From a virus (lineage: Duplodnaviria; Caudoviricetes): a DNA stretch of 56,656 nucleotides. A program made the translations under genes and the position numbers. The stretch spans positions 1 to 56,656 of IMG/VR virus record IMGVR_UViG_3300036859_000863. One strand, 5' to 3'. This document shows positions 1 to 56,656 of the stretch, piece by piece. The notes below the pieces were generated by a model. That model saw only the letters and a list, made by a program, of their open reading frames with translations, was not told the DNA's origin and did not search any database. How positions within the stretch are numbered: the stretch's first letter is position 1; every line of letters starts with the position of its first letter.

Positions 1-324
1 GGCGGCGCCCCGGCGGGCGTATCGTCCAGCGCGGGCCAGTCGAACCTCGGCGGAATAGCGGGCGCGCTCGGCGTCGGTCAGGTCACGGCACGGGGCAGCG
101 ACGGCGGCAACGGCTACAGCCGCGGGCTGATCGCCGAACTGAAGGTCAACTTCGGGGGCGGCTCCCCACTGTCCGGTCACCGCTACCTCGGCACCGTCGA
201 GGACACCGCGCCCGGTCTGTTCCCCGGCGGCGGCGGCACGGGCGCCTCGGAGGGTTCCCAAGGCTCGGAGGTCGGCGGCACCGGCGCCACCGGGGTCGTG
301 GTCGTCGAGGTGTACGGCACCTGA
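1..324 (+). CDS. Glycine-rich tail fibre/minor tail protein, C-terminal part (partial; probably continues the ORF cut at the window end)
   Basis: Frame 1 is open from base 1 and reads GGAPAGVSS...PGLFPGGGGTGA...GATGVVVVEVYGT*. This matches the ends of the Gly-rich modules in 54730-56295 (GAAGMVTIDVYT, GAAGVVVVEVVT). The TGATG overlaps the next gene. Confidence 0.8.
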   Translation, partial: GGAPAGVSSSAGQSNLGGIAGALGVGQVTARGSDGGNGYSRGLIAELKVNFGGGSPLSGHRYLGTVEDTAPGLFPGGGGTGASEGSQGSEVGGTGATGVVVVEVYGT

Positions 325-1106
325 TGGGCTGCCAGCCGTGCCGCTGCGCACCCGTCGAGGTCGACGACCGACCGGAGTTCCCGGCGCCGTCCACCTCGAC
401 GGCGTTCTGCACGAACACCTACCTGGAGCTACCCGCCGGGATCGGCGCCACCAACCAGGGCGCCACCGCCCCCGACGCGCCGACGCTCGACATAGTCGGC
501 GACTTCGATCTGCGGGCCTGCGTCCTGATGGACGACTGGACTCCGGTCGCCGACTTCGGGTTCGCCGCCGTCATCGGCAAATGGGACACCGGCTCCTACG
601 GGCTGTTCGTCAAATCGACCGGTGTGCTCGGTGCGGTGTGGCTCGACAGCGGCGGTACGCAACGGTCGGCGGATTCGACGGCGGCGACCGGGTTCGTCGA
701 CGGCACCGCCCACTGGATCCGGGTCACCCTCGACGTGGACAACGGGGCGTCCGGGCGAACAGTCACGTTCTTCACCTCGAACCAGCCGATCGACACGAGC
801 CCGGCCGCGGTCACCTGGTCGACGCTCGGCGCCGCCGTCGTGCAGGCCGGCGTCACCACCGTCAGGGCGACTAGCGACCCGCTGTTCATCGGACAGATCG
901 GCACGGTCGAGGAGTGGGCCGGGAACTTCTACTACGGCGAGATACGCAACGGCGTCGGCGGGACGATCGTGGCGTCGCCGGACTTCCGGCACCGGCCGCC
1001 CGGCCAAACCCAGTACGCCGACGGCCAGGGCAACGTGTGGGCGGTGCGAGCCAACAGCGAGGTGAGCTGTCGGACCGCGACCGGGACCGGCTCCCCGCCC
1101 GCCTGA
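324..1106 (+). CDS. Virion-associated protein with LamG/concanavalin-like beta domain
   Basis: Cys-rich N-terminus. The beta-rich segment PDAPTLDIVGDFDLRACVLMDDWTP...IVASPDF...ADGQGNVW is paralogous to an internal domain of 49494-51017. Confidence 0.6.
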   Translation: MGCQPCRCAPVEVDDRPEFPAPSTSTAFCTNTYLELPAGIGATNQGATAPDAPTLDIVGDFDLRACVLMDDWTPVADFGFAAVIGKWDTGSYGLFVKSTGVLGAVWLDSGGTQRSADSTAATGFVDGTAHWIRVTLDVDNGASGRTVTFFTSNQPIDTSPAAVTWSTLGAAVVQAGVTTVRATSDPLFIGQIGTVEEWAGNFYYGEIRNGVGGTIVASPDFRHRPPGQTQYADGQGNVWAVRANSEVSCRTATGTGSPPA

Positions 1107-1107
1107 C

Positions 1108-1824
1108 ATGCCGAACCCCGTGAACGCCCCTTTAGTCCCGCTTTTTCACTTCTACCACTGCTACGCGGCCGGGGACTGGGCGCGGGCCGTCACCGAGCAC
1201 TGCGACGCCCTGACTCGCTTCGGGCTCTACGACCGTCTGGCGTCGCTGCACGTCGGGTTCGTCGGCAGCGACGAGCAGGTCAAGGCCGCCCGCCGCACGC
1301 TCGACGTGCTCACCCCCGACTACCGGGTGTGCGCCCAGGCCGAAACCGGGTGGGAGCAGGTCACCCTCACCGCGCTGCACGAGTTCGTCCAGGACCACGA
1401 CGGGCTCGTGTCCTACGCGCACACGAAGGGGTCGTCGCGGATCGACCCGATCGACGAGCCGTGGCGCCGGTCGATGGAGTACCACAACTTCGTGGAGTGG
1501 CGGCGACCGGCCGCGGCGTTGGCGTTCGAGGGGGCGGTGGTCGCTGGCTGCCACTGGATGCGGGGCACTTTGATCGAATGGTACGGCGACACGGGGGATA
1601 GCCAGCTCGTCGACGGTCAGGGTCAGGGCGAGTCGGGCTGGTTCGGCGGCAACTACTGGTGGGCGCGCTGCGACGTCCTGCGCCGCAACGTGCCGCCCGA
1701 ACTGGACAGTCGCCACCACGCCGAACACTGGATCGGGCTGATCTCGGGGGCGGTGCCGCTCGACGACGAGTCGATCCTCGACCTGAACCCGGGGCCGCCG
1801 GGGAACTTCAAGACGGACTGGTGA
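1108..1824 (+). CDS. Putative glycosyltransferase-like protein
   Basis: YHCY, YAHTKG and GGNYWWAR motifs, as in uncharacterised viral glycan-cluster proteins; adjacent to GT and methyltransferase genes. Family assignment is inference. Confidence 0.5.
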   Translation: MPNPVNAPLVPLFHFYHCYAAGDWARAVTEHCDALTRFGLYDRLASLHVGFVGSDEQVKAARRTLDVLTPDYRVCAQAETGWEQVTLTALHEFVQDHDGLVSYAHTKGSSRIDPIDEPWRRSMEYHNFVEWRRPAAALAFEGAVVAGCHWMRGTLIEWYGDTGDSQLVDGQGQGESGWFGGNYWWARCDVLRRNVPPELDSRHHAEHWIGLISGAVPLDDESILDLNPGPPGNFKTDW

Positions 1825-2567
1825 TGGTGGAGACGTGGGTGACTGTGCACGACCAGGATCTGATCGCCGCCTGCGAAGCCGACGGCCGATTCGCCGAGCT
1901 GCCGGACGTCGGCTACCTATTCGTCGGCCCGCGCCCGGTGGAAAATCTGCCGTTAGGCGCGGGAATCCTCGTGGCTCGCGACTATGAGCCGAACGTCGAG
2001 CATCTGCCCCACTTCTACGACCTGACCGGCTGGCATGTCCTCGCCCGCCACGCCAGCGCCGACCACCTGATCTGCGTCCAGTACGACATGCGTCCGGCCA
2101 TCCCGGACCTGGCCGAGCGGGCGGTCGAGCAGCTCGCCGACGTCCCGGTGGTGGCGTTCACCCCCGCCGGGTACGGGCCGAACTGGATGCTGCTCGTCGA
2201 CGGGTTCGAGCAGGCCTGGCGGCGGGGCATGGCCGCGGTCGGAGCCGACCCGGACCGGTGGCCGCCGTTCGAGACGTGGCCGACCACGGCGGGCACGGCG
2301 TGGCGGCGGGAGGCGTTCGTCGAGTTCCTGGCGTGGTTCGAGCCGCTGTTCGCGGCGTGGGCCGGCGAGCTGTGGGCCGGGCACCTAGCGGAACGGTCAC
2401 TGCACGCCTGGCTATGCGAGACCGGTCGGAAGCCCGGCTACCTGGCCGGAGCGATCGAACACGGGCGAGCCGATATTCACGGCACGGCGGCGCTAATGCG
2501 AGGCGAGCGCGACGTCTACGAGGCGAGGGACCGGGCGTTCCGGAACCAGTCCTCGAACGGCCCGTAG
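1824..2567 (+). CDS. Putative glycosyltransferase-like protein
   Basis: ATG overlaps the upstream stop (TGATG). Contains DHLICVQYD and GHLAERSL segments reminiscent of GT-A-type proteins; glycan-cluster context. Confidence 0.45.
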   Translation: MVETWVTVHDQDLIAACEADGRFAELPDVGYLFVGPRPVENLPLGAGILVARDYEPNVEHLPHFYDLTGWHVLARHASADHLICVQYDMRPAIPDLAERAVEQLADVPVVAFTPAGYGPNWMLLVDGFEQAWRRGMAAVGADPDRWPPFETWPTTAGTAWRREAFVEFLAWFEPLFAAWAGELWAGHLAERSLHAWLCETGRKPGYLAGAIEHGRADIHGTAALMRGERDVYEARDRAFRNQSSNGP

Positions 2568-3106
2568 CCGGGGGCGACGACGTCCTCCCGAATCCGCACG
2601 AACCCGCGGGCGGTGAGCCGCTCGTGGATGGCGTCCTTGCGGGCCGGGCCGTCAATGTACACATTTGTTTCCACAGTGATTAGACGGACGGTCCACTGGT
2701 CGAAATCCATGCCGTCGAGGACCTGCAGCTCGTGGCCCTCGACATCGATAGATACATAGTCGATCACCGGCGGCGCGTCGACGAGTTTCAGCATGTGGGT
2801 AAGGGTGTCGGCAGCCATCAGCGTTCCGGCGCCAACGGTGACGCCGTCGAACGGGAGAGGGACGGAGGTGTTCGAGGCGAGGGTGCAGACCCAGGCCGAG
2901 CCGGGCCGGTTGACGATGAGCCGCAGATACGCGGCCGTGTTGGGCTCGACGCACAGCCCGCGCCACCCGTAGTCACGTTCCAGGGCGAGCGTGTTGGAGT
3001 GCTCGACGCCGTCGTAGGCGCCCACGTCGACGAAGAACCCGCCCCGCAGCCCATCGAGCTGCTCGACCACCCATTGGTCCTGGCCGGCCTGAGCGTGAAA
3101 TGTCAC
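2516..3106 (-). CDS. FkbM-family SAM-dependent methyltransferase
   Basis: Motifs AQAGQD, FFVDVGAYDGVEHSNT, WRGLCVEPN and IDYVSIDVEGHELQVL. The GTG start overlaps the upstream stop. Confidence 0.85.
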   Translation of the reverse strand: MTFHAQAGQDQWVVEQLDGLRGGFFVDVGAYDGVEHSNTLALERDYGWRGLCVEPNTAAYLRLIVNRPGSAWVCTLASNTSVPLPFDGVTVGAGTLMAADTLTHMLKLVDAPPVIDYVSIDVEGHELQVLDGMDFDQWTVRLITVETNVYIDGPARKDAIHERLTARGFVRIREDVVAPGYGPFEDWFRNARSLAS

Positions 3107-4059
3107 AGCACCCGGCCGCAGATCGCGGCGAAGTCGGTGGCGAACCGCCCGGCGACCGACTGGTAGAGAACTTCGGCGTTGGTCTTCCAGTGGTCGTAGT
3201 CGTCGAGCACGTCGCGCAGCCGCACCTGAGGCCACACGGCGACCCACGGGTGACCGTGCCGGAACATCGACGCATTGGAGACGAGCGTCGGCCGGCGGGC
3301 GGCGATCAGATAATCGAACGCAGATGACAGGCCAGCGTCGGGCTGGCCGGGCTGGTAGAGCAGGCAGCACACGTCGCATCCGGCGAGCATGCGCACAACC
3401 TCGCCCTCGGGCACGTGGGCGACGCTCTGTTCGACACGGACACCGGGCTTCGCGGCGACCACCCGACGGGCCTCGGCGATGACCTCGGGTGCGTACAGCG
3501 GGGCGCCGTTGACGCCGTTGAAGTAGGCCTCCGGGGTGTGCAGCCAGACGATCGCCTCGTCGAGTTGGTGGGCGACCTCGGCGGCGACCTGGTCGAAGCC
3601 TTTGTGCGGGAACGCGAACCCGAACGACCCGATCACCGGCGGTTCGTTCCGGTAGCGCGACATCCCGATTGGCGTGTCGGGCAGCGGCCGGTTCACGCCG
3701 TGCACCCGGTCGTCGTCGCCGACGCCGGGTTCGAGGACGAGGACGTGGTCGAACCCGCGGGCCAGCAGCCCGTCGGCGAGCGGCCGCCACGTCGACAGCT
3801 CGTAGTTGTGGAGCACCGCCAACGTCGGGCAACCCGAGTGGGCGGGCATCAGCCACGGCATGAGGTCGGCCCGGTAGTTGACGACCACGACGTCCGGGTC
3901 GAAGCCGGCGAGGTCCCGGCGGTAGTCGTCCTCGCTGCCGCAGTCGGCGTGGGCGACGTCGAGCGGTCCCTCGGACAGGCGGGCGGCCATGCGCACGCCG
4001 AGGTCGTGGATCCCGCAGACCGGCGAGTGGGCGTGGTCGACGACCAGAACCCGAGTCAT
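3103..4059 (-). CDS. Glycosyltransferase (GT-B/GT4-like)
   Basis: MTRVLVVDH...CGIHDLG, IGSFGFAFPHKGFD, GLSSAFDYLIAARRP; ATGA-coupled to the upstream gene. Confidence 0.75.
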   Translation of the reverse strand: MTRVLVVDHAHSPVCGIHDLGVRMAARLSEGPLDVAHADCGSEDDYRRDLAGFDPDVVVVNYRADLMPWLMPAHSGCPTLAVLHNYELSTWRPLADGLLARGFDHVLVLEPGVGDDDRVHGVNRPLPDTPIGMSRYRNEPPVIGSFGFAFPHKGFDQVAAEVAHQLDEAIVWLHTPEAYFNGVNGAPLYAPEVIAEARRVVAAKPGVRVEQSVAHVPEGEVVRMLAGCDVCCLLYQPGQPDAGLSSAFDYLIAARRPTLVSNASMFRHGHPWVAVWPQVRLRDVLDDYDHWKTNAEVLYQSVAGRFATDFAAICGRVL

Positions 4060-5327
4060 CCGCCGACGACGTCGAACGTGGGGCACGGCACGATGAGCTT
4101 GCCGCCGTCGGCGAGATACTTCGCCTCGCGATCGCGGATTCCGGCGAGGAAATGCCAGGGCAGGACCAGCAGGTAGTCGGGGCGGGCGGAGCGCATGTCG
4201 GCCTCGGAGACGATCGGGATGTCGGTGCCGACGGTGCGCAGCCCCCACTTCTCCTGCTGCCGCTCGCCGATCGCGGTGATCAGCGTGTGGTCCAGCCCGA
4301 AGTACTGGAGGAGCGTATTGCCCTTCGTGGAGGCGCCGCACCCCATGACCGTTTGGCCCTGAGCGACGGCGTCTCGGACGAACCCGACGACCTGGTCGCG
4401 GAGCTTCTCGACCTGCCAGCGGAACTGATCCCATCGGGCAGCGGAGTTCATGCCGAACTCAGCCTCGAAGGCGTGGAGCGAGTCGTAGCGGGCCTCGGCG
4501 ACGTCGCGCCGCTGGCGGGTGGCGAACATGGCGGGGTCGGCGTCGGCGTGTCGTGCGATTACTCGGAGCGACCCGCCGTTCGTGTCGTTGAGCGTGGCGT
4601 CGACGACCGCGAACCCTGCGTCCTCCAGCGTGTCGGAGAGTGTTCGCAATGTGTAGTAGCGGGCGTGCTCGTGACAGATGTTATCGAAGGCCACCTGGCG
4701 GAGCATGAGCGGCGTGTACGCCAGCTGGACGACGAATAGCCCGTCGGGGGAGAGCAGGTTGCGGATCGCTTCGAGGAAGGCCGTAGGGTCCATCAGGTCG
4801 TAGAACATGGCGACGCACGTCACGACCCGCGCCTTGCCGTAGTGACGCTGCACCGCTCTCGACGACGACAGCGCCAGGGGCTCGCGGACGATCAGGTCGG
4901 CGTGGTCGAGGCACTCCTGCAGGAAGGTGCCGCCTATCGGGTCGATCCCGACGAGCGTCGGCGTCCTCGACTTGAACGCGGCCCGCACCTGGGAGAGCAG
5001 CGTCCCGTCGTTGGATGCGACGTCAACCCACACGTCCTCGGGGCCGAGGTCGACGAGATCGGCGGCGGCGGCGACGACGACGTCGCGGAGGGCTCGCCGC
5101 ATCGCCGGGTTCGTGCCCGACCGGTACCAGTAGCGTTCACCCCACATCACGTCGGGGGGCGGTTGCTCGGTCAGGTGCACGACCCGAGTGTCTTCGTCCA
5201 TGACCAACTCCAACGGGGCCGACGGGCAGCGGGGCTGCTCGCCGGGGGCGAGGAAGTCGGAGACGTACAGGTCGCCCAGCGACAGGAGAGACGTCACGAC
5301 CTGCAGGCTAGCGACGGGCACGGTCAC
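4056..5327 (-). CDS. NDP-sugar C-methyltransferase-like class I SAM methyltransferase
   Basis: Motifs YWYRSGTN, VDVASNDGTLL, FDNICHEHARYY, NGGSLRV, GASTKGNTLLQY and PDYLLVLPWHF. The start is uncertain (GTG 5327 chosen). Confidence 0.85.
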   Translation of the reverse strand: MTVPVASLQVVTSLLSLGDLYVSDFLAPGEQPRCPSAPLELVMDEDTRVVHLTEQPPPDVMWGERYWYRSGTNPAMRRALRDVVVAAAADLVDLGPEDVWVDVASNDGTLLSQVRAAFKSRTPTLVGIDPIGGTFLQECLDHADLIVREPLALSSSRAVQRHYGKARVVTCVAMFYDLMDPTAFLEAIRNLLSPDGLFVVQLAYTPLMLRQVAFDNICHEHARYYTLRTLSDTLEDAGFAVVDATLNDTNGGSLRVIARHADADPAMFATRQRRDVAEARYDSLHAFEAEFGMNSAARWDQFRWQVEKLRDQVVGFVRDAVAQGQTVMGCGASTKGNTLLQYFGLDHTLITAIGERQQEKWGLRTVGTDIPIVSEADMRSARPDYLLVLPWHFLAGIRDREAKYLADGGKLIVPCPTFDVVGG

Positions 5328-5402
5328 GGGCCGGGGATGCGACGGTGCACTACCGTAGGCCGACGTGCTGCTGTGGCTTCTCCTCGGCTGGCTGGGCGCA
5401 TC

Positions 5403-6497
5403 ATGCACGACGGCGCCCATCGTCGGGAGGATCCTGCACCGCGTCCTGCACTTCGACCCGCGTTGAGAGTCGTCGCCGTCTTCGCAGATCTATATGGCTG
5501 CGGCCACTATCGGATCGTGTGGCCCGGCGAGGCGGTGCACCAGGTGGGCGACATCGAGGTGGTGCTGGCGTCCCTGTCCGACGTGATCGGCCCGCCGAAC
5601 GCGATGGGCCAGTGGGTGCGGCTGCCGCCGTGCGACCTGGTGGTGGTGCAGCGGCCGACGCACCGGGCGGTCCGCAACCTAGTCGTCGGCTGCGTCGAGC
5701 GGGGCACCCCGGTGGTGGTCGACATGGACGACGACCTGTCGCGGATCCACCCGCGCAATCCGGCGTTCACGCTGCTACATCCGAAGAACAGCCCGCACAA
5801 CAACTGGGCGATCGCCGGTGAGGCGTGCCGACTGGCGACGATGGTGACGGTGTCGACGCCGGCGCTGGCGGCCCGCTACGGCGGCCACGGTCGGGTGCGG
5901 GTACTGCGCAACTGTGTGCCGGCCCGCTACCTCGACGTCGACCGGGTCGAGCCGGTGCCGCTGACCGTCGGCTGGGCGGGGTCGCTGCACTCGCACCCGG
6001 ACGATCTGGCGCCGGCGGCGCTGGCCGCCCAACGGTCGGGGCTGCCGTTCCAGGTGGTGGGCGACGGCGTCGGGGTGGCTCGGGCGCTCGGAGTGCGCTA
6101 CGTGGGGGTGACGGGGATCGTGCCGTTCGCCGACTGGCCCCGCCAGGTCGCCCAGCTGGGGATCGGGTTAGCGCCGCTGGCCGAGTCGCGGTTCAACGTC
6201 GCCAAGTCGGCGTTGAAGCCGCTGGAGATGGCGGCGGTGGGGGTGCCGTGGGTGGCGTCCCCGGCGGCGGAGTACCGGTGGCTGCACGAGCGGGGCTGCG
6301 GGGTGCTGGCCGACCGTCCGAAGGACTGGCTGCGCGAGGTGCGCGCGCTCGCCTCCGACCCGGGACGGCGGGCGGAGCTGTCCGAGGCGGGTCGTCGGGT
6401 GGCCGAGACGTTGACCTACGAAAACCAAGGATGGCAATGGGCACAGGCATGGGTGGAGGCAGCGGCGATGACTAGTTCCCGCTCTGTTCGTGCCTGA
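5403..6497 (+). CDS. Glycosyltransferase (GT-B, actinophage type)
   Basis: Motifs ADLYGCGHYRI, VVVQRP, DMDDDL, VGWAGSLHSH and IGLAPLAESRFNVAKSALKPLEMAAVGVP. The start could be ATG 5403 or TTG 5463. Confidence 0.85.
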   Translation: MHDGAHRREDPAPRPALRPALRVVAVFADLYGCGHYRIVWPGEAVHQVGDIEVVLASLSDVIGPPNAMGQWVRLPPCDLVVVQRPTHRAVRNLVVGCVERGTPVVVDMDDDLSRIHPRNPAFTLLHPKNSPHNNWAIAGEACRLATMVTVSTPALAARYGGHGRVRVLRNCVPARYLDVDRVEPVPLTVGWAGSLHSHPDDLAPAALAAQRSGLPFQVVGDGVGVARALGVRYVGVTGIVPFADWPRQVAQLGIGLAPLAESRFNVAKSALKPLEMAAVGVPWVASPAAEYRWLHERGCGVLADRPKDWLREVRALASDPGRRAELSEAGRRVAETLTYENQGWQWAQAWVEAAAMTSSRSVRA

Positions 6498-6515
6498 CCC
6501 ACTACCATCGGTGTC

Positions 6516-6605
6516 GTGACTCCTACCGAACCTGACGTGCCCGAGGAGCCGGAGGCGACCGAACCGGAGGACGACGCGCCGGGCGAGCAGATCGGCGACG
6601 ACTGA
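6516..6605 (+). CDS. 29-aa acidic Pro/Glu/Asp-rich peptide, coupled to the endolysin start
   Basis: VTPTEPDVPEEPEATEPEDDAPGEQIGDD*; its stop overlaps the endolysin ATG (TGATG); TACCAT -10-like box ends 7 nt upstream. Confidence 0.45.
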   Translation: MTPTEPDVPEEPEATEPEDDAPGEQIGDD

Positions 6606-7342
6606 TGTGGCGGCTGGCCGGTTCGCTGATCCAACTGCGCACCGAGGTCAACGCCGTCGCCCCGAACCGGAGCAAGGCGAGCGACGGGGCTATCGGGAAC
6701 GCCGCCCACGCCGCGTCGCGTAGCGACCATAACCCGCAGCAGGACGGGGTGGTGTGCGCCCTGGACGTCACCCATGACCCGGCGAACGGCGCCGACTGTC
6801 ACGCCTGGGCAGAGCGGGTGCGCACGTCCGGTCAGCCGTGCCTCAAGTACGTGATCTTCGCCGGCCGGATCGCGTCGGTGACCCGCGGCCTGGAGTGGCG
6901 GGCGTACACGGGGTCGAACCCGCACACGTCGCACATGCACGTCTCCGTCGGCCGCGGCGGCGACGGCCGTTCGACCGAGCCGTACGACGACGAGACCTCG
7001 TGGGGGATCGCCGCCGCGCCGGTCACCGGGACGCCGCAGGTGCAGCCGCCGCCCGCGGAGACGACGATGGCGGCGCCGCCGTTCCCGCTGCCGCAAGGCT
7101 GGTACTTCGGGCCGCGCTCCGGTCCCCGCGAGTCGGTATCCGGGTTCTACGGCCACGGCGACGACCTCGCCGCCTGGCAGCAGCAGATGCAAAGTCGGGG
7201 GTGGCGGATCACGGTCGACGGCCGGTACGGCGACGAGACGGCCCGGGTGGCCAGGCTGTTCCAGGCGGAGAAGGGGCTGGTTCCCGATTCGTTGATCGGC
7301 GAACAGACGTGGCTCGCAGCGTTCACGGCGCCTATCACTTAG
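6605..7342 (+). CDS. Endolysin (Zn peptidase-type N-domain plus peptidoglycan-binding domain)
   Basis: N-domain motifs SDGAIGNAAH, SDHNP, ALDVTHD and NPHTSHMHVS; C-terminal VDGRYGDET...FQAEKGLVPDSLIGEQTW peptidoglycan-binding motif. Confidence 0.85.
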   Translation: MWRLAGSLIQLRTEVNAVAPNRSKASDGAIGNAAHAASRSDHNPQQDGVVCALDVTHDPANGADCHAWAERVRTSGQPCLKYVIFAGRIASVTRGLEWRAYTGSNPHTSHMHVSVGRGGDGRSTEPYDDETSWGIAAAPVTGTPQVQPPPAETTMAAPPFPLPQGWYFGPRSGPRESVSGFYGHGDDLAAWQQQMQSRGWRITVDGRYGDETARVARLFQAEKGLVPDSLIGEQTWLAAFTAPIT

Positions 7343-7377
7343 GGGGGAGGATAGGCGGTGGCCGACGTCGACCGTGA

Positions 7378-7710
7378 ATGATCTCTTTTCTCGCGCAGTC
7401 GCCTGCCGATCCGACGTCCCCGTGGCTGGTGCTCGGCATCCCCGGTTTGATGGTGGTCGGGTTTCTGACCGGCCAGATCGTCACCAAGTTGCAGTTGACG
7501 AGGGAGTCCACTCGGGCCGACCTGTACGAGGCGAAGTACGACGCCCTGCTCACCGAAACGCAGGGTCAGATTCTCCCGGCGATAAAGCAGCACACCCAAA
7601 CGTTGACGGCGTTGGTGCCGGTGCTCGAACGGATGGTGAAGGTGATGGAGGATGAACGAACAACGGTTCCAGCGAGGAGGCCCAGTGGACGACAAACAAC
7701 GGGAAGCTGA
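7378..7710 (+). CDS. Membrane protein of lysis region
   Basis: Single N-terminal hydrophobic segment followed by a coiled-coil-like stretch; immediately after the endolysin. Confidence 0.55.
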   Translation: MISFLAQSPADPTSPWLVLGIPGLMVVGFLTGQIVTKLQLTRESTRADLYEAKYDALLTETQGQILPAIKQHTQTLTALVPVLERMVKVMEDERTTVPARRPSGRQTTGS

Positions 7711-7843
7711 GGCCCGCAAGGTCGTCGCCGAACTGGCCGAACAGATGAAGATCGCCCAGAAGGCGTTGGACAAACTGAACGAGCTGCTCATCGATGAGAC
7801 CGAACGCGAGTTGAAGAAGATCCACGCCGAACAGGGACCGTGA
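7685..7843 (+). CDS. Small coiled-coil hypothetical protein
   Basis: GAGGAGG SD before GTG 7685; helical charged sequence. Confidence 0.55.
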   Translation: MDDKQREAEARKVVAELAEQMKIAQKALDKLNELLIDETERELKKIHAEQGP

Positions 7844-8496
7844 TGGCGGACCAGCGGACCGACTGGCTACGCAACACGATCGTTGTCGTGCTGGTGGTCG
7901 GTATCGCCTACATCGTCTATGGCATCGACCAGCGGGCCCGCGAGTCGGAACGCACCGCCGCCGAGGCGTTGGCGTACGCCAACACGGTGAAGATCCAAGC
8001 CGAAGCCCAGGGCGCTGAGGTCAGTGAAGCGCCAGAGGTACTGCAGAATGTTCCGGTTCCGGTTCCTGGGCCTGGCCCGTCGGATGAGCAGGTGCGGGAC
8101 GCGGTGAGGGACTACCTGCTGCGCAACCCGCCGACGCCGGGACGGGCGCCAACCGACGCCGAGGTCCAGGCGGCGGTGACCGCCTACTGCACGGCCCGTG
8201 GCGGCTGCGTCGGTCCTGTCGGAGCTGAAGGCCGGGACGGGCAGCCGGGCAGCCCGGGCGCGGCCGGCAGCCCAGGTCCCAGCCCAACCGACGAACAGGT
8301 GGCGAACGCGGTCGTCGTCTACTGCGACGCCCACGCCGGTTGTGCCGGGGCACAGGGGCCAGCAGGCAGCCCGGGACCGGTCGGCCCCAGTGTCGACGCC
8401 TGCGACCCGCCAGCGGGCTACAACCCGCTTGTGAACCCCGATCAGCCGGGCTGGACCTGCTACACGACCACGACGACGTCGACTACCGTGCCGTGA
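7840..8496 (+). CDS. Membrane-anchored collagen-like protein (lysis region)
   Basis: N-terminal TM helix, G-X-Y repeats, and repeated PTDxQVxxAVxxYC motifs. Confidence 0.7.
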   Translation: MMADQRTDWLRNTIVVVLVVGIAYIVYGIDQRARESERTAAEALAYANTVKIQAEAQGAEVSEAPEVLQNVPVPVPGPGPSDEQVRDAVRDYLLRNPPTPGRAPTDAEVQAAVTAYCTARGGCVGPVGAEGRDGQPGSPGAAGSPGPSPTDEQVANAVVVYCDAHAGCAGAQGPAGSPGPVGPSVDACDPPAGYNPLVNPDQPGWTCYTTTTTSTTVP

Positions 8497-8726
8497 GTGG
8501 GCGTGACCGTCGCTGGGAACCGCGTCTCCTTGTCCGGGGAGATCGACGTCGCCGACCGCGAGAAGCTCGTCGGGGCGTTGGCGGAGGCCGCTGCCTATCA
8601 CCACGCCATGCGAGTGCATGATCTGCGGTCCGACGACATCCCTGATTGGGATGAGGACGTGCGCCCACTGGTCGAAACGTTCTTTGCTGGGCTCGCTTCC
8701 CTTTCCCTATGGGAAGAGGCCGAATC

Positions 8727-8843
8727 ATGAAGTGGCTTCGCCAACGGCAATGTCTTGTGTGTTGGCGCTGGTCGGGACGTCATCTTGTGTGCAAGCACCA
8801 TAAGCGCGAGTGGCGTGCGATATGGGATGAGGGGGAATCGTGA
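8727..8843 (+). CDS. 38-aa CxxC-containing micro-protein
   Basis: MKWLRQRQCLVCWRWSGRHLVCKHHKREWRAIWDEGES*; ATGA/GTGA overlaps on both sides. Confidence 0.6.
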   Translation: MKWLRQRQCLVCWRWSGRHLVCKHHKREWRAIWDEGES

Positions 8844-9286
8844 GCCTGCGCCTCGTTCCCGTCTCATTCCGTGAAGCGTCGGCGTTCGTCGCGGCGTTGC
8901 ATCGCCATCACCGCCCGCCGGTGGGGATGAAGTTCGCTATCGGCGCAGCTGACGGCGACGTGCTGGTGGGGGTGGCGATGGTGGGTCGGCCTGTTGCCCG
9001 CCGTTTCGATGACGGTCTGACATTGGAAGTCAACCGCACCTGCACGGACGGGACACAGAACGCCAACAGCATGCTCTACGGGGCCGCCTGGCGAGCAGCG
9101 AAGGCTCTCGGCTATCAGCGGCTCATCACCTACACGCAAGCGGGAGAGAGCGGTACAAGCCTCTCTGCGGCCGGTTGGCGAGTCGTTGCCGAACGTGCAG
9201 CCCGCTCAGGTTGGGATACGCCCTCACGTCGCCGTGACGGCCACGGCGTTGATGGCATCGGCCGCACTTTGTGGGAGGCGTCGTGA
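8840..9286 (+). CDS. XF1762-family protein (GNAT-like phage protein)
   Basis: Motifs HRHH, VGRPVARRFDDG, TLEVNRTCTDG, NANSMLYGAAWRAAKALGY and GESGTSLSAAGW. Confidence 0.75.
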   Translation: MSLRLVPVSFREASAFVAALHRHHRPPVGMKFAIGAADGDVLVGVAMVGRPVARRFDDGLTLEVNRTCTDGTQNANSMLYGAAWRAAKALGYQRLITYTQAGESGTSLSAAGWRVVAERAARSGWDTPSRRRDGHGVDGIGRTLWEAS

Positions 9287-9311
9287 GCGTCCTATGGGAA
9301 GAGGGGGAAAC

Positions 9312-9539
9312 ATGACTCTGCAGGAGGCCAGAGACAACTTCTATAGCCGCGGCCATACCTATCAGACCGAGACGTACGTGCGGGCTTTGGAAGACGAGTA
9401 CGACGAGCTGCGCGGTTTGCTCACTGACATCGTCGCCAACGTATACCGGTTTGAAGGTTCCCAGTGGGTCGAGATTCCGCTATCAGTGATTGAACACCTT
9501 CGCTCTTACCTTTCCCTATGGGAAGAGAAACAGAAATGA
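9312..9539 (+). CDS. Hypothetical protein (cassette gene)
   Basis: ATG after GAGGGGG; ends LSLWEEKQK in the junction repeat. Confidence 0.6.
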   Translation: MTLQEARDNFYSRGHTYQTETYVRALEDEYDELRGLLTDIVANVYRFEGSQWVEIPLSVIEHLRSYLSLWEEKQK

Positions 9540-9720
9540 GCCGTCGGGGGTGCGGTGGTGGTCGTCGACGTGACTCGCTGCACGTTCGTGGACTCGACGA
9601 TCCTCGCCGCGATCCTGGCGGACGCGGCGCCTGACGTGACGGTCGTCGGCGCGGTCGGCGAGGTGCGCCGCCTCTTCGAGATCACAGGTATGGAGCGGTA
9701 TCTCGCCTAGCCTGAGGATC

Positions 9721-10056
9721 GTGGAGCCGGTCGGGAATCGGATCGGAGCGTGGGACCGGACAGTCGACGTGCTCGCCCGCGAGCCGCAGCTGCTCCTCTC
9801 GGCGGTGCGGGCGTCGCTGCTCGCCGCGGTATCGTTCGGGCTGGGCTGGTCCCCGGAGGCGATCGGCGCGGTGATGATCGCCCTGGAGGCGTGGCTGGCG
9901 TTAGCGTCACGGGTCATGTCGGTGCCGCGCCGCGCCGTCGACGGGCAGGTCAAGGCGGCGGTCGCGGTCGAGCGAGCCGAGATCACGGATTACCTGCATG
10001 CAGCCGAGCAGGCGAAGGCCCGGCCGCTGCGAGTACCGCGACTCGCCGGCGGGTAG
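9721..10056 (+). CDS. Holin-like membrane protein
   Basis: REPQLLLSAV...FGLGWSPEAIGAVMIAL...RVMSVP, a two-TM pattern typical of actinophage holins; charged C-terminus. Confidence 0.65.
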   Translation: MEPVGNRIGAWDRTVDVLAREPQLLLSAVRASLLAAVSFGLGWSPEAIGAVMIALEAWLALASRVMSVPRRAVDGQVKAAVAVERAEITDYLHAAEQAKARPLRVPRLAGG

Positions 10057-10066
10057 AGGAGCGGGC

Positions 10067-10156
10067 GTGAACGTCGAGCGGGTCCTGGTCATCGCCATAC
10101 TGGTGGTGCTGCTGGTGTGGATGCTCAGCTACCTGTTCGGCAATCCCGTGCGCTGA
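10067..10156 (+). CDS. 29-aa single-TM micro-protein
   Basis: GAGGAG SD; VNVERVLVIAILVVLLVWMLSYLFGNPVR*. Confidence 0.55.
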   Translation: MNVERVLVIAILVVLLVWMLSYLFGNPVR

Positions 10157-10160
10157 CCGG

Positions 10161-10514
10161 TCAGCGCTGCCAGCCGGGATTGCCCTGGCAGTTCTCACTG
10201 AGCGTTACGAGCTGCAGATGAGCGGGATTCCAGCATGCTCGGTGCGGACAGGATGGGCCGCTGCAACTCGCGCCAGCGAGCCGTGCCCTGCGGTGGCAGA
10301 TGTGATCGACGGTCATATCTACCGGGATAGCGCCGACGAAGATCTCGAAGCTGACGCGATGCAGCCGCTTTACGTACTGGCGGCCGTTCTCGTTCCAGCC
10401 GAGCTGCCCGTATCCCCACTTGTCGAGACTGAGGAACGCCGGCCAGCACTCGTCATCGGGACGGCCGCGGGATTCGAACATCAGCCGGAGCACCACTCGG
10501 TTTGGTATGGTCAT
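10161..10514 (-). CDS. HNH endonuclease (HNH_3-like)
   Basis: ECW...GYGQL...LHRVSFEIFVGAIP...VDHICH...CWNPAHLQLVTLSEN; AGGAG SD. Confidence 0.85.
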   Translation of the reverse strand: MTIPNRVVLRLMFESRGRPDDECWPAFLSLDKWGYGQLGWNENGRQYVKRLHRVSFEIFVGAIPVDMTVDHICHRRARLAGASCSGPSCPHRACWNPAHLQLVTLSENCQGNPGWQR

Positions 10515-10593
10515 TCCAACTCCTATGGGGTAGGAGTAGATGCCGTCGGCCGGTCGGCCCGTAGTCCCAGTGCGAACCGACCGGCCCGCGGTT

Positions 10594-11784
10594 CTATCGG
10601 CCGGACGCCTCGTTCTCCGCGGCCTGCGCATGCAACAGTTCCGCTGTCAGTACGAGACGCCGTAAATCGATCGGCCAGCCTTCGTGGTCGATACCCAGTT
10701 CCGTCAAGGTCCCGTTCACCTTCTGGTGGTGGAGCTGGCGGACGTACTCGATGACCGGGGTCGAGTCGGCCTCCGGGAGCTGGGCGAGCAGCTTCTGGAC
10801 CCGCATGGCCGCGGCGTGCAACGCGTGCCGCTCAGCCTCGCTGTCGGCGGGCTGCTCCTCGTTTGGCTCCTCGTCCGCCTGTGTGGCCTCAGGAGCCGTC
10901 GCGGGCGTTTCCCCGGCCGGTTCTGCCTCCGACGCGTCTGCGACGCTCTCGGGGCTGTCTAGCGTCTGCTCGCCGGACTCCAGGAATGCCTCCACAGTCT
11001 CGACCTGCTCGTCGGTCATGTCCTTGGGGACGCGGGTGATGCCGTGCTCGTCGCAGAACTCGCGCAGGATCGCCCGCCGGTCGGCGTCGAGGCCGCGGAT
11101 CCGGTCGGCGAGGGCGATACGACGCTGCCGGCCTTCATCGGGTGGGGGCAGTTCCTGGACGTCAATGGCGTTGCCGCGTTCGTCGACGTCGGCGCCCATC
11201 TCCTCCGGCACGTAGGCGGCACCGAGGAGCACGTCGGCGTACAGCATCCGGCAGAGCTGGCCGAGCGCCCGCGCCCACAGCATCGACCGGGTGTACGCCT
11301 CCCACGGCATGACCTTGCCCTCCTTCGACCGGGCGTACACGGTGCCGTCGTCGCGGCGCTTGCACAGCCCGGCTCGCACGGCGTCGTCGAGCGTGAACTC
11401 GAACTCCATCATGTCGCCCGTGTCGGCCCGCTTGCCGCGGGCGACGGCACGCTCGTGGGTGACGTCCCCGGTGAGACTGTGCCCGGCCCGTCTGACGAGC
11501 GCCTCCATGCCTTCGGGGGAGACGGTCGGCTTGCCGTCGATGACCGCGATGAACCGCATCGCGGTGGTGACCCCCCAGCCCAACTCGCGGCCCATCAGCG
11601 CGGCGGTGACGACGTTCTCCGGCCGACCCCGGTACGCGCCCGGCACCAAGCCGGACGCCGCCATCTGGTCGGCCTGGGCCAGCATCATCTTCCACTCCGA
11701 CTCGCGGGGTGGGGCGACGACGGGCAGACCCTCTGAGGGCGGCTCGGTGGCGGTCGTCTCGATCGGCGGCTCGGCGGCGCTCAC
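10594..11784 (-). CDS. RecT-like single-strand annealing recombinase
   Basis: LVPGAYRGRPENVVTAALMGRELG...IAVIDGKPTVS, W..Y.RSMLWARA and LLGAAYVPEEM; acidic C-terminal region. Confidence 0.75.
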   Translation of the reverse strand: MSAAEPPIETTATEPPSEGLPVVAPPRESEWKMMLAQADQMAASGLVPGAYRGRPENVVTAALMGRELGWGVTTAMRFIAVIDGKPTVSPEGMEALVRRAGHSLTGDVTHERAVARGKRADTGDMMEFEFTLDDAVRAGLCKRRDDGTVYARSKEGKVMPWEAYTRSMLWARALGQLCRMLYADVLLGAAYVPEEMGADVDERGNAIDVQELPPPDEGRQRRIALADRIRGLDADRRAILREFCDEHGITRVPKDMTDEQVETVEAFLESGEQTLDSPESVADASEAEPAGETPATAPEATQADEEPNEEQPADSEAERHALHAAAMRVQKLLAQLPEADSTPVIEYVRQLHHQKVNGTLTELGIDHEGWPIDLRRLVLTAELLHAQAAENEASGR

Positions 11785-12473
11785 GACTCACCGTCGATCA
11801 GCTCGAACGTGCGAGGGGCGACCTCGACCCGATCGGGCTCGCGGGGAACCAGGACGTGCAACCAGTCGTCCACCACCTGGCCGGTCTCCTTCTCGACCGC
11901 CCGGCACATCAGCCACTCGACCCCGTCGAAATCGAGCGCTGCGGACGGCTCCAGCACCCCCTTGTCGTCGGTGACCGCCTCGACGGCCCCGCCGATCGCC
12001 TGCTTGTCCGGCTCGACCCGCACTCGCAGCCAGTCCACCGGCAGCTCGCCGGCGACCTCGACGCTCACCTTCGCCGCCTCCTGGAACAGCGCCGAATCGA
12101 CCTCGACCCTCGTACGGGCCGGCCGCAGCCGCAGCTCGCCGCCCGGCAGCTTCACCGTCCGGGCGCCGGTCGCCTTGGCGTGCGCCCGCATCCACAGCTC
12201 GGCCTGCGCCCGGGCGTACTCGGCCTGCCGGTTCAGGATCCGCAGCCGGTCCTCCAGCCACTCATCGATCACCTGCCGCTCCCGGTCGTGCAGCCGGTGC
12301 ACCTTCACCCGGTCCCGCTCGACGCGGGCCAGGACCCGCAGGATACGGTCGCCGACCAGCAGGTCGGTCGGGTCGAGGTTCGGGTCCGGTTCGAGCTGCC
12401 AGCGGTCGTCGAGGTCGTCGTCGGCGTGGGCTTCCTCCCACGCTTGATCCCAGTCGTCGGGTCGGTCGGTCAT
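11781..12473 (-). CDS. Gam-like (Mu Gam/Gp157-type) host-nuclease inhibitor
   Basis: Coiled-coil followed by ARTVKLPGGELRLR and LRVRVEPDKQAI; located upstream of the annealing protein. Confidence 0.6.
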   Translation of the reverse strand: MTDRPDDWDQAWEEAHADDDLDDRWQLEPDPNLDPTDLLVGDRILRVLARVERDRVKVHRLHDRERQVIDEWLEDRLRILNRQAEYARAQAELWMRAHAKATGARTVKLPGGELRLRPARTRVEVDSALFQEAAKVSVEVAGELPVDWLRVRVEPDKQAIGGAVEAVTDDKGVLEPSAALDFDGVEWLMCRAVEKETGQVVDDWLHVLVPREPDRVEVAPRTFELIDGES

Positions 12474-12495
12474 GTCTCCTCCAAAGGGGTAGGGG

Positions 12496-12533
12496 TTGCT
12501 ATCAACATACTACCCAGGGGGTGAGACAGTGAA
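12496..12533 (-). promoter_or_regulatory. Leftward promoter of recombination operon with TAGCAA operator half-site
   Basis: Minus strand reads TTCACT-N18-TATGTT, then gaTAGCAA, CTACCCC and a GGAGGAG SD. Confidence 0.5.
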
Positions 12534-12537
12534 CGCG

Positions 12538-12576
12538 GCGACGCCCCCAAGCTTGGTGTAGCGTTGGGGGCGTCGC
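12538..12576. terminator. 13-bp perfect inverted repeat (terminator/regulatory hairpin)
   Basis: GCGACGCCCCCAA-N13-TTGGGGGCGTCGC in the divergent intergenic region. Confidence 0.55.
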
Positions 12577-12709
12577 ACTCGATCCGGCCGGCCGATAGCC
12601 GGACCTGGGATCTGGTGTGACCTCAACCTGCTGTCGACAGAAAGGCCACTCCTGTGAGCCACTCTACCCGAAACTTGTCCACAGGTAACCCGGTTGTTTG
12701 GGGACAACT

Positions 12710-12949
12710 ATGAGCGCCGACGTTGAAGCCGTCGTTCATGACGTCCGGGAATGCCTCGCTGCCATCCGCCGAGGCGTCAAAGCGCTCGCTGAATGCCAGG
12801 ATCGCGGAGAGGCCCTAGAGGTCGGCGAAGTGATAGACGCGTGCGCGGCAACTATCCAGGCCGCACTCGCTGATCCGACGACGTTGGCCGAGGTGTTTCC
12901 TGCTGCGAAGGTTTCCACAATCCTCGAAGCCTGGCAGTCAGCACGATGA
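12710..12949 (+). CDS. Hypothetical protein
   Basis: First gene of the rightward operon; ATGA overlap with the initiator gene. Confidence 0.55.
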   Translation: MSADVEAVVHDVRECLAAIRRGVKALAECQDRGEALEVGEVIDACAATIQAALADPTTLAEVFPAAKVSTILEAWQSAR

Positions 12950-13722
12950 GCACCCGAGTGCAGACATGGGTGTTCCTGAACAGCGAGGCCACGGGCAACG
13001 ACAGGCTCGTGTTGCTGGCGCTAGCCGACGAGGCCGACGACGACGGTGGCTCCTGCTACCCGTCGATTCAGCGGCTGGCGCTCAAGACCCGGTGCAACGC
13101 TCGGACGGTGCGCCGCTGCATCGAGCGGCTGGAGGCTGACGGCGCGCTTGATGTCGAGCGGGGTGGCGCCGGTCGCGGCAACGTCAACCGCTACCGCATT
13201 CTGCTGGATAAGGGGGACAATCTGTCACCCTTACCGGCGGGGATAATGGGGCCTCCAGGTGCCCCATTAGCGGCTGAGAAAAGGGGCGAAAAGGGGCGCC
13301 CAGGGGTGCACCAGACCCATAAACCCACTAATCAAAACACGCGCGTTGAACAACAAACGTTGGTTGAAGATCAAAATGCCGTGTCGAACGATCACGACGA
13401 GGACTCGATGCGGGGCTTCGACCTGTTCTGGTCGGTCTACCCGGCGCGTAACGGCCGCAAGGCAGACAAGCCGGACGCGGTCGCGAAATGGAAACGTCTC
13501 AGCCTCGATGACAAGCGGGCCGCGTATCGGGCCGCAGTGAACCTGTGCGACGCGGTGGCCCGCGGCGAGACCCTCGCCAAAGACGCCCACCGGTTCCTGA
13601 CCAACCGTCGCTGGGAGGCCTGGCTGGCGGACCCTGATCCCGCGGAGCGGCGGCGTCCCCCCTGGGTGCCGGACAACGCGGTCCCCGACGGTGACGGCGG
13701 CTGGCTCATCGAGTACGGCTGA
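12946..13722 (+). CDS. Phage replication initiator (winged-HTH N-domain)
   Basis: RLVLLALADEADDDGGSCYPSIQRLALKT...RTVRRCIERLE and FDLFWSVYP...K motifs; directly upstream of the helicase. Confidence 0.8.
   Translation: MSTRVQTWVFLNSEATGNDRLVLLALADEADDDGGSCYPSIQRLALKTRCNARTVRRCIERLEADGALDVERGGAGRGNVNRYRILLDKGDNLSPLPAGIMGPPGAPLAAEKRGEKGRPGVHQTHKPTNQNTRVEQQTLVEDQNAVSNDHDEDSMRGFDLFWSVYPARNGRKADKPDAVAKWKRLSLDDKRAAYRAAVNLCDAVARGETLAKDAHRFLTNRRWEAWLADPDPAERRRPPWVPDNAVPDGDGGWLIEYG
13209..13380. other. Probable replication origin inside initiator gene
   Basis: Inverted repeats TAAGGGGGACA/TGTCACCCTTA and TAATGGGGC/GCCCCATTA, tandem AAAAGGGGCG x2, followed by an AT-richer tract. Confidence 0.5.
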
Positions 13723-15014
13723 TGGCCGGCGAACCGCTAGCGAACCTCGACATGGAAGCCGCCACGCTCGGAGCGATGCTCAACTCGCACGCCGCCGCCC
13801 GCGTCGCGCTCACGCTGGGGACTGCCGAGGATTTCTTTCGACCTGCGCACGCGGCCGTGTTCGCGGCGATCGCCGAGGTATGGGCCGCCGGAGATCCGCC
13901 CGACGTAGCGACCGTGGCCGACCGGATGCGACGCACCGGGACGCTGGACCTGCTCGATTCGGAAGCCGAGTTGAACCGGTTCCAGATGGTCGCTCCGTCC
14001 ACGACCGGCATCGCCAGCTACATGCGAACGGTGGTCAGCTACTCGGCGACACGACAGCTGGCGCGGCTCGGCGAGGAACTCATGGCCGCGGCCAAGGATC
14101 TGCGGAACCCGGGTGAGCTCATCGACGAGTACCGGACCCGGCTCGACGCCATCCCGTTGACACCCGAGGCACGGGTACCGGCGGGCATCTACACCGCCGA
14201 CGAGTGGTTGGCGCGCCCCGAGTCGGCCGCGAAACCGTGGGTGATACCCGGGCTGTTCCGGGCGGACTGGCGGATCATCCTAGTCGCCGTCGAGGGATTG
14301 GGGAAGACCGCTGTCGCCCAGCAGATCGGGCTGTGCGCGGCGGCCGGCCGACACCCGTTCGTCAAGACGTCGATGGAACCGGTGTCCGTGCTGCTCGTCG
14401 ACCTGGAGAACCCTGCGGAGCGCATCACCGAGGGTTTCGATCAGATCGTGGGGGCGCTGCGGGCGGAGATGGGGGCGAGCTATGACGGCAGCCGGTTTCA
14501 CGTGTGGCCGTACAAGCGCAGCCTGAACCTGCGGCGGCGAGCCGATCGCGAGCGACTGGAGGGAGTGATCGCTAGGTATCGGCCGGAGCTGGTTCTGATC
14601 GGTCCGCTTTACAAGTGCTTCCGCCGCAACCCGCGGGAGGACCTGGAGGACGCGGCACTCGACGTGGCCGTGACCTTCGATGACTTGCAGGACCGATACG
14701 GGTTCGCGCTGATGATCGAACACCACGTCCCGAAGGGGACCCACAACGTTCGAGACCTGGTGCCGTTCGGGTCGGCCGTGTGGTTGAAGTGGCCCGACCT
14801 GGGGATGACGATGAAGAAGGCCGGCCGGGACGCCACGGAGGGCGCCCGCTTGGTGAGCACCTATCGGGAATCGCGGGTTAAGCACTGGTGGCCGTGCGAG
14901 TTGCATCGCAACGGTGGATTGCCGTGGGAAGCCCGGTGGGCGGACGACACTTGGAAATCGGTCATCTATCAGCAGGAGCTGCCGCCTGCTGATCTCGCCG
15001 GACTGGAGTTCTGA
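13722..15014 (+). CDS. Replicative helicase (DnaB-like N-domain plus AAA_25/RecA-fold ATPase)
   Basis: NLDMEAATLGAML, EDFFRPAHAAVFAAI; Walker A-like AVEGLGKT; LLVDLEN; PFGSAVWLKWPD. Confidence 0.8.
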   Translation: MAGEPLANLDMEAATLGAMLNSHAAARVALTLGTAEDFFRPAHAAVFAAIAEVWAAGDPPDVATVADRMRRTGTLDLLDSEAELNRFQMVAPSTTGIASYMRTVVSYSATRQLARLGEELMAAAKDLRNPGELIDEYRTRLDAIPLTPEARVPAGIYTADEWLARPESAAKPWVIPGLFRADWRIILVAVEGLGKTAVAQQIGLCAAAGRHPFVKTSMEPVSVLLVDLENPAERITEGFDQIVGALRAEMGASYDGSRFHVWPYKRSLNLRRRADRERLEGVIARYRPELVLIGPLYKCFRRNPREDLEDAALDVAVTFDDLQDRYGFALMIEHHVPKGTHNVRDLVPFGSAVWLKWPDLGMTMKKAGRDATEGARLVSTYRESRVKHWWPCELHRNGGLPWEARWADDTWKSVIYQQELPPADLAGLEF

Positions 15015-15015
15015 C

Positions 15016-15201
15016 GTGCTCGACCGCGGTGCCGTGCCGCGACTGAAGGTCGAGACGCCGGTCGGGCTCGTGCAGCAGCCGCTCACTACCGACTTCGACA
15101 CGTCGCTGCGGATGGTCGCCGACCTGTGCCTGGCGTTCGCGCCGGAGGCGATCGCCGGAACGACGTGGTGGGTCGAGCCGCCGGCATCGCCCGATGGGTA
15201 G
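15016..15201 (+). CDS. Small hypothetical protein
   Basis: GTG immediately after the helicase stop; fills the gap before the next promoter. Confidence 0.4.
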   Translation: MLDRGAVPRLKVETPVGLVQQPLTTDFDTSLRMVADLCLAFAPEAIAGTTWWVEPPASPDG

Positions 15202-15208
15202 CCGACGT

Positions 15209-15226
15209 GTGCTAGCGTGTTAGCAA
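15209..15226. promoter_or_regulatory. Operator-like palindrome (g)TGCTA-N6-TAGCAA
   Basis: One-mismatch copy of the palindrome at 19215 and 24314. Confidence 0.55.
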
Positions 15227-15246
15227 CTACCCCTGAGGAGGAGAGC

Positions 15247-16077
15247 GTGGAAGAGTTTGAACATGTTGAGCCGACCTATCGGACCATAACGCTGACGCCG
15301 GAGCTGGCGAGGGAGTTCCTGCGATCGAACTCTCTGAACCGGAACCTCAATATGCACGTCGTTGAGCGATTCGCCGAGGAGATGGCCCGAGGGAACTGGC
15401 TGGAGAACGGCGACGCGATCCGAAGGTCGATCGACGGTGTACTGCTTGATGGTCAGCATCGGTGCGCCGCCGTAGCGAAGTCCGGCGTAGCTATTCGCTG
15501 CATCCTTGTCGAAGGACTGCCGAAATCGACGATTATCACGATCGACGCCGGCCGACCGCGATCGTTCGCTGACTACCTCAAGATCCAGCATCACGAGAAC
15601 GCCGACGCACTCGCTGCTCTTACGCGGGTGTTGTATCTCTACGAAATCGGCAAGTTCACCACAGGAACCCCGATCAAGCCCACGTTCCAGCAGTTAAAGG
15701 TCGTGCTCGACAATCATCACGACGACATGGTGTCGAGTCTGTCCGTAGCGGCCAGCGTGCGGCGGCGAATCCGAGTCAGCCCGTCTGTGCTGGCGTTAGG
15801 GCACTATGTGTTCGCTCGCATCGACCCTGCCGACGCTAAGGACTTCTTCGAACGTCTGCGCGATGGCGTCGATCTCCCGGAAGGGAATCCGATTCTCACT
15901 CTGCGCCGGTCGATTGAGCGAGATATGACCGCACAGAGCGGGCGGCGAATGGACACCGTCCTACTGATGGCAATCCTGATAAAGGCGTGGAATGCCTACA
16001 GGCGCGGTGACGAGATTCGACTCCTCGCTTGGAAACGCGGTGGCGCCGCGCCGGAAAGATTCCCGGTACCGGAATGA
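15247..16077 (+). CDS. ParB/Srx-like DGQHR-motif protein
   Basis: ITLTPELAREFL..N..NR...GNW..NGDAI...LLDGQHR...IDAGRPRS; strong SD; lower GC than its neighbours. Confidence 0.7.
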   Translation: MEEFEHVEPTYRTITLTPELAREFLRSNSLNRNLNMHVVERFAEEMARGNWLENGDAIRRSIDGVLLDGQHRCAAVAKSGVAIRCILVEGLPKSTIITIDAGRPRSFADYLKIQHHENADALAALTRVLYLYEIGKFTTGTPIKPTFQQLKVVLDNHHDDMVSSLSVAASVRRRIRVSPSVLALGHYVFARIDPADAKDFFERLRDGVDLPEGNPILTLRRSIERDMTAQSGRRMDTVLLMAILIKAWNAYRRGDEIRLLAWKRGGAAPERFPVPE

Positions 16078-16370
16078 CGACCGACAACTACCGGGCGAAC
16101 CGCCCGCTGACCGCCCGGCTGGTCGCCGGCGGCGGGATCTACTGGTCGAACCGCCGGAGACGCACGGCGCGGGTGGCGGCGGGCTCGACGGCGGTCGTCT
16201 GTCACGCCTGCGAGTTCGAGCTGCACCGCCCGGACCGGCTGGGGGACGCCGAGCGGCTGCGGCGTGAGCACTTGCGGTCGGCGCACTGGCGGGAGCTGGT
16301 GGCGGGCACGGTCGTGCTGGGCGAGGCGCCGGACGACTGGGAGCAGCGCATGCTGGAAGTACTGCGTTGA
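16074..16370 (+). CDS. Hypothetical protein with CxxC
   Basis: ATGA and TTGA overlaps; CHAC...H motif. Confidence 0.5.
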   Translation: MTTDNYRANRPLTARLVAGGGIYWSNRRRRTARVAAGSTAVVCHACEFELHRPDRLGDAERLRREHLRSAHWRELVAGTVVLGEAPDDWEQRMLEVLR

Positions 16371-17056
16371 ACACCGTCACGGTCCAGCATCCCGCCAAGT
16401 TCTCGGAGCACGTCGTCTCGTCGCTGGCGCGGCTGGTGCGGGCCGAGCAGCTGCGGGTCGGCCAGCCGCTCCGGGTTCTGGACCCGTTCGCCGGTGTCGG
16501 CCGTGTGCACCGGCTGGCGCGGCCGGGACGGGTCGAGACGGTCGGGGTCGAGATCGAGTCCGAGTGGGCGGCGTGCCACCCCGACACGCTGTGCGCCGAC
16601 GCCATCGACTGGATGCGAGCCGAGGCCGCCCGACTGGCGAGCCGGTTCGACGTGATCTGTACCAGCCCGTGCTACGGGAACCGGCTGTCGGACTCGCACG
16701 ACGCCCGAGACGGGTCGGTGCGCCGCTCGTACACCCACGACCTGGGTCGCCCGGTGACCGAGGGGTCGTCGGGGGCGATGCCGTTCGGCCCGGCCTACTG
16801 GGCGTTCCACGCCGAGGCGTACCGCCTATTCCGGCGGGTGCTGCGACCGGGCGGGCTGGTGCTGCTGAACGTTTCGGACTTCGTGCGCGACAGCGAGCTG
16901 GTGCCGGCGGTGGCGTGGCATCGGGGCGCCCTGTACGGGGCGGGGTTCCGGGAGGACGGCCGGCCGGTGCTGGTGGCGACGCAGCGGCTGCGGTTCGGCG
17001 CGAACCACGCGGCGCGGGCCGAGCACGAGGTGATCGTCAGGGCGAGGGTGACGTGA
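16367..17056 (+). CDS. DNA amino-methyltransferase (N4C/N6A type)
   Basis: HPAKF, VLDPFAGVG (SAM binding), ICTSPCY (motif IV variant) and RVLRPGG. Confidence 0.8.
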   Translation: MNTVTVQHPAKFSEHVVSSLARLVRAEQLRVGQPLRVLDPFAGVGRVHRLARPGRVETVGVEIESEWAACHPDTLCADAIDWMRAEAARLASRFDVICTSPCYGNRLSDSHDARDGSVRRSYTHDLGRPVTEGSSGAMPFGPAYWAFHAEAYRLFRRVLRPGGLVLLNVSDFVRDSELVPAVAWHRGALYGAGFREDGRPVLVATQRLRFGANHAARAEHEVIVRARVT

Positions 17057-17451
17057 AGCGTGGCGGGCGACTGCGACGTTCGACGCCGCTGCGGGCGAAG
17101 ACCCAGCTGCGCCGGGCGACCGGACTGGCGCCCATATCGATGAAACGGCGCGATGAGTCGGAGGTACGGGCTGATGTTCGTGACGAGGTGTTCCGCCGGG
17201 ACGGCGGCTGTCTATTGGCCCGCCTCGGCTGGCACTCCTGCCGGGGACCCCTAACTCCGCATCACTTGCAGAAGGCCAGCCGAGGCGGCGTCTACATGGC
17301 TGAGAACCTGGTGACGCTGTGCGCTGCTGGTAACTCATGGGTCGAGGACTATCCGAGGCTGGCGTGGGAGTTGGGCTTGGTGATACGCGCTGGCGACTTA
17401 CCTGACGATGTGGCTAGGCAACGTGAGCGGTATGGATTGATGCCGTGGTGA
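17053..17451 (+). CDS. HNH endonuclease-like protein
   Basis: KR...PL.. basic N-terminus; VFRRDGGC...C...HHLQKASRGG...NLVTLC...N.WVE. Confidence 0.7.
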   Translation: MKRGGRLRRSTPLRAKTQLRRATGLAPISMKRRDESEVRADVRDEVFRRDGGCLLARLGWHSCRGPLTPHHLQKASRGGVYMAENLVTLCAAGNSWVEDYPRLAWELGLVIRAGDLPDDVARQRERYGLMPW

Positions 17452-17609
17452 ACAAGCCGAGCCTGGTGCAACGCTGGGTGCTGCTGCCGGACTACGTCGT
17501 CGAGCGCCTGGAGGCGGCGGCGATGGAGGCGGGCCGGTCGTTCTCGGCGCACGTCCGCGAGGTGCTCGGCGCCTCCGTGAAGCCGGAGGCGGTTGATGTC
17601 GAGGTGTAG
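17448..17609 (+). CDS. Ribbon-helix-helix (CopG-like) DNA-binding protein
   Basis: VQRWVLLPDYVVERLEAAAMEAGRSFSAHVREVL; GTGA overlap. Confidence 0.55.
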   Translation: MNKPSLVQRWVLLPDYVVERLEAAAMEAGRSFSAHVREVLGASVKPEAVDVEV

Positions 17610-17853
17610 GTCGTGCCACCAGCCGGTCGTCTGGGCGGAGACGGACAAGGGCAAGCGGATACCGCTCGACGGCGAGGACCAGGGCGGATTCACGTCGCTG
17701 GCGACGTTCGCCGACGGCAACCTGGTGGCGGTCGGGTCGAAGTTGGGCGAGTACGGGTCGACGCCGATCGTCCGCTACGTGAAGGCCGGCGAGGGTCGAT
17801 ACAGGACGCATTTCAGCTCGTGTCCCGAGGCGAGCGAGTGGCGACGTCGATGA
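17596..17853 (+). CDS. Small Zn-binding phage protein
   Basis: CRSC..PVVWAET..GKRIPLD...THFSSCP.A..WRR. Confidence 0.7.
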   Translation: MSRCRSCHQPVVWAETDKGKRIPLDGEDQGGFTSLATFADGNLVAVGSKLGEYGSTPIVRYVKAGEGRYRTHFSSCPEASEWRRR

Positions 17854-18041
17854 TCGTGTACGTCGTCACGGGTGAGTGTGGGCTGAACGGCCACTGGGTT
17901 GAGGGCGTGTTCTCGACGCGGGTGGAGGCCGAGTACCACGCCCGGCGCATCGACCGCAGAACGACCACGCACAGCATCACCGGCTACGGGGGGATGGAAG
18001 TGGCCGAGGCCGTCATCGACGGCGAGGTGCGAGAACCGTGA
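17850..18041 (+). CDS. Hypothetical protein
   Basis: MIVYVVTGE...VEGVFSTRVEAE; coupled overlaps. Confidence 0.6.
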   Translation: MIVYVVTGECGLNGHWVEGVFSTRVEAEYHARRIDRRTTTHSITGYGGMEVAEAVIDGEVREP

Positions 18042-18469
18042 ACGCCCCCGATCTTCAGTTCGAAGTGCTGGGCGACCCTAAGCCGCAGGGCAGCAAGCGG
18101 GCGTACGTGATGGGTGGTCGGGCGGTCGTGGTCGACGACAACAAGAAGGACCTCCGCGACTGGCGGGCCGACGTCGTCGCCGCGGCGTGCGATGCCCTGA
18201 CCGCCGCGGGCTGGCCGACGTCGCCGCCGGAGGGAGCGTTCGGGGTGCACCTGGTGTTCCGGTTGCGCCGCCCGAAGTCGACGAAGCGACAGTGGCCGAC
18301 GGTGCGACCGGATTGGGAAAAGCTCGCCCGCAGCGTCGGCGACGCACTCAAGACGGCAGGTGTGTACAGAGACGACGCCCAGGTTGTGCGAGGCATCGTC
18401 GACAAGGAGTACGGCGACCGGCCGGGCGTGCTCATCAAGATCTATGACTACGAAAGGAACCAGATGTGA
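18038..18469 (+). CDS. rusA: RusA-family Holliday junction resolvase
   Basis: G.PKPQGSKR, PTVRPDWEKLARSVGDAL and YRDDAQVV. Confidence 0.85.
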   Translation: MNAPDLQFEVLGDPKPQGSKRAYVMGGRAVVVDDNKKDLRDWRADVVAAACDALTAAGWPTSPPEGAFGVHLVFRLRRPKSTKRQWPTVRPDWEKLARSVGDALKTAGVYRDDAQVVRGIVDKEYGDRPGVLIKIYDYERNQM

Positions 18470-18813
18470 AGAAGTTCGAGGGCAAGGATGTGGTAGCGGT
18501 CGGGCTGGAGATCCCGGGGGTGGCGGGGGGTTTGCAGCGGGCGATTCGGGTGGAGCCGCGGGAGTTCACGCAGGGCGAGCGGGCGTGGGCGTGCTTCGAG
18601 CTGGTGTGCCAGAAGGTGCGCTACCAGCCGATCGACCGGGAGAATCCGGGCGGCCCGCAGGAGAGGGTGCACGTGTTCGTCGCGGACGGGGCGACGTTCG
18701 TCGACGAGAGCCTGGTCCGCGACCATCTCGACAAGCAGCGGATCATGCTGGAGGAGGCCGCGGGGGTACACAGGCTGGACTTCGAGGACGACGACGAGGC
18801 CGAGGATGCCTAG
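18466..18813 (+). CDS. Hypothetical protein
   Basis: AAGGA SD; coupled; plausible globular sequence. Confidence 0.65.
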   Translation: MKKFEGKDVVAVGLEIPGVAGGLQRAIRVEPREFTQGERAWACFELVCQKVRYQPIDRENPGGPQERVHVFVADGATFVDESLVRDHLDKQRIMLEEAAGVHRLDFEDDDEAEDA

Positions 18814-18973
18814 CGAGCAGGCGTTCGAGGCGCGCTGCAAGGCGCTCGACGTGGCGTTAGAGATCCACTATCGGAAAGCCGGTCAGGGGACGGTCGAGCC
18901 GGCGTCGAAGCTGCTAGCCGACGCCCGCGAGATCGAGGAGTATCTGACGCGTCGGGAGAGGGTCGAGCAGTGA
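18806..18973 (+). CDS. Small hypothetical protein
   Basis: MPSEQAFEARCKALDVALEIH...LLADAREIEEYL; fills the operon gap. Confidence 0.5.
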   Translation: MPSEQAFEARCKALDVALEIHYRKAGQGTVEPASKLLADAREIEEYLTRRERVEQ

Positions 18974-19212
18974 GCGCATCCGAGGATGATATGGACGGCC
19001 TCAAGTCGCTGCCCAGCGACGTGTTACTGCTGTGGGTAGGGCAGTTGTCGGAGCAGATCCGGGACGCGGAGGTGGCGCAGGAACACCGTCGGGACGTAGC
19101 AGCGGAGCTGATGCGCAGGCGGGTGGGGGCGAAGCGGATCGCCGAGGCGTGCGGTCTGTCGGTGCACGCCGTGCGCCGGTGGCTGTTCCTGCGGTCGAAG
19201 GCCGAGGACTAG
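18970..19212 (+). CDS. HTH DNA-binding protein
   Basis: VGAKRIAEACGLSVHAVRRWL helix-turn-helix; lies directly upstream of the operator-containing promoter. Confidence 0.7.
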   Translation: MSASEDDMDGLKSLPSDVLLLWVGQLSEQIRDAEVAQEHRRDVAAELMRRRVGAKRIAEACGLSVHAVRRWLFLRSKAED

Positions 19213-19214
19213 AT

Positions 19215-19244
19215 TTGCTATCGCGGTAGCAATCGTGGTACGCT
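19215..19244 (+). promoter_or_regulatory. Sigma70-like promoter overlapped by palindromic operator
   Basis: TTGCTA(-35)-N18-TACGCT(-10) with TG extension; palindrome TTGCTA-N6-TAGCAA at 19215-19232. Confidence 0.65.
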
Positions 19245-19288
19245 GGTTCCTGTCGGGGCGAGCCCGGCACCTACCCCAGGGAGACGAG

Positions 19289-19549
19289 ATGGACCTACAC
19301 GAGATCGAGGAGCGTGAGTTCGGCCGCGGCCCCCGCCTGTGGGACGCCGACCCCGACGTGTGCTGCGCCGCCTTCCAGCTCGGGGCGTGCGAGCACACCG
19401 AGTACTTCGACGAGGAACGCGATCTCGACGAGCTGCTGGCCAGCCTGACGCCGGTCGCCGTCGAGGTGCTCGGCGTCGACGAGGAAGGCGAGGAGCCGGC
19501 GTGGGCGTTCCAGTACGACACCCGCAGCGAGGAAGCGGGCGAGCGGTGA
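19289..19549 (+). CDS. Acidic hypothetical protein
   Basis: CTACCCC-AGGGAG leader; CC...C.H motif. Confidence 0.6.
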   Translation: MDLHEIEEREFGRGPRLWDADPDVCCAAFQLGACEHTEYFDEERDLDELLASLTPVAVEVLGVDEEGEEPAWAFQYDTRSEEAGER

Positions 19550-19815
19550 TGGCTGGCTACGTGAACGAGCACGAGGCGGCGTCTAGGACGATGAAGGTCC
19601 TGCGGCTGGTCGAGGCGATCGACTACCAGGTAGGCCACTACGACCCACGGGACGTGTCGACGGTCGTCTCCCGGCTGACCGACGCCCAGTGGCGGGGTCT
19701 GGCGATCGTGGCGGGAGTGCGGCCGCCGGGGCCAGAGACGCGTCGGCTGGTGGCGCTGCACTTCCTGAAGCGGGCCGAGCAAGCGAAGGCTGATCCTTTT
19801 GAGGGGCTCGGATGA
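19549..19815 (+). CDS. Hypothetical protein
   Basis: TGATG coupling; ends DPFEGLG. Confidence 0.6.
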   Translation: MAGYVNEHEAASRTMKVLRLVEAIDYQVGHYDPRDVSTVVSRLTDAQWRGLAIVAGVRPPGPETRRLVALHFLKRAEQAKADPFEGLG

Positions 19816-20033
19816 GCGTCGATAGGGAGTCGTTCACCGAGCCGTGGACGGACGACGAGAACGCCGCCTACGACGCCCACTTCTTCCCGGAGGGCGAGCC
19901 GGGGGCGCTGTGCCCGGCGTGCGGGTTCGGGGTCGACGAGCACGAGCTGGCGACCGACGAGGACGACGGGGGCCGCGAGTTCACCTATCAGCGGTGCCCG
20001 GAGCGGCCCGACCTGCGGATAGTGGAGTCGTGA
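19812..20033 (+). CDS. Small CxxC protein
   Basis: ATGA coupling; CPACG...H...CP. Confidence 0.55.
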   Translation: MSVDRESFTEPWTDDENAAYDAHFFPEGEPGALCPACGFGVDEHELATDEDDGGREFTYQRCPERPDLRIVES

Positions 20034-20776
20034 GCGCGTACGGTGTGTTCTCGCGGGTGGTCGGGGACCGCGCCCCGGCTTCCCGTCGGGCAGGTCGCGG
20101 TCGTCGTGTGATCCCCTCCGAGGGCCGCGAACCTGCCCCCCGACGGCGAGCCCTTCCGTTCGCCGAGACGCTCTTCGTGCTCGCCGCGGCGGGCGTACTG
20201 ATGTTCACGTTCGACGCACCGACGGCGTCCGAGCCTCGCTCGTTCGGTTACACGTCTTTGCCGCCGCAGGCCGCAGCCGCGCCGCCCGCATCGACGATCA
20301 CCACGACCCCGGCGCCCGTCACAGCAACGACGGTCGCGCCGACGACCACGTCGGTTCCGCCGCCGGTGGAGCCTGAGGCGGTCGTCGCCGAGACGGTTCC
20401 GCCGTCGGGCTGCGAGGCGGCCGTCGAACGGGTCGCCGGCCGGGCGGGGGTGCCGGCGGGTTGGACGATCGAGTGCGACCCTCGCGACACCGGGCATCGG
20501 GGCGAGGCCTACCTGCGTGAGGACCGGATCGTGGTCTACTGGAACGAGTCGGCCCACGAGTACGACCTGACGGTGGCTCACGAGCTGGGCCACGCCTGGG
20601 ACAACTACCAGATCCAGTCGGAGGCGCCGGGCGCCCCGGCGGCGCGGGCGGCGCGCGAGGCGTGGCTGGGGCGGCCGATGACCGACGACGAGTGGCGAGG
20701 CTGGTACCGGTTGTTCGGAGAGCGGTACGCCGAGCATCTGGCGGCGACGTGGGGCTATCCGGGGGCGGGGCACTGA
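20030..20776 (+). CDS. Membrane-anchored Zn-metallopeptidase-like protein
   Basis: TM segment, P/T-rich linker, VAHELGHAWD (HExxH) and a downstream ERYAE. Confidence 0.65.
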   Translation: MSAYGVFSRVVGDRAPASRRAGRGRRVIPSEGREPAPRRRALPFAETLFVLAAAGVLMFTFDAPTASEPRSFGYTSLPPQAAAAPPASTITTTPAPVTATTVAPTTTSVPPPVEPEAVVAETVPPSGCEAAVERVAGRAGVPAGWTIECDPRDTGHRGEAYLREDRIVVYWNESAHEYDLTVAHELGHAWDNYQIQSEAPGAPAARAAREAWLGRPMTDDEWRGWYRLFGERYAEHLAATWGYPGAGH

Positions 20777-22245
20777 TGGCCGGGTTCACACCGACGGCCG
20801 AGCAGGAGCAGGTGATCGACCTGTTCTCGACGGAGCGGGACGTGGCGGTGCAGGCGCTGGCCGGGACCGGTAAGACGAGCACAATCGAGCTGCTGGCCCG
20901 TTCGACGCCGCGGCGGGGCCGCTACCTGGTGTTCAACAAGGCGGCCTCGAACGACGCGGCGGCGCGCATGCCGCTGTCGATGGAATGCTCGACGATCCAC
21001 AGCCTGGCGTTCCGGGCGTACGGCCACCGATTCTCGCACCGGCTCGGCGGCGGGCGGGTGCAGTCGTGGCGGCTGGCGCAGCTGATGGGGATCGACCCGT
21101 TCATGGTGACGGTCGACGACCGCAACAAGCTGCTGCAGCCGAGCATGCTCGCCAGCTGGACGATCCGGGCGCTCAAGGTGTTCTGCCAGTCGGGGGACGA
21201 CGAGCCGTCGTGGCGGCACTTCCCGTACCTGGAGGGGATCGACGACCACCCGGAGCCGGGCGTGAAGGGCTACCGCAACAACCGGGCGCTGGCGAAGGCG
21301 TTGGAGCCGAAGCTGGCCGAGGCGTGGGAGGACTGGCAGTCCCCCGGCGGGAAGCTCCCCTACGATCACTCGGCCTATCTGGCCGGGTATGTGTTGGGCG
21401 ACCCGAGGGTGCCGGTCGACTACATCGCGGCCGACGAGTTCCAGGACCAGTCGGGCCGCATGCTGCAGCTCGTCGCCTACAACCAGGCGCGGGGCGTCCA
21501 GCTGGTGGCGACGGGCGACGTACAGCAGCACCTCTACGGGTTCACCGGAGCGGTCGACGGGTTCGAGCGGCTCGACTTCGCGGCGACGGGCTGGCTGACG
21601 GGGAGCTTCCGGTTCGGGCAGGGCCTCGCCGACGTCGCCAACCTGGCGCTGCGCAAGCTCGGGTCGCAGGCGATGCTGCAGGGCCTGGCGGCGCACGACT
21701 CGACGGTGGGCGAGGTGGAGGACCCGCGGGCGGTGCTGTGTCGTACGAACAGCGGGGCGGTCGAGCAGGTGTTGAAGCTGCGCAAGCGGGGACTGCGGCC
21801 GCATCTGGTGGGCGGCGCGGCGGAGGTGGTGCGGTTCGCGAAGGCCGTCGCCGATCTCCAGGAGGGCCGCAAGACCTACCACCCGGAGCTGGCGTGTTTC
21901 GATTCGTGGGCGCAGGTGATCGAGTACACAGAACAGGACCCGAGCGGGGATGAACTCAAGCTGATGGTCGATCTGGTGAGGGAGTACGGGGTGCAGATCA
22001 TCTGCGACGCTCTCGACGGACTGCCGGCCGAGGAGTACGCCGACGTGATCGTGTCGACGGTCCACAAGTCGAAGGGGCGGGAGTGGGAGACGGTGCGGCT
22101 GGCGGGCGACTTCCAGGAGCCGTCGCCGGGACCGGAGGGTGCGCCCGAGTGGCGGGTAGGCTACGTGGCCTGTACTCGGGCGAAGCGGGTGCTAGACCCG
22201 AGGGCGTGCGGCCCGGTACAGGCGCTGATCGGCGGGGCGGCGTGA
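20776..22245 (+). CDS. UvrD/SF1-like DNA helicase
   Basis: Motifs QALAGTGKT, YLVFNK, STIHSLA, ADEFQD, GDVQQHLYGF, SFRFG, STVHKSKGREW and YVACTRAK. Confidence 0.9.
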   Translation: MAGFTPTAEQEQVIDLFSTERDVAVQALAGTGKTSTIELLARSTPRRGRYLVFNKAASNDAAARMPLSMECSTIHSLAFRAYGHRFSHRLGGGRVQSWRLAQLMGIDPFMVTVDDRNKLLQPSMLASWTIRALKVFCQSGDDEPSWRHFPYLEGIDDHPEPGVKGYRNNRALAKALEPKLAEAWEDWQSPGGKLPYDHSAYLAGYVLGDPRVPVDYIAADEFQDQSGRMLQLVAYNQARGVQLVATGDVQQHLYGFTGAVDGFERLDFAATGWLTGSFRFGQGLADVANLALRKLGSQAMLQGLAAHDSTVGEVEDPRAVLCRTNSGAVEQVLKLRKRGLRPHLVGGAAEVVRFAKAVADLQEGRKTYHPELACFDSWAQVIEYTEQDPSGDELKLMVDLVREYGVQIICDALDGLPAEEYADVIVSTVHKSKGREWETVRLAGDFQEPSPGPEGAPEWRVGYVACTRAKRVLDPRACGPVQALIGGAA

Positions 22246-22712
22246 CCGCCTTCGTGTGGGACGACGGCGGCCGTGCCGCCGCGGGCTTCGCCGGCGTTCA
22301 CCGGCAGGACTGCGTGGCTCGGGCGATCGCGATCGCCACCGAGTTGCCGTACCGGCAGGTATACGACGCGCTGAACGAGGCCGCCCAACGCGAGCGGCCC
22401 CGGCAGGGCCGCCGGCGGTCGAGCGCCCGCACCGGCGTCTATAAGGCGACGATCCGCCGGTACCTGTCCGACCTGGGCTGGCGGTGGACGCCGACCATGG
22501 CGATCGGGTCGGGCACGACCGTGCACCTGCGGGCCGACGAGCTGCCGGCGGGGCGGCTGGTCGTGTCGTGCTCGCGGCATCTGGTGGCGGTCGTCGACGG
22601 CGTGGTCCACGACGTGGACCCGGAGGTCGACCGGGACGGCACCCGCTGCGTGTACGGCTACTGGGAGGCACCGCAGGTGGACGTCGACGCGCAGGTAACG
22701 TTAGAGCGATGA
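22242..22712 (+). CDS. Conserved phage protein (DGGR...DCVARAIAIA family)
   Basis: DDGGRAAAGF...DCVARAIAIA...H L.AVVDGVVHD...R.GTRCVYGYW; Cys/His/Asp layout suggests a papain-like peptidase fold (inference). Confidence 0.7.
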   Translation: MTAFVWDDGGRAAAGFAGVHRQDCVARAIAIATELPYRQVYDALNEAAQRERPRQGRRRSSARTGVYKATIRRYLSDLGWRWTPTMAIGSGTTVHLRADELPAGRLVVSCSRHLVAVVDGVVHDVDPEVDRDGTRCVYGYWEAPQVDVDAQVTLER

Positions 22713-23428
22713 CGTCGACCGATCAGCTGCCTCGCTGGATCGAGTACGTCGCCCTCGACGAGCTGCGGCCGCACCCGGACAACCCGAAGGCGCATGACGT
22801 CGAGGAGCTGCGGGCGTCGATCGATCGGTTCGACTTCACCGAGCCGCACCTGGTCGACGAGCGCACCGGGTTGCTCATCTCTGGCCACGGGAGGCGGGAG
22901 GTCCTACTGCTGCTTCGCGACGAGGGCGCCGACCCTCCGGACGGGGTACTGTCGGCGTCGACGGCGAACGGGGCGTGGTCGGTGCCGGTGGTGCGGGGCT
23001 GGTCGTCGCGAGACGACGCCGAGGCGAAGGCGTACCTGGCGGCGGCGAACCAGCTGACGACGAGGGGCGGCTGGGACGACCGCGGCCTGCTGACGCTCTT
23101 AAACGACTTGTCGGCCGGCCCGGGTCTGGTCGGCACCGGGTTCGGCGGCGAGGACGTCGAGCGGCTGACGCGGCTGATCGACGCGATCGACTGGGAGGCG
23201 GGGGAGGGCACGAACCCGTACGACGAGTGGCGCGGCATGCCCGACTACGAGTCAACAGACCGGACGGCGTTTCGGGCGATCCTCGTGAACTTCGCTAGCG
23301 CCGCCGACGTCACCCGTTTCGAGGAGGCCCTCGGCGTGTCGCTACCCTCTAAGGACCGGTCGATGTGGTACCCGGCGAAGGAGAAGCTCGTCGCCGTAGA
23401 CCAGCAGTGGGTATCCGAGGGCGGCTAG
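22709..23428 (+). CDS. ParB/Srx N-domain protein associated with DNA-modification glycosyltransferase
   Basis: LRPHPDNPKAHD, LISGHGR, AANQL...GGWD; C-terminal EWRGMPDY...VNF...SMWYP module; TAACGT -10 ends 7 nt before the ATG (leaderless). Confidence 0.75.
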   Translation: MTSTDQLPRWIEYVALDELRPHPDNPKAHDVEELRASIDRFDFTEPHLVDERTGLLISGHGRREVLLLLRDEGADPPDGVLSASTANGAWSVPVVRGWSSRDDAEAKAYLAAANQLTTRGGWDDRGLLTLLNDLSAGPGLVGTGFGGEDVERLTRLIDAIDWEAGEGTNPYDEWRGMPDYESTDRTAFRAILVNFASAADVTRFEEALGVSLPSKDRSMWYPAKEKLVAVDQQWVSEGG

Positions 23429-24307
23429 GTGCGGCCCCGCTATCCGATCTACATCCCGTCCCGTCGGCGGGCTGATTCTCGGCTGACTGTCCGGCTCCTG
23501 GAGTCGATGGGCGTCCCGTTCACGGTCGTAGTCGAGGAGGACGAGGCCGAGGAGTACCGGGCCGTGGTACGAGGCGGCGATGTCCTCGTACTCGATCCCC
23601 GATACCAACGGGCGTACGACCCATGCGTCGACCTGCAGCCCGGCGAGTCGAAGGGCTCGGGACCAGCCCGGAACTTCATCTGGGATCACGCCGCGGCCTC
23701 CGGAGCGGAGCGCCACTGGGTCATTGACGACAACGTCCGGAACCTCTACCGGATCCACCTCAACCGCAAGCTGCGGGTCGGCGACGGGACTGGGTTCCGG
23801 GTGATGGAGGATTTCGTCGACCGTTACCGCAACGTGGCGATAGCGGGGCCGAACTACGAGGCGTTCGACCAGACAGGGGGTCGGCCGCCATTCCAGATGA
23901 ATACCCGGATCTACTCGTGCATCCTCCTAAAGACCGACCTCCCATACCGCTGGCGGGGCCGCTACAACGAGGACACCGACCTGTCGTTGCGGGTTCTCAA
24001 GGACGGGTGGTGCACGGTCCTCTTTAACGCCTTCCAGCAGGACAAGATCGCTACCCAACGGATGCGCGGCGGGAACACCGACGAGGTGTACGCCGACGGG
24101 ACGACGGCGAAATCGCTGATGCTCGTGCGCCTCCATCCTGACGTGGCGAAGCCAGCTATGCGGTTCGGGCGCGAGCACCACTATGTGGACTACCGGCGAT
24201 TCCGAAATCAGCGGCTGCTCCTCCGTGAGGACGTCGAGATCTCGGACGGCCCGGATAACTACGGGCTCGAACTCGTCGAGCGCGACCCGAAACTCGGCCA
24301 ACGATGA
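23429..24307 (+). CDS. TET-associated/GREB1-like (TAGT) GT-A glycosyltransferase
   Basis: Motifs PRYPIYIPSRRR, GPARNFIWDHA, HWVIDDN, NTRIYSCILL, WRGRYNEDTDLSLRVLKDGWCT, MRGGNT and HHYVDY. Confidence 0.8.
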   Translation: MRPRYPIYIPSRRRADSRLTVRLLESMGVPFTVVVEEDEAEEYRAVVRGGDVLVLDPRYQRAYDPCVDLQPGESKGSGPARNFIWDHAAASGAERHWVIDDNVRNLYRIHLNRKLRVGDGTGFRVMEDFVDRYRNVAIAGPNYEAFDQTGGRPPFQMNTRIYSCILLKTDLPYRWRGRYNEDTDLSLRVLKDGWCTVLFNAFQQDKIATQRMRGGNTDEVYADGTTAKSLMLVRLHPDVAKPAMRFGREHHYVDYRRFRNQRLLLREDVEISDGPDNYGLELVERDPKLGQR

Positions 24308-24312
24308 AACTG

Positions 24313-24344
24313 TTTGCTATCGACGTAGCAAAGCGTGTTAGAGT
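24313..24344 (+). promoter_or_regulatory. Promoter with palindromic operator
   Basis: TTTGCTA-N6-TAGCAAA palindrome covering the -35; extended -10 TGtTAGAGT. Confidence 0.65.
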
Positions 24345-24351
24345 GGTATCT

Positions 24352-24512
24352 GTTCAGCAACGAGCAGTGAAGCCGCTCGGAGGTGAGAGCCCGCCGGAAG
24401 GAGGAACCTACGAAGGTTCCGAGCAATACGGGACGGGGAGGCGCACACATCCGGCGAGGTAATCATCGCCCGCAAGGGGGGACTACCCGGCCTCTCCTGC
24501 TCGGCGCTGAAT
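24352..24512 (+). ncRNA. Putative ~160-nt structured RNA / 5' leader
   Basis: Nested pairings GUUCAGC/GCUGAAU, CGAGCAG/CUGCUCG, GCCG/CGGC, CGCCGGA/UCCGGCG and GGAACCU/AGGUUCC, plus a CCC-GCAA-GGG hairpin; starts ~7 nt after the -10 box. Confidence 0.6.
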
Positions 24513-24545
24513 GAATCGATAACTACCCCCAAGGAGATTCTCACG

Positions 24546-25757
24546 ATGGAACTATCAACCCGTAACGCCAGCCTCGACGACCTCGTCGGGCTGCTTACCG
24601 ACCAGCACGCCCGCAAGCTCGACATGGTCGTCCCGGCGTCGGCGGTCCACGCCTACAACGGGAACCTCGTCGTCGAGGGCGCCGACCCGGTGATCGAGGC
24701 CGACGGCGTCACGACCGCCGACGGCTGGTACCGGCCGACCGAGGTGTGTGACGAACATTTGGCCGACAAGCTCGGGATCCCGCTCGCCTATCTGCGTCGG
24801 ACGCGGTTCGAGCGCACCGACCTGTGGGACGCCAACGTCGAAGGCTGGCTGCAGGGCTCGCAGGGCCGCGGCCGCCACTCCGCCGAGGGCGGCAGCCCGG
24901 CCGACCCGCGCTCGTTCCTGCTGCGCACGTTCCAGCACTCGGTGCCGGGCGAGGCAGGCGTGGCCCGCGCCTTCCTGTCGGACCGGTTCGGGATCATCGA
25001 CAACCTCGACGTACTGACGGCCGCCCTCGAAGGGGTGCGCGACGCGGGCGTCGAGGTCGTCGTCGACGGCTGCGACCTGACCGAACGCAAGATGCAGGTC
25101 CGGGTGGTCGCCCCGGCGATCCAGGCGTACGCGCCGACGCTGCTCGCCGGCTATCGCAGCCCGAACTCGGGCTGGACGGTGGACCGGGCCCGCGAAGTGG
25201 CGGCCCGCGAGGGACAGGGGTTCGTCGGGGGCGAGCCGATCGTGTTCGCCGGGTTCGTGATCTCGAACAGCGAGACCGGGGGCGGGGCGTTCTCGATCGT
25301 GCCGCGCTGCGTCGTGCAGGTGTGCAAGAACGGGTTGACGTTCACGATGGACGCCCTCCGCCAGGTGCACCTGGGCGGCAAGCTCGACGAGGGAGTGGTG
25401 CGCTGGTCGTCGGAGACGGCGCAGCGGTCGCTGGAGCTGGTGGCGTCGAAGGCGAAGGACGCGGTGACGACGTTCCTGGACGTCGACTACGTGCAGGGCA
25501 AGCTCGACGAGATCGAGGCGAAGGCCGACCGCGAGGTGACCGAACCGCAGAAGACGATCGAGACGATCGGTAAGCGGCTGCGCTTCTCGCAGGAGCGCAT
25601 CGACTCGGTGCTCGGCCACTTCATCCGAGGCGGCCAGCTCACCGCCGGCGGGGTGCTGAACGCGGTGACGGCGGCGGCGCAGGACGTCGCCGATCCGGAC
25701 GACGCGTTCGAGCTTGAGGTGGCGGCGCTGCAGGCGTTCGAGCTGGCAGCGTCGTGA
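24546..25757 (+). CDS. DUF932-like phage/plasmid protein
   Basis: KLGIPLAYLRR, ARAFLSDRFGIIDNLDVL, GFVISNSETGGGAFSI.PR...VCKNG and H.G. Confidence 0.75.
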   Translation: MELSTRNASLDDLVGLLTDQHARKLDMVVPASAVHAYNGNLVVEGADPVIEADGVTTADGWYRPTEVCDEHLADKLGIPLAYLRRTRFERTDLWDANVEGWLQGSQGRGRHSAEGGSPADPRSFLLRTFQHSVPGEAGVARAFLSDRFGIIDNLDVLTAALEGVRDAGVEVVVDGCDLTERKMQVRVVAPAIQAYAPTLLAGYRSPNSGWTVDRAREVAAREGQGFVGGEPIVFAGFVISNSETGGGAFSIVPRCVVQVCKNGLTFTMDALRQVHLGGKLDEGVVRWSSETAQRSLELVASKAKDAVTTFLDVDYVQGKLDEIEAKADREVTEPQKTIETIGKRLRFSQERIDSVLGHFIRGGQLTAGGVLNAVTAAAQDVADPDDAFELEVAALQAFELAAS

Positions 25758-26185
25758 CGGCCGTCGTGACCGGGTCGGGGGCTGCCACCCTGGCTCCCGG
25801 CCCGGTGCGACGGTTCCGGGCGGTCGACGTGATCGCCCGCACCGGATGCAGCGAGCGGCAGCTCACGTACTGGCGCATGTACGGTGGGATCGGAAGGGTG
25901 CGAGGCGCTATCGCCTGGTTCTCGTGGCGTGAGCTGCTTCTCGCCGGCTGCTGGGTGGCGATGCACGGCGGCTGGGAGCACGGTTCGAACAACACCCAGA
26001 TCGGGGTGCTGCGCGAGACGGTTCGCATGGCGTTCGACGAGGACGACTGGGCGCGGTGGCTGCTGGTGCGACCCGGCGAGTATCACTGGGTGGTCGACGA
26101 GGCGAACCTGCCCGACCTGGTGGCGACCTCGGGGCCGGCGTGGTGGCTGCTCGATGTCGCCCAGATCATGGAGGGCCTGCGGTGA
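25754..26185 (+). CDS. Hypothetical protein with MerR-like HTH
   Basis: DVIARTGCSERQLTYW...FSWREL. Confidence 0.5.
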   Translation: MTAVVTGSGAATLAPGPVRRFRAVDVIARTGCSERQLTYWRMYGGIGRVRGAIAWFSWRELLLAGCWVAMHGGWEHGSNNTQIGVLRETVRMAFDEDDWARWLLVRPGEYHWVVDEANLPDLVATSGPAWWLLDVAQIMEGLR

Positions 26186-26460
26186 CGTACATCGAGCGAG
26201 AGCGGGGCGACCGGCGGCAGGGGCCGCGGCGGCTGGAGGAGGTCGAGCTACACTACGCCGAACAGGCACTGGTAGCGACGGCGCTGGAGGTCAGCTCGTG
26301 GCGAGAACCACCGGGCTCGGCGCTCGACCGGCTCGACCGGGCCGCCGACGGCTACCGTGCGGCGCTACGCCGCCTGCAGGAAGCCCGGAGGGCACGCCAG
26401 GAGGCCGCAGAGGCCGCCGCGACCGTTCCCGGCGACGCGACCACGAGCGGGTCGCCGTGA
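26182..26460 (+). CDS. Hypothetical protein
   Basis: GTGA coupling at both ends; helical sequence. Confidence 0.5.
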   Translation: MTYIERERGDRRQGPRRLEEVELHYAEQALVATALEVSSWREPPGSALDRLDRAADGYRAALRRLQEARRARQEAAEAAATVPGDATTSGSP

Positions 26461-26633
26461 GCCGCTCTCTGGGCCGTGTGGCGGTCGCGCTCGTCTCCGG
26501 GGTGGCGGCGACGCTGCTGCTGGTGTGGCTGGCCGACGTGAAGGGCGCGTGGCGGTTGGCGGCCGGCTGCGGGATCGTCTACGCCGGGCTGCTGTTCCTG
26601 GCGACCGATGCCGACCCTGAGGAGGACGAGTGA
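26457..26633 (+). CDS. Small two-TM membrane protein
   Basis: VAVALVSGVAATLLLVWLA...LAAGCGIVYAGLLFLA. Confidence 0.55.
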   Translation: MSRSLGRVAVALVSGVAATLLLVWLADVKGAWRLAAGCGIVYAGLLFLATDADPEEDE

Positions 26634-26803
26634 GGACGTGGCTGCGCACATCGATGGTGGTCACCCGAGCTTGGTTCACGGGCCTCGTGCTCGTACTAGC
26701 GGCCGATCCGCTTCCAGGCGCGCTCGGTGGGCTCGCCCTCGTAGTCGGAATCGGGCTTGTCCTGTGGGACTGGCTGTTAGCCGTGACCGAGGGCAACCGG
26801 TGA
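26630..26803 (+). CDS. Small two-TM membrane protein
   Basis: VRTWLRTSMVVTRAWFTGLVLVLAADPLPGALGGLALVVGIGLVLWDWLLAVTEGNR*; GTGA overlaps. Confidence 0.5.
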   Translation: MRTWLRTSMVVTRAWFTGLVLVLAADPLPGALGGLALVVGIGLVLWDWLLAVTEGNR

Positions 26804-29778
26804 CTGTTCCCTCTGCCCTAGAAGTCCTCATCGACGCGTTGCCGCCGTTAACGCACGGTGGACAGGGTTACTACCAGGAGGCGGTAGCCAGCAACCTGCT
26901 TGATGCGCTGTCTGCTGCCGGATACGTGATCGTTCCCCGCTGGCTGCTGATCGGCTTGGTCGACTGCCACGAGTTCCCCAGTTCCGAACGGTGCGAGTTT
27001 GTGGCCGAAGCCCGCCGGACGCTGGCTCCGGAAGCGAATACAGAATGAAGGCTCCGCGCAATCCAGACGGCACACTACGGTGGTGTGATACGGAAGGCCC
27101 GCCCGAAAGCACCTACGACGATACGGTCCCAATCGTGCGCTGCGCCGAGCTATACGGCCACGACGGAGCCCACGAGAACGGCTCATGGAAGTGGCCCGCC
27201 GAGCCAGAACCGAGCACAGAATGAACCGCGTCACTAGGGTGTACTTCCCGTTTCCGTTGCGCTCCGACTTCTTGGCGGTCATAGAGATGCCCGAGCGGTT
27301 CACGGCTGAGGAGGCGGAACGTGTCTGCGCCTATGTGCGGTCATTGGCTGTTGATGAGCCGGAACCGAGCGAGCCGTGACCAAGTATCAATGCCCTCTGT
27401 GCCGAGGGCCGCACGGGTCGCAGGACTGCCCAAGCCTTGCTCCTACCGAACGTGATCTACCGGGGGTCCCAGTCGCGGAACCGAGCGAGCCGTGAGCGCC
27501 GACATCTGCCCTGTGGTCGGACAGACGTTAGAGGGCCATCACCACGGCTGTTCGCTCGGCAAGGGCCACGACGGCTACCACGTCTGTTTCAAGTGCCGAG
27601 GCACGTTCGCCGATTGGGATTGCTGGTCTGAGCCGCTAGCGAAACTGCGGGCGGTTTCTTCTACAGAGGAAGGGAACGAGCCGTGAGCGCCGAGCGCCAC
27701 CAAGACGGCGCTAAGCACACCGAACGCTGCAATCACGCCCTGTGTCCGTGCTACCTGGAAGGGATGGCAGCAGGGTTGAAGCCAACCGGGCGGGTGCTGC
27801 ATGAAGTGCTCGCGGCGGTTTCTTCTACAGAGGACCAAGACCAATGAGCTACACGACCACCCACACTCACACGATCACCGAGTTCGCCAATCCGTACTTG
27901 CGCTGCGACGTGTGCGGTCAGCCGGTCGAAGGCATGATCGCTCTAGAGGGCCAGGCCACGACCTGTAACCACAGAGGCGAACTGATCCCCTGCCGCCACC
28001 TCGGCGTCACCAGCATCTGCCCGTCGTGGAGCCCGGTTGTGGGTGTCGGCTGCCGCTGCCAAGAACATCTCGGCTACGTACCACACGCAGAGGACCAAGA
28101 CCAATGAGCGGGAGTCGTCAGAAGATCGTCAATGGCAAAGCCTTCGACTGGCCGTACACATGGCGCTGTCTTGACTGTGGCTACGTCGGCCATTCCAACT
28201 TCCACGATTTGAGCGGCCCGAACATTCATGGCACCCAGCCCGGCGTGTCCGGGTTTCTTCTACAGAGGACCAAGACCCATGAGCGTTGACTGCTGTTCAA
28301 TCGAACACCCCCATAACGGGGCACCCCCACCGGACGGCCAACACCACTGGCTGAGAGCCGTGAGCGGAGAACCAGCAACGAGCCAAGACCTCTCAGGAGA
28401 CCAAGCCGTGAGCGTTGTAGAGGCACTTGCCAAGAGTCTGTGGGAGATCGGCAACCGACGAATCGGTCACCGGCCCTGGGAGACTGTCGCTGACACCTAC
28501 CTGGCGGAAGCGCAGGAGGCGCTCGACACGTTAAGCCTGGCGGGCTACACGCTCGGAACCACTGATCTTGAAGCCGAGCTCGCCACCCTCCACACCAAGC
28601 TCAGCGATTTGCAGTTGGCTATCGCTGATACGGAGGACGACCACCACGGCGAACATACGGCGTGGAAACAGGAGATCGCCACTCTTCGCAGCATCATCCG
28701 CCGCTACCAGTCGGGATGGTTCCTGAGCGACGATTGGCCCGGCAAGTGGTGTCACAAGCGCTGGCCGAACGAGATGCAAACTCCCGATGAGGTCGCCTTC
28801 TTCGAGCAGGAAGCCGAGAACGATGCCTGACATGTTCATGGGCCCACCAACCGAACCCGTTGCCGAAGCGGCACCGATGCCGACGAACCTTGCCGCTCAC
28901 CGAGCCGCTTGGAGTGCATCCCTTGAAGAAGAATCACCAGCGGGCGAAGCTGAACGTGCCTTCTCATACATCGAGGCTCTTGAAGCCGAGAACAAGACCC
29001 TCCGCTCACAGGTGGCTGAACTTCGTGGACGGCATGGATGGCAGACAGGTGTTGGAGCAGACGGTCGCCTTCTTCCAACAGGAGGCCGGGAGGTGAGTTG
29101 GTTTGACCCACCAATGCGAGACGGGTTCTACGATCAGGAGACTGCACTGATAGCGGTGGTTGAGTTCTGGATCAAGGGTGGCCCTAGTCACTCAGATGAT
29201 TTGCCGTTCGGCCCATACAAACGACAGCTTGAAGCGGTCGAGTCGGGAGTTGAGATGCTCAAGTCCGGAAGGTGGCAGTGGTTCACGATCGAGCAAAGGC
29301 TGGTGTTGCCGTGAGCCCGTCACTGGACGAACTGCAAGTTGTTTACGAGCATGCCACCTACCCGCAGAACCTCAAGGCAGCCAAGGCGTACATCGATGCT
29401 CTCCGCCAAGCCCTAGAGGAAGCCACCGCCCGCTGCGATGAACTGATCCGACTCCACAACGAGGACTTCATCGGATCGGCACGATGGTACAGCGAGATGG
29501 TGGGGGAACGGGACGCCGCTCGGGTTGAGGTCAACCGCTTAGAGGCCGTGAACGAACGGCTACGGCACCGGCAGTGGTCGCCTCACGCGGTGGAAGAACT
29601 GCGAGCCGAGAACGAAATAGCGCATCACAACGTCGGGGCATTGCAAGCGGAAGTGTTTCAGCTTCGTTCCCTGCTCACCGAGATAGCCGCCTGTGACACC
29701 CGATCGGTCGGGGTCGGTTACACGACGCTAGAGATGACCAGCGACCTGTGGGACCGCATCCAACAAACCACGCCATGA
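26800..29778 (+). other. Lower-GC array of ~11 translationally coupled micro-genes (26800-27048, 27045-27224, 27221-27379, 27376-27495, 27492-27686, 27683-27847, 27844-28107, 28104-28289, 28279-28830, 28823-29314, 29311-29778)
   Basis: Consecutive ORFs mostly overlap by ATGA/GTGA; many are Cys/His-rich; C-termini end in repeated EPSTE/EPSEP/VSSTEDQDQ peptides. Confidence 0.75.
27028..28413 (+). repeat. Junction repeats GAACCGAGC(GAGCCGTGA) and GGTTTCTTCTACAGAGGACCAAGACCAATGAGC
   Basis: Copies start at ~27028, 27204, 27359, 27475, 27651, 27815, 28088, 28251 and (degenerate) 28394. Confidence 0.85.
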
Positions 29779-30404
29779 CTCAAAACCCCAACCCCGCACG
29801 CCAAGGCAAATGCCCCGGCACCAACCGACGCGGCGAACCATGCGGCCGCCCCGCCGGCGAAGGCACCGACTACACAGGCGTAGAAGGCGCCCTCTGCCGC
29901 TTCCACACAGGCTGCACCCCGAACGGCGAGAAACACAACCAACGACTCGCCGCCGAACAGGCCGCCGCCAAACACCGCCTGGAACTGGTCGACGTCGAAC
30001 TCCCGACCCGCGACCCCGGCGAACGGCTGCTCTGGCTGGTAGCGATGTGCTCCTGCCAGGTCGAGTTCTACGCCCGCAAGGTCCAGGAGCTCGACGACCA
30101 GCAGCTGGTGCAGGGGGTGCAGCAGATCGTCGAGACCCGCTCGGCGGCCGGCGACGTCGAGCGCCGCACGGTCGTCGGCAGCACCCCGAACGTGTGGCTG
30201 CGACTGTTGAACGACAAGCAGCGGCAGCTGGCGGAGGTGTGCCGCGACGCGATGCGGGCGGGCGTGGAGGAGCGCATGGTGCGGCTGGCGGAGCGGCAGG
30301 CGGAGACGATGGTTCGGGTGCTGCGCCTGTCGCTGGCCGAGTATGGCCTGGACGGCGCCGACGCCGACCGGGTGGTGGCGCGGCACCTGCGGGCCGTCGA
30401 ATAG
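29775..30404 (+). CDS. terS: Terminase small subunit
   Basis: C.GTNRRGEPC.RPAG.GT...G..CRFH.G.TP N-terminus; NVWLRL...AMRAGVEERMVRLAE; upstream of terL. Confidence 0.7.
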   Translation: MTQNPNPARQGKCPGTNRRGEPCGRPAGEGTDYTGVEGALCRFHTGCTPNGEKHNQRLAAEQAAAKHRLELVDVELPTRDPGERLLWLVAMCSCQVEFYARKVQELDDQQLVQGVQQIVETRSAAGDVERRTVVGSTPNVWLRLLNDKQRQLAEVCRDAMRAGVEERMVRLAERQAETMVRVLRLSLAEYGLDGADADRVVARHLRAVE

Positions 30405-30440
30405 ACCCGGCGGGGCTGCGACGCTAGTGGTAGCGTCCCC

Positions 30441-30906
30441 GGGCGTGACGCCGCCGACTGGACCCCCGCCCTCCGATCGGCCGCAGAACGCGAAGGAGGG
30501 CCGCCAGACGAACTGACGACCCTCCGACACGTCGATTTGGCACTTACAGGTGACGTGGGGAAGGTTAACACCCGCGCAAGGTCGCGACGACATCAAAGAC
30601 GCCTACGGCAAGCCGAGGGGTCACCCGATAACGCTCATGGGAAGCGACGGGAAGGGACCTGCTTACCAACCGAGCCAGCAATGCGCCGAGCGCCCTGGCC
30701 GGGAACACCGGGAGCCCACACCGTTCCAGCAGTTACTGCTGGCCAAGCCGGGACCGGCCGAAATCCGGGGAGGGTGACGCTGCGCCTGAGAGGGACGCGT
30801 TGGGGTAACGGTCGTGGTCGGAGTTTCACGAAGCTCGCCAGCGCAGACTTCCAGTCGGTCGGCTGCACCCGTTCCCGCCCAAGCGAATGGGTGCGGTCAC
30901 GCGCCC
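30441..30906 (+). ncRNA. Putative ~465-nt large structured ncRNA between terS and terL
   Basis: The 5' and 3' ends pair (GCGUGAC 30443-49 with GUCACGC 30896-902; 13-bp 30450-62 with 30850-63), with a 10-bp hairpin at 30865-94 and many internal helices. TAGCGT -10-like box at 30431-36. No credible CDS. Confidence 0.7.
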
Positions 30907-30908
30907 CT

Positions 30909-30930
30909 GTATATCCGCGTGATATACGAT
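30909..30930 (+). promoter_or_regulatory. Palindromic operator GTATATC-N5-GATATAC overlapping -10 TACGAT
   Basis: Perfect 7-bp inverted repeat; GTG start 7 nt after the -10 (leaderless RHH gene). Confidence 0.55.
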
Positions 30931-30937
30931 GGCAGTC

Positions 30938-31222
30938 GTGGCACGGAAGATGATCCAGACCCGGCTCGACGAGGCCCTCGTGACCGCGTTCGACGCCAGC
31001 GCCGAACGGCGTGGGCTGACCCGCACGGCGGCGATCGAGAAGCTGATGCGTCGCCAGGTCGAGGTCGACGCTCGCACCGACGAGTACCCGATGGACTTCG
31101 CCAAGCGACCGCCCGAGAGATTCGTCGCGGACCAGAAGCCGTCGACCTGCAGGCATCCGATCGGGCAGCGCATCGGCGACTCGTGCGCGGCGTGCGGTGC
31201 GAAGGTGTCAAAGGCGAAGTGA
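30938..31222 (+). CDS. Ribbon-helix-helix DNA-binding protein with C-terminal Zn motif
   Basis: KMIQTRLDEALVTAFDASAERRGLTRTAAIEKLMR; C.H...CAAC. Confidence 0.65.
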   Translation: MARKMIQTRLDEALVTAFDASAERRGLTRTAAIEKLMRRQVEVDARTDEYPMDFAKRPPERFVADQKPSTCRHPIGQRIGDSCAACGAKVSKAK

Positions 31223-32667
31223 CGCTGCTGCGATCGGTCGAAGAGGTGGCGGCCAATTTGCTCGACCCGCCGGCGTCCGGTCTGAACGTCGACCCGGTGC
31301 GCTGGGTGCGGGAGCGGCTACGGGCCGAGCCGTGGTCGGTGGAGGCGGAGATCCTGGAGGCGATCCGCGACCACGGGGAGGTGGCGGTGCAGTCGTGCCA
31401 CAACATCGGCAAGGACTGGACGGCGGCGGCGGCGGCGTGCTGGTGGCTGGACGTCCACAAGCCGGGCAGCGCGTTCGTGGTGTCGACGGCGCCGACGGGG
31501 CATCAGGTGAAGGCGATCCTGTGGCGGTACATCGGCCGCATGCATCGGGCCGGGGGGCTGCCGGGGCGGGTGAACCTGTCGGAGTGGTACATCGGGCCGG
31601 AGCTGGTGGGGTTCGGCCGCAAGCCGGCGGAGTACACGCCGGAGGCGTTCCAGGGGATCCACGCCCCGCACGTGCTCGTCGTATTGGACGAGGCGTCGGG
31701 CATCCCCGGGTCGCTGTGGGAGGCGTCGTCGTCGCTGACGTCGAACGAGGGCAGCCGTACTTTGGCGATCGGGAACCCGGACCGCACCGGCTCCGAGTTC
31801 TGGCGGGTGTGTCAGCCGGGGTCGGGGTGGCGGGTGATCCAGGTCGGGTTCGAGCGCACCCCGAACTTCACGGGCGAGCGGATCGCCCCGGAGCTGGCGG
31901 CCGAGCTGATCTCGCCCGGCTGGGTCGAGTCGCGCCGGGCGCGGTGGGGTGAGGAGTCGCCGCTGTTCATGGCGAAGTGCCGGGGTCTGTTCCCGGACGA
32001 CGCCGACGACGGGGTGGTGCCGGCGTCGAAGCTGGCGGTGTGCCGCCAGGAGCGGGAGGTGCCGCTGCCGGACGACGGGTCGGTGCAGCTCGGCGTAGAC
32101 GTCGGCGCGTCGGAGACGGGCGACCAGACGGTGATCCGCGAGCGCCGGGGCCGGAAGGCCGGTCGGGTGTGGCGGCTGCGGACGGGGGACAGCATGCGGA
32201 TCGTGGGCGAGGTCGTGAACGCGGTGCGCGAGTCGGGGGCGACGCTGGTGGCGGTAGACGTGATCGGCGTCGGCTTCGGGGTCGCCGGCCGGCTCACCGA
32301 GGTGCTCGCCGAGCTGCCAGAACTCAAGTGCACGGTGGTGGGCGTGAACGTAGGCGAGGCCGCCAAGCAGCCGACCCGGTTCGTACGGTTGCGGTCGGAG
32401 TTGTGGTGGGAGATCGGCCGGGAGCTGACGGTGGAGGCCGGCTGGGACCTGTCGGGGATCGACGACGACACCGCCGCCGACCTGACCGCACCCCGCTACA
32501 CGTTGGACAGCTCGGGGCGGGTGAAGGTCGAGTCGAAGGACGACGTGCGAGCACGGCTGGGGCGGTCGACGGACGACGCCGACGCGCTGCTGCTGGCGTT
32601 CTACGAGGCGTCGTCCCCTGGGCAGGTGGCGGACTCATCGATGTACGAGAGACCGCTCGGCTGGTAA
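31219..32667 (+). CDS. terL: Terminase large subunit
   Basis: VAVQSCHNIGKD (Walker A), STAPT..QV, VVLDEASG (Walker B), IGNP, LGVDVG, VDVIGVGFGV, ESKDDVRARLGRSTDDADALLLAF. Confidence 0.92.
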   Translation: MTLLRSVEEVAANLLDPPASGLNVDPVRWVRERLRAEPWSVEAEILEAIRDHGEVAVQSCHNIGKDWTAAAAACWWLDVHKPGSAFVVSTAPTGHQVKAILWRYIGRMHRAGGLPGRVNLSEWYIGPELVGFGRKPAEYTPEAFQGIHAPHVLVVLDEASGIPGSLWEASSSLTSNEGSRTLAIGNPDRTGSEFWRVCQPGSGWRVIQVGFERTPNFTGERIAPELAAELISPGWVESRRARWGEESPLFMAKCRGLFPDDADDGVVPASKLAVCRQEREVPLPDDGSVQLGVDVGASETGDQTVIRERRGRKAGRVWRLRTGDSMRIVGEVVNAVRESGATLVAVDVIGVGFGVAGRLTEVLAELPELKCTVVGVNVGEAAKQPTRFVRLRSELWWEIGRELTVEAGWDLSGIDDDTAADLTAPRYTLDSSGRVKVESKDDVRARLGRSTDDADALLLAFYEASSPGQVADSSMYERPLGW

Positions 32668-32707
32668 GACCCCTGCCGGTTGCGTCGAGGGCGTAACGTG
32701 GCAGGCG

Positions 32708-33022
32708 ATGTGGCTGACCGTGCTATTGACGTTGCTGGCGGTAGCGCGGGCGACGCGTCTGCTGACGGTTGATACGTTCCCGCCGATCGCGTCGGTCAAG
32801 GGTCGTCTGGTGCGAGCGAATGCTCCCGACTGGCTGATCTACATGTTCGGGACCGGCAAGAAGGACGAGCCCGGTTGCCCGTGGTGCGTGTCGGTGTGGC
32901 TGGCGGCGCCGGTCGTCTGGCTGGTCGACGTGCACGTCGCCGGCGGGCTGGTCGCCCCGGTGCTGGTGTGGGCGGCGAGCAGCGTGGCGGCCGGGTACAT
33001 GGTCGGTTTGGAGCCGGAGTGA
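32708..33022 (+). CDS. DUF1360-like membrane protein
   Basis: LAVARATRLLTVDT...CPWCVSVW; typical position between terL and portal. Confidence 0.7.
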   Translation: MWLTVLLTLLAVARATRLLTVDTFPPIASVKGRLVRANAPDWLIYMFGTGKKDEPGCPWCVSVWLAAPVVWLVDVHVAGGLVAPVLVWAASSVAAGYMVGLEPE

Positions 33023-33216
33023 TCGTGACGTTCCCGGTCGAGGAGGTCACCGAGCGGGGGACGGTGCGGTCGGGGTCGGTGACGTTCGAGTTCCAGGAGG
33101 GGGAGCGGATGACCGGCTGGTGGGAGTGCCCGCCGGGGCTGCGGCAGTGGGTGGTGCCGGTGTCGGTGGTGAACCTGGAGCTGACGAGACGGGAGCTGGA
33201 GGACGGCTGTGGCTGA
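33019..33216 (+). CDS. Small hypothetical protein
   Basis: GTGA coupling; fills the gap before the portal gene. Confidence 0.45.
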   Translation: MIVTFPVEEVTERGTVRSGSVTFEFQEGERMTGWWECPPGLRQWVVPVSVVNLELTRRELEDGCG

Positions 33217-34990
33217 CCGTCGGATCCGGCGCCGGGAGCAGCCGAACTCGTTCACGGCGGCGGCGCAGCTGTTGGACGCCGGGAACCGGATGGCGGTGCC
33301 GCGGGTCGAGTCGTGGCAGGACGAGGCGTGGGGCCACTACGACGACGGCGCCGAGGTGTGGTACGCGTCGGAGTGGTTCGGGAACGGCCTGTCGCGGGCC
33401 CGGCTGGTGGCGGCGAAGCGGCCGGTGTCGCCGGGCGACGAGCCGGAGGTGGTGCACGACGGCCGGCCGGCGGAGCTGGTGTCGCTGGTCGCCGGGGGGG
33501 TGACCGGGCAGTCGGCGATGCTGCAGAACGTGGGGGTGCACCTGCAGGTGCCGGGCGACAGCTACGTGACGGCGCAGACCGACGCCACCGAGACGTCGTG
33601 GATGGTGCTGTCCCCGGACGAGGTGCAGGTCGACAAGGCGGGCGGGGTCGATGTGTGGAAGGTGCAGACCGAGGAGAACGTGTGGGTGCCGTTGCCGGTG
33701 GAGTCGCACGTGATTCGGGTGTGGCGGCCGCACAAGCGGCGTCATTGGCAGGCCGACTCGCCGGTCAGACATGCGCTGGCGACGTTGCGGGAACTACGGC
33801 ACGCAAGCGAGCACATCGACGCGTCGCTGCTGTCGCGGCTGTCGGGGTTCGGGCTGTTCCTGTACCCGTCGGAGGCGGTGTTCCCGGTGAAGGAGAAGTT
33901 CGCGAACGAGCCGGACCCGTTCGCCGCCGAGTTCATGGAGGTCGCCCAGCTGGCGATCAAGAACCGGGGTTCGGCGGCGGCGCGGATCCCGCTGTTCACG
34001 CAGATGAAGGGCGAGCTGATCGGCCTGTGCCGGCACATGATGTTCGAGTCGCCGCTCGACGACAAGGCGATCGCGCTGCGGGAGGCGGCGATCCGCCGGT
34101 ACGCGACGGCGGCGGACATGCCGGGCGAGGTGCTGCTGGGGGTGGGGGACATCAACCACTGGGGGCAGTGGTTCATCGAGGACTCGGCGATCAAGATGAA
34201 CTTCGTGCCGGCGTTGGAGCTGATCGTCGACGCCCTCACCCGGGCGTACCTGCGGCCGATGCTGGAGGCGGAGGCGGCGACGGACGGAAACCGCGAGTTC
34301 GTGGCGGACGAGTGGATGGTGTGGTTCGACACGTCGGAGATGACCGCCAACCCGGACCGCTCGGACGACGCTATCGCGCTGTACGATCGGCTGGAGATCA
34401 ACGGGGCGGCGCTGCGGCGGGAGACCGGCCTGGACGAGGCGGACGCCCCGACCGACGAGGAGGTGGCGGCGCTGGCGGCCCGCAAGCTGCTGACGTCCCC
34501 GCTGACCGCGATACAGGGTTTACAGCTGCTAGGGATCGACGCCTCCGACCTAACCCCGCCGGCGTCCGCCCCGGTGGCCGCGGCGCCGCCGTCGCCGAAC
34601 GGCCAGGGCGAAGGACCGCCGGTGGGGGAGGAGCAGCCGGAGGCGACGCAGCAGATCGCGGCGTCGGTGATCGCGGCGGCGTACCCGATCGTGCACCGGG
34701 CTCTGGAGGTCGCCGGGAACCGTGCCCGCTCCAAACTGGGAGGCGCCCAGAAGCTCTCGGGAAGCCCGGCGGACTGCGCGCCGGAGCTGATGCACACGTG
34801 CGCCGACCCGGAGGTGTGCGGCGGCGCCGACTTCCTGCTGGCGGGGGCGTGGGACAAGGTCCCGACGTTGGCCGGCTACCTGGGAGTTGACCCGGAGGAT
34901 TTGACGTTGCGGCTCGACACGTTCGCCCGCACGCTGCTCGCTCGACGCACACCGCTGTCGCGTGAGGCGCTAGAGGCAGCGCTAACGTGA
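33209..34990 (+). CDS. Portal protein
   Basis: SWQDEAW..YD...E, SRARL, RVWRPH.....ADSP, SRL.G.G.L..P.E, A..LR..AIRR.A...DMP.EVLLG...NHW; position after terL. Confidence 0.85.
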   Translation: MADRRIRRREQPNSFTAAAQLLDAGNRMAVPRVESWQDEAWGHYDDGAEVWYASEWFGNGLSRARLVAAKRPVSPGDEPEVVHDGRPAELVSLVAGGVTGQSAMLQNVGVHLQVPGDSYVTAQTDATETSWMVLSPDEVQVDKAGGVDVWKVQTEENVWVPLPVESHVIRVWRPHKRRHWQADSPVRHALATLRELRHASEHIDASLLSRLSGFGLFLYPSEAVFPVKEKFANEPDPFAAEFMEVAQLAIKNRGSAAARIPLFTQMKGELIGLCRHMMFESPLDDKAIALREAAIRRYATAADMPGEVLLGVGDINHWGQWFIEDSAIKMNFVPALELIVDALTRAYLRPMLEAEAATDGNREFVADEWMVWFDTSEMTANPDRSDDAIALYDRLEINGAALRRETGLDEADAPTDEEVAALAARKLLTSPLTAIQGLQLLGIDASDLTPPASAPVAAAPPSPNGQGEGPPVGEEQPEATQQIAASVIAAAYPIVHRALEVAGNRARSKLGGAQKLSGSPADCAPELMHTCADPEVCGGADFLLAGAWDKVPTLAGYLGVDPEDLTLRLDTFARTLLARRTPLSREALEAALT

Positions 34991-35220
34991 CGCTCCGACA
35001 TCGCCGGTTCGATCTGGTGCGAGACGAGGACGTGACCGGCGTGTCTGGTACCGGCGTGGTCGCCCAGGGCGTGTGGTTCCCGGACGGCGATGTCGTGGTG
35101 TTGCGCTGGACGTCGGCGTGGCCTACCAGCGTGGTGTTCCACGAGCGGGGCCTCGATTCGATCGAGGCGGTGCACGGCCACAACGGCAAGACACGAGTCG
35201 AGTGGCTCGATGCCGACTAA
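34987..35220 (+). CDS. Conserved small phage protein
   Basis: RRFDLVRDEDVTGVSGTGVVAQGVWFPDG...VHGHNGKTRVEW. Confidence 0.75.
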   Translation: MTLRHRRFDLVRDEDVTGVSGTGVVAQGVWFPDGDVVVLRWTSAWPTSVVFHERGLDSIEAVHGHNGKTRVEWLDAD

Positions 35221-37981
35221 CGACCATCGCAAGCTGCTGGCCGAGCTGGAGGACCTGGCCGCCGCCGCGGTCGACGTCGCGCTGCGGAACGTGGCCCGCC
35301 GGTTCGCCGTCGCCCTCCGCCGTATGGGTGCGGTGTCCGCGGACGACGCCGCGGTGGTGCGCTCGATGTGGGTGGACGAGATCGACGGGCCGCTCGTCGA
35401 CGCTGTAGAGGCCGCCCAGGAGCTCGGTGTGACGGCCGGGGAGGCGCAACTCGGCATACCCGCCGGGCGGCCGCCGCTGGCGCTCAGGGAGGCTCTGGAG
35501 GGCGCCAGGAACCGGCTGGCGCGCGTCGGCGACGAAGTCTGGCAGCACGCCCGCGCCCAGTTGGTGGAGGGGGTGGAGCTGGGCGAGTCGATACCGAAGC
35601 TGGCGAAGCGGATATCGCGGCTCCCGGATCTCGCCGGCCCGAGGGCCACGGTCGTCGCCCGCACCGAGGTCGTGTCCGCCAGCAACAAGGCGACGCTGGC
35701 GGTAGCCCGGGACCGGGGGGTGGCGACGGTCAAGACCTGGTTGGCCACCGACGACGACCGCACCCGCGAGTCGCACGCGGCGGCCGAGGCCGACCCGGCG
35801 AACCAGCGGATCCCGATGGACCACCCGTTCACGGTGGGCGGCTGGCCGGCCGACTACCCGGGTGATCCCGGTTTGCCCCCCGATGAGGCGATCAACTGCC
35901 GCTGCACCGTTGTGGTCGAGCGAGATCCGGCGGCCGAGCAGGATCAGGAAGTACCGTTGGCGGCGGCCGCGACCGAGGAGGAGACGATCGTGCCTTGGAG
36001 CAAAGTCAAGGGCGGCGGCGACTGCGGAGACGACCAGTGGGCGGTCCTCAAGGACTCCGACGGCAGCACGGCGGGGTGTCACGACACCGAGGAGGAGGCG
36101 GACGCCCAGCTCGCCGCGCTGTACGCGAGCGAGCCGGACGCCGCCGTCGAGCTGCTCCCGCTCGTAGAGGGGCCGACGTGGGAGGGCGTGATCGCGATCG
36201 AGGGGAAACCGACGGAGGAGGCCCCGGCCCGCGAGTTCGCGCCCGGCAGCCTGACGTGGGAGCGGCTGCCGATCGTGCTGCAGTGGGAGAAGGAGGGCAC
36301 CCACGGCGGCGACCACAGCGTGACCGTCCCGGTCGGTTCGGTGGACGAGATCGAGCGTCGCGACGGCGGCGAGATCTGGGGGCGGGGCCGGCTGTCGACG
36401 TCGTCGCCGGACGCGTTGACGGTGACGGAGATGATGCGCGAGGGGTTCGTACGTTGGGTGTCGATCGTCCCGGACGGCATATCGGATGCCGACGTCGAGC
36501 TGGTCATGCCCGACGAACCGCCCGCCGTTGAGGACGAGGAGATAGAGGACCTGCTGTTCGGCCCGACCCCGGAGACGGTGATCTTCCACGCCGGAAGGAT
36601 CAGGGCGGTGACGCTCGTCGACATCGCCGCGTTTATCGACGCGGTTGTAACACTGGAGGAACCCTTAGAAGTAAGCTCTGCTAATGAAACCGCGAGCGAG
36701 AACACCAGCGTTACAGCGGATACTTCGTCGAATCGATGTCTCGAATGCGGAAGCGTGCTGGCTGTGGCCGGGGGCAACGGCGGCCGGGTACGGGGTGATC
36801 GACGTCGAGGGGACGAATCGGGGAGTGCATCGAGTGATGTACGAAGCGCTGGTCGGTCCGATTCCAGTGGGGTTGACGATCGATCATCTCTGTCGGCAAC
36901 CGCTGTGCTGCAATCCAGCGCATCTGGAACCGGTGACGATGTGGGAGAACTTGCGGCGAGCGCCGAACACCAGCGTTTCCAAGTCGTTGCGCATGACGCA
37001 TTGCACCAACGGTCATCTATACGACGAGACGAACACGGTCATGGGGAAACGAGTCAACGGCGAGACCTACAGGATGTGTCGAACCTGCCGTCAGGAAAGT
37101 CGGTTACGTCGCTACGCAGCGGACCCGGAGCGATTCAGGACCTATCAGCGGGAATACCGGCGGATGAGGCGCAACTCATAGCGGCCGGTACGCACACGCT
37201 GGTGTTGCATGACCGGCCGCCGGCGTGGTGGTTCAACGAACCGACCGATGAGACCCCGCACGGCGCGCTGACGGTCACCGACGAGGGCCGCCTGTACGGA
37301 TATCTGGCGCCGTCGAACGTAGGGCACATCTCGCCGCTGTTCCGGGGACGCACCGTCCCGTTGGGCACCGACTACTCGCGGTTCCACCGGGGCGAGGTGG
37401 TGTGCGAGGGCGGCGAGCGGGTCGTCGCAGGGAACGTGACGATGGGCTGCAACCACGCCCCGCGGGTGGCGTCGGTGCCGGAGATCGAGCAGTTCGAGAA
37501 CACATGCGCCGTATTTGGTCGGGTGCGGGTCGGCGAGAACCGGCACGGCGCCTGGGTCGCCGGCTACGTGCTGCCGGGCGTGACCGCGGACATGGTGGAG
37601 CGGGCGATGGGTTGCCAGCTGTCGGGCTACTGGAGGCCGAAGGAGAGCGGCGGCGGGGTCGAGCTGTTCTCGGCGCTGCTGGTGCCGGTGCCGGGGTTCC
37701 CGATGGGGAGGTCGCGGCCGTCGGTGCGAGTCCGGAACGGGGCGATGGTGTCGTCGGCGGTGCCGGTCCGGTTCGAGGACGGACACCTGCACGGCCATGA
37801 CTTCGCTATGGCGATGGCCGCGGCAGCAGGAGGGGGCTGCGGGTGCGGCGGTCACGTCGAAGGCGAACCGGCGATTACCGCGGCGGCGCTACGTTCGATC
37901 GTCTCGGTCGCCGAGCAGAACCGGCAGCGCCGACGACAGGCGGCCGCCGCGCTCGCCGCCCGGATCGAGGCGGGCGTCTGA
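35210..37981 (+). CDS. MuF-like head morphogenesis / capsid maturation protease fusion
   Basis: MuF motifs ARTEVVSASN, KTWLATDDDRTRESH and PGDP...EAINCRC; protease-like WEGVIAIEG...GRIRAVTLVDIAAF; C-domain PPAWWFNEP...GRLYGYLA...LSGYWR...VPVPGFP. Confidence 0.8.
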   Translation: MPTNDHRKLLAELEDLAAAAVDVALRNVARRFAVALRRMGAVSADDAAVVRSMWVDEIDGPLVDAVEAAQELGVTAGEAQLGIPAGRPPLALREALEGARNRLARVGDEVWQHARAQLVEGVELGESIPKLAKRISRLPDLAGPRATVVARTEVVSASNKATLAVARDRGVATVKTWLATDDDRTRESHAAAEADPANQRIPMDHPFTVGGWPADYPGDPGLPPDEAINCRCTVVVERDPAAEQDQEVPLAAAATEEETIVPWSKVKGGGDCGDDQWAVLKDSDGSTAGCHDTEEEADAQLAALYASEPDAAVELLPLVEGPTWEGVIAIEGKPTEEAPAREFAPGSLTWERLPIVLQWEKEGTHGGDHSVTVPVGSVDEIERRDGGEIWGRGRLSTSSPDALTVTEMMREGFVRWVSIVPDGISDADVELVMPDEPPAVEDEEIEDLLFGPTPETVIFHAGRIRAVTLVDIAAFIDAVVTLEEPLEVSSANETASENTSVTADTSSNRCLECGSVLAVAGGNGGRVRGDRRRGDESGSASSDVRSAGRSDSSGVDDRSSLSATAVLQSSASGTGDDVGELAASAEHQRFQVVAHDALHQRSSIRRDEHGHGETSQRRDLQDVSNLPSGKSVTSLRSGPGAIQDLSAGIPADEAQLIAAGTHTLVLHDRPPAWWFNEPTDETPHGALTVTDEGRLYGYLAPSNVGHISPLFRGRTVPLGTDYSRFHRGEVVCEGGERVVAGNVTMGCNHAPRVASVPEIEQFENTCAVFGRVRVGENRHGAWVAGYVLPGVTADMVERAMGCQLSGYWRPKESGGGVELFSALLVPVPGFPMGRSRPSVRVRNGAMVSSAVPVRFEDGHLHGHDFAMAMAAAAGGGCGCGGHVEGEPAITAAALRSIVSVAEQNRQRRRQAAAALAARIEAGV
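36684..37181 (+). CDS. HNH homing endonuclease nested out of frame inside the MuF/protease gene
   Basis: CWLW.G...GYG...VHRVMYE..VGPIP.GLTIDHLCRQPLCCNPAHLEPVT..EN, plus THCTNGH...CRTC Zn finger. Confidence 0.9.
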   Translation: MKPRARTPALQRILRRIDVSNAEACWLWPGATAAGYGVIDVEGTNRGVHRVMYEALVGPIPVGLTIDHLCRQPLCCNPAHLEPVTMWENLRRAPNTSVSKSLRMTHCTNGHLYDETNTVMGKRVNGETYRMCRTCRQESRLRRYAADPERFRTYQREYRRMRRNS

Positions 37982-38184
37982 TGTGCGATTGTGGCGAGTC
38001 GATGAGTCTGGCGGGCGCGCAGATCGTCACGTCGAACACGGCGGCGGCGATGGTCGCCGGCGCGCCGCCCGCCGACCGCTACACGGTGACCTGCCCGGAC
38101 GGCACGTCGACCGGCTACCACATGTGGGTGGAGGCGGCGGCGGCGAAACACCAGTGCGGCGGGACGCTGGTCGAGATCCGCTGA
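37981..38184 (+). CDS. Small Cys-containing head-region protein
   Basis: MCDCG...YTVTCPDG...A.....GG; TGATG coupling. Confidence 0.65.
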   Translation: MCDCGESMSLAGAQIVTSNTAAAMVAGAPPADRYTVTCPDGTSTGYHMWVEAAAAKHQCGGTLVEIR

Positions 38185-38244
38185 CCGATGCTTGACCTCA
38201 CGTCCCTGCCCCGCCCAACTGGTCGCCACCCAGCCGTGCGCTAG

Positions 38245-38991
38245 ATGGCGATCACCGCGACTGACTTGACATCAGGGTCGGACACGACGTTGGCGACCTC
38301 TTACGTCACGGCGTCGATCACACCGACCGCGAACCGGCTGGTCCTGTTGACGACGGCGGCGTCGAAGGCAACGACACCGTCGCAACCCACCGTGTCAGGG
38401 GCGGGTCTCACGTGGGTGTTCGTGTCCGGGTTCGTGTTCGACACCGAAACGACGGTCACCGTGAACATGGAACGCATCGACGTGTTCCGGGCCTTGTCCG
38501 CGTCGCCGGGTTCGGGGGCGGTGACGATCAACTACGGCAGCAACCAGACCGGATGTCTGTGGTCGATCGTAGAGTTCGACGGGATCGACACGTCGGGAAG
38601 CAACGGCGCCAACGCGGTGGCGCAGCCGACCCAGACGGCTCCCGATCCGATCCCGGCCACCCAGGGGTCGCTCACGCTGGCCGCGGCCGGGAACAGCAAC
38701 AACCGCCCGTTCTCGGCGTGGGCGCATGAGACGCAGGAGGCCACCAACCCCCGTTCCGGTTGGACCGAGATCCACGACGCGCTCATGGGCAGTCCCGCTA
38801 ACGGCCTGGAAACTCAGTGGCGGGGCGACGCGTTTGAGACGACCGCGAGCGCGTCGTGGGCTACGCCGTCGACGTTCGGCGGTGTCGCCCTCGAATTGGT
38901 CGCGGCCGCCGCGGGCGGCGGGCAACCGGCGCTCGCCCGTTTCCGTTCCGTGCCTCACGTCCAGCCCGGCCGGGGAGGCGACTACCGATGA
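38245..38991 (+). CDS. Ser/Thr-rich putative virion protein
   Basis: Beta-rich, S/T/A/G-rich sequence (YVTASITPTANRLVLL...); located in the structural region. Confidence 0.6.
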   Translation: MAITATDLTSGSDTTLATSYVTASITPTANRLVLLTTAASKATTPSQPTVSGAGLTWVFVSGFVFDTETTVTVNMERIDVFRALSASPGSGAVTINYGSNQTGCLWSIVEFDGIDTSGSNGANAVAQPTQTAPDPIPATQGSLTLAAAGNSNNRPFSAWAHETQEATNPRSGWTEIHDALMGSPANGLETQWRGDAFETTASASWATPSTFGGVALELVAAAAGGGQPALARFRSVPHVQPGRGGDYR

Positions 38992-39000
38992 GGAGCCACG

Positions 39001-40041
39001 ATGGCCGCCAGTGACGCCCGGTTCGTTCCCGTCCGCAACGCCGCCTACCGGGTGACCTTCCCGATCTTGGACGCTGACGGCGACCTGGTGGCCGGGGCGG
39101 CGTCGTTGGACTCGGAGGTGTCGAAGGACGGCGGGACGTTCGCGGACTGCACCAACGAGGCGACCGAGATCGCCGCCGCCTCGGGCATGTACTTCCTGGA
39201 TCTGACCGCAACGGAGATGGACGCCGACACGGTGGCGGTGATCGTCAAGACCGGGACCGCCGGGGCGAAGACCACGCCGATCGTGCTGTACACCGCTGCT
39301 CGTGACGTCGACGATCTAGCGTTCCCGACCGTTTCGGGACGGTCGATCGACGTCACCGCCACCGGCGAGGTCGGCGTCGATTTGGACAACGCGGCCGGGA
39401 CGTTGGACGCCGCCCAGTTCGGCGCCGGGTTCATCACGTCGACGAAGTTCGCGGCCGGCGCGGTCGACGCCGCCGCGATCGCCGACGGCGCCATCGACGC
39501 GGCAACGTTCGCGGCGGGGGCGATCACCGCGGCCGCCGTCGCCACCGACGCCATCGGCGCCGCCGAACTGGCAGCCGACGCGGTAACCGAGATCGCCAAC
39601 GCGGTGGCCGCCCCCGCGGCGGCGACGATCGCCGACGCGGTGTGGGACGAAACACGAGCGGGCCACGTCACCGCCGGGACGTTCGGGGAAGGCGCCGCCA
39701 GCGTGCAAGGGAACGTGACCGGGTCGGTGGCTAGTGTGGTCGGCGCGGTCGGGTCCGTCACCGCGCCCGTGACGGTGGGCGCCAACGGCGACAAGACCGG
39801 TTACAGCCTGTCGGCGGCCGGGGTGGACGCCATCCTCGACGACTCTCTGTCCGAGCTGGCGGCGGCCCCCGCGGCGACGCCGACGTTACGGCAGGCGTTG
39901 CAGTGGCTCTACCAGATGTTCCGCAACCGGGTGACCGCGACCGCCGCCGCCACGACGGTGCAGAACGGCGCGGGGACGACGATCGCGACCGCCCCGCTCA
40001 GCGACGACGGGACGACGTTCACGAGAGGCGGATACAGCTGA
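39001..40041 (+). CDS. Ala-rich putative virion fibre/decoration protein
   Basis: LDSEVSKDGGTF...GMYFLDLTATEMDAD, repeated AGAI.AA.IA.DAI units, IADAVWDE..AGH..AGTFG and SDDGTTFTRG. Confidence 0.65.
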   Translation: MAASDARFVPVRNAAYRVTFPILDADGDLVAGAASLDSEVSKDGGTFADCTNEATEIAAASGMYFLDLTATEMDADTVAVIVKTGTAGAKTTPIVLYTAARDVDDLAFPTVSGRSIDVTATGEVGVDLDNAAGTLDAAQFGAGFITSTKFAAGAVDAAAIADGAIDAATFAAGAITAAAVATDAIGAAELAADAVTEIANAVAAPAAATIADAVWDETRAGHVTAGTFGEGAASVQGNVTGSVASVVGAVGSVTAPVTVGANGDKTGYSLSAAGVDAILDDSLSELAAAPAATPTLRQALQWLYQMFRNRVTATAAATTVQNGAGTTIATAPLSDDGTTFTRGGYS

Positions 40042-40280
40042 TGGCAGTGGACACGAGAGACGAGCGGGCGGCGGCCGCCCACCACTGGCTGCCGGACCCG
40101 GACGGCACGGTCGGGACGTTGGACCGACGGCAGGCGGCCCGCGAGTACCCGCTGCTGTCGCTGCCGGCGCTGCCGACGCCCGCGGACCCGCACGCGCTGA
40201 CGTGCAGCTACCGCGACCGCGGCCACACGTGTACGCGCTCCGACCGGGGGCACACGGCGACCGCCCGGGAGTCGTGTTGA
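40041..40280 (+). CDS. Small hypothetical protein
   Basis: MAVDTRDERAAA...PDPDGTV...DRRQAA.EY; TGATG coupling. Confidence 0.6.
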   Translation: MAVDTRDERAAAAHHWLPDPDGTVGTLDRRQAAREYPLLSLPALPTPADPHALTCSYRDRGHTCTRSDRGHTATARESC

Positions 40281-40621
40281 GCGGCCTGCGCTACCACCAG
40301 CATGCGGAGCGGCCGGCGGCGAGGCTGTGGCTGTACGACGACGACGGCACGCTCATCGACTTCTCCGACCCGGCCTACAGCTTCACGTTCAAGATCGGGG
40401 TCCCCGGCCGGTCGGCCGAGCTGACGAAGACGGCGGGGATCGCGGGGGCGGCCGGGTCGGGCAGCGAACCGGCGGGGGTCCCGAACGTGACGGTGACGTG
40501 GGCGGCGGGGGAGCTGAACCTGCCGGCCCGGGTCCGCTACCGCTGGCAGCTGACGGCGACGATCGGCGGGCTCGACCGGGTGTTCGAGGAGTCGTTCGAG
40601 GTGCTCGCCCAGATCCTCTGA
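40277..40621 (+). CDS. Putative beta-sandwich virion protein
   Basis: L.DDDGTLIDFS...FTFKIG...NVTVTWAAGEL...YRWQLTAT; TTGA overlap. Confidence 0.6.
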   Translation: MSGLRYHQHAERPAARLWLYDDDGTLIDFSDPAYSFTFKIGVPGRSAELTKTAGIAGAAGSGSEPAGVPNVTVTWAAGELNLPARVRYRWQLTATIGGLDRVFEESFEVLAQIL

Positions 40622-40819
40622 CCGGCGGGATGCGTGCGTCCGGTTGACCGGGAGGTGTATGGTGCGCGCAGCACGACTCACCTAGTGGGGGTGCCGTCCA
40701 GCTCAGTGAAGGCGCTGGACGTGAAGACGGACATGGTTCGCCGGATCGAGCACCGCGACTGCCGTCGCCGGTAGCCGGTGCAGAGCCCTCCCGGAAGATC
40801 GCATTGACCCGGAGGAACC

Positions 40820-42595
40820 ATGGCCAAGAACGAGGCAGCGAACACCCCGCCCGTCGTCCCCGAGGACCTGTCCGAACTCGCGTTGGACGAGCTGGTCGCG
40901 CTCGACGAGCAGCTGACCGCCCTGTTCAACGGCATGTACGACCCGGACGACCCGACGGCGGACGTCGACGTGGCGGCGCTGACCGCCCTGTCGGAGGACA
41001 TCCAGCGGGTGCGGGGAGAGCACTCCGAGCGGGTCGAGGCGGCCCGGCAGGCCCGCGAGCAGGTCGCCGCGCTCGCCGCCCAGGTGAACGCCGAGGTCGA
41101 GCAGCCCGACGAAGACGAGGACGACGAGGAGGAGGGCGCCGGGGAACCCCCGGCCGAGCCGGAGGACCCGGAGGCCGAGGTCGTTCCCGCCGACGAGGTC
41201 GAGGTACTCGACCCGGAGAAGGTCGCGGTCGCCGCCGCCGGCAAGCTGTCGGCGCAGCCGCGGCGCTACCCGAAGCTGAACGCCTCGTGGGCCGACGTGC
41301 GGCGCCGCGCCCCGGCGGCTGCCGCCCCCAACGGCGGCAGCGCGGTAGTGACCGCGTCGTCGGACATCCCGGACGTCCCGATGGGTTCCCGCCTGAACCT
41401 CGACCAGCTGGTGGAGGCGATCCACGCCAAGGCGTCGAGCGTGGCCGTCACCCAGCTCGGCGCCAACGCCCCGGTGCACCGGGTAGCGGAGATGCGACTC
41501 GACTTCCCGGAGACGCTGTCGGTGCTCGGCGACCTGTCGGACCCGGCCGAGACCGAGGCGCTCATGGCCCGCGTCGGCGACCAGGGTCGGCTGCTGTCGG
41601 CGATGCCGGCGGCCGGCGGGTGGTGCGCCCCGTCGGAGACCCGCTACAGCTTTTTCAACGTGACCTGCCAGGACGGCGGCGTCGATCTGCCGACGTTCGG
41701 GGTGAACCGCGGCGGGCTGCGCTTCCCGGTATCCCCCACGTTGGCGGACGTGTTTACCGGGACGTTCACGTCGGGCACGAACCCGTGGCTGTGGACCGAA
41801 ACGGACGACATCGCCACCGTGACCGGAACCCCGAACAAGCCGTGCGTGCGGGTGCCGTGCCCGACGTTCACCGACGTGCGGCTGGAGTGCTACGGCATCT
41901 GTCTGACCGCCGGGAACCTCGCCGACGACGCCTACCCGGAGGCGACCGCCAACCAGCTGCGCCTGCTGGAGGCGGCCCACTTCCACGCGTCGAACGCCCG
42001 CTACATCGCCCAGATGGTGGGTCTGTCGACGCCGACCGGGGGGCCGACCGCGATCGGCGCCGCCGGGTCGGGGACGTTCGCGCCGCTGCTCGGCTCGGTC
42101 GAGCTGGCCGCCATCGACTACAAGACCCGCTTCGGGATGTGCGAGGACGACATCCTGGAGACGGTGCTGCCGGCGTGGGCGAAGGGCGCCATCCGCTCCG
42201 ACCTGGCGAAGCGCTCCGGGGTCGACCTGCTGTCGGTGTCGGACGCCCAGATCGCCGACCACTTCGACGCCCGCCGGGTGCGGGTCCAGTTCGTGCAGGA
42301 TTGGCAGGTGCGCAGCGCCGGGCTGCCGGGCGGGGCGACGCCGATCACGGCGTGGCCGACGACGGTCGACTTCATGATCTACGCGGCCGGGACGTTCCAG
42401 CGCGGCAACGGCATGTCGCTGCGGATCGCCATGCTGCGCGACAGCGTCCTGAACGCCGAGAACGACCACACCGCCCTGTTCATGGAGGAGTGCCATCTGA
42501 TCGCCCGGTTCGGGCACGAGTCCCGCCAGTACCGGGTGGCGATCTGCACCGACGGCACCACCGGGGCGTCCGACCTGACCGCCTGCGGCGTCTGA
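40820..42595 (+). CDS. Major capsid protein (with acidic scaffold-like N-terminus; hexamer-type)
   Basis: GGAGG SD; AAGGWCAPSETRY, DLPTFGVNRGGLRF, KPCVRVPCPTF...G.CLTAGNL...YPE, RVQFVQDWQ and NDHTALFMEE; layout resembles my recollection of cluster-B-type actinophage capsids. Confidence 0.85.
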   Translation: MAKNEAANTPPVVPEDLSELALDELVALDEQLTALFNGMYDPDDPTADVDVAALTALSEDIQRVRGEHSERVEAARQAREQVAALAAQVNAEVEQPDEDEDDEEEGAGEPPAEPEDPEAEVVPADEVEVLDPEKVAVAAAGKLSAQPRRYPKLNASWADVRRRAPAAAAPNGGSAVVTASSDIPDVPMGSRLNLDQLVEAIHAKASSVAVTQLGANAPVHRVAEMRLDFPETLSVLGDLSDPAETEALMARVGDQGRLLSAMPAAGGWCAPSETRYSFFNVTCQDGGVDLPTFGVNRGGLRFPVSPTLADVFTGTFTSGTNPWLWTETDDIATVTGTPNKPCVRVPCPTFTDVRLECYGICLTAGNLADDAYPEATANQLRLLEAAHFHASNARYIAQMVGLSTPTGGPTAIGAAGSGTFAPLLGSVELAAIDYKTRFGMCEDDILETVLPAWAKGAIRSDLAKRSGVDLLSVSDAQIADHFDARRVRVQFVQDWQVRSAGLPGGATPITAWPTTVDFMIYAAGTFQRGNGMSLRIAMLRDSVLNAENDHTALFMEECHLIARFGHESRQYRVAICTDGTTGASDLTACGV

Positions 42596-42632
42596 GCCGG
42601 GGAGTGACCGAAACGACGAGAGGAGGTGACCG

Positions 42633-43541
42633 ATGCCGACGGAGGTCCAGAACTTCGTAGAGGCAGCGCCGTCGACGGTCATCCCGCTCGGCTACGGCCT
42701 GTTCGCGGCGGCCACGATGCAGGAGCTGGGCGGCCGCGAGTCCGGCGGGATACAGACGACCGCCGACCCGTGCGTCGCGGGTCGCCCCACCCAGGACGGC
42801 TGCCCGACCGACTCCGGCACCGACACCAAGACGGCGACGTCGACCGGGTTGGACGACTTCGCGGCCGAGCCGTTCACGGTGTACAGCCGGATCGACTGCG
42901 GCCCGGTCGGGTTCTGGGACCAGGCCGACGAGCGTGCCCGCCGCGCCCTGCTGGGCGGCGAGGCCCGCGCCGTCGAGCGGGCGTTCTGGACCGGCGACCT
43001 GCTCGGCCCGAACGTCCTGAACCCGCATCTGGCGGCCGACACCGCGATCGTCGCCGGCGGGCTGACCGTGCAGCAGGCGGCCACCGTGGTCGTCTCCGGG
43101 GGACCGGCGAACGGGGTGCCGTTCCCGGAGGCGATCGGACTGGTCGAGGGGGCGCTGGCGTCCTGTCTCGGCGGCTACGGCACGATCCACGTGCCCCGCT
43201 GGACGGCCGCGACGTTCGGCGCCGAGGAACTCGTGTTCCGTGACGGCCAGAACCTGCGGACGATGCTCGGCACCCCGGTGGCGGCCGGCGCCGGCTACGT
43301 CGGCACCGGCCCGGACGGTTCGACGCCGCCGGCCGGGTCGGCGTGGATCTACGGCACCGGCCCGGTCACGGTCCGGCGGGGCGGGGTGCGGGTGTTCTCT
43401 CGCGAGGAGTCGTTCGACCGGTTCGAGAACCGGGTGGCGATGATCGCCGAACGCACCTACGTGGTCTCGTGGGAGTGCTGCCTGTTCGCGCTGCTCGTCG
43501 ACGTCGGCGGGTTCACCCCGCCGCTGGTGGCGGCGCCGTGA
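42633..43541 (+). CDS. Second capsid protein (pentamer/minor capsid type)
   Basis: YGLFAAA, PFTVY...C, GEARAVERAFW, LRTMLGTPVAAGAGY, WIYGTGPV and N....AERTYVVSWECC; directly after the major capsid gene. Confidence 0.7.
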   Translation: MPTEVQNFVEAAPSTVIPLGYGLFAAATMQELGGRESGGIQTTADPCVAGRPTQDGCPTDSGTDTKTATSTGLDDFAAEPFTVYSRIDCGPVGFWDQADERARRALLGGEARAVERAFWTGDLLGPNVLNPHLAADTAIVAGGLTVQQAATVVVSGGPANGVPFPEAIGLVEGALASCLGGYGTIHVPRWTAATFGAEELVFRDGQNLRTMLGTPVAAGAGYVGTGPDGSTPPAGSAWIYGTGPVTVRRGGVRVFSREESFDRFENRVAMIAERTYVVSWECCLFALLVDVGGFTPPLVAAP

Positions 43542-43786
43542 TCGTGACCGCGGTCGACTTCGACCGCTACCTGTGGGCGACGTCGCTGGCGGTCGACGCC
43601 GGGTTCTCGCCGCGCCCGCTGGGCGGAAACAGCTTCGAGATCGACGTCACCGCCCTCGACGTGCTCAGCCCGGCGGTGACCCTCGGCGCGGTGTCGACCG
43701 ACGCCCCGGTCGAAGCGCCCGCACCGACCGAACCCCCGTCTGTCAAGCGCGCCGCCCGTCGCCGGGCCGCCACCAAGGAGGAGTAA
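43538..43786 (+). CDS. Small hypothetical protein
   Basis: GTGA overlap; basic C-terminus. Confidence 0.5.
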   Translation: MIVTAVDFDRYLWATSLAVDAGFSPRPLGGNSFEIDVTALDVLSPAVTLGAVSTDAPVEAPAPTEPPSVKRAARRRAATKEE

Positions 43787-43789
43787 CCC

Positions 43790-44461
43790 GTGGCCTCACT
43801 CTGTCTCGCCCCCATCCGCGGCGACGTGCTGCGCATCGTTAAGGAGGACGTGTGCGGCGTCCCGGTGACCGGCGCGGCGTCGGCGCAGGTCGTGTCGGCC
43901 GGGTTCGTGTCGATCGACGTCGACCCGAACTACGAGCTGCAGGGCGCCATCCGGGAGCGGCTGGCGAACGGGTCGCTGTGCGTGAACGAACCGGACGTCG
44001 CCCAGCTGCTGGAGATCGAGGTGGCGATCAACTTCTGTCTCGTCGACCCGGACATCGCGGCGATCACGATGGGGGCGACGCTGATCACCGGCGGCCCTCC
44101 GGTGACCGGCACCGGGTTCGCGCTCCGCGAGGGGATCATCACCGCCCGCTGGTCGCTGGAGGTGTGGCAGCCCACCGCGGGGGCGTCGGCGTGCGACCCG
44201 TCGGGGCTGCCGCAGCGGCTCTACCACGCGTTCCCGAATCTCGGGTCGGCCCAGCTGGGGTCGTTCACGATCGAGAACGGGCGGCTCAACTTCCAGATCA
44301 CGGCCCGCACCAAAGCCGGGTCGCTGCTGTGGGGTAACGGGCCGGGCAGCGCCGGGCCGTGGACGGCGTCGATCCTGTCGGGCACCCACTATCTGGCGAA
44401 CTACACGACGGTGGCGACCCCGGCGATCCCGGCGGACTGCGGCGCCTTCGCGCTGGTCTGA
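43790..44461 (+). CDS. Major tail protein
   Basis: AAGGAGGAG SD; C..PIRG..LRI...D.CG.P...VVS.GFV...ANG.LCV...FC.VDPD...W.LEVW. Confidence 0.75.
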   Translation: MASLCLAPIRGDVLRIVKEDVCGVPVTGAASAQVVSAGFVSIDVDPNYELQGAIRERLANGSLCVNEPDVAQLLEIEVAINFCLVDPDIAAITMGATLITGGPPVTGTGFALREGIITARWSLEVWQPTAGASACDPSGLPQRLYHAFPNLGSAQLGSFTIENGRLNFQITARTKAGSLLWGNGPGSAGPWTASILSGTHYLANYTTVATPAIPADCGAFALV

Positions 44462-44472
44462 CCGGACGGTCG

Positions 44473-45270
44473 ATGACCTTCGACGACAGCGGCTTGCCGG
44501 CCGGCTCGCTGTCGGGGCCGTGCGACGTGTGGCCGCTGCCGGATGAGTGGTGCTGCACGATACCGGCGACGCCGGCGGTGACGGGGGCGGCGGCGGCCGC
44601 GGCGACCGAGATCCTGTGGGCGGCGTCCGGACGGCGGTTCGGGACGTGCACGGCGACGGTGTACCCGTGTCCGGAGGAGTGCGCCCCGTCGTGGGCGCCG
44701 CTGTCCGCGGCGTGGGGCTGGCCGTACCCGCGGCTGGTCGACGGGTCGTGGGTGAACGCCGGCTGCGGCGACTGCGGCGACGACTGCGCGTGCACGTCGG
44801 CGGCGACGGTCGTGTTCCACCAGTTCCCGGTGCTGTCGGTCGGCGAGGTCGTCGTCGACGGCGAGGTGCTGGCGACCGGCTCCTACCAGCTGTGGGACCA
44901 CCGGCGGCTGGTGCGCAGCGACGGCGGCCGCTGGCCGCTGTGCCAGGACTGGGCGGCGGGCGGGTCGTGGTCGGCGCGGCTGACGGTGGGGGAGCCGGTG
45001 CCGGCGACCGGGGTGCTGGCGATGGGCGAGCTGACCTGCGAGCTGACGAAGGGCTGCGCCGGCGGCGACTGTCGGCTGCCGCGCCGGGTCGTCGATATGA
45101 CTCGGGCGGGGGTGTCGGTGTCGTTCGCCGACGTGCAGCAGCTGGTCGAGGGCCGGCTGTTCGGCCTGGAGGCGGTCGACTACTTCGTGGGGGCGTTCAA
45201 CCCGCACGGGTTGCCGGACCGGCCGCGCATCTACAGTCCGGACGTGGCGCCGCAGCGGCAGAGGACCTGA
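44473..45270 (+). CDS. Head-to-tail adaptor
   Basis: ATEILWAASGRRFG.C, W.N..CG, WPLCQD, ELTKGC.G..CRLP.RV....RAGV and NPHGL.....YSPD. Confidence 0.7.
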   Translation: MTFDDSGLPAGSLSGPCDVWPLPDEWCCTIPATPAVTGAAAAAATEILWAASGRRFGTCTATVYPCPEECAPSWAPLSAAWGWPYPRLVDGSWVNAGCGDCGDDCACTSAATVVFHQFPVLSVGEVVVDGEVLATGSYQLWDHRRLVRSDGGRWPLCQDWAAGGSWSARLTVGEPVPATGVLAMGELTCELTKGCAGGDCRLPRRVVDMTRAGVSVSFADVQQLVEGRLFGLEAVDYFVGAFNPHGLPDRPRIYSPDVAPQRQRT

Positions 45271-45271
45271 C

Positions 45272-45796
45272 GTGGCCGCCGACCCGGCGATCCTCTACCT
45301 GGTGGGCCGCGATCTCGTCGAGTGCGCCCGCGCCCGGCTGGCGGCGACGCCGTACGGGGAGCCGTCGCGGGTGTCGATGACCGCGGGGGCGGTCGTCGAG
45401 GAGGTCGACGGCGAGGGCTGCTGCAGCCAGCTGACGGGGACGGTCGCAAGGGTGTACCCGTCGACGAGCTTCCCGCTGCAGGACGGCGACGCCCAGCCGT
45501 GCCACGTACCGTTGACCGCGGTCGAGTACCGGCTGCGGGTGGTGCGCTGCTCGACCCAGCCGCAGGCGCCGATGGAGCTGGCCCCGACGGTCGAGGCGTT
45601 GGACGAGGAGGCGCGCCGCTGGGCGGTCGACGCGCTGGCGGTGCGCACCGCGGTGGCGTGCTGCCTGCAGGCGCTCGGTAACCAGGTCGAGTGGCTGATG
45701 GGCGACACGACCCCGACCGGCCCGGGCGGCGGGTGCGTCGGCTCGGAGACGGCCGTCACCGTCGGGTTCGGCGACCTGTGCAACTGCAGGGCCTGA
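45272..45796 (+). CDS. Tail terminator/completion-like protein
   Basis: CC.QL...V...YPS..FP, VVRC and GP.GGCVG; position in the connector block. Confidence 0.6.
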   Translation: MAADPAILYLVGRDLVECARARLAATPYGEPSRVSMTAGAVVEEVDGEGCCSQLTGTVARVYPSTSFPLQDGDAQPCHVPLTAVEYRLRVVRCSTQPQAPMELAPTVEALDEEARRWAVDALAVRTAVACCLQALGNQVEWLMGDTTPTGPGGGCVGSETAVTVGFGDLCNCRA

Positions 45797-45799
45797 CCG

Positions 45800-46087
45800 G
45801 TGGCGATCAGGATCGACCCCGACTGGCTGAGGGACCCGAACGGCCCGGTCGTCCGCTGGCTGAACGGGTTGGGCGTCGACATCGAGGCGCAGGCCCGGCA
45901 GCAGGCGCCGGTCGACACCGGTCGGCTGCGGTCGTCGATCGAGCACTACGTGAGGGTCGAAGGCGGCGCCCCGGCGCTGTTCGTGGGGTCGCGGGTCGAG
46001 TACGCGGCGTACGCTCACCGGCGGGGCGAGGAGCGTGCCCACTGGCTGCTCGACCCGTTCCATACAGTGGTGGCGAGAAACACCTGA
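45800..46087 (+). CDS. HK97 gp10-like neck protein
   Basis: ARQQAPVDTGRLRSSI...VGSRVEYAAY.H. Confidence 0.75.
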   Translation: MAIRIDPDWLRDPNGPVVRWLNGLGVDIEAQARQQAPVDTGRLRSSIEHYVRVEGGAPALFVGSRVEYAAYAHRRGEERAHWLLDPFHTVVARNT

Positions 46088-46106
46088 GCCATGGAGGACA
46101 TCGCCC

Positions 46107-46430
46107 GTGAAGGACTTCACCGATACCGACCGGCCGACCGAACCGATCCGATTCACCGTCGACGGCGACACGTTCGAGTGCGCCGCCGTCCTGCCGGCCG
46201 GCGCCGGCTACGACCTGGTGGCGGCGGCGACGAGCGGCGACAAGGGCCAGATGGTGGCGCTGGCGGGGGCGAGCCTCGACGCCATCATGCTGCCCGAGTC
46301 GGCCCGCCGGTTCGCGCAGCGCATGCGGGACCCGGAGCGGCCGATCACCGACGCCCAGGTGGGCGCCATCCTGCGGTGGCTGACCGAGCAGTACTCGGCC
46401 CGCCCTACCACACCTGCCTCCAGCTCCTAG
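46107..46430 (+). CDS. Tail assembly chaperone (G)
   Basis: KDF...IRFTVDGDTF...LPESARRFAQRM.D...PI...I..WL.EQY..RPT; upstream of the tape measure gene. Confidence 0.75.
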   Translation: MKDFTDTDRPTEPIRFTVDGDTFECAAVLPAGAGYDLVAAATSGDKGQMVALAGASLDAIMLPESARRFAQRMRDPERPITDAQVGAILRWLTEQYSARPTTPASSS

Positions 46431-46708
46431 GCTGGGCGGCAGGCAGGCTCCCGGAGCTGCGGGGTCGGGCGCTCCGCGACGGGCTGCGACTGATGGACCT
46501 CCCGCTGGCCGACCACTGCGACGTGCTCGTCTCCTACGTGTACGACGGCCGCGACGGCGACGTCCGCAAGGCGATCGACAAGGCGCTCACGCCGCCGGCG
46601 CCGCCGCGGACGGTGCACGGGCTGCCGACACCGGAGGGGTGGCCGACCGACGAGCAGATCGCCGCCGAGGGCGCCGCCACCGCTAGGGCGCTGGGGGCGG
46701 CCGTCTGA
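46400..46708 (+). CDS. Tail assembly chaperone second ORF (T, probably -1 frameshift product)
   Basis: The -1 frame ORF PYHTCLQLLGWA...LRGRAL..GL.L.DLP overlaps the G end; no obvious SD/start of its own near the overlap. Confidence 0.6.
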   Translation, partial: PPYHTCLQLLGWAAGRLPELRGRALRDGLRLMDLPLADHCDVLVSYVYDGRDGDVRKAIDKALTPPAPPRTVHGLPTPEGWPTDEQIAAEGAATARALGAAV

Positions 46709-49494
46709 TGCCGGGGAACGTCATAGCCGAGGCGTTCGTCGCGGTGCGGATCGACCCGCGCCAGCTCGAAGCCGACCTGCGGGCGGCGGCCGGCGACCTG
46801 CAGGTGACCGCACGGGTGGCGGCCGACACGGCGTCGCTCGCTCCGGCGATCCAGGACGCGGTCGAGGCGTCCGACACGCAGGTGACGGTCACCGCCGACG
46901 CCGAACCGGTCGCCGGGGAGATCAGCGCCGCGGTCGCCGAGGCCGACACGCTGGTCCCGGTCACCGCCGACGTGACGGGTGCCCGCTCGGAGCTGGAGAC
47001 GATCGGCGATGGCGTGTCGGTCGAGGTGCCGGTCGAGGTGGACACGACGGCGGCGCAGGCCGAGGTCGAGCAGCTCGGCCAGTCGGCGCAGACCGCGGCC
47101 GGCGGCACCGAGGCGTTGGGCGGGGCGGTCGGGAACCTGGGGGCGGTCACCGACCTGGCCGGCGGCAAGGCCCAGGGGCTCGGTCAGGCGCTGCAGGGCA
47201 TGGGCGGCAAGGCCGGGATCGCGGGGGCGGCGCTGCTGCCGCTGGCCGGGTTCACGGGCCTGCTGTTCCAGAACGCGGTCGACGCCGAGGCGGCCACGTT
47301 CCGGTTCGAGAACACGCTCGGCGACATGGCGTCGACGGTCGACGAGATCGACGTCGGCGGTCTGTCGGAGGGGATCTCCGACCTGACGCTGCGGTTGGGT
47401 TCCGGCGACGACGAGCTGCGCAACGTCGTGTCGTCGTTCTTTCAGCTCGGCCAGTCGGCGGGCCGCTCCCGTCAGGAGGTCGGCGTCGCCGCCGAGCAGC
47501 TGGTGGCGTTGGCGGCGAGGGCGAGGGCGCTCAACCCGGAGTTGGGGTCGGTCGACAGCATCGCCCAGTCGCTGCAGGGTAGCCTGGCCCGAGGCGGCCC
47601 GTCGCTCGCCGCGTTCGGGATCGCGCTCACGTCGTCGGAGATCGAGGCGCGGGCGCTGGCCGACACCGGCAAGGCGGCGTCGGACGAGCTGACCCAGTTC
47701 GACAAGGCGGCGGCGGGCGCGGCGCTCGCCACCGAGCGGCTCGGCAGCCGGCTGCGGGAGGACATCGACAAGGGCGCCGAGAACCCGGCGATCCGGCTCG
47801 CCGCCCTGACCACCAAGCTGTCCGAGTTCCTGGAGACGTTGGGCACCCCGCTGGTGGCCCCGATCTTCGAGATCCTGGAGGAGCTCGAACCGGTCGCCGA
47901 GGAGGTCGCCAAGAGCTTGGCCGACGTGATCGTCGCCGGGCTGCCGATCGTCGAGCTGTTCGCCGACCTGCTCCCGGTCGTCACGGTGGCGCTCAAACCG
48001 CTGCAGCTGTTGGCGGCGGCGGTCGTTCTCATCGAGGACGCCGTCGCGGCCGCGGTCGGCCCGATCCAGGATTTCATCGACCTGCTCGGCGACCTGCCGG
48101 TCATCTCGCAGCTGGTCGACGCCGTCGGGTTCGTCGGCGACGCCGTCGGCTCGGCCACGGACGCGATCGGCGACGCCGCCGGCGCGGTCGCCGACTTCGT
48201 GTCCGGCGGGGAGGAGCTGCACGGCACCGTCGTCGAGATGGGCGAGGGATTCGAGACCGCCGAGGAGAAGGCGGCCCGGTTCGCGCGGCAGATCGGCGAG
48301 ACTACCGAGCTGGTGCGCCGCGGGGTCGTCGCCCAGGGGGAGGCGATCGCCGGGGCGTTCGCCGCCGCGGTCGCCGGGATCGACGAGTTCGTGGCGTCGG
48401 CCACGGGGGCGCTGCCGTCGGTGGCCGACGCGTTCGACGCGGTCGGCGAGGACAGCGTCCTCTCGGTCGGCGAGTTCGTCGCCGCGCTCGACGCGTCGGC
48501 CGCCACGGTCGGCGAGTTCCGCGACAACCTGGCGCTGCTCGCCGCCGAGGGGTTCACCGGTCTGGCGGCGACGATCGCCGAGCAGGGACCGGCCGTCGGG
48601 GGCGCGCTCGCCGAGGAGCTGGCGACCGCCCTGGAGTCCGGCAACCGCGAGATCGTCGACGGCGTGCAGGCCGCCACCGACGCGTTCAACGCCGAGTGGA
48701 CGTCGACGGTCGAGTTCTTCCGCAGCACGCTGGGCCCCGAGTTCATCCTGTCGGCGGGGTTGATGGGTTCGGGGGCGGCCGCCGCGTTCGGGCGCAACCT
48801 GACGTTCGCCGAACGGGTGCGGGTCGCCGGCGAGCTGGCCAAGTCGGGGCTAGACCAGCAGGGCCAGGCGATCGCGGCGATCGCCGCGGTCGAGGGCGAG
48901 CACGCCGCCCGCCTGTACGGCGAGAACCTCGGTCTCGAAGCGGTGACGGTCGACGCCGCCGTCCGGGCCGGGCAGGCGATCCGTGACCACGCCCCGGTGG
49001 GCGCCTACCGGGACGCCGGGATCGTGCTCGGCGACGCGTTCAACGACGGGGTGATCGGCCAGCTGGAGCTGCTCGGTCGGCTGTCGGCGCAGGCGGCGAC
49101 GAGGGCGATCAGCGAGGGGCTGCAGATCACCCGCACCCAGTTCGGGATCCAGTCGCCGTCGAAGGTGTGGGCCGAACGGCTGGGCCGACCGATCGGCGAG
49201 GGCATCGCGGTCGGGTTGGCCGCCACCCAGTCGGACGTGACGGCCGCCGGCCTGTCCGCCCTCTCCGGGCTCGACTCGCTCTCGGCGTCGGCGACCGTCG
49301 CCGGACCGACGGCGGCCGTCGCCGCGAACGGCGCGGCACCCGCGGCGGGCGGGGCGGCGGGCGGTTCGCTGGGGACGGTGGAGGCGCTGCTCGGCGAACT
49401 GGTGAGCCAGTTCCGTCGCCTCGACGGCGCCGACGTGGTCACCCTGTCCCGGCTGGTCGAGGAGGGCGACCGGGTGCGAGCGAGGAGACGCTGA
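46708..49494 (+). CDS. Tape measure protein
   Basis: VIAEAFVAVRID N-terminus, 928-aa Ala/Gly-rich helical sequence, C-terminal FGIQSPSKVW...IGEGIAVG. Confidence 0.9.
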   Translation: MPGNVIAEAFVAVRIDPRQLEADLRAAAGDLQVTARVAADTASLAPAIQDAVEASDTQVTVTADAEPVAGEISAAVAEADTLVPVTADVTGARSELETIGDGVSVEVPVEVDTTAAQAEVEQLGQSAQTAAGGTEALGGAVGNLGAVTDLAGGKAQGLGQALQGMGGKAGIAGAALLPLAGFTGLLFQNAVDAEAATFRFENTLGDMASTVDEIDVGGLSEGISDLTLRLGSGDDELRNVVSSFFQLGQSAGRSRQEVGVAAEQLVALAARARALNPELGSVDSIAQSLQGSLARGGPSLAAFGIALTSSEIEARALADTGKAASDELTQFDKAAAGAALATERLGSRLREDIDKGAENPAIRLAALTTKLSEFLETLGTPLVAPIFEILEELEPVAEEVAKSLADVIVAGLPIVELFADLLPVVTVALKPLQLLAAAVVLIEDAVAAAVGPIQDFIDLLGDLPVISQLVDAVGFVGDAVGSATDAIGDAAGAVADFVSGGEELHGTVVEMGEGFETAEEKAARFARQIGETTELVRRGVVAQGEAIAGAFAAAVAGIDEFVASATGALPSVADAFDAVGEDSVLSVGEFVAALDASAATVGEFRDNLALLAAEGFTGLAATIAEQGPAVGGALAEELATALESGNREIVDGVQAATDAFNAEWTSTVEFFRSTLGPEFILSAGLMGSGAAAAFGRNLTFAERVRVAGELAKSGLDQQGQAIAAIAAVEGEHAARLYGENLGLEAVTVDAAVRAGQAIRDHAPVGAYRDAGIVLGDAFNDGVIGQLELLGRLSAQAATRAISEGLQITRTQFGIQSPSKVWAERLGRPIGEGIAVGLAATQSDVTAAGLSALSGLDSLSASATVAGPTAAVAANGAAPAAGGAAGGSLGTVEALLGELVSQFRRLDGADVVTLSRLVEEGDRVRARRR

Positions 49495-51017
49495 TGGCGA
49501 CGTGCGACCCGACGTTGATCGTGGCGGAGACGGGCTGCCGGTTCGAGGTGAACCTGCCGCCGCCGATGGCGGTCGAGCACGTCCGACCCGGGAGCGTGGT
49601 GACGACGATCGACGGGTCGGCGCACGTGCAGCGCGCCGCGAGGAGACACCGCCGGTTCGCGTGGACCGTGGCCGGCGGACCGGAGGACGTCGGCGACTGG
49701 CTGGCGTTAGAGCAGGACGTGTTCGGCCTGCCGTTCCGGTGGTACGACCCGTGGGCGGCGTGCGTGAACCTGCTGCCCGCCGAGGTGACGTCGGTGTCGG
49801 TGACCGGCGACGCCTGGCGGTCGACGGCGTCGAGTCCCGCCGGGATCGACGGCGCCGGACTGGTGGCGCTCGACGGGAACCGGTGCGCGGCCCGGTCGAT
49901 CTCCCCGCGGGAGACGCTCACGCTGCCGCGCCGCGACGGGGCGCTCGACCCGGTGCCGGTGAAACCGGGGGTGACGTACACGGCGTCGGCGTTCGTCGAG
50001 CAGGTGGCGTCCGCCTACCTGTGTCTGCTGTGGTACGACCAGACGGGGGCGTTCCTGTCCCGGAACTGTTCGGTGACCGGCGGGCCGCAACGGTTCGCGG
50101 TGTCGGCGCCCGCCCCGACCGGGGCGGCGTACGCGGCGCTGGAACTCACCACCAACGGCCAGGAGCAGGTGCTGGCGGTCAACAACACGGTGACCGGGAC
50201 GGGGGCGACGTCGACCGACGTGGGGCCGCTGACCGCCGACCTCGACGTCGAGGTGAAGGTGGCGGCCATCGACTGGTCGCCGTCACAGGCGCTGGTCGCC
50301 CAGTGGACGACGGCCGGGAACCAGCGATCGTGGCAGTTCCGTATCTCCGCCGATGGGCTGGCCCTGGACCTGTCGTCGAACGGGACGCTCGTCACCGGCC
50401 ACGCCCAGCCGTTCGTCGCCCCGATCGTCGCGGTCGACGGGCAGCCGCTGCGAGTGCGGTTCACCCGGTCGGCGTTTACCGGGCTGATCCGCTTCTACGT
50501 CCTCCAGAACGACGTGTGGGTACAGCAGGGCGCCACCCAGGCCGGCTACGTCGGCAGCCTGCACGCCTCGACGGGGGCGACGACCGTCGGGTTCCACGAC
50601 GCCGGCACCAACGACCTGAACGGCTGGGTGTGGGACGTCGACGTCTCGTCGGCGGGGGCACCGACCGGCGCGCCGCTGGCGGTGACCGGGTCGCCCGACT
50701 GGACGTCGGCGCCGTGGAAGGTCGGCGACAGCCAGGCGACGGGGATCCGGGCGGACGCCCAGGGCAACCTGTGGACGCTCACCGGCGCCGACTCGAAGGT
50801 GGTGCTGCAGGCGTTCGGGCAGCCCGGCGGCCGGGTCGCCGGCTTCCAGCTGCACGAAGGCGCCGCCGCGATCCGCTGGCATCCGGGGATGGGGCCGCCG
50901 CGGGTGGCGCTCGCCGGCGGCTCGGAACGCTACCTGCGTATCGGCGAGGAATGCTCCGGCTGCTCCGGCCAGCACCTGCGGTCGTTCTCGGTCGAGCTAG
51001 TGGAGGTGCACTGCTGA
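49494..51017 (+). CDS. Minor tail protein with carbohydrate-binding-like domains
   Basis: Follows the tape measure gene; PVKPGVTYTASA...APAPTGAAYAAL CBM-like segment and a LamG-like insert. Confidence 0.7.
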   Translation: MATCDPTLIVAETGCRFEVNLPPPMAVEHVRPGSVVTTIDGSAHVQRAARRHRRFAWTVAGGPEDVGDWLALEQDVFGLPFRWYDPWAACVNLLPAEVTSVSVTGDAWRSTASSPAGIDGAGLVALDGNRCAARSISPRETLTLPRRDGALDPVPVKPGVTYTASAFVEQVASAYLCLLWYDQTGAFLSRNCSVTGGPQRFAVSAPAPTGAAYAALELTTNGQEQVLAVNNTVTGTGATSTDVGPLTADLDVEVKVAAIDWSPSQALVAQWTTAGNQRSWQFRISADGLALDLSSNGTLVTGHAQPFVAPIVAVDGQPLRVRFTRSAFTGLIRFYVLQNDVWVQQGATQAGYVGSLHASTGATTVGFHDAGTNDLNGWVWDVDVSSAGAPTGAPLAVTGSPDWTSAPWKVGDSQATGIRADAQGNLWTLTGADSKVVLQAFGQPGGRVAGFQLHEGAAAIRWHPGMGPPRVALAGGSERYLRIGEECSGCSGQHLRSFSVELVEVHC

Positions 51018-52189
51018 TGCCGCTGATCAACCTCACCGAACTGATCTCCGCCCCGGCGGTCGCGGGCACCGACGTGATGTACGCGGTGCTCGACCCGGCC
51101 GGGGCGCGACTGCCGCGCAAGACGACCGTCGTCAACCTGCTCAACCGACGACCCGCCGGCACCGAGAACGGGTTCGTGGTCACCCCGCCCACCGGGTGGG
51201 GCGACGGCACCGAAACCTACGGTTCGGAGCAGGCGTTCCTGGTGCTCTCCGACTCCGACGCCCCCCTGTCGGTGACCACCGAACCGACTTCCAACATCAC
51301 GGCGACCACCAACGCCACCCCGGTGGCGGTGACGACCAGCCCGGCTCACGGCTACTCAACCGGGGACGTCGTGCGCATCACCGGAACCGGGATCGGCGCC
51401 CTCGACAACCGGTGGTGGAAGATCACGGTCACCTCGTCGACGACCTTCACGTTGAACAGCTCGACCGCGCCCGGCTCGACGTCGGCGACCGGGTACGTGT
51501 TCGCCAGCCGCAACCCGATCCTGCTGCGCATGGACGGTTTGGGCAGCATCGGCATGGGCGGCGGCATCCACCTCGCCACCGGTCTGCGAGGCAAGAGCGG
51601 CCAGACGTTCGCGCCCGGCGCCGCCGTGTCGCTGTGGATCACTCCCAGCTACGACGCCGCCGGGATCATCATCACCAACCCGTCGACCACCCACTGGCCC
51701 GGAACCCCGATATCGGCGTTCATGTCGTGCTTGGACGTGAGAGCCGACCCCGACGTCGTCGTGTTCGAGGTCACCGCCGCCGGTCAGGCCGTCGCACGCC
51801 GAGGGCTGCGCATCTCGGCCGACGGGTCCTCCAACGCCCTGGAGTTCGGCACTACGGGGGACGCCAAGATGTACCGGGGTGCGGCGGCCTCTATCTACAG
51901 CGACTCGACGGTCGTCGCCCGAGCCGGGTTCGCCGATCAGGCGTACATCGGGAGTTTCTTCGGGTCGGCCGGGCTGATCTTCGGTTCGGCGATCGACACC
52001 GGGATCTACCGGCAGTCGGTCGGGATCATCCACGTAGCGAACGCCTTCCGGTTCCCGGAGATCACCGACCCCGCCGCCCCGGCCGCGAACCACGGCCTCC
52101 TCTACTTCCGGGACAACGGTGCCGGCAAGACCCAGGCCTGTATCCGGTTCCCGACGGGAGCGATGCAGGTCATCGCGACGGAGCCGTGA
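51017..52189 (+). CDS. Minor tail/fibre protein
   Basis: ITATTNATPVAVTT..AHGYSTGDVVRITG module; C-terminal PAAPAAN.GLLYFRDNGAGKTQ...RFPTGA.QVIATEP. Confidence 0.7.
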   Translation: MPLINLTELISAPAVAGTDVMYAVLDPAGARLPRKTTVVNLLNRRPAGTENGFVVTPPTGWGDGTETYGSEQAFLVLSDSDAPLSVTTEPTSNITATTNATPVAVTTSPAHGYSTGDVVRITGTGIGALDNRWWKITVTSSTTFTLNSSTAPGSTSATGYVFASRNPILLRMDGLGSIGMGGGIHLATGLRGKSGQTFAPGAAVSLWITPSYDAAGIIITNPSTTHWPGTPISAFMSCLDVRADPDVVVFEVTAAGQAVARRGLRISADGSSNALEFGTTGDAKMYRGAAASIYSDSTVVARAGFADQAYIGSFFGSAGLIFGSAIDTGIYRQSVGIIHVANAFRFPEITDPAAPAANHGLLYFRDNGAGKTQACIRFPTGAMQVIATEP

Positions 52190-52335
52190 TGATCCCCGAA
52201 CAGTCCGACGCCGTCCTCGCCCTGATATCCGACTTCTACCGGCAGCTGCAGGCGGCCATGGGTCGGATCGCCGAGCTGGAGGCGCAGCTCGGCGAGGTCC
52301 GGCAGGAGGGCGGCTATGAGCCCGCTGACGACTGA
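52189..52335 (+). CDS. Small coiled-coil protein
   Basis: VLALISDFYRQLQAAMGRIAELEAQL. Confidence 0.5.
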   Translation: MIPEQSDAVLALISDFYRQLQAAMGRIAELEAQLGEVRQEGGYEPADD

Positions 52336-54730
52336 GGACGGCGTAACCCAACTGGCGGTCGAGGACGGCGTGACCGCGCTCGGCCTCGAAGAGACGGAGG
52401 AGCTCGGCTTCACGGTCGGCGCCGGCGTGCGCAGGGGCGCGGTCACGACGGGCGCGGCGCTGGAGATCGACAACACCGACGGCGACTGCACCGAGGCGTT
52501 CGACGGGCACGACATGGCGGGCTGGAGCCTGCGCCGGGAGATCACGACGACCCTGCCGGATCAGGTACGCCTGGTGTCGGGCGAGTCGGTCGCCGGGATG
52601 TCGCTGTCGCTGGTGGCGTGCCCGGACGTCGGTTACAACGGGCGGTGGACGCCGTGGCGGACGAACGTGAGCCGAGCAAACCAGGACGCCCGGTTCGAGG
52701 CGTCGCTGAACGACGACCGGCAGCGGCTGTTCACCGGGATCGTCGCCCGCGCCCGGAACCAGGCGTCGTCGCCGGTGTTGAACTTAGAGTTGGACGACCT
52801 GCTCGCCGACCTGTCCGACGAGGTGCTGGTCCCGGCGACGACGAACACGACTGCCTTCCCGGCGGGGCTGCGGTCCGAGTGGATCATCGACCTGGCGGCC
52901 CGCACCGGCGGCTGGTCGACGACGCCGCTCGTCACCGACGCGACGGTGGTCGCCGGCACGATGCAGGGGTCGGTGTCGGCCGAGGTCGGGTTGACGACGC
53001 TCGTCGAAATCCAGGCGGGCGACGAGAACCTGTTCTTCACGGTTCCGTGGGGGATCGCCCCCGACCGGGTGGGGGTCCGCTACGAACTGTCGACGGGCGA
53101 CCAGCCGGGGACGGCGCTCGACCGCAGCGAGACGTGGGCGTACACGTTCCTGATCACCACGCCGCCGTCGCCGCTCGACCCGGAGGTCAACCAGGCGCTG
53201 ATCGACGGCCAGGCGAGCTTCGGTACCGCCGACCCGCGGTTGACGTTCCAGACCCGCTGGGAGGAGGGACGCTCCCCGACCGGCGACGTGGTCGTCACCC
53301 TGGCGCAGGTCGACGTCTTCATCCTCGCGTCGGGAGCGACCCGGATGCGGCTCCAGTTCGAGGTCGTCGAAGGACTCTCCGACGACATCACCACCTTCAC
53401 GGACGTGCTCGCCGGCGCGGTGCGACCCGGCCTGAACACGATCGCGATCACACCCTCGGCCGACGGGCGCAGCATGCGTCTCCGGGTGTGGCACGAGGGC
53501 AGCGCCACCGCCGACCAGACGTTCGCGCTCGACGCCCCGTCGCCGTCGTGGCCGCCGACCGGCACCGAGAACCTGATCATGCGGAATACCGACATTCTCG
53601 GTTTAGGTCCCCGGTTCGGCGGCGTGCTCGTCGAACACTACACCGGCGTCTACTCGACCGCGAACGTGCCGCTGCGCCCGGAGCGCGGCATCGACTGGGA
53701 CCCGCAGGGCAGCGAGTCGGCGCTTACCGCGGTCCCGCCGATGGCGCTGCTCACCGCCCGCGAGGTGATCCGGCTCGTCGTCGAGGCCGAGCTGGGGGCG
53801 TTCTGGCTCGACGAGTTCGGGACCCTCGTGGTGCGCTGGCGCGACTTCCTCGCCGGCATCGGACGCCTCGACCGCACGGTCACGCCATGCCAGCTCGTCG
53901 ACCTCGACTGGCGCGAGGGGATCGAGCAGGTATACCGGCGGATCGTCGTCCCGACACGACCGCCGCTGATCACCGCCAACACCGTCGTCTACAGCGGCTC
54001 GGTCATCGCGATACCGCCCGGAACCACCAGGGTGGTGGTGTCGACGACCGTGAACGGCCGCCCCGCCGCCGCCATCGGGCTGCACCCGGCGCCGCCCGGC
54101 ACGGTCGACACGATGCGCGCCAACACGGCGGCGGACGGCAGCGGAGTCAACCTGCTGGTCATATTCAGCTACCGGGCGCTGTCGTCGTCGACGTTCGAGA
54201 TCAGCCTCGTCAACTTCGTCGGCTCGACCCTGTACACCGTGAACCCGGACGGCACGTCGAGCTTCGTGCTGGTCGCCGACACCGCGGTCGCCGAGGGTGA
54301 ACGGGTCGACGCGGTCGCCGACACCGACGCCGACCGGGGCGGGACGCTCACCCTGACGGACAACGTGTTCCGCCAGGACTTAGGGTCGGCCCAGGACCTC
54401 GCCGAACGGCTCGCCGTCGAACTCGGCGCAGCCCGCCCGGTGATCGACGCCCTGGAGATCGTCCCCGACCTCGACGTCCACCTCGGCGACGTCGCTAAGA
54501 TCGACGACCCGACCCACACCGGGGCGGTGCTGCGAGCGATCGTGGAGGGCATCGAGTGGACGCAACGCCCCGACTCGCTGCGCCAGACGCTGCAGCTGCG
54601 GGTCCTGTCGGTCACGCTCGGCGACCTGGACCTGGCGATGGCCGGCTCGACGCTCGGCGGCCTGGACGACACGTGGGCGGGCGAGACGCTCGGCGACCTC
54701 GACGACGACCCGCTGCGGGAGAGCGTCTGA
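52316..54730 (+). CDS. Large minor tail (tail-tip/hub) protein
   Basis: SLRREITTTLPDQVRLVSG, AELGAFWLDEFG.L..R.R and IVPDLDVHLGDV; tail module position. Confidence 0.75.
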   Translation: MSPLTTEDGVTQLAVEDGVTALGLEETEELGFTVGAGVRRGAVTTGAALEIDNTDGDCTEAFDGHDMAGWSLRREITTTLPDQVRLVSGESVAGMSLSLVACPDVGYNGRWTPWRTNVSRANQDARFEASLNDDRQRLFTGIVARARNQASSPVLNLELDDLLADLSDEVLVPATTNTTAFPAGLRSEWIIDLAARTGGWSTTPLVTDATVVAGTMQGSVSAEVGLTTLVEIQAGDENLFFTVPWGIAPDRVGVRYELSTGDQPGTALDRSETWAYTFLITTPPSPLDPEVNQALIDGQASFGTADPRLTFQTRWEEGRSPTGDVVVTLAQVDVFILASGATRMRLQFEVVEGLSDDITTFTDVLAGAVRPGLNTIAITPSADGRSMRLRVWHEGSATADQTFALDAPSPSWPPTGTENLIMRNTDILGLGPRFGGVLVEHYTGVYSTANVPLRPERGIDWDPQGSESALTAVPPMALLTAREVIRLVVEAELGAFWLDEFGTLVVRWRDFLAGIGRLDRTVTPCQLVDLDWREGIEQVYRRIVVPTRPPLITANTVVYSGSVIAIPPGTTRVVVSTTVNGRPAAAIGLHPAPPGTVDTMRANTAADGSGVNLLVIFSYRALSSSTFEISLVNFVGSTLYTVNPDGTSSFVLVADTAVAEGERVDAVADTDADRGGTLTLTDNVFRQDLGSAQDLAERLAVELGAARPVIDALEIVPDLDVHLGDVAKIDDPTHTGAVLRAIVEGIEWTQRPDSLRQTLQLRVLSVTLGDLDLAMAGSTLGGLDDTWAGETLGDLDDDPLRESV

Positions 54731-56295
54731 TGTCGCGCACGAAACCGGACGGGATCTTCTACCCGGCGAGGGCGGACACGTTCCCTCCCGGTTTCGCCGG
54801 CGCGGCGGGCACGGGGCTGCCGGTCGGCTGGCTGCAGCGCACCCAGGAGACGGTCGCCGACGCCCTCGCGGGCCGCGGCGTGTACAAGACGACGGTGCTG
54901 TACACGACGTCGGGGGTGTTCGACAAGGCCGACCACCCGAACCTGACCCGGATCGTGGTCACGGTCGTCGGCGGCGGCGGCGGAGGGGGCGGGGTAAATA
55001 CACAGGGGGCGAACCAGTTCGGCGAGGCCGGCGGCGGCGGTGGAGGTGGTGTCACCATGAAGGTGATCGGCGTCGCCGAGTTGCAGGACCGTGAACTCGT
55101 GACGGTCGGCGCCGGCGGGGCCGGTGGGTCCGCGGTCGGCGGGCCTGGCGGCGCCGGAGGTTTGACAAGGTTCGGGTTCCCGGAGCACTGCTCGGCGACC
55201 GGTGGTGGGGGCGCCTCCGGCGTGAACGTCAACGGTGACACCGTCGGCGGCACGGGCGGCGCCGGCCTGAACGGCACCGTAAACCTGACCGGCGACTGGG
55301 GCGGCCCAGGTAACGTCGTGCCTTCTGTCACCTGGCTGGCGATGACGAGGGGGGGCGGAAACACGTTCGCGGGATCGAGACGGAACGTCGGGTTCCCCGG
55401 CGCGGCCGGCTATTTCCCTGGCGGCGGCGGCGTCGGCGCCATCGTGGACGCGTCGTCGCCGGGCCTGGCGGGCGGCGCCGGCGCGGCCGGCATGGTCACG
55501 ATCGACGTCTACACGTCAGTCGACACGTCGGGGCTGTTCTACCCCGACAGGCCGGATACGTTCCCGCCCGGGTTCGCGGGCACGGTCGGCTCGGATCCGG
55601 GGGCGTGGCTGCAGAGGATGCAGGACACGGTACAGGCGGCGCTGCCGACGCTGGAAACGAACCGGCAGATGGCGGTGTTCACGGCCAGCGGATCGTTCGT
55701 CAAGGCGAGCTTCCCGGGACTTAAACGGGTACGGGTCACGGTCGTCGGCGGCGGAGGAGGCGGAGGAGGCGCCCCGGCGACGGGTGCGGGCCAGGCCGCC
55801 GAGGCCGCCGGTGGCGGCGCGGGAGGAACGGTGATCGAGGTCATAGAGGCGGCGGCGCTCGCCGCGTCCGAGACGGTGACGGTCGGCGGTGGCGGCGCAG
55901 GAGGGGCGGCGGGCGCCAACAACGGATCCGCGGGGGGAACGTCGTCGTTCGGGGCGCACTGCTCGGCCACTGGCGGCGCGGGCGGCGCTCAGGGAGTCGT
56001 GACGAGCGGAAACTTCGCTACGGCCAGCGGGCTCGGTGGCTCCGGCTCCGGTGGGCTGTTGAACCTGAACGGCAGCGAAGGGCACAACGGGCAGGTAGTA
56101 AACGGTCTCCGAACCCGCCAGGGACACGGCGGCCGGTCGACGGTATCCGGGGTTCGCCGTTGCCCCGGTGGCGCCGGCTCGACCGGCTACGAACGAGGCG
56201 GGGGCGGGTCGGCGGCCAGCGTCGGGGCGTCCACCGCGGCGGCGGCTGGCGGGGCAGGCGCCGCCGGGGTCGTGGTCGTCGAGGTGGTCACCTGA
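54730..56295 (+). CDS. Glycine-rich minor tail/fibre protein with two tandem modules
   Basis: Two copies of the module GxFYP.R.DTFPPGFAG...V.VTVVGGGGGGGG...G.V.(I/V)(D/E)V. Confidence 0.8.
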   Translation: MSRTKPDGIFYPARADTFPPGFAGAAGTGLPVGWLQRTQETVADALAGRGVYKTTVLYTTSGVFDKADHPNLTRIVVTVVGGGGGGGGVNTQGANQFGEAGGGGGGGVTMKVIGVAELQDRELVTVGAGGAGGSAVGGPGGAGGLTRFGFPEHCSATGGGGASGVNVNGDTVGGTGGAGLNGTVNLTGDWGGPGNVVPSVTWLAMTRGGGNTFAGSRRNVGFPGAAGYFPGGGGVGAIVDASSPGLAGGAGAAGMVTIDVYTSVDTSGLFYPDRPDTFPPGFAGTVGSDPGAWLQRMQDTVQAALPTLETNRQMAVFTASGSFVKASFPGLKRVRVTVVGGGGGGGGAPATGAGQAAEAAGGGAGGTVIEVIEAAALAASETVTVGGGGAGGAAGANNGSAGGTSSFGAHCSATGGAGGAQGVVTSGNFATASGLGGSGSGGLLNLNGSEGHNGQVVNGLRTRQGHGGRSTVSGVRRCPGGAGSTGYERGGGGSAASVGASTAAAAGGAGAAGVVVVEVVT

Positions 56296-56365
56296 TGCCT
56301 ACGACCAGTCCGGACGGGCTGTTCTACCCCGACAGGCCGGATACGTTCCCGCCCGGGTTCGCGGG
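55531..56365 (+). repeat. 50-bp exact direct repeat (55531-55580 and 56316-56365)
   Basis: GGGCTGTTCTACCCCGACAGGCCGGATACGTTCCCGCCCGGGTTCGCGGG occurs at both positions. Confidence 0.85.
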
Positions 56366-56656
56366 GGACGGCGCGGTCGGCTGGCTGCAGCAGATGGCCG
56401 ACACCGTGCAGGCGGCGCTGCTGGCCCGCGGGACGCTGATCGGCTGGAACGTGTTCACCGCGAGCGGCGAGTTCCGAAAGGCGAGCTTCGCGAACCTGCT
56501 CGCCGTGAAAGTGACCTGCGTCGGCGGCGGCGGCGGCGGCGGCGGGATCGCCCCCGGGTCCGGTCAGGCCGGCGAATCGGGCGGCGGGGCGGGCGGGTCC
56601 ATGTCGACGAGCGTGATCGCGGCGGTGACCCTCCCCGATATCGTGACCGTCACCGT
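56295..56656 (+). CDS. Glycine-rich minor tail protein, N-terminal part (partial)
   Basis: MPTTSPDGLFYPDRPDTFPPGFAG...VKVTCVGGGGGGGG...IVTVT; third copy of the module, running off the window end. Confidence 0.8.
   Translation, partial: MPTTSPDGLFYPDRPDTFPPGFAGDGAVGWLQQMADTVQAALLARGTLIGWNVFTASGEFRKASFANLLAVKVTCVGGGGGGGGIAPGSGQAGESGGGAGGSMSTSVIAAVTLPDIVTVT

What the first reader, a model, noticed from the sequence alone, without database searches (positions are those of the whole stretch)
30441..30906. Large (~465 nt) highly structured non-coding RNA candidate inside the DNA-packaging module
Seen: a ~530-bp gap between terS and the RHH/terL genes in an otherwise tightly packed genome. The ends form a three-way junction: GCGUGAC 30443-49/GUCACGC 30896-902; GCCGCCGACUGGA 30450-62/UCCAGUCGGUCGGC 30850-63 (13 bp, one bulge); hairpin GCACCCGUUC 30865-74/GAAUGGGUGC 30885-94. 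Nested helices: GCCCUCC 30468-74/GGAGGGC 30495-501; long-range ACCCUCC 30519-25/GGAGGGU 30769-75; CACGUC 30528-33/GACGUG 30552-57; CGGC-AA-GCCG 30606-15; GCCAG 30674-78/CUGGC 30695-99; CCAGCAG-UUA-CUGCUGG 30726-42; CUGCGC 30780-85/GCGCAG 30841-46; GAGUUU-CACG-AAGCUC 30821-36. A -10-like TAGCGT inside the palindrome GACGCTA-N4-TAGCGTC ends a few nt before the 5' helix, and a separate promoter follows the 3' end, so it looks like a self-contained RNA gene. I see no tmRNA, RNase P or group I/II intron signatures. Established: phages encode large RNAs (phi29 pRNA, GOLLD, ROOL). Inference: a possibly new class of large phage ncRNA, perhaps linked to packaging/assembly or anti-defence. This is my best candidate for an undescribed system in this window.
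Basis: partly seen in the sequence, partly recalled or inferred. Interest (0 to 1): 0.88.

Follow-up and report, generated by a model that had tools for sequence, protein, structure and literature searches.

The report
Orphan non-coding insert before phage terminase
A 460-base stretch with no gene, closed by matching ends, sits between two DNA-packaging genes of one uncultured soil phage; nothing like it was found anywhere else, so it may make an RNA but cannot yet be called a new RNA family.

Summary
The gap is real. Bases 30405-30928 lie between a terS-like gene and an RHH gene plus terL. They show no codon periodicity and no protein or Pfam match in any frame. The ensemble strongly favours only six, including the closing stem. 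Three have pairing probability 0.05 or less.

The claim of a highly structured new RNA class is not supported. Rfam and ARAGORN find nothing. The fold z-score is -2.0 to -2.4 on both strands, and 2 of 38 other 460-nt windows of the contig score -2.1 or lower. Helices like the 13-bp closing stem occur 23 times in the contig. No homologue turned up in 80 related loci, the phage and plasmid collections, three draws of 401 Actinomycetota genomes, or an exact 18-mer scan of IMG/VR. The closest syntenic relative (terL 61%) has only 112 nt at this site.

The element is therefore a singleton accessory insert. It sits between a hairpin that carries a TGG-extended -10 and the RHH gene's own conserved leaderless promoter and operator. 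My best guess, at low confidence, is a moron-like unit that makes a non-coding RNA. Neutral leftover DNA is nearly as likely.

The parts
29748..30404 (+). terS-like gene (218 aa, N-terminal Cys/His motif); its role as small terminase is not established
   Evidence: It matches phrog_3678 (unknown function, E 2.4e-22) and no Pfam family. Homologues in Arthrobacter, Glutamicibacter and Brevibacterium phages are annotated as hypothetical. In 9 of 14 distinct related loci with a detectable homologue, its match ends within 150 nt of terL.
30407..30442 (+). Hairpin 1 directly after the stop codon. It contains the perfect palindrome GACGCTA-N4-TAGCGTC (30420-30437) and the TGG-extended -10-like hexamer TAGCGT (30431-30436).
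   Evidence: The MFE fold pairs this stretch. The palindrome is unique at 0 mismatches. TAGCGT is one of only two TANNNT hexamers on the + strand in 30380-30960. The closest relative L015 has an 11-bp hairpin at the equivalent place.
30443..30902 (+). The 460-nt non-coding element, absent from relatives
   Evidence: Codon-phase GC is flat. There is no protein or Pfam match in any frame, no Rfam match, and no homologue anywhere searched.
30443..30462 (+). 5' arm of the closing stem (H1 30443-30449 and H2 30450-30462)
   Evidence: It pairs with 30896-30902 and 30850-30863. Pairing probability is 0.83-1.00, except the innermost pair at 0.34.
30850..30902 (+). 3' arm of the closing stem (30850-30863 and 30896-30902), interrupted by hairpin H3 (30865-30894; 10 bp with one G.U pair)
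   Evidence: H3 pairing probability is 0.82-1.00.
30909..30927 (+). Palindrome GTATATC-N5-GATATAC, a probable operator of the RHH protein that overlaps its promoter
   Evidence: It is the only match in the window even with 3 mismatches allowed, and the half-site occurs nowhere else. L015 has a different palindrome at the same place before its RHH gene.
30925..30930 (+). -10-like hexamer TACGAT, 7 nt before GTG 30938 (leaderless start of the RHH gene)
   Evidence: L015 shows the same TACGNT-N7-GTG layout. Its RHH protein aligns from that start.
30938..31222 (+). RHH (CopG-like) gene with a C-terminal Cys motif; its stop overlaps the terL start
   Evidence: Pfam RHH_1 gives E 0.0032, below the curated cutoff. 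Homologues at 52-53% identity are P0008 and L015.
31222..32667 (+). Terminase large subunit
   Evidence: phrog_2 terminase large subunit, E 1.6e-25. tblastn finds annotated terminases in Streptomyces and Arthrobacter phages.

Best explanation
The 460-nt element (30443-30902) is a lineage-specific, non-coding accessory insert of the moron type. It lies at a variable junction of the packaging module, between the hairpin that ends the terS-like gene and the promoter and operator of the RHH-terL operon.

Inferred mechanism, not shown: host RNA polymerase starts about 7 nt after the TGG-extended -10 (TGGTAGCGT) that sits in the palindrome of hairpin 1. The transcript folds so that its first 20 nt pair with its last 50 nt, with hairpin H3 emerging at the junction. 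This closed end protects the RNA and stops or insulates transcription ahead of the separately controlled RHH promoter. What the RNA does after that is unknown.

Shown: the stretch is non-coding, it has the named pairings, it is absent from relatives, and it is flanked by the two -10-like hexamers.
For: Non-coding status:
- Codon-phase GC is flat.
- Two + strand ORFs have 0 Pfam and 0 PHROG families.
- Ten six-frame pieces have 0 Pfam families at E<=1.
- The 86-aa frame has 0 hits among 1.84 billion protein representatives.
- The 182-aa frame has 0 tblastn hits in phages at E<=1.

Position:
- The closest syntenic relative L015 (terL 61%, RHH 52%, terS-like 40%) has only 112 nt here, made up of one hairpin and an operator palindrome.
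- Other relatives have nothing there (L002) or a lysis cassette (L011). The site therefore accepts accessory DNA.

Transcription signals:
- Only two TANNNT hexamers lie on the + strand in 580 nt. One ends 6 nt before the closing stem and is TGG-extended. The other is 7 nt before the RHH start, a layout shared with L015.

Structure:
- The closing stem and H3 have pairing probability 0.8 or higher.
- The two imperfect helices H3 and H11 carry G.U pairs that would be A.C mismatches on the other strand.

Precedent:
- Intergenic non-coding regions are the most highly transcribed loci of Rhodococcus phage WC1. Similar RNAs are reported at the ends of mycobacteriophage genomes (PMC10986025; section 17 and discussion passages read).
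Against: - No homologue exists, so there is no covariation.
- The complete closest relative (record G403, direct terminal repeats, 56,623 bp) has no copy anywhere.
- The fold z-scores of -2.0 to -2.4 are matched by 2 of 38 background windows, and the minus strand folds as well.
- H2-like helices are common in the contig, with 23 found.
- The consensus scan found 0 sigma-70-type promoters and 0 U-tract terminators in 30200-31100. That scan uses an E. coli-type consensus.
- The -10-like hexamer is half of a palindrome and may exist for that reason alone.
- No expression data exist.
Confidence: 0.36

Rival explanations
1. Neutral leftover DNA. A fragment was picked up by illegitimate recombination, or is a decayed gene, at a junction that tolerates insertions. 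It has not yet been deleted and has no function of its own. The predicted fold is what 67%-GC sequence gives.
For: It is a singleton in everything searched. Its z-score lies within the contig's background and is equal on both strands. Long-range 13-bp helices are common. The junction differs between relatives: nothing, a lysis cassette, RHH plus a small ORF, or other genes.
Against: No trace of a protein remains in any frame. Phage genomes seldom keep 460 bp of useless DNA (general knowledge). The closing stem brackets the stretch almost exactly and is met by a -10-like hexamer at the right distance.
Confidence: 0.32
2. A DNA-level packaging site (cos or pac, with terminase-binding sequences). 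It would lie just upstream of the RHH gene, which would then be the true small terminase coupled to terL.
For: The RHH stop overlaps the terL start, the usual terS-terL coupling. The order non-coding region, small DNA-binding protein, terL, portal is the canonical layout of cos phages (recalled from lambda). A unique palindrome lies before the RHH gene. Arthrobacter and Glutamicibacter phages with a terS-like homologue also have 500-835-bp gaps upstream of terL.
Against: The sister phage L015 manages with 112 nt at this place and has an extra ORF between RHH and terL. The gap has no repeated binding-site motifs beyond chance. Contigs from two assemblies run straight through it, although that does not exclude a cos site.
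Confidence: 0.12
3. A non-autonomous miniature mobile element (MITE- or MPME-like) whose 20-bp terminal inverted repeats are the 'closing stem'.
For: The size is 460 bp and the ends are inverted repeats. It is present in this phage and absent at the same site in the relative. Ultra-small 439-bp mobile elements with inverted repeats are known in mycobacteriophages (PMC3029335; passages read).
Against: No second copy exists in the window or in the phage or plasmid collections. None was found in three draws of 401 Actinomycetota genomes, which gave only 26-62-nt GC-rich chance matches on either strand. The exact 18-mer of the left arm occurs in 4 IMG/VR loci, none of which has the element. The right repeat is split by a 31-nt hairpin. 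No clear target-site duplication is visible.
Confidence: 0.08
4. It encodes one or more small orphan proteins, for example the 75-aa ORF 30550-30777 or the 23-aa leaderless ORF from GTG 30445.
For: The frame of 30517-30777 has the highest third-position GC of the three phases, about 0.73. GTG 30445 lies 8 nt after the -10-like hexamer. The frame after the terS-like TAG stop stays open for 182 codons.
Against: The 86-aa frame has 0 hits among 1.84 billion representatives. There are 0 Pfam or PHROG families. GC3 is far below the 0.85-0.95 of neighbouring genes. The translations are Arg/Gly/Pro-rich, with no hydrophobic core. No Shine-Dalgarno motif lies at a proper distance from a start codon (read).
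Confidence: 0.05

Closest known systems
Highly transcribed intergenic non-coding regions of actinophages (Rhodococcus phage WC1 nc_1 to nc_3; ncRNAs at the genome ends of mycobacteriophages D29 and Kampy)
   Same: They are non-coding stretches between genes of high-GC actinophages, next to the structural and packaging arm, with unknown function (PMC10986025; section 17 and discussion passages read).
   Different: Those are shown to be transcribed, and the paper describes similar RNAs in other phages. This element has no expression data and no relative. No sequence comparison with WC1 alone was made, but blastn of the gap against the phage collection found nothing.
Morons (independent promoter-gene-terminator units inserted between phage genes; recalled concept)
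   Same: It is present in one phage and absent at the same junction in its relative. It sits between a hairpin and the next promoter, and it has its own -10-like hexamer.
   Different: It carries no protein gene. The promoter and terminator are inferred from sequence only, and the consensus scan found neither.
MPME1/MPME2 ultra-small mobile elements of mycobacteriophages
   Same: Size is similar (439 bp versus 460 bp). Both have inverted repeats at the ends and a presence/absence polymorphism between related phages (PMC3029335 passages).
   Different: It has no nucleotide similarity to anything in the phage collection, no other copy anywhere, and no ORF with a homologue.
   Same: Only the length range and the phage setting are shared.
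   Different: No Rfam family reaches its gathering score in the whole window. At E<=10 the only hits in 30300-31000 are two short minus-strand chance hits, to a togavirus frameshift element and to mir-281. ARAGORN finds no tRNA or tmRNA. That these families are in Rfam 15 is recalled, not checked.
Conserved about 150-nt structured motif in the non-coding gap upstream of terL in Arthrobacter phages (TripleJ, Kukla, Richie, Isolde, Persistence, Faja, Auxilium, Hestia), found here
   Same: It lies in a long non-coding gap between a DNA-binding-protein gene and terL. TripleJ and Kukla also carry a homologue of the terS-like gene.
   Different: That motif is conserved in 34 records and has compensatory changes in 6 of 35 predicted pairs. 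A covariance model built from it scores only 3.6 bits on one hairpin inside the window's element. It finds nothing in 79 other loci.

Membership tests
Any Rfam 15 family (including RNase P RNA, tmRNA, group I/II introns, and phage RNAs such as pRNA, GOLLD and ROOL if present in the release) | Covariance-model score at or above the family's gathering threshold | tested here: not met
   There are 0 matches in the whole window at gathering thresholds. At E<=10 in 30300-31000 there are only two minus-strand hits of 19-20 bits, against gathering scores of 40 and 70.
tmRNA / tRNA-like RNA | tRNA-like acceptor and T-arm detectable by ARAGORN | tested here: not met
   ARAGORN finds 0 genes in the window.
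   No homologue was found in any of these searches:
- 80 related loci, about 615 kb, by blastn and nhmmer
- the phage collection
- the plasmid collection
- five related virus records searched whole
- three draws of 401 genomes
- earlier scan notes, by sequence
   z is -2.0 to -2.4 on both strands. Of 38 background windows, 2 score -2.1 or lower.
   The only sequencing run holding the stretch is a DNA run, and it may be the source sample.
MPME-like or MITE-like mobile element | Several copies at independent sites | tested here: not met
   The window holds one copy. None was found elsewhere.
MPME-like or MITE-like mobile element | Terminal inverted repeats and presence/absence at a precise site | tested here: inconclusive
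   Inverted ends of 7 + 13 bp exist, but the right one is split by a 31-nt hairpin. The relative L015 lacks the element, but it is too diverged to define an empty site base by base.
Moron | Absent from related genomes at the same junction; own promoter and terminator | tested here: inconclusive
   Absence is shown. The -10-like hexamer and terminal hairpins are seen in the sequence but are not confirmed by the consensus scan or by any expression data.
Diversity-generating retroelement template repeat | A second, near-identical variable repeat in a target gene | tested here: not met
   The 524-nt query matches only itself in the record.
cos/pac packaging site | Virion DNA ends or the packaging series start here | not testable with these tools
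   Only assembled contigs are available, and they run through the region.

The most novel reading that the evidence does not exclude
The element is a functional, stand-alone, roughly 460-nt structured RNA expressed from its own regulated promoter, the palindrome that overlaps a TGG-extended -10. It would be an 'RNA moron' of an uncultured soil actinophage and the first seen member of a large phage ncRNA family that current databases do not yet sample.
Probability: 0.15. Interest if true: 0.6.

Novelty: new member of a known kind. Interest (0 to 1): 0.3.

Why it matters
If the element makes a stable RNA, it would add an RNA-only accessory unit to the known cargo that phages carry at variable junctions, here right at the boundary between early genes and the packaging operon. 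As it stands it is one sequence in one metagenomic contig. It opens no long-standing question and cannot be tested by comparison.

The session's practical outputs are four:
- The 'new class' claim should not be carried forward on fold predictions alone.
- The terS-like/terL junction is a hot spot for accessory DNA in this phage group.
- The RHH gene has a conserved leaderless promoter plus operator layout.
- A separate, conserved and covarying non-coding motif exists upstream of terL in Arthrobacter phages. It is the better candidate for follow-up.

Tried and rejected
Known RNA families. Rfam at gathering thresholds over the whole window gave 0 matches. The permissive scan of 30300-31000 gave two chance hits. 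ARAGORN gave 0.

Homology by DNA.
- The phage collection in distant mode gave nothing, and the plasmid collection gave nothing.
- blastn and nhmmer against 80 fetched loci gave only 16-21-nt matches.
- Five related virus records searched whole gave only matches of 14-29 nt at E>=0.019.
- Three draws of 401 Actinomycetota genomes gave 8, 1 and 4 genomes with short matches. One of the 8, G090, is unpublished, and nothing rests on it. All matches were 26-62 nt, GC-rich, on either strand and not alike outside the match. I read them as chance.
- The exact 18-mer of the left arm in IMG/VR gave 4 loci. Two share 22 nt inside what looks like a reverse-strand gene. None has the right arm.
- Earlier scan notes searched by sequence gave nothing.

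Homology through neighbouring genes. The terS-like protein gave no relative in viral contigs. terL gave 1, then 5, 2 and 66 loci. The RHH alignment gave L015. None of these loci carries the element.

Coding tests. All were negative. The 182-codon open frame after the TAG stop of the terS-like gene has no coding periodicity, and the window has no tRNA. I rejected stop-codon read-through.

Sequencing runs. One DNA run holds the stretch, it may be the source, and no RNA holder is listed. Its contig of 55,110 nt covers 28000-33500 with 0 differences and no joint across the element. This shows only that a second assembly of the same data agrees.

Statistics that did not work. A duplex-energy statistic on the first and last 150 nt was uninformative: 202 of 1000 shuffles were as good. 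The crude periodicity and gene-call scans were too noisy to rank gaps.

Arthrobacter-phage motif model R1. It does not match the element. Its best window hit (3591-3741, 19 bits) shares none of the motif's invariant stretches and lies in what reads as a reverse-strand gene. I rejected it.

Supplementary files of papers were not opened. Figures S2 and S6 of PMC10986025 may show more about its non-coding regions.

Full report
SETTING. The window is one IMG/VR virus record of 56,656 bp. It is classed as linear, with completeness estimated at 74%, and its GC content is 69.6%. The finding lies where a long run of + strand early or middle genes meets the structural genes. In order, the region holds:
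- a 218-aa gene at 29748-30404;
- a gap;
- a 94-97-aa ribbon-helix-helix gene ending at 31222;
- terL at 31222-32667.

It matches only phrog_3678, of unknown function, and no Pfam family. Its homologues in isolated phages are annotated as hypothetical. In 9 of 14 distinct related loci with a detectable homologue, the match ends within 150 nt of terL. A terS role is therefore plausible by position but is not shown.

THE OBSERVATION. The gap is 524 nt, from 30405 to 30928. It is 533 nt if the RHH gene starts at GTG 30938, as the alignment with its homologue suggests. GC by codon phase is flat across the gap at 0.5-0.8, whereas the flanking genes reach 0.9-1.0 in one phase.

Eight are perfect, H2 has one bulged base, and H3 and H11 each have one G.U pair. 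In the Boltzmann ensemble of 30405-30928 they fall into three groups:
- The closing stem (H1 and H2), the 3' hairpin H3, and H7, H8 and H11 have pairing probabilities mostly 0.8 or higher.
- H6 and H9 have about 0.6-0.75.
- H4, H5 and H10 have 0.05 or less, because the two CCCUCC and the two GGAGGG runs prefer to pair the other way round.

IS IT MORE THAN CHANCE? Only weakly.
- Against dinucleotide shuffles, the z-score is -2.02 on the + strand and -2.15 on the - strand for 524 nt. It is -2.42 and -2.38 for the 460 nt cut at the closing stem. That cut favours the native sequence.
- I folded 38 other 460-nt windows spaced along the contig, with 25 shuffles each. The run stopped at 42.5 kb for time. 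They gave z from -2.31 to +2.53, and 2 of the 38 scored -2.1 or lower.
- Inverted repeats of 13 bp or more with at most one bulge, 100-600 nt apart, occur 23 times in the contig, and H2 is one of them.
- What is less usual is that a 7-bp perfect helix extends H2 directly on the 5' side, and that the combined stem brackets the non-coding stretch almost exactly. My rough estimate from base frequencies puts this below about 1 in 100 for this gap. That estimate is post hoc.
- The minus strand folds as well as the plus strand, and its centroid lies closer to its MFE. The only strand hint is the two G.U pairs in H3 and H11.

NOT CODING. Two + strand ORFs (75 and 138 aa) have no Pfam or PHROG family. 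Ten further six-frame pieces have none at E<=1. The 86-aa frame with the highest third-position GC has no relative among 1.84 billion protein representatives. The frame that continues from the TAG stop of the upstream gene stays open for 182 codons. It has no coding periodicity and no tblastn match in phages at E<=1.

NOT A KNOWN RNA. No Rfam family reaches its threshold anywhere in the window. The permissive scan gives two short minus-strand chance hits. ARAGORN finds nothing.

NO RELATIVE. The element matched nothing in any of these searches:
- the phage collection or the plasmid collection;
- 80 loci, about 615 kb, fetched around terL and RHH homologues, by blastn and nhmmer;
- five related virus records searched whole;
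- earlier notes of this scan, by sequence.

Three draws of 401 Actinomycetota genomes gave only 26-62-nt GC-rich matches on either strand, with unrelated flanks. The exact 18-mer of the left arm occurs in four IMG/VR loci, none of which carries the element. Only one sequencing run holds the stretch. It is a DNA run and may be the source. Its own contig agrees base for base.

WHAT THE RELATIVES SHOW. The closest relative is L015, in record G403 of 56,623 bp with direct terminal repeats. Its identities to the window are terL 61%, RHH 52%, the terS-like gene 40% and the gene before that 42%. It is syntenic, but its terS-like to RHH spacer is only 112 nt. That spacer holds an 11-bp hairpin and a palindrome, followed by TACGCT-N7-GTG.

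The window has the same three features. Hairpin 1 lies at 30407-30442. The unique palindrome GTATATC-N5-GATATAC lies at 30909-30927. TACGAT-N7-GTG follows. The 460-nt element sits between the hairpin and the palindrome.

Other relatives differ at this junction. In L002 the terS-like gene runs into terL. L011 holds an amidase and a membrane-protein gene, which I read as a lysis cassette. L015 has an extra 89-aa ORF after its RHH gene. Five of 14 loci have 300 nt or more between the two genes. The junction therefore collects accessory DNA, and the element is one such accessory, seen once.

MOST LIKELY READING. The RHH gene has its own conserved leaderless promoter and a probable operator, so the element is not needed as its leader. 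On the + strand only two TANNNT hexamers occur in 580 nt. One serves the RHH gene. The other, preceded by TGG, ends 6 nt before the first base of the closing stem and lies in a perfect palindrome.

This is the layout of a small independent transcription unit inserted between a hairpin and the next promoter, that is, a moron without a protein gene. I put 0.36 on a unit that makes a non-coding RNA whose paired ends stabilise it and insulate the two operons. The transcription start, the end and any function are inferences.

Highly transcribed intergenic non-coding regions are documented in actinophages (PMC10986025; section 17 and passages read). That makes the reading ordinary rather than exotic.

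RIVALS.
- Neutral leftover DNA (0.32). This fits the singleton status and the unremarkable folding statistics.
- A packaging site upstream of an RHH-type small terminase (0.12). This fits the gene order and the overlapping RHH stop and terL start, but the sister phage does without the extra DNA.
- A miniature mobile element (0.08). This fits the size and the inverted ends and has a precedent in MPMEs (PMC3029335 passages). No second copy exists anywhere searched.
- A small orphan protein (0.05). No support was found.

SIDE FINDING. Arthrobacter phages TripleJ and Kukla and Glutamicibacter phage BIM BV-113 carry a homologue of the terS-like gene. They also have 500-835-bp stretches without annotated genes upstream of terL.

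Between TripleJ and Kukla this stretch is 97.3% identical over 482 nt. The terS-like gene is 87% identical, and the genes in between do not align. Its 3' 130-190 nt recur at 73-81% identity in about 30 further Arthrobacter phage records near the right genome end, often after a tRNA gene.

An alignment of eight phages gives four helices. Compensatory changes are seen in 6 of 35 predicted pairs. Rfam has no match over it at E<=1. A covariance model built from it does not match the window's element, and it matches none of 79 other loci at E<=0.01. This motif is unrelated to the finding, but it is a better-supported candidate RNA.

VERDICT. The sequence facts hold. 'Highly structured' and 'new class' do not. 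The element is a real, orphan, non-coding accessory insert at a variable junction of the packaging module. It may be transcribed, and its function is unknown. Interest is 0.3.

Noticed in passing
L003:2295-2771 (Arthrobacter phage TripleJ) and L007:4841-5322 (Kukla); core motif L003:2626-2774: A non-coding block upstream of terL is 97.3% identical between two phages whose neighbouring terS-like gene is only 87% identical. Its 3' part is conserved in 34 Arthrobacter phage records. An 8-sequence alignment gives four helices with compensatory changes in 6 of 35 predicted pairs, and Rfam has no match. It is a candidate conserved phage RNA, or a packaging signal.
   Followed up: partly
L003:2510-2569: TripleJ's gap holds a T-loop-like stretch. 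It gives a weak Rfam hit to a permuted tmRNA model (16.8 bits, E 0.019) but no ARAGORN call. Related phages (Richie, Isolde, Faja, Hestia) have annotated tRNA genes about 150-200 nt before the conserved motif.
   Followed up: partly
window 30909-30940 and L015:3974-4012: The RHH genes of both phages are preceded by a different perfect palindrome whose right half overlaps a TACGNT hexamer 7 nt before a GTG start. The layout suggests a conserved leaderless promoter and auto-operator, with diverged specificity.
   Followed up: partly
window 30405-30953: The reading frame of the terS-like gene stays open for 182 codons after its TAG stop, across the whole gap. There is no coding periodicity, no homologue and no tRNA in the window, so I read this as chance in GC-rich DNA.
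   Followed up: yes
L011:2674-3890: In the relative with 60% terL identity, an amidase with a peptidoglycan-binding-like tail and a membrane protein lie between the terS-like gene and terL. I read this as a lysis cassette, from the translations alone. That is an unusual place for lysis genes.
   Followed up: no
window 30468-30525 and 30769-30775: Two CCCUCC runs and two GGAGGG runs can pair in two mutually exclusive ways. This could be a switch, or it could be chance.
   Followed up: partly
window 12651-13110 and 16101-16560: These two 460-nt windows have fold z-scores of -2.14 and -2.31, as low as the finding. I did not look at what they contain.
   Followed up: no

What the first reader, a model, noticed from the sequence alone, without database searches (positions are those of the whole stretch)
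36660..37190. Complete HNH endonuclease gene nested in the +1 frame of a head gene that remains open
Seen: the 165-aa HNH ORF (36684-37181, lower GC) lies wholly inside ORF 35210-37981, which has no stop across it and there reads as a Ser/Gly/Asp/Arg-rich, linker-like stretch between two conserved-looking domains (...RAVTLVDIAAF and PPAWWFNEP...). I see no intein (C/S...HN) or intron signatures. TAAGCT ends 6 nt before the HNH ATG, suggesting an internal leaderless promoter. Inference: a splicing-free way for a homing endonuclease to invade an essential gene, by dual coding within a tolerant linker that might be removed during prohead proteolysis.
Basis: partly seen in the sequence, partly recalled or inferred. 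Interest (0 to 1): 0.78.

Follow-up and report, generated by a model that had tools for sequence, protein, structure and literature searches.

The report
Endonuclease gene nested in open head gene
A selfish DNA-cutting enzyme gene sits inside a phage head-assembly gene in a shifted reading frame, and the head gene appears to be read straight through it with no splicing, at a spot that naturally tolerates insertions.

Summary
A complete 165-aa HNH_3 endonuclease ORF (36684-37181) lies in the +1 frame of a stop-free 923-aa ORF (35210-37981). That ORF encodes a MuF-like head protein fused to a capsid-maturation-protease module.

- **Site:** the insert sits in the module's naturally variable linker. 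In 77 of 77 related viral loci the two flanking domains share one frame with no stop. Their linkers span 30-549 nt (510 nt here). None of 80 loci carries an HNH there.
- **No splicing element:** neither an intein (Pfam, E<=10) nor a group I intron (Rfam, E<=10) was found. Only about 50 nt of the foreign tract lies outside the HNH ORF.
- **Insert peptide:** the host-frame reading is Ser/Ala/Gly/Arg/Asp-rich and modelled without structure.
- **Open frame versus chance:** stop-free in 1.2% of synonymous permutations; 0 of 33 risky codon junctions make a stop; 1 of 47 comparable homologues is stop-free. With the phage's own codon usage the chance would be 32%.
- **Origin:** atypical codons in the conserved flanks suggest arrival by gene conversion from a lower-GC allele.

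Most likely this is splicing-free read-through of a free-standing homing endonuclease gene. The proposed promoter and proteolytic removal are unsupported. It is one metagenomic contig, and translation is untested.

The parts
35210..37981 (+). Host gene: MuF-like minor head protein fused to a two-domain capsid maturation protease module. 923 aa, open throughout.
   Evidence: The ORF has no stop. Pfam Phage_Mu_F matches residues 114-234 at E 1e-13. tblastn finds phage genes annotated 'capsid maturation protease and MuF-like fusion protein'. phrog_859 aligns on both sides of the insert.
35549..35911 (+). MuF domain (residues 114-234)
   Evidence: PF04233 at 52.4 bits, cut-off 29.6
36170..36664 (+). 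Domain upstream of the insert (residues 321-485, ends ...GRIRAVTLVDIAAFIDAVVTLEEP). Beta-rich and confidently modelled. Ser418 is invariant and His365 is conserved in the close set.
   Evidence: pLDDT is mostly above 90. The full-length model hits herpesvirus proteases at probability 1.0, E 5e-3, but which domain matched is not resolved.
36665..37174 (+). Host-frame reading of the inserted DNA: 170 aa (residues 486-655), Ser/Ala/Gly/Arg/Asp-rich, no stop, no predicted structure.
   Evidence: Sequence and composition are. pLDDT is below 50 with no secondary structure for residues 487-661. No Pfam family matches at E<=10.
36633..37185 (+). Approximate tract of foreign, lower-GC DNA. It includes about 35 nt on the 5' side and about 30 nt on the 3' side that encode conserved host residues with atypical codons.
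   Evidence: Host-frame GC3 profile. AT-ending codons are 6 of 13 (p 6e-4) and 5 of 12 (p 3e-3) against a 9% background, and the adjacent controls are not deviant.
36684..37181 (+). HNH_3 endonuclease gene, 165 aa, +1 frame. Its stop TAG (37179-37181) overlaps the host codons for L-I-A of the conserved LIAAGTHTL.
   Evidence: It keeps all 27 columns that are invariant among 32 family members. GC by codon position is 0.57/0.52/0.70, so the periodicity follows this frame.
36672..36677 (+). TAAGCT (TANNNT), 6 nt before the HNH ATG. It is also the in-frame TAA that closes the HNH frame upstream. Its role as a promoter is not supported.
   Evidence: Sequence. The motif arrangement occurs at chance frequency. 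No promoter-like site was found.
37175..37759 (+). Domain downstream of the insert (residues 656-850, LIAAGTHTLVLHDRPPAWWFNEP...), with invariant His706, His749 and Ser805.
   Evidence: Invariant columns among 48 and 36 sequences. pLDDT is mostly above 85. The fold resembles herpesvirus proteases only weakly when folded alone (probability <=0.47).
37760..37981 (+). C-terminal tail: a low-confidence stretch, then a long helix
   Evidence: Model (helices 862-874 and 888-920)

Best explanation
A free-standing HNH_3 homing-endonuclease gene, with about 50 nt of its own leader, has been copied into the variable linker between the two domains of the protease module of a MuF-protease head gene. It sits on the same strand, shifted by +1.

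The insert keeps the downstream domain in phase and the host frame holds no stop. Ribosomes that start at 35210 therefore read through the endonuclease DNA. They make a 923-aa precursor in which about 170 residues are the out-of-frame, disordered reading of the HNH gene. That position carries 10 to about 180 residues in relatives, so the extra peptide is tolerated. No RNA or protein splicing is involved.

The endonuclease itself is made by internal initiation at ATG 36684, probably at a low level. It would spread by cutting HNH-less alleles of this gene in co-infecting relatives.

Shown: the anatomy, the site tolerance, the absence of splicing signatures, and the stop depletion.

Inferred: translation of both frames, function of the long precursor, and homing.
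For: 1. Anatomy.
2. The HNH is a real, intact gene of foreign composition. Pfam and PHROG match it. It keeps all 27 family-invariant columns, and its start and end coincide with those of homologues. GC3 periodicity follows its frame. GC is 0.59 against about 0.70.
3. The site is tolerant. In 77 of 77 related loci that hold both domains, the domains share one frame with no stop. Linkers span 30-549 nt: 55 are <=160 nt, 3 are 161-300 nt and 19 are >300 nt. The long ones are real in-frame domains, DUF6582 in one group. The window's 510 nt is within that range.
4. No splicing device was found. There is no Pfam intein or Hint hit at E<=10 over 36620-37240, no 'HN' in the insert, and no modelled fold for residues 487-661. 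Rfam gives no match to any ribozyme or intron family at E<=10 over 36000-37800. The HNH ORF fills 498 of about 550 foreign nt, and its stop overlaps conserved host codons.
5. Stops are depleted. Permutations give 1.17% stop-free, with a mean of 3.6 stops. Of 33 codons that begin AA/AG/GA, none follows a T-ending codon, although 13% of codons end in T. Homologues show only mild depletion (207 observed, 239 expected), and 1 of 47 in the same GC3 band is stop-free.
6. There is no purine-rich ribosome-binding site before the only in-frame start codons downstream of the HNH (GTG 37202, TTG 37205; read). The downstream domain therefore seems to depend on read-through.
7. The conserved flanks use atypical codons. 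This is expected if the element arrived by gene conversion from a lower-GC allele that already carried it.
Against: - This is a single metagenomic contig, about 74% complete. No isolate exists, and no RNA holder is listed.
- No second instance was found. None of 80 related head-gene loci has it. None of 80 HNH-homologue loci is nested in a gene that reads through it. The HNH has no relative above about 59% identity. Neither the empty site nor the exact boundaries could therefore be defined.
- The stop-free frame is not extremely unlikely. It occurs in 4 of 80 homologues, and in 32% of resamplings with the phage's own codon usage. The finding was also picked out of a very large scan.
- A-ending codons are depleted before the same codons too (1 of 33). 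Stop avoidance does not explain this.
- Low pLDDT in the insert may only reflect the lack of aligned homologues there.
- The HNH start has no good ribosome-binding site: GGAGG lies 24 nt upstream.
Confidence: 0.6

Rival explanations
1. The insertion is recent, and the open frame is luck or simple survivorship. The head gene is impaired or dead in this genome (a defective or decaying phage), or the long precursor is only barely functional. Nothing is adapted.
For: The same relative frame is open in 4 of 80 homologues, and in 32% of resamplings with host codon usage. The case was selected from a very large scan. The contig is incomplete. There is no second instance.
Against: All neighbouring structural genes look intact, with normal GC3. 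The HNH is intact. Stops are depleted relative to the HNH's own codon pool and to homologues in the same GC3 band. The contig has depth 12.8 in its sample.
Confidence: 0.17
2. The module works as two polypeptides. The part upstream of the insert carries a junk tail. The downstream domain is made separately by re-initiation after the HNH stop (TAG 37179-37181) at GTG 37202 or TTG 37205. This would be a genes-in-pieces solution like nrdA/mobE of phage Aeh1, with read-through as a by-product.
For: In-frame GTG and TTG lie 21-24 nt after the HNH stop. Split host genes are the known outcome of free-standing endonuclease insertion (PMC2988022, passages read; PMC3045599, abstract seen in the listing).
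Against: The host frame has no stop, so upstream ribosomes must run through. No ribosome-binding site precedes 37202. The two domains are fused in 77 of 77 relatives. Re-initiation would depend on HNH translation, which itself has a poor start.
Confidence: 0.1
3. An unrecognised removal mechanism exists. It could be a degenerate or novel intein, a ribozyme whose core overlaps the HNH ORF, or ribosomal bypassing. The mature protein would then lack the insert.
For: Inteins whose homing endonuclease lies in another frame or strand exist in actinobacteriophages, including in minor capsid proteins (bioRxiv 10.1101/2025.01.02.630785, passages read). One family member (P0046) carries an intein. The host frame contains 'CLECGSVL' and 'VVAHD', which faintly recall intein end blocks (my reading; the block consensus is recalled).
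Against: No Pfam intein or Hint match appears at E<=10. There is no 'HN' followed by C/S/T. The two look-alike motifs are only about 87 residues apart and do not coincide with the homology boundaries. No fold is modelled. Codon periodicity belongs to the HNH frame, not the host frame. Rfam gives no match to any ribozyme or intron family at E<=10. Hardly any non-coding room is left. No stop codon is available as a take-off site for bypassing.
Confidence: 0.05
4. The inner ORF is not a mobile homing endonuclease. It could be a domesticated nuclease (for example one that helps packaging) or an untranslated relic. The arrangement would then be an ordinary case of a foreign segment fixed in a linker.
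For: No cleavage or mobility data exist. The translation start is poor. The ORF lies in the head and packaging module. A promoter is not supported.
Against: The family is HNH_3, whose phage members are annotated as free-standing HNH endonucleases scattered at many genomic positions. All invariant residues are kept. The distribution is sporadic, with 0 of 80 relatives carrying it. The composition is foreign and the flanks look converted.
Confidence: 0.08

Closest known systems
mobE inside nrdA of Aeromonas phage Aeh1 ('genes-in-pieces'; PMC2988022 passages read, PMC3045599 abstract seen)
   Same: A free-standing HNH homing-endonuclease gene sits inside the coding sequence of a needed phage gene. 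There is no intron or intein, and the host function is presumed to be kept.
   Different: In Aeh1 the host gene is cut into two ORFs whose products reassemble. Here the host frame has no stop, the two parts stay in phase, and one polypeptide is predicted that includes the out-of-frame reading of the endonuclease gene.
Actinobacteriophage inteins whose homing endonuclease is encoded in another frame or on the other strand (Gosselin, Arsenault and Gogarten, bioRxiv 10.1101/2025.01.02.630785; passages read, supplements not seen)
   Same: An endonuclease ORF overlaps a host ORF that stays open across it. The host-frame reading of that stretch has no recognisable structure. Both occur in high-GC actinobacteriophage-like genomes, and minor capsid (MuF-type) proteins are among the hosts.
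   Different: In those cases the out-of-frame stretch lies inside an intein and is spliced out of the protein. Here no intein blocks flank it, so the stretch should remain in the precursor. Their out-of-frame enzyme is endonuclease VII-like, not HNH_3.
Intergenic free-standing HNH_3 endonuclease genes of actinobacteriophages (GenBank annotations)
   Same: Same protein family, at 39-47% identity. Similar size and conserved residues.
   Different: Those lie between genes or overlap neighbours by a few bases. In 80 homologue loci none is nested in a gene that reads through it.
'Capsid maturation protease and MuF-like fusion protein' of Gordonia and Mycobacterium phages, for example Rosebush gp13 (annotations)
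   Same: Same domain order. Both sides of the insert align at about 27-31% identity.
   Different: Those have a continuous short linker, spanning about 1.8 kb for the residues that take 2.3 kb here. In Microbacterium phage Nicole72 the MuF part and the protease are separate genes.

Membership tests
HNH_3 (PF13392) endonucleases | Match to the family model above the curated cut-off | tested here: met
   48.8 bits against a cut-off of 24.8, residues 47-91. phrog_826 matches at E 1e-44.
HNH_3 (PF13392) endonucleases | Conserved catalytic and metal-binding residues present; full length | tested here: met
   The window's protein shares all 27 columns that are invariant in the 32-sequence alignment, including D67, H68, H80, N89 and the Cys/His pairs. 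Its start and end match those of homologues.
Homing endonuclease gene (mobile) | Site-specific cleavage of the allele that lacks it | not testable with these tools
   Needs purified protein and a substrate.
Homing endonuclease gene (mobile) | Presence/absence polymorphism at the same site among close relatives, with converted flanks | tested here: inconclusive
   It is absent from 80 of 80 related loci, but the nearest is only 57% identical in protein. Flank codon usage is atypical. No empty-site contig appears in the one run that holds it.
Intein | Hint or splicing domain in the host frame | tested here: not met
   No Pfam family matches at E<=10 for 36620-37240. No secondary structure is modelled for residues 487-661.
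Intein | Nucleophile at the N-terminal junction, and terminal Asn (usually His-Asn) followed by Cys/Ser/Thr | tested here: not met
   No 'HN' occurs anywhere in the 170-aa insert. The junction residues do not fit (aligned boundaries). The motif definition is recalled.
Group I intron with an endonuclease ORF | Ribozyme core detectable | tested here: not met
   Rfam lists five matches at E<=10 over 36000-37800 on both strands (three snoRNA and two small-RNA families, all far below their gathering scores). None is an intron or ribozyme family.
Group I intron with an endonuclease ORF | Room for about 200 nt or more of structured RNA outside or around the ORF | tested here: not met
   The ORF takes 498 of about 550 foreign nt. 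Its stop overlaps conserved host codons. The size figure is recalled.
Genes-in-pieces (Aeh1 nrdA/mobE type) | Host gene split into two ORFs by a stop and a new start | tested here: not met
   The host frame has no stop across the insert. No ribosome-binding site precedes the downstream in-frame GTG and TTG.
MuF-capsid maturation protease fusion | MuF domain followed by the protease module in one ORF | tested here: met
   PF04233. Homologues carry that annotation. phrog_859 aligns on both sides of the insert. One of 48 family members matches Peptidase_S78.
MuF-capsid maturation protease fusion | Assemblin/HK97-type protease fold with conserved His and Ser | tested here: inconclusive
   The full-length model hits herpesvirus proteases at probability 1.0, E 5e-3, with TM only 0.3-0.4. 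The downstream domain alone gives probability <=0.47. His and Ser are conserved in both domains. Which domain is catalytic was not resolved.
Overlapping (dual-coding) genes | Both frames translated | not testable with these tools
   No RNA holder is listed. Needs proteomics or ribosome profiling.
Overlapping (dual-coding) genes | Constraint visible in both frames | tested here: inconclusive
   The HNH frame shows family conservation. The host frame shows only stop avoidance, at p about 0.01-0.02, from a single sequence.

The most novel reading that the evidence does not exclude
Homing endonuclease genes can colonise an essential structural gene with no intron or intein at all. They do so by lying out of frame in a linker that tolerates any peptide, and selection then purges stop codons from the host frame. 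The converted flanks suggest that this nested cassette already moves between alleles of the MuF-protease gene in different phages. Because gene callers skip nested ORFs, such elements would be systematically missing from protein catalogues.
Probability: 0.4. Interest if true: 0.65.

Novelty: new variant of a known kind. Interest (0 to 1): 0.52.

Why it matters
Homing endonuclease genes are thought to survive in coding DNA in one of three ways. They ride in a self-splicing intron or intein, they stay between genes, or, rarely, they split a gene into pieces. This locus suggests a fourth and simpler way: out-of-frame residence in a tolerant linker, with the host protein simply carrying the nonsense-free reading of the selfish gene.

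If this is general, it would:
- widen the set of sites open to these elements;
- give a plausible first step towards the out-of-frame endonucleases recently reported inside inteins;
- expose a blind spot of annotation. The window's HNH is absent from the 5.8-billion-protein collection although the host ORF is present.

It also marks a position in the MuF-protease protein where large insertions may be tolerated.

Tried and rejected
- **Near-identical DNA in GenBank phages:** no match.
- **Close relatives of the HNH:** viral contigs gave none. Metagenome contigs gave a best of 42% over the full length. The protein collection gave at most about 59% over part of the length. The empty site and exact boundaries therefore stayed undefined.
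- **Host-gene relatives in bacterial genomes:** only 4 distant loci, in Micromonospora, Iamia, Nonomuraea and an Eggerthellaceae MAG.
- **PDB by sequence profile:** nothing relevant.
- **Are the two flanking domains a tandem duplication?** hhalign gave probability 4%; only the last strand motif aligns. Rejected.
- **Fold of the downstream domain alone:** only weak herpesvirus-protease hits.
- **Promoter and terminator scan of 36300-37500:** none found.
- **RNA fold around the HNH start:** z-score -1.19, not notable.
- **Sequencing runs:** one DNA holder, probably the source sample, and no RNA holder listed. Laid contigs showed no credible joint across the insert. The two listed joints have 21-letter sides and look like stray matches.
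- **Literature:** searches found no report of a free-standing endonuclease gene nested out of frame in an unsplit, intein-less host gene. This covers only the open-access library searched. The supplements of the intein preprint, which might hold such a case, were not seen.
Full report
**Setting**

The window is a single virus record of 56,656 bp, judged about 74% complete, with about 70% GC. The head-gene order is as follows:
- large terminase, 30814-32667
- portal, 33209-34990
- a small ORF, 34987-35220
- the gene in question, 35210-37981
- three unassigned ORFs
- the major head protein, 40820-42595

The few relatives of the gene in bacterial genomes are in Actinomycetota (Micromonospora, Iamia, Nonomuraea) and an Eggerthellaceae MAG. 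An actinobacterial host is therefore likely, by inference.

- One search lists an ORF with no stop from 35090 to 37981. It is 923 aa from the ATG at 35210, which matches the start of the nearest homologue.
- One search also lists a 165-aa ORF at 36684-37181 on the same strand, one base out of phase (+1).
- The inner ORF is an HNH_3 endonuclease. Pfam gives 48.8 bits against a cut-off of 24.8. phrog_826 gives E 1e-44 over residues 3-154.
- In an alignment with 31 homologues it shares every one of the 27 invariant columns. It also starts and ends where they do.
- GC drops to 0.58-0.61 over 36500-37200.
- Codon-position GC in the insert is 0.57/0.52/0.70 in the HNH frame and 0.69/0.57/0.52 in the host frame. 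The evolved coding frame of this DNA is therefore the HNH frame.

**What the host gene is**

- Residues 114-234 are a MuF domain.
- tblastn against GenBank phages finds more than 1,000 records below 60% identity. The best hits are annotated 'capsid maturation protease and MuF-like fusion protein' or 'MuF-like minor capsid protein'. They align to both sides of the insert within a single gene.
- phrog_859 aligns to residues 94-485 at profile positions 144-534. It resumes after the insert at positions 554-779.
- In Microbacterium phage Nicole72 the MuF part is a separate gene, and the rest is one 'capsid maturation protease' gene. The insert therefore lies inside the protease module.
- An AlphaFold model (48-row alignment, mean pLDDT 71.6) gives confident folds for residues 321-485 and 662-830.
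- Foldseek places the whole model nearest to herpesvirus proteases at probability 1.0 and E 5e-3, but TM is only 0.3-0.4.
- The downstream domain folded alone gives the same hits only weakly, at probability <=0.47.
- One of 48 family members matches Pfam Peptidase_S78.
- Both domains keep a conserved His and Ser. They are not detectably homologous to each other.
- I could not decide which domain is catalytic.

**The site is a natural hot spot for length variation**

Of 80 related viral loci, 77 hold both domains; the other three end at a contig edge. In all 77 the domains share one frame, with no stop from the start of the first to the end of the second. The spacer ranges from 30 to 549 nt, measured between the same anchor points that give 510 nt in the window:
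- 55 loci have 160 nt or less
- 3 loci have 161-300 nt
- 19 loci have more than 300 nt

The long spacers encode real in-frame domains. One is a conserved module of about 110-130 aa with no Pfam match. In one group the domain is DUF6582. None of the 80 loci has an HNH in the spacer. The nearest relative is 57% identical overall and 76-77% in the flanking domains, and it carries the 110-aa module there.

**No splicing device**

- The host-frame translation of 36620-37240 matches no Pfam family even at E<=10.
- The 170-aa insert contains no His-Asn. It is 48% Ser+Gly+Asp+Arg, against 28% in the rest of the protein.
- The model gives it pLDDT of about 30 and no secondary structure. The alignment has no homologues there, so this is weak evidence on its own.
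- Rfam at E<=10 over 36000-37800 lists five weak matches (three snoRNA and two small-RNA families, all far below their gathering scores). None is an intron or ribozyme family.
- The foreign tract is about 550 nt, and the ORF takes 498 of it.
- The HNH stop TAG (37179-37181) overlaps the host codons for the conserved L-I-A-A-G-T-H-T-L.
- Ribosomal bypassing needs a take-off stop, and none exists in the host frame.

**Is the open host frame more than chance?**

Results for:
- I permuted synonymous codons within the HNH ORF. The host frame was stop-free in 1.17% of 20,000 trials, with a mean of 3.6 stops.
- Stops in that frame need a T-ending codon followed by a codon that begins AA, AG or GA. 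There are 33 such following codons, and none is preceded by a T-ending codon, although 13% of codons end in T.
- In 47 homologues with GC3 of 0.60-0.80 this junction is only mildly depleted (207 observed, 239 expected). One of the 47 is stop-free over the aligned core to its stop codon.

Results against a strong claim:
- Over whole ORFs, 4 of 80 homologues have the same relative frame open.
- If the HNH used the phage's own codons (GC3 0.9), 32% of resamplings would be open.
- A-ending codons are also depleted at the same junctions (1 of 33), which stop avoidance does not explain.
- The case was noticed because it is unusual.

I read the depletion as real but modest evidence, at p of about 0.01-0.02. 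It fits either selection or survivorship, since only stop-free insertions leave a working head gene.

**Origin**

- Host-frame GC3 is 0.9-1.0 up to about 36620 and again from about 37190.
- The 13 codons that encode the conserved end of the upstream domain (AFIDAVVTLEEPL) have 6 A/T-ending codons (p 6e-4).
- The 12 codons that encode IPADEAQLIAAG have 5 (p 3e-3).
- The background is 9%, and the adjacent controls are normal.
- So DNA that encodes host-type residues on both sides has the foreign codon style. This is what co-conversion during homing from a lower-GC allele of the same gene would leave.
- It is an inference from one sequence.

**Expression of the HNH**

- The frame is closed by TAA at 36672-36674, and ATG 36684 is the first start.
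- GGAGG lies 24 nt upstream, and nearer the start there is only a weak purine run.
However, TANNNT-N6-ATG occurs twice in the window against 1.78 expected, and the consensus scan finds no promoter.
- The local RNA fold is unremarkable.
- Low, poorly defined expression is typical of such genes (PMC2988022, passages read), but it is not shown here.

**Assembly**

A contig of 55,110 bp at depth 12.8 from an independent assembler covers 35500-38300 without a difference. It comes from what may be the source sample. No contig joins across the insert credibly.

**Comparison with what is known**

- Free-standing endonuclease genes normally sit between genes or overlap them by a few bases.
- In phage Aeh1, mobE lies inside nrdA and splits it into two ORFs (PMC2988022; PMC3045599, abstract only).
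- A 2025 preprint reports actinobacteriophage inteins whose endonuclease is encoded in another frame or strand, with the host frame open and structureless across it. Minor capsid proteins are among the hosts (10.1101/2025.01.02.630785; passages read, supplements not seen).
- The present locus combines features of both. It has an out-of-frame nested endonuclease gene and an unbroken host frame, but no intein to remove the extra peptide.
- Five literature searches found no report of that combination in the open-access library.

**Verdict**

The most likely reading (0.6) is splicing-free read-through of a homing endonuclease gene lodged in a tolerant linker. I rate it a new variant of a known kind. 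Interest is moderate, because it rests on one uncultured contig and expression is untested.

Noticed in passing
window 10161-10631 (-): A second, divergent HNH_3-like ORF of 156 aa (40% identity to the nested one over residues 33-72). It stands free between genes.
   Followed up: partly
L003:5282-5740, L018:1618-2148, L068:4787-5185 and 13 other loci; L051/L053/L054:5020-5286: In many relatives the same linker site holds a conserved in-frame module of about 110-130 aa (motifs H.T.TSD..WD ... PHH ... GAANL) with no Pfam match. In one group it holds DUF6582. The site seems to be a general landing place for extra domains.
   Followed up: partly
proteins P0003-P0047: Members of this MuF-protease family carry varied extra domains: 2'-5' RNA ligase/LigT in 20 of 48, an ADP-ribosyltransferase domain in one or two, and an intein in one (P0046).
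   Followed up: no
window 36684-37181: The nested HNH is absent from the 5.8-billion-protein collection, where the best hit is 43-59% identical. The enclosing ORF is present as P0001. Gene callers evidently skipped the inner ORF, so nested endonuclease genes may be under-counted in protein catalogues.
   Followed up: partly
window 36684-37181: Codons that precede AA/AG/GA-initial codons end in G or C in 32 of 33 cases. A-ending codons are depleted as well as T-ending ones, although A would not create a stop. In the host frame this avoids AAA, AAG and AGA. Unexplained.
   Followed up: partly
window 35870-35960 and 37790-37910: There are two further dips of host-frame GC3 (0.65-0.75 against about 0.9) inside the same gene. 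They lie at or near poorly modelled stretches (residues 246-260 and 848-890). Cause unknown.
   Followed up: no
window 36170-36664 and 37175-37759: Both domains that flank the insert end in a similar strand motif (RIRAVTLVDIAAF / ELFSALLVPVPGF), and each keeps a conserved His and Ser. Profile comparison finds no overall homology. Which one is the active protease is open.
   Followed up: partly
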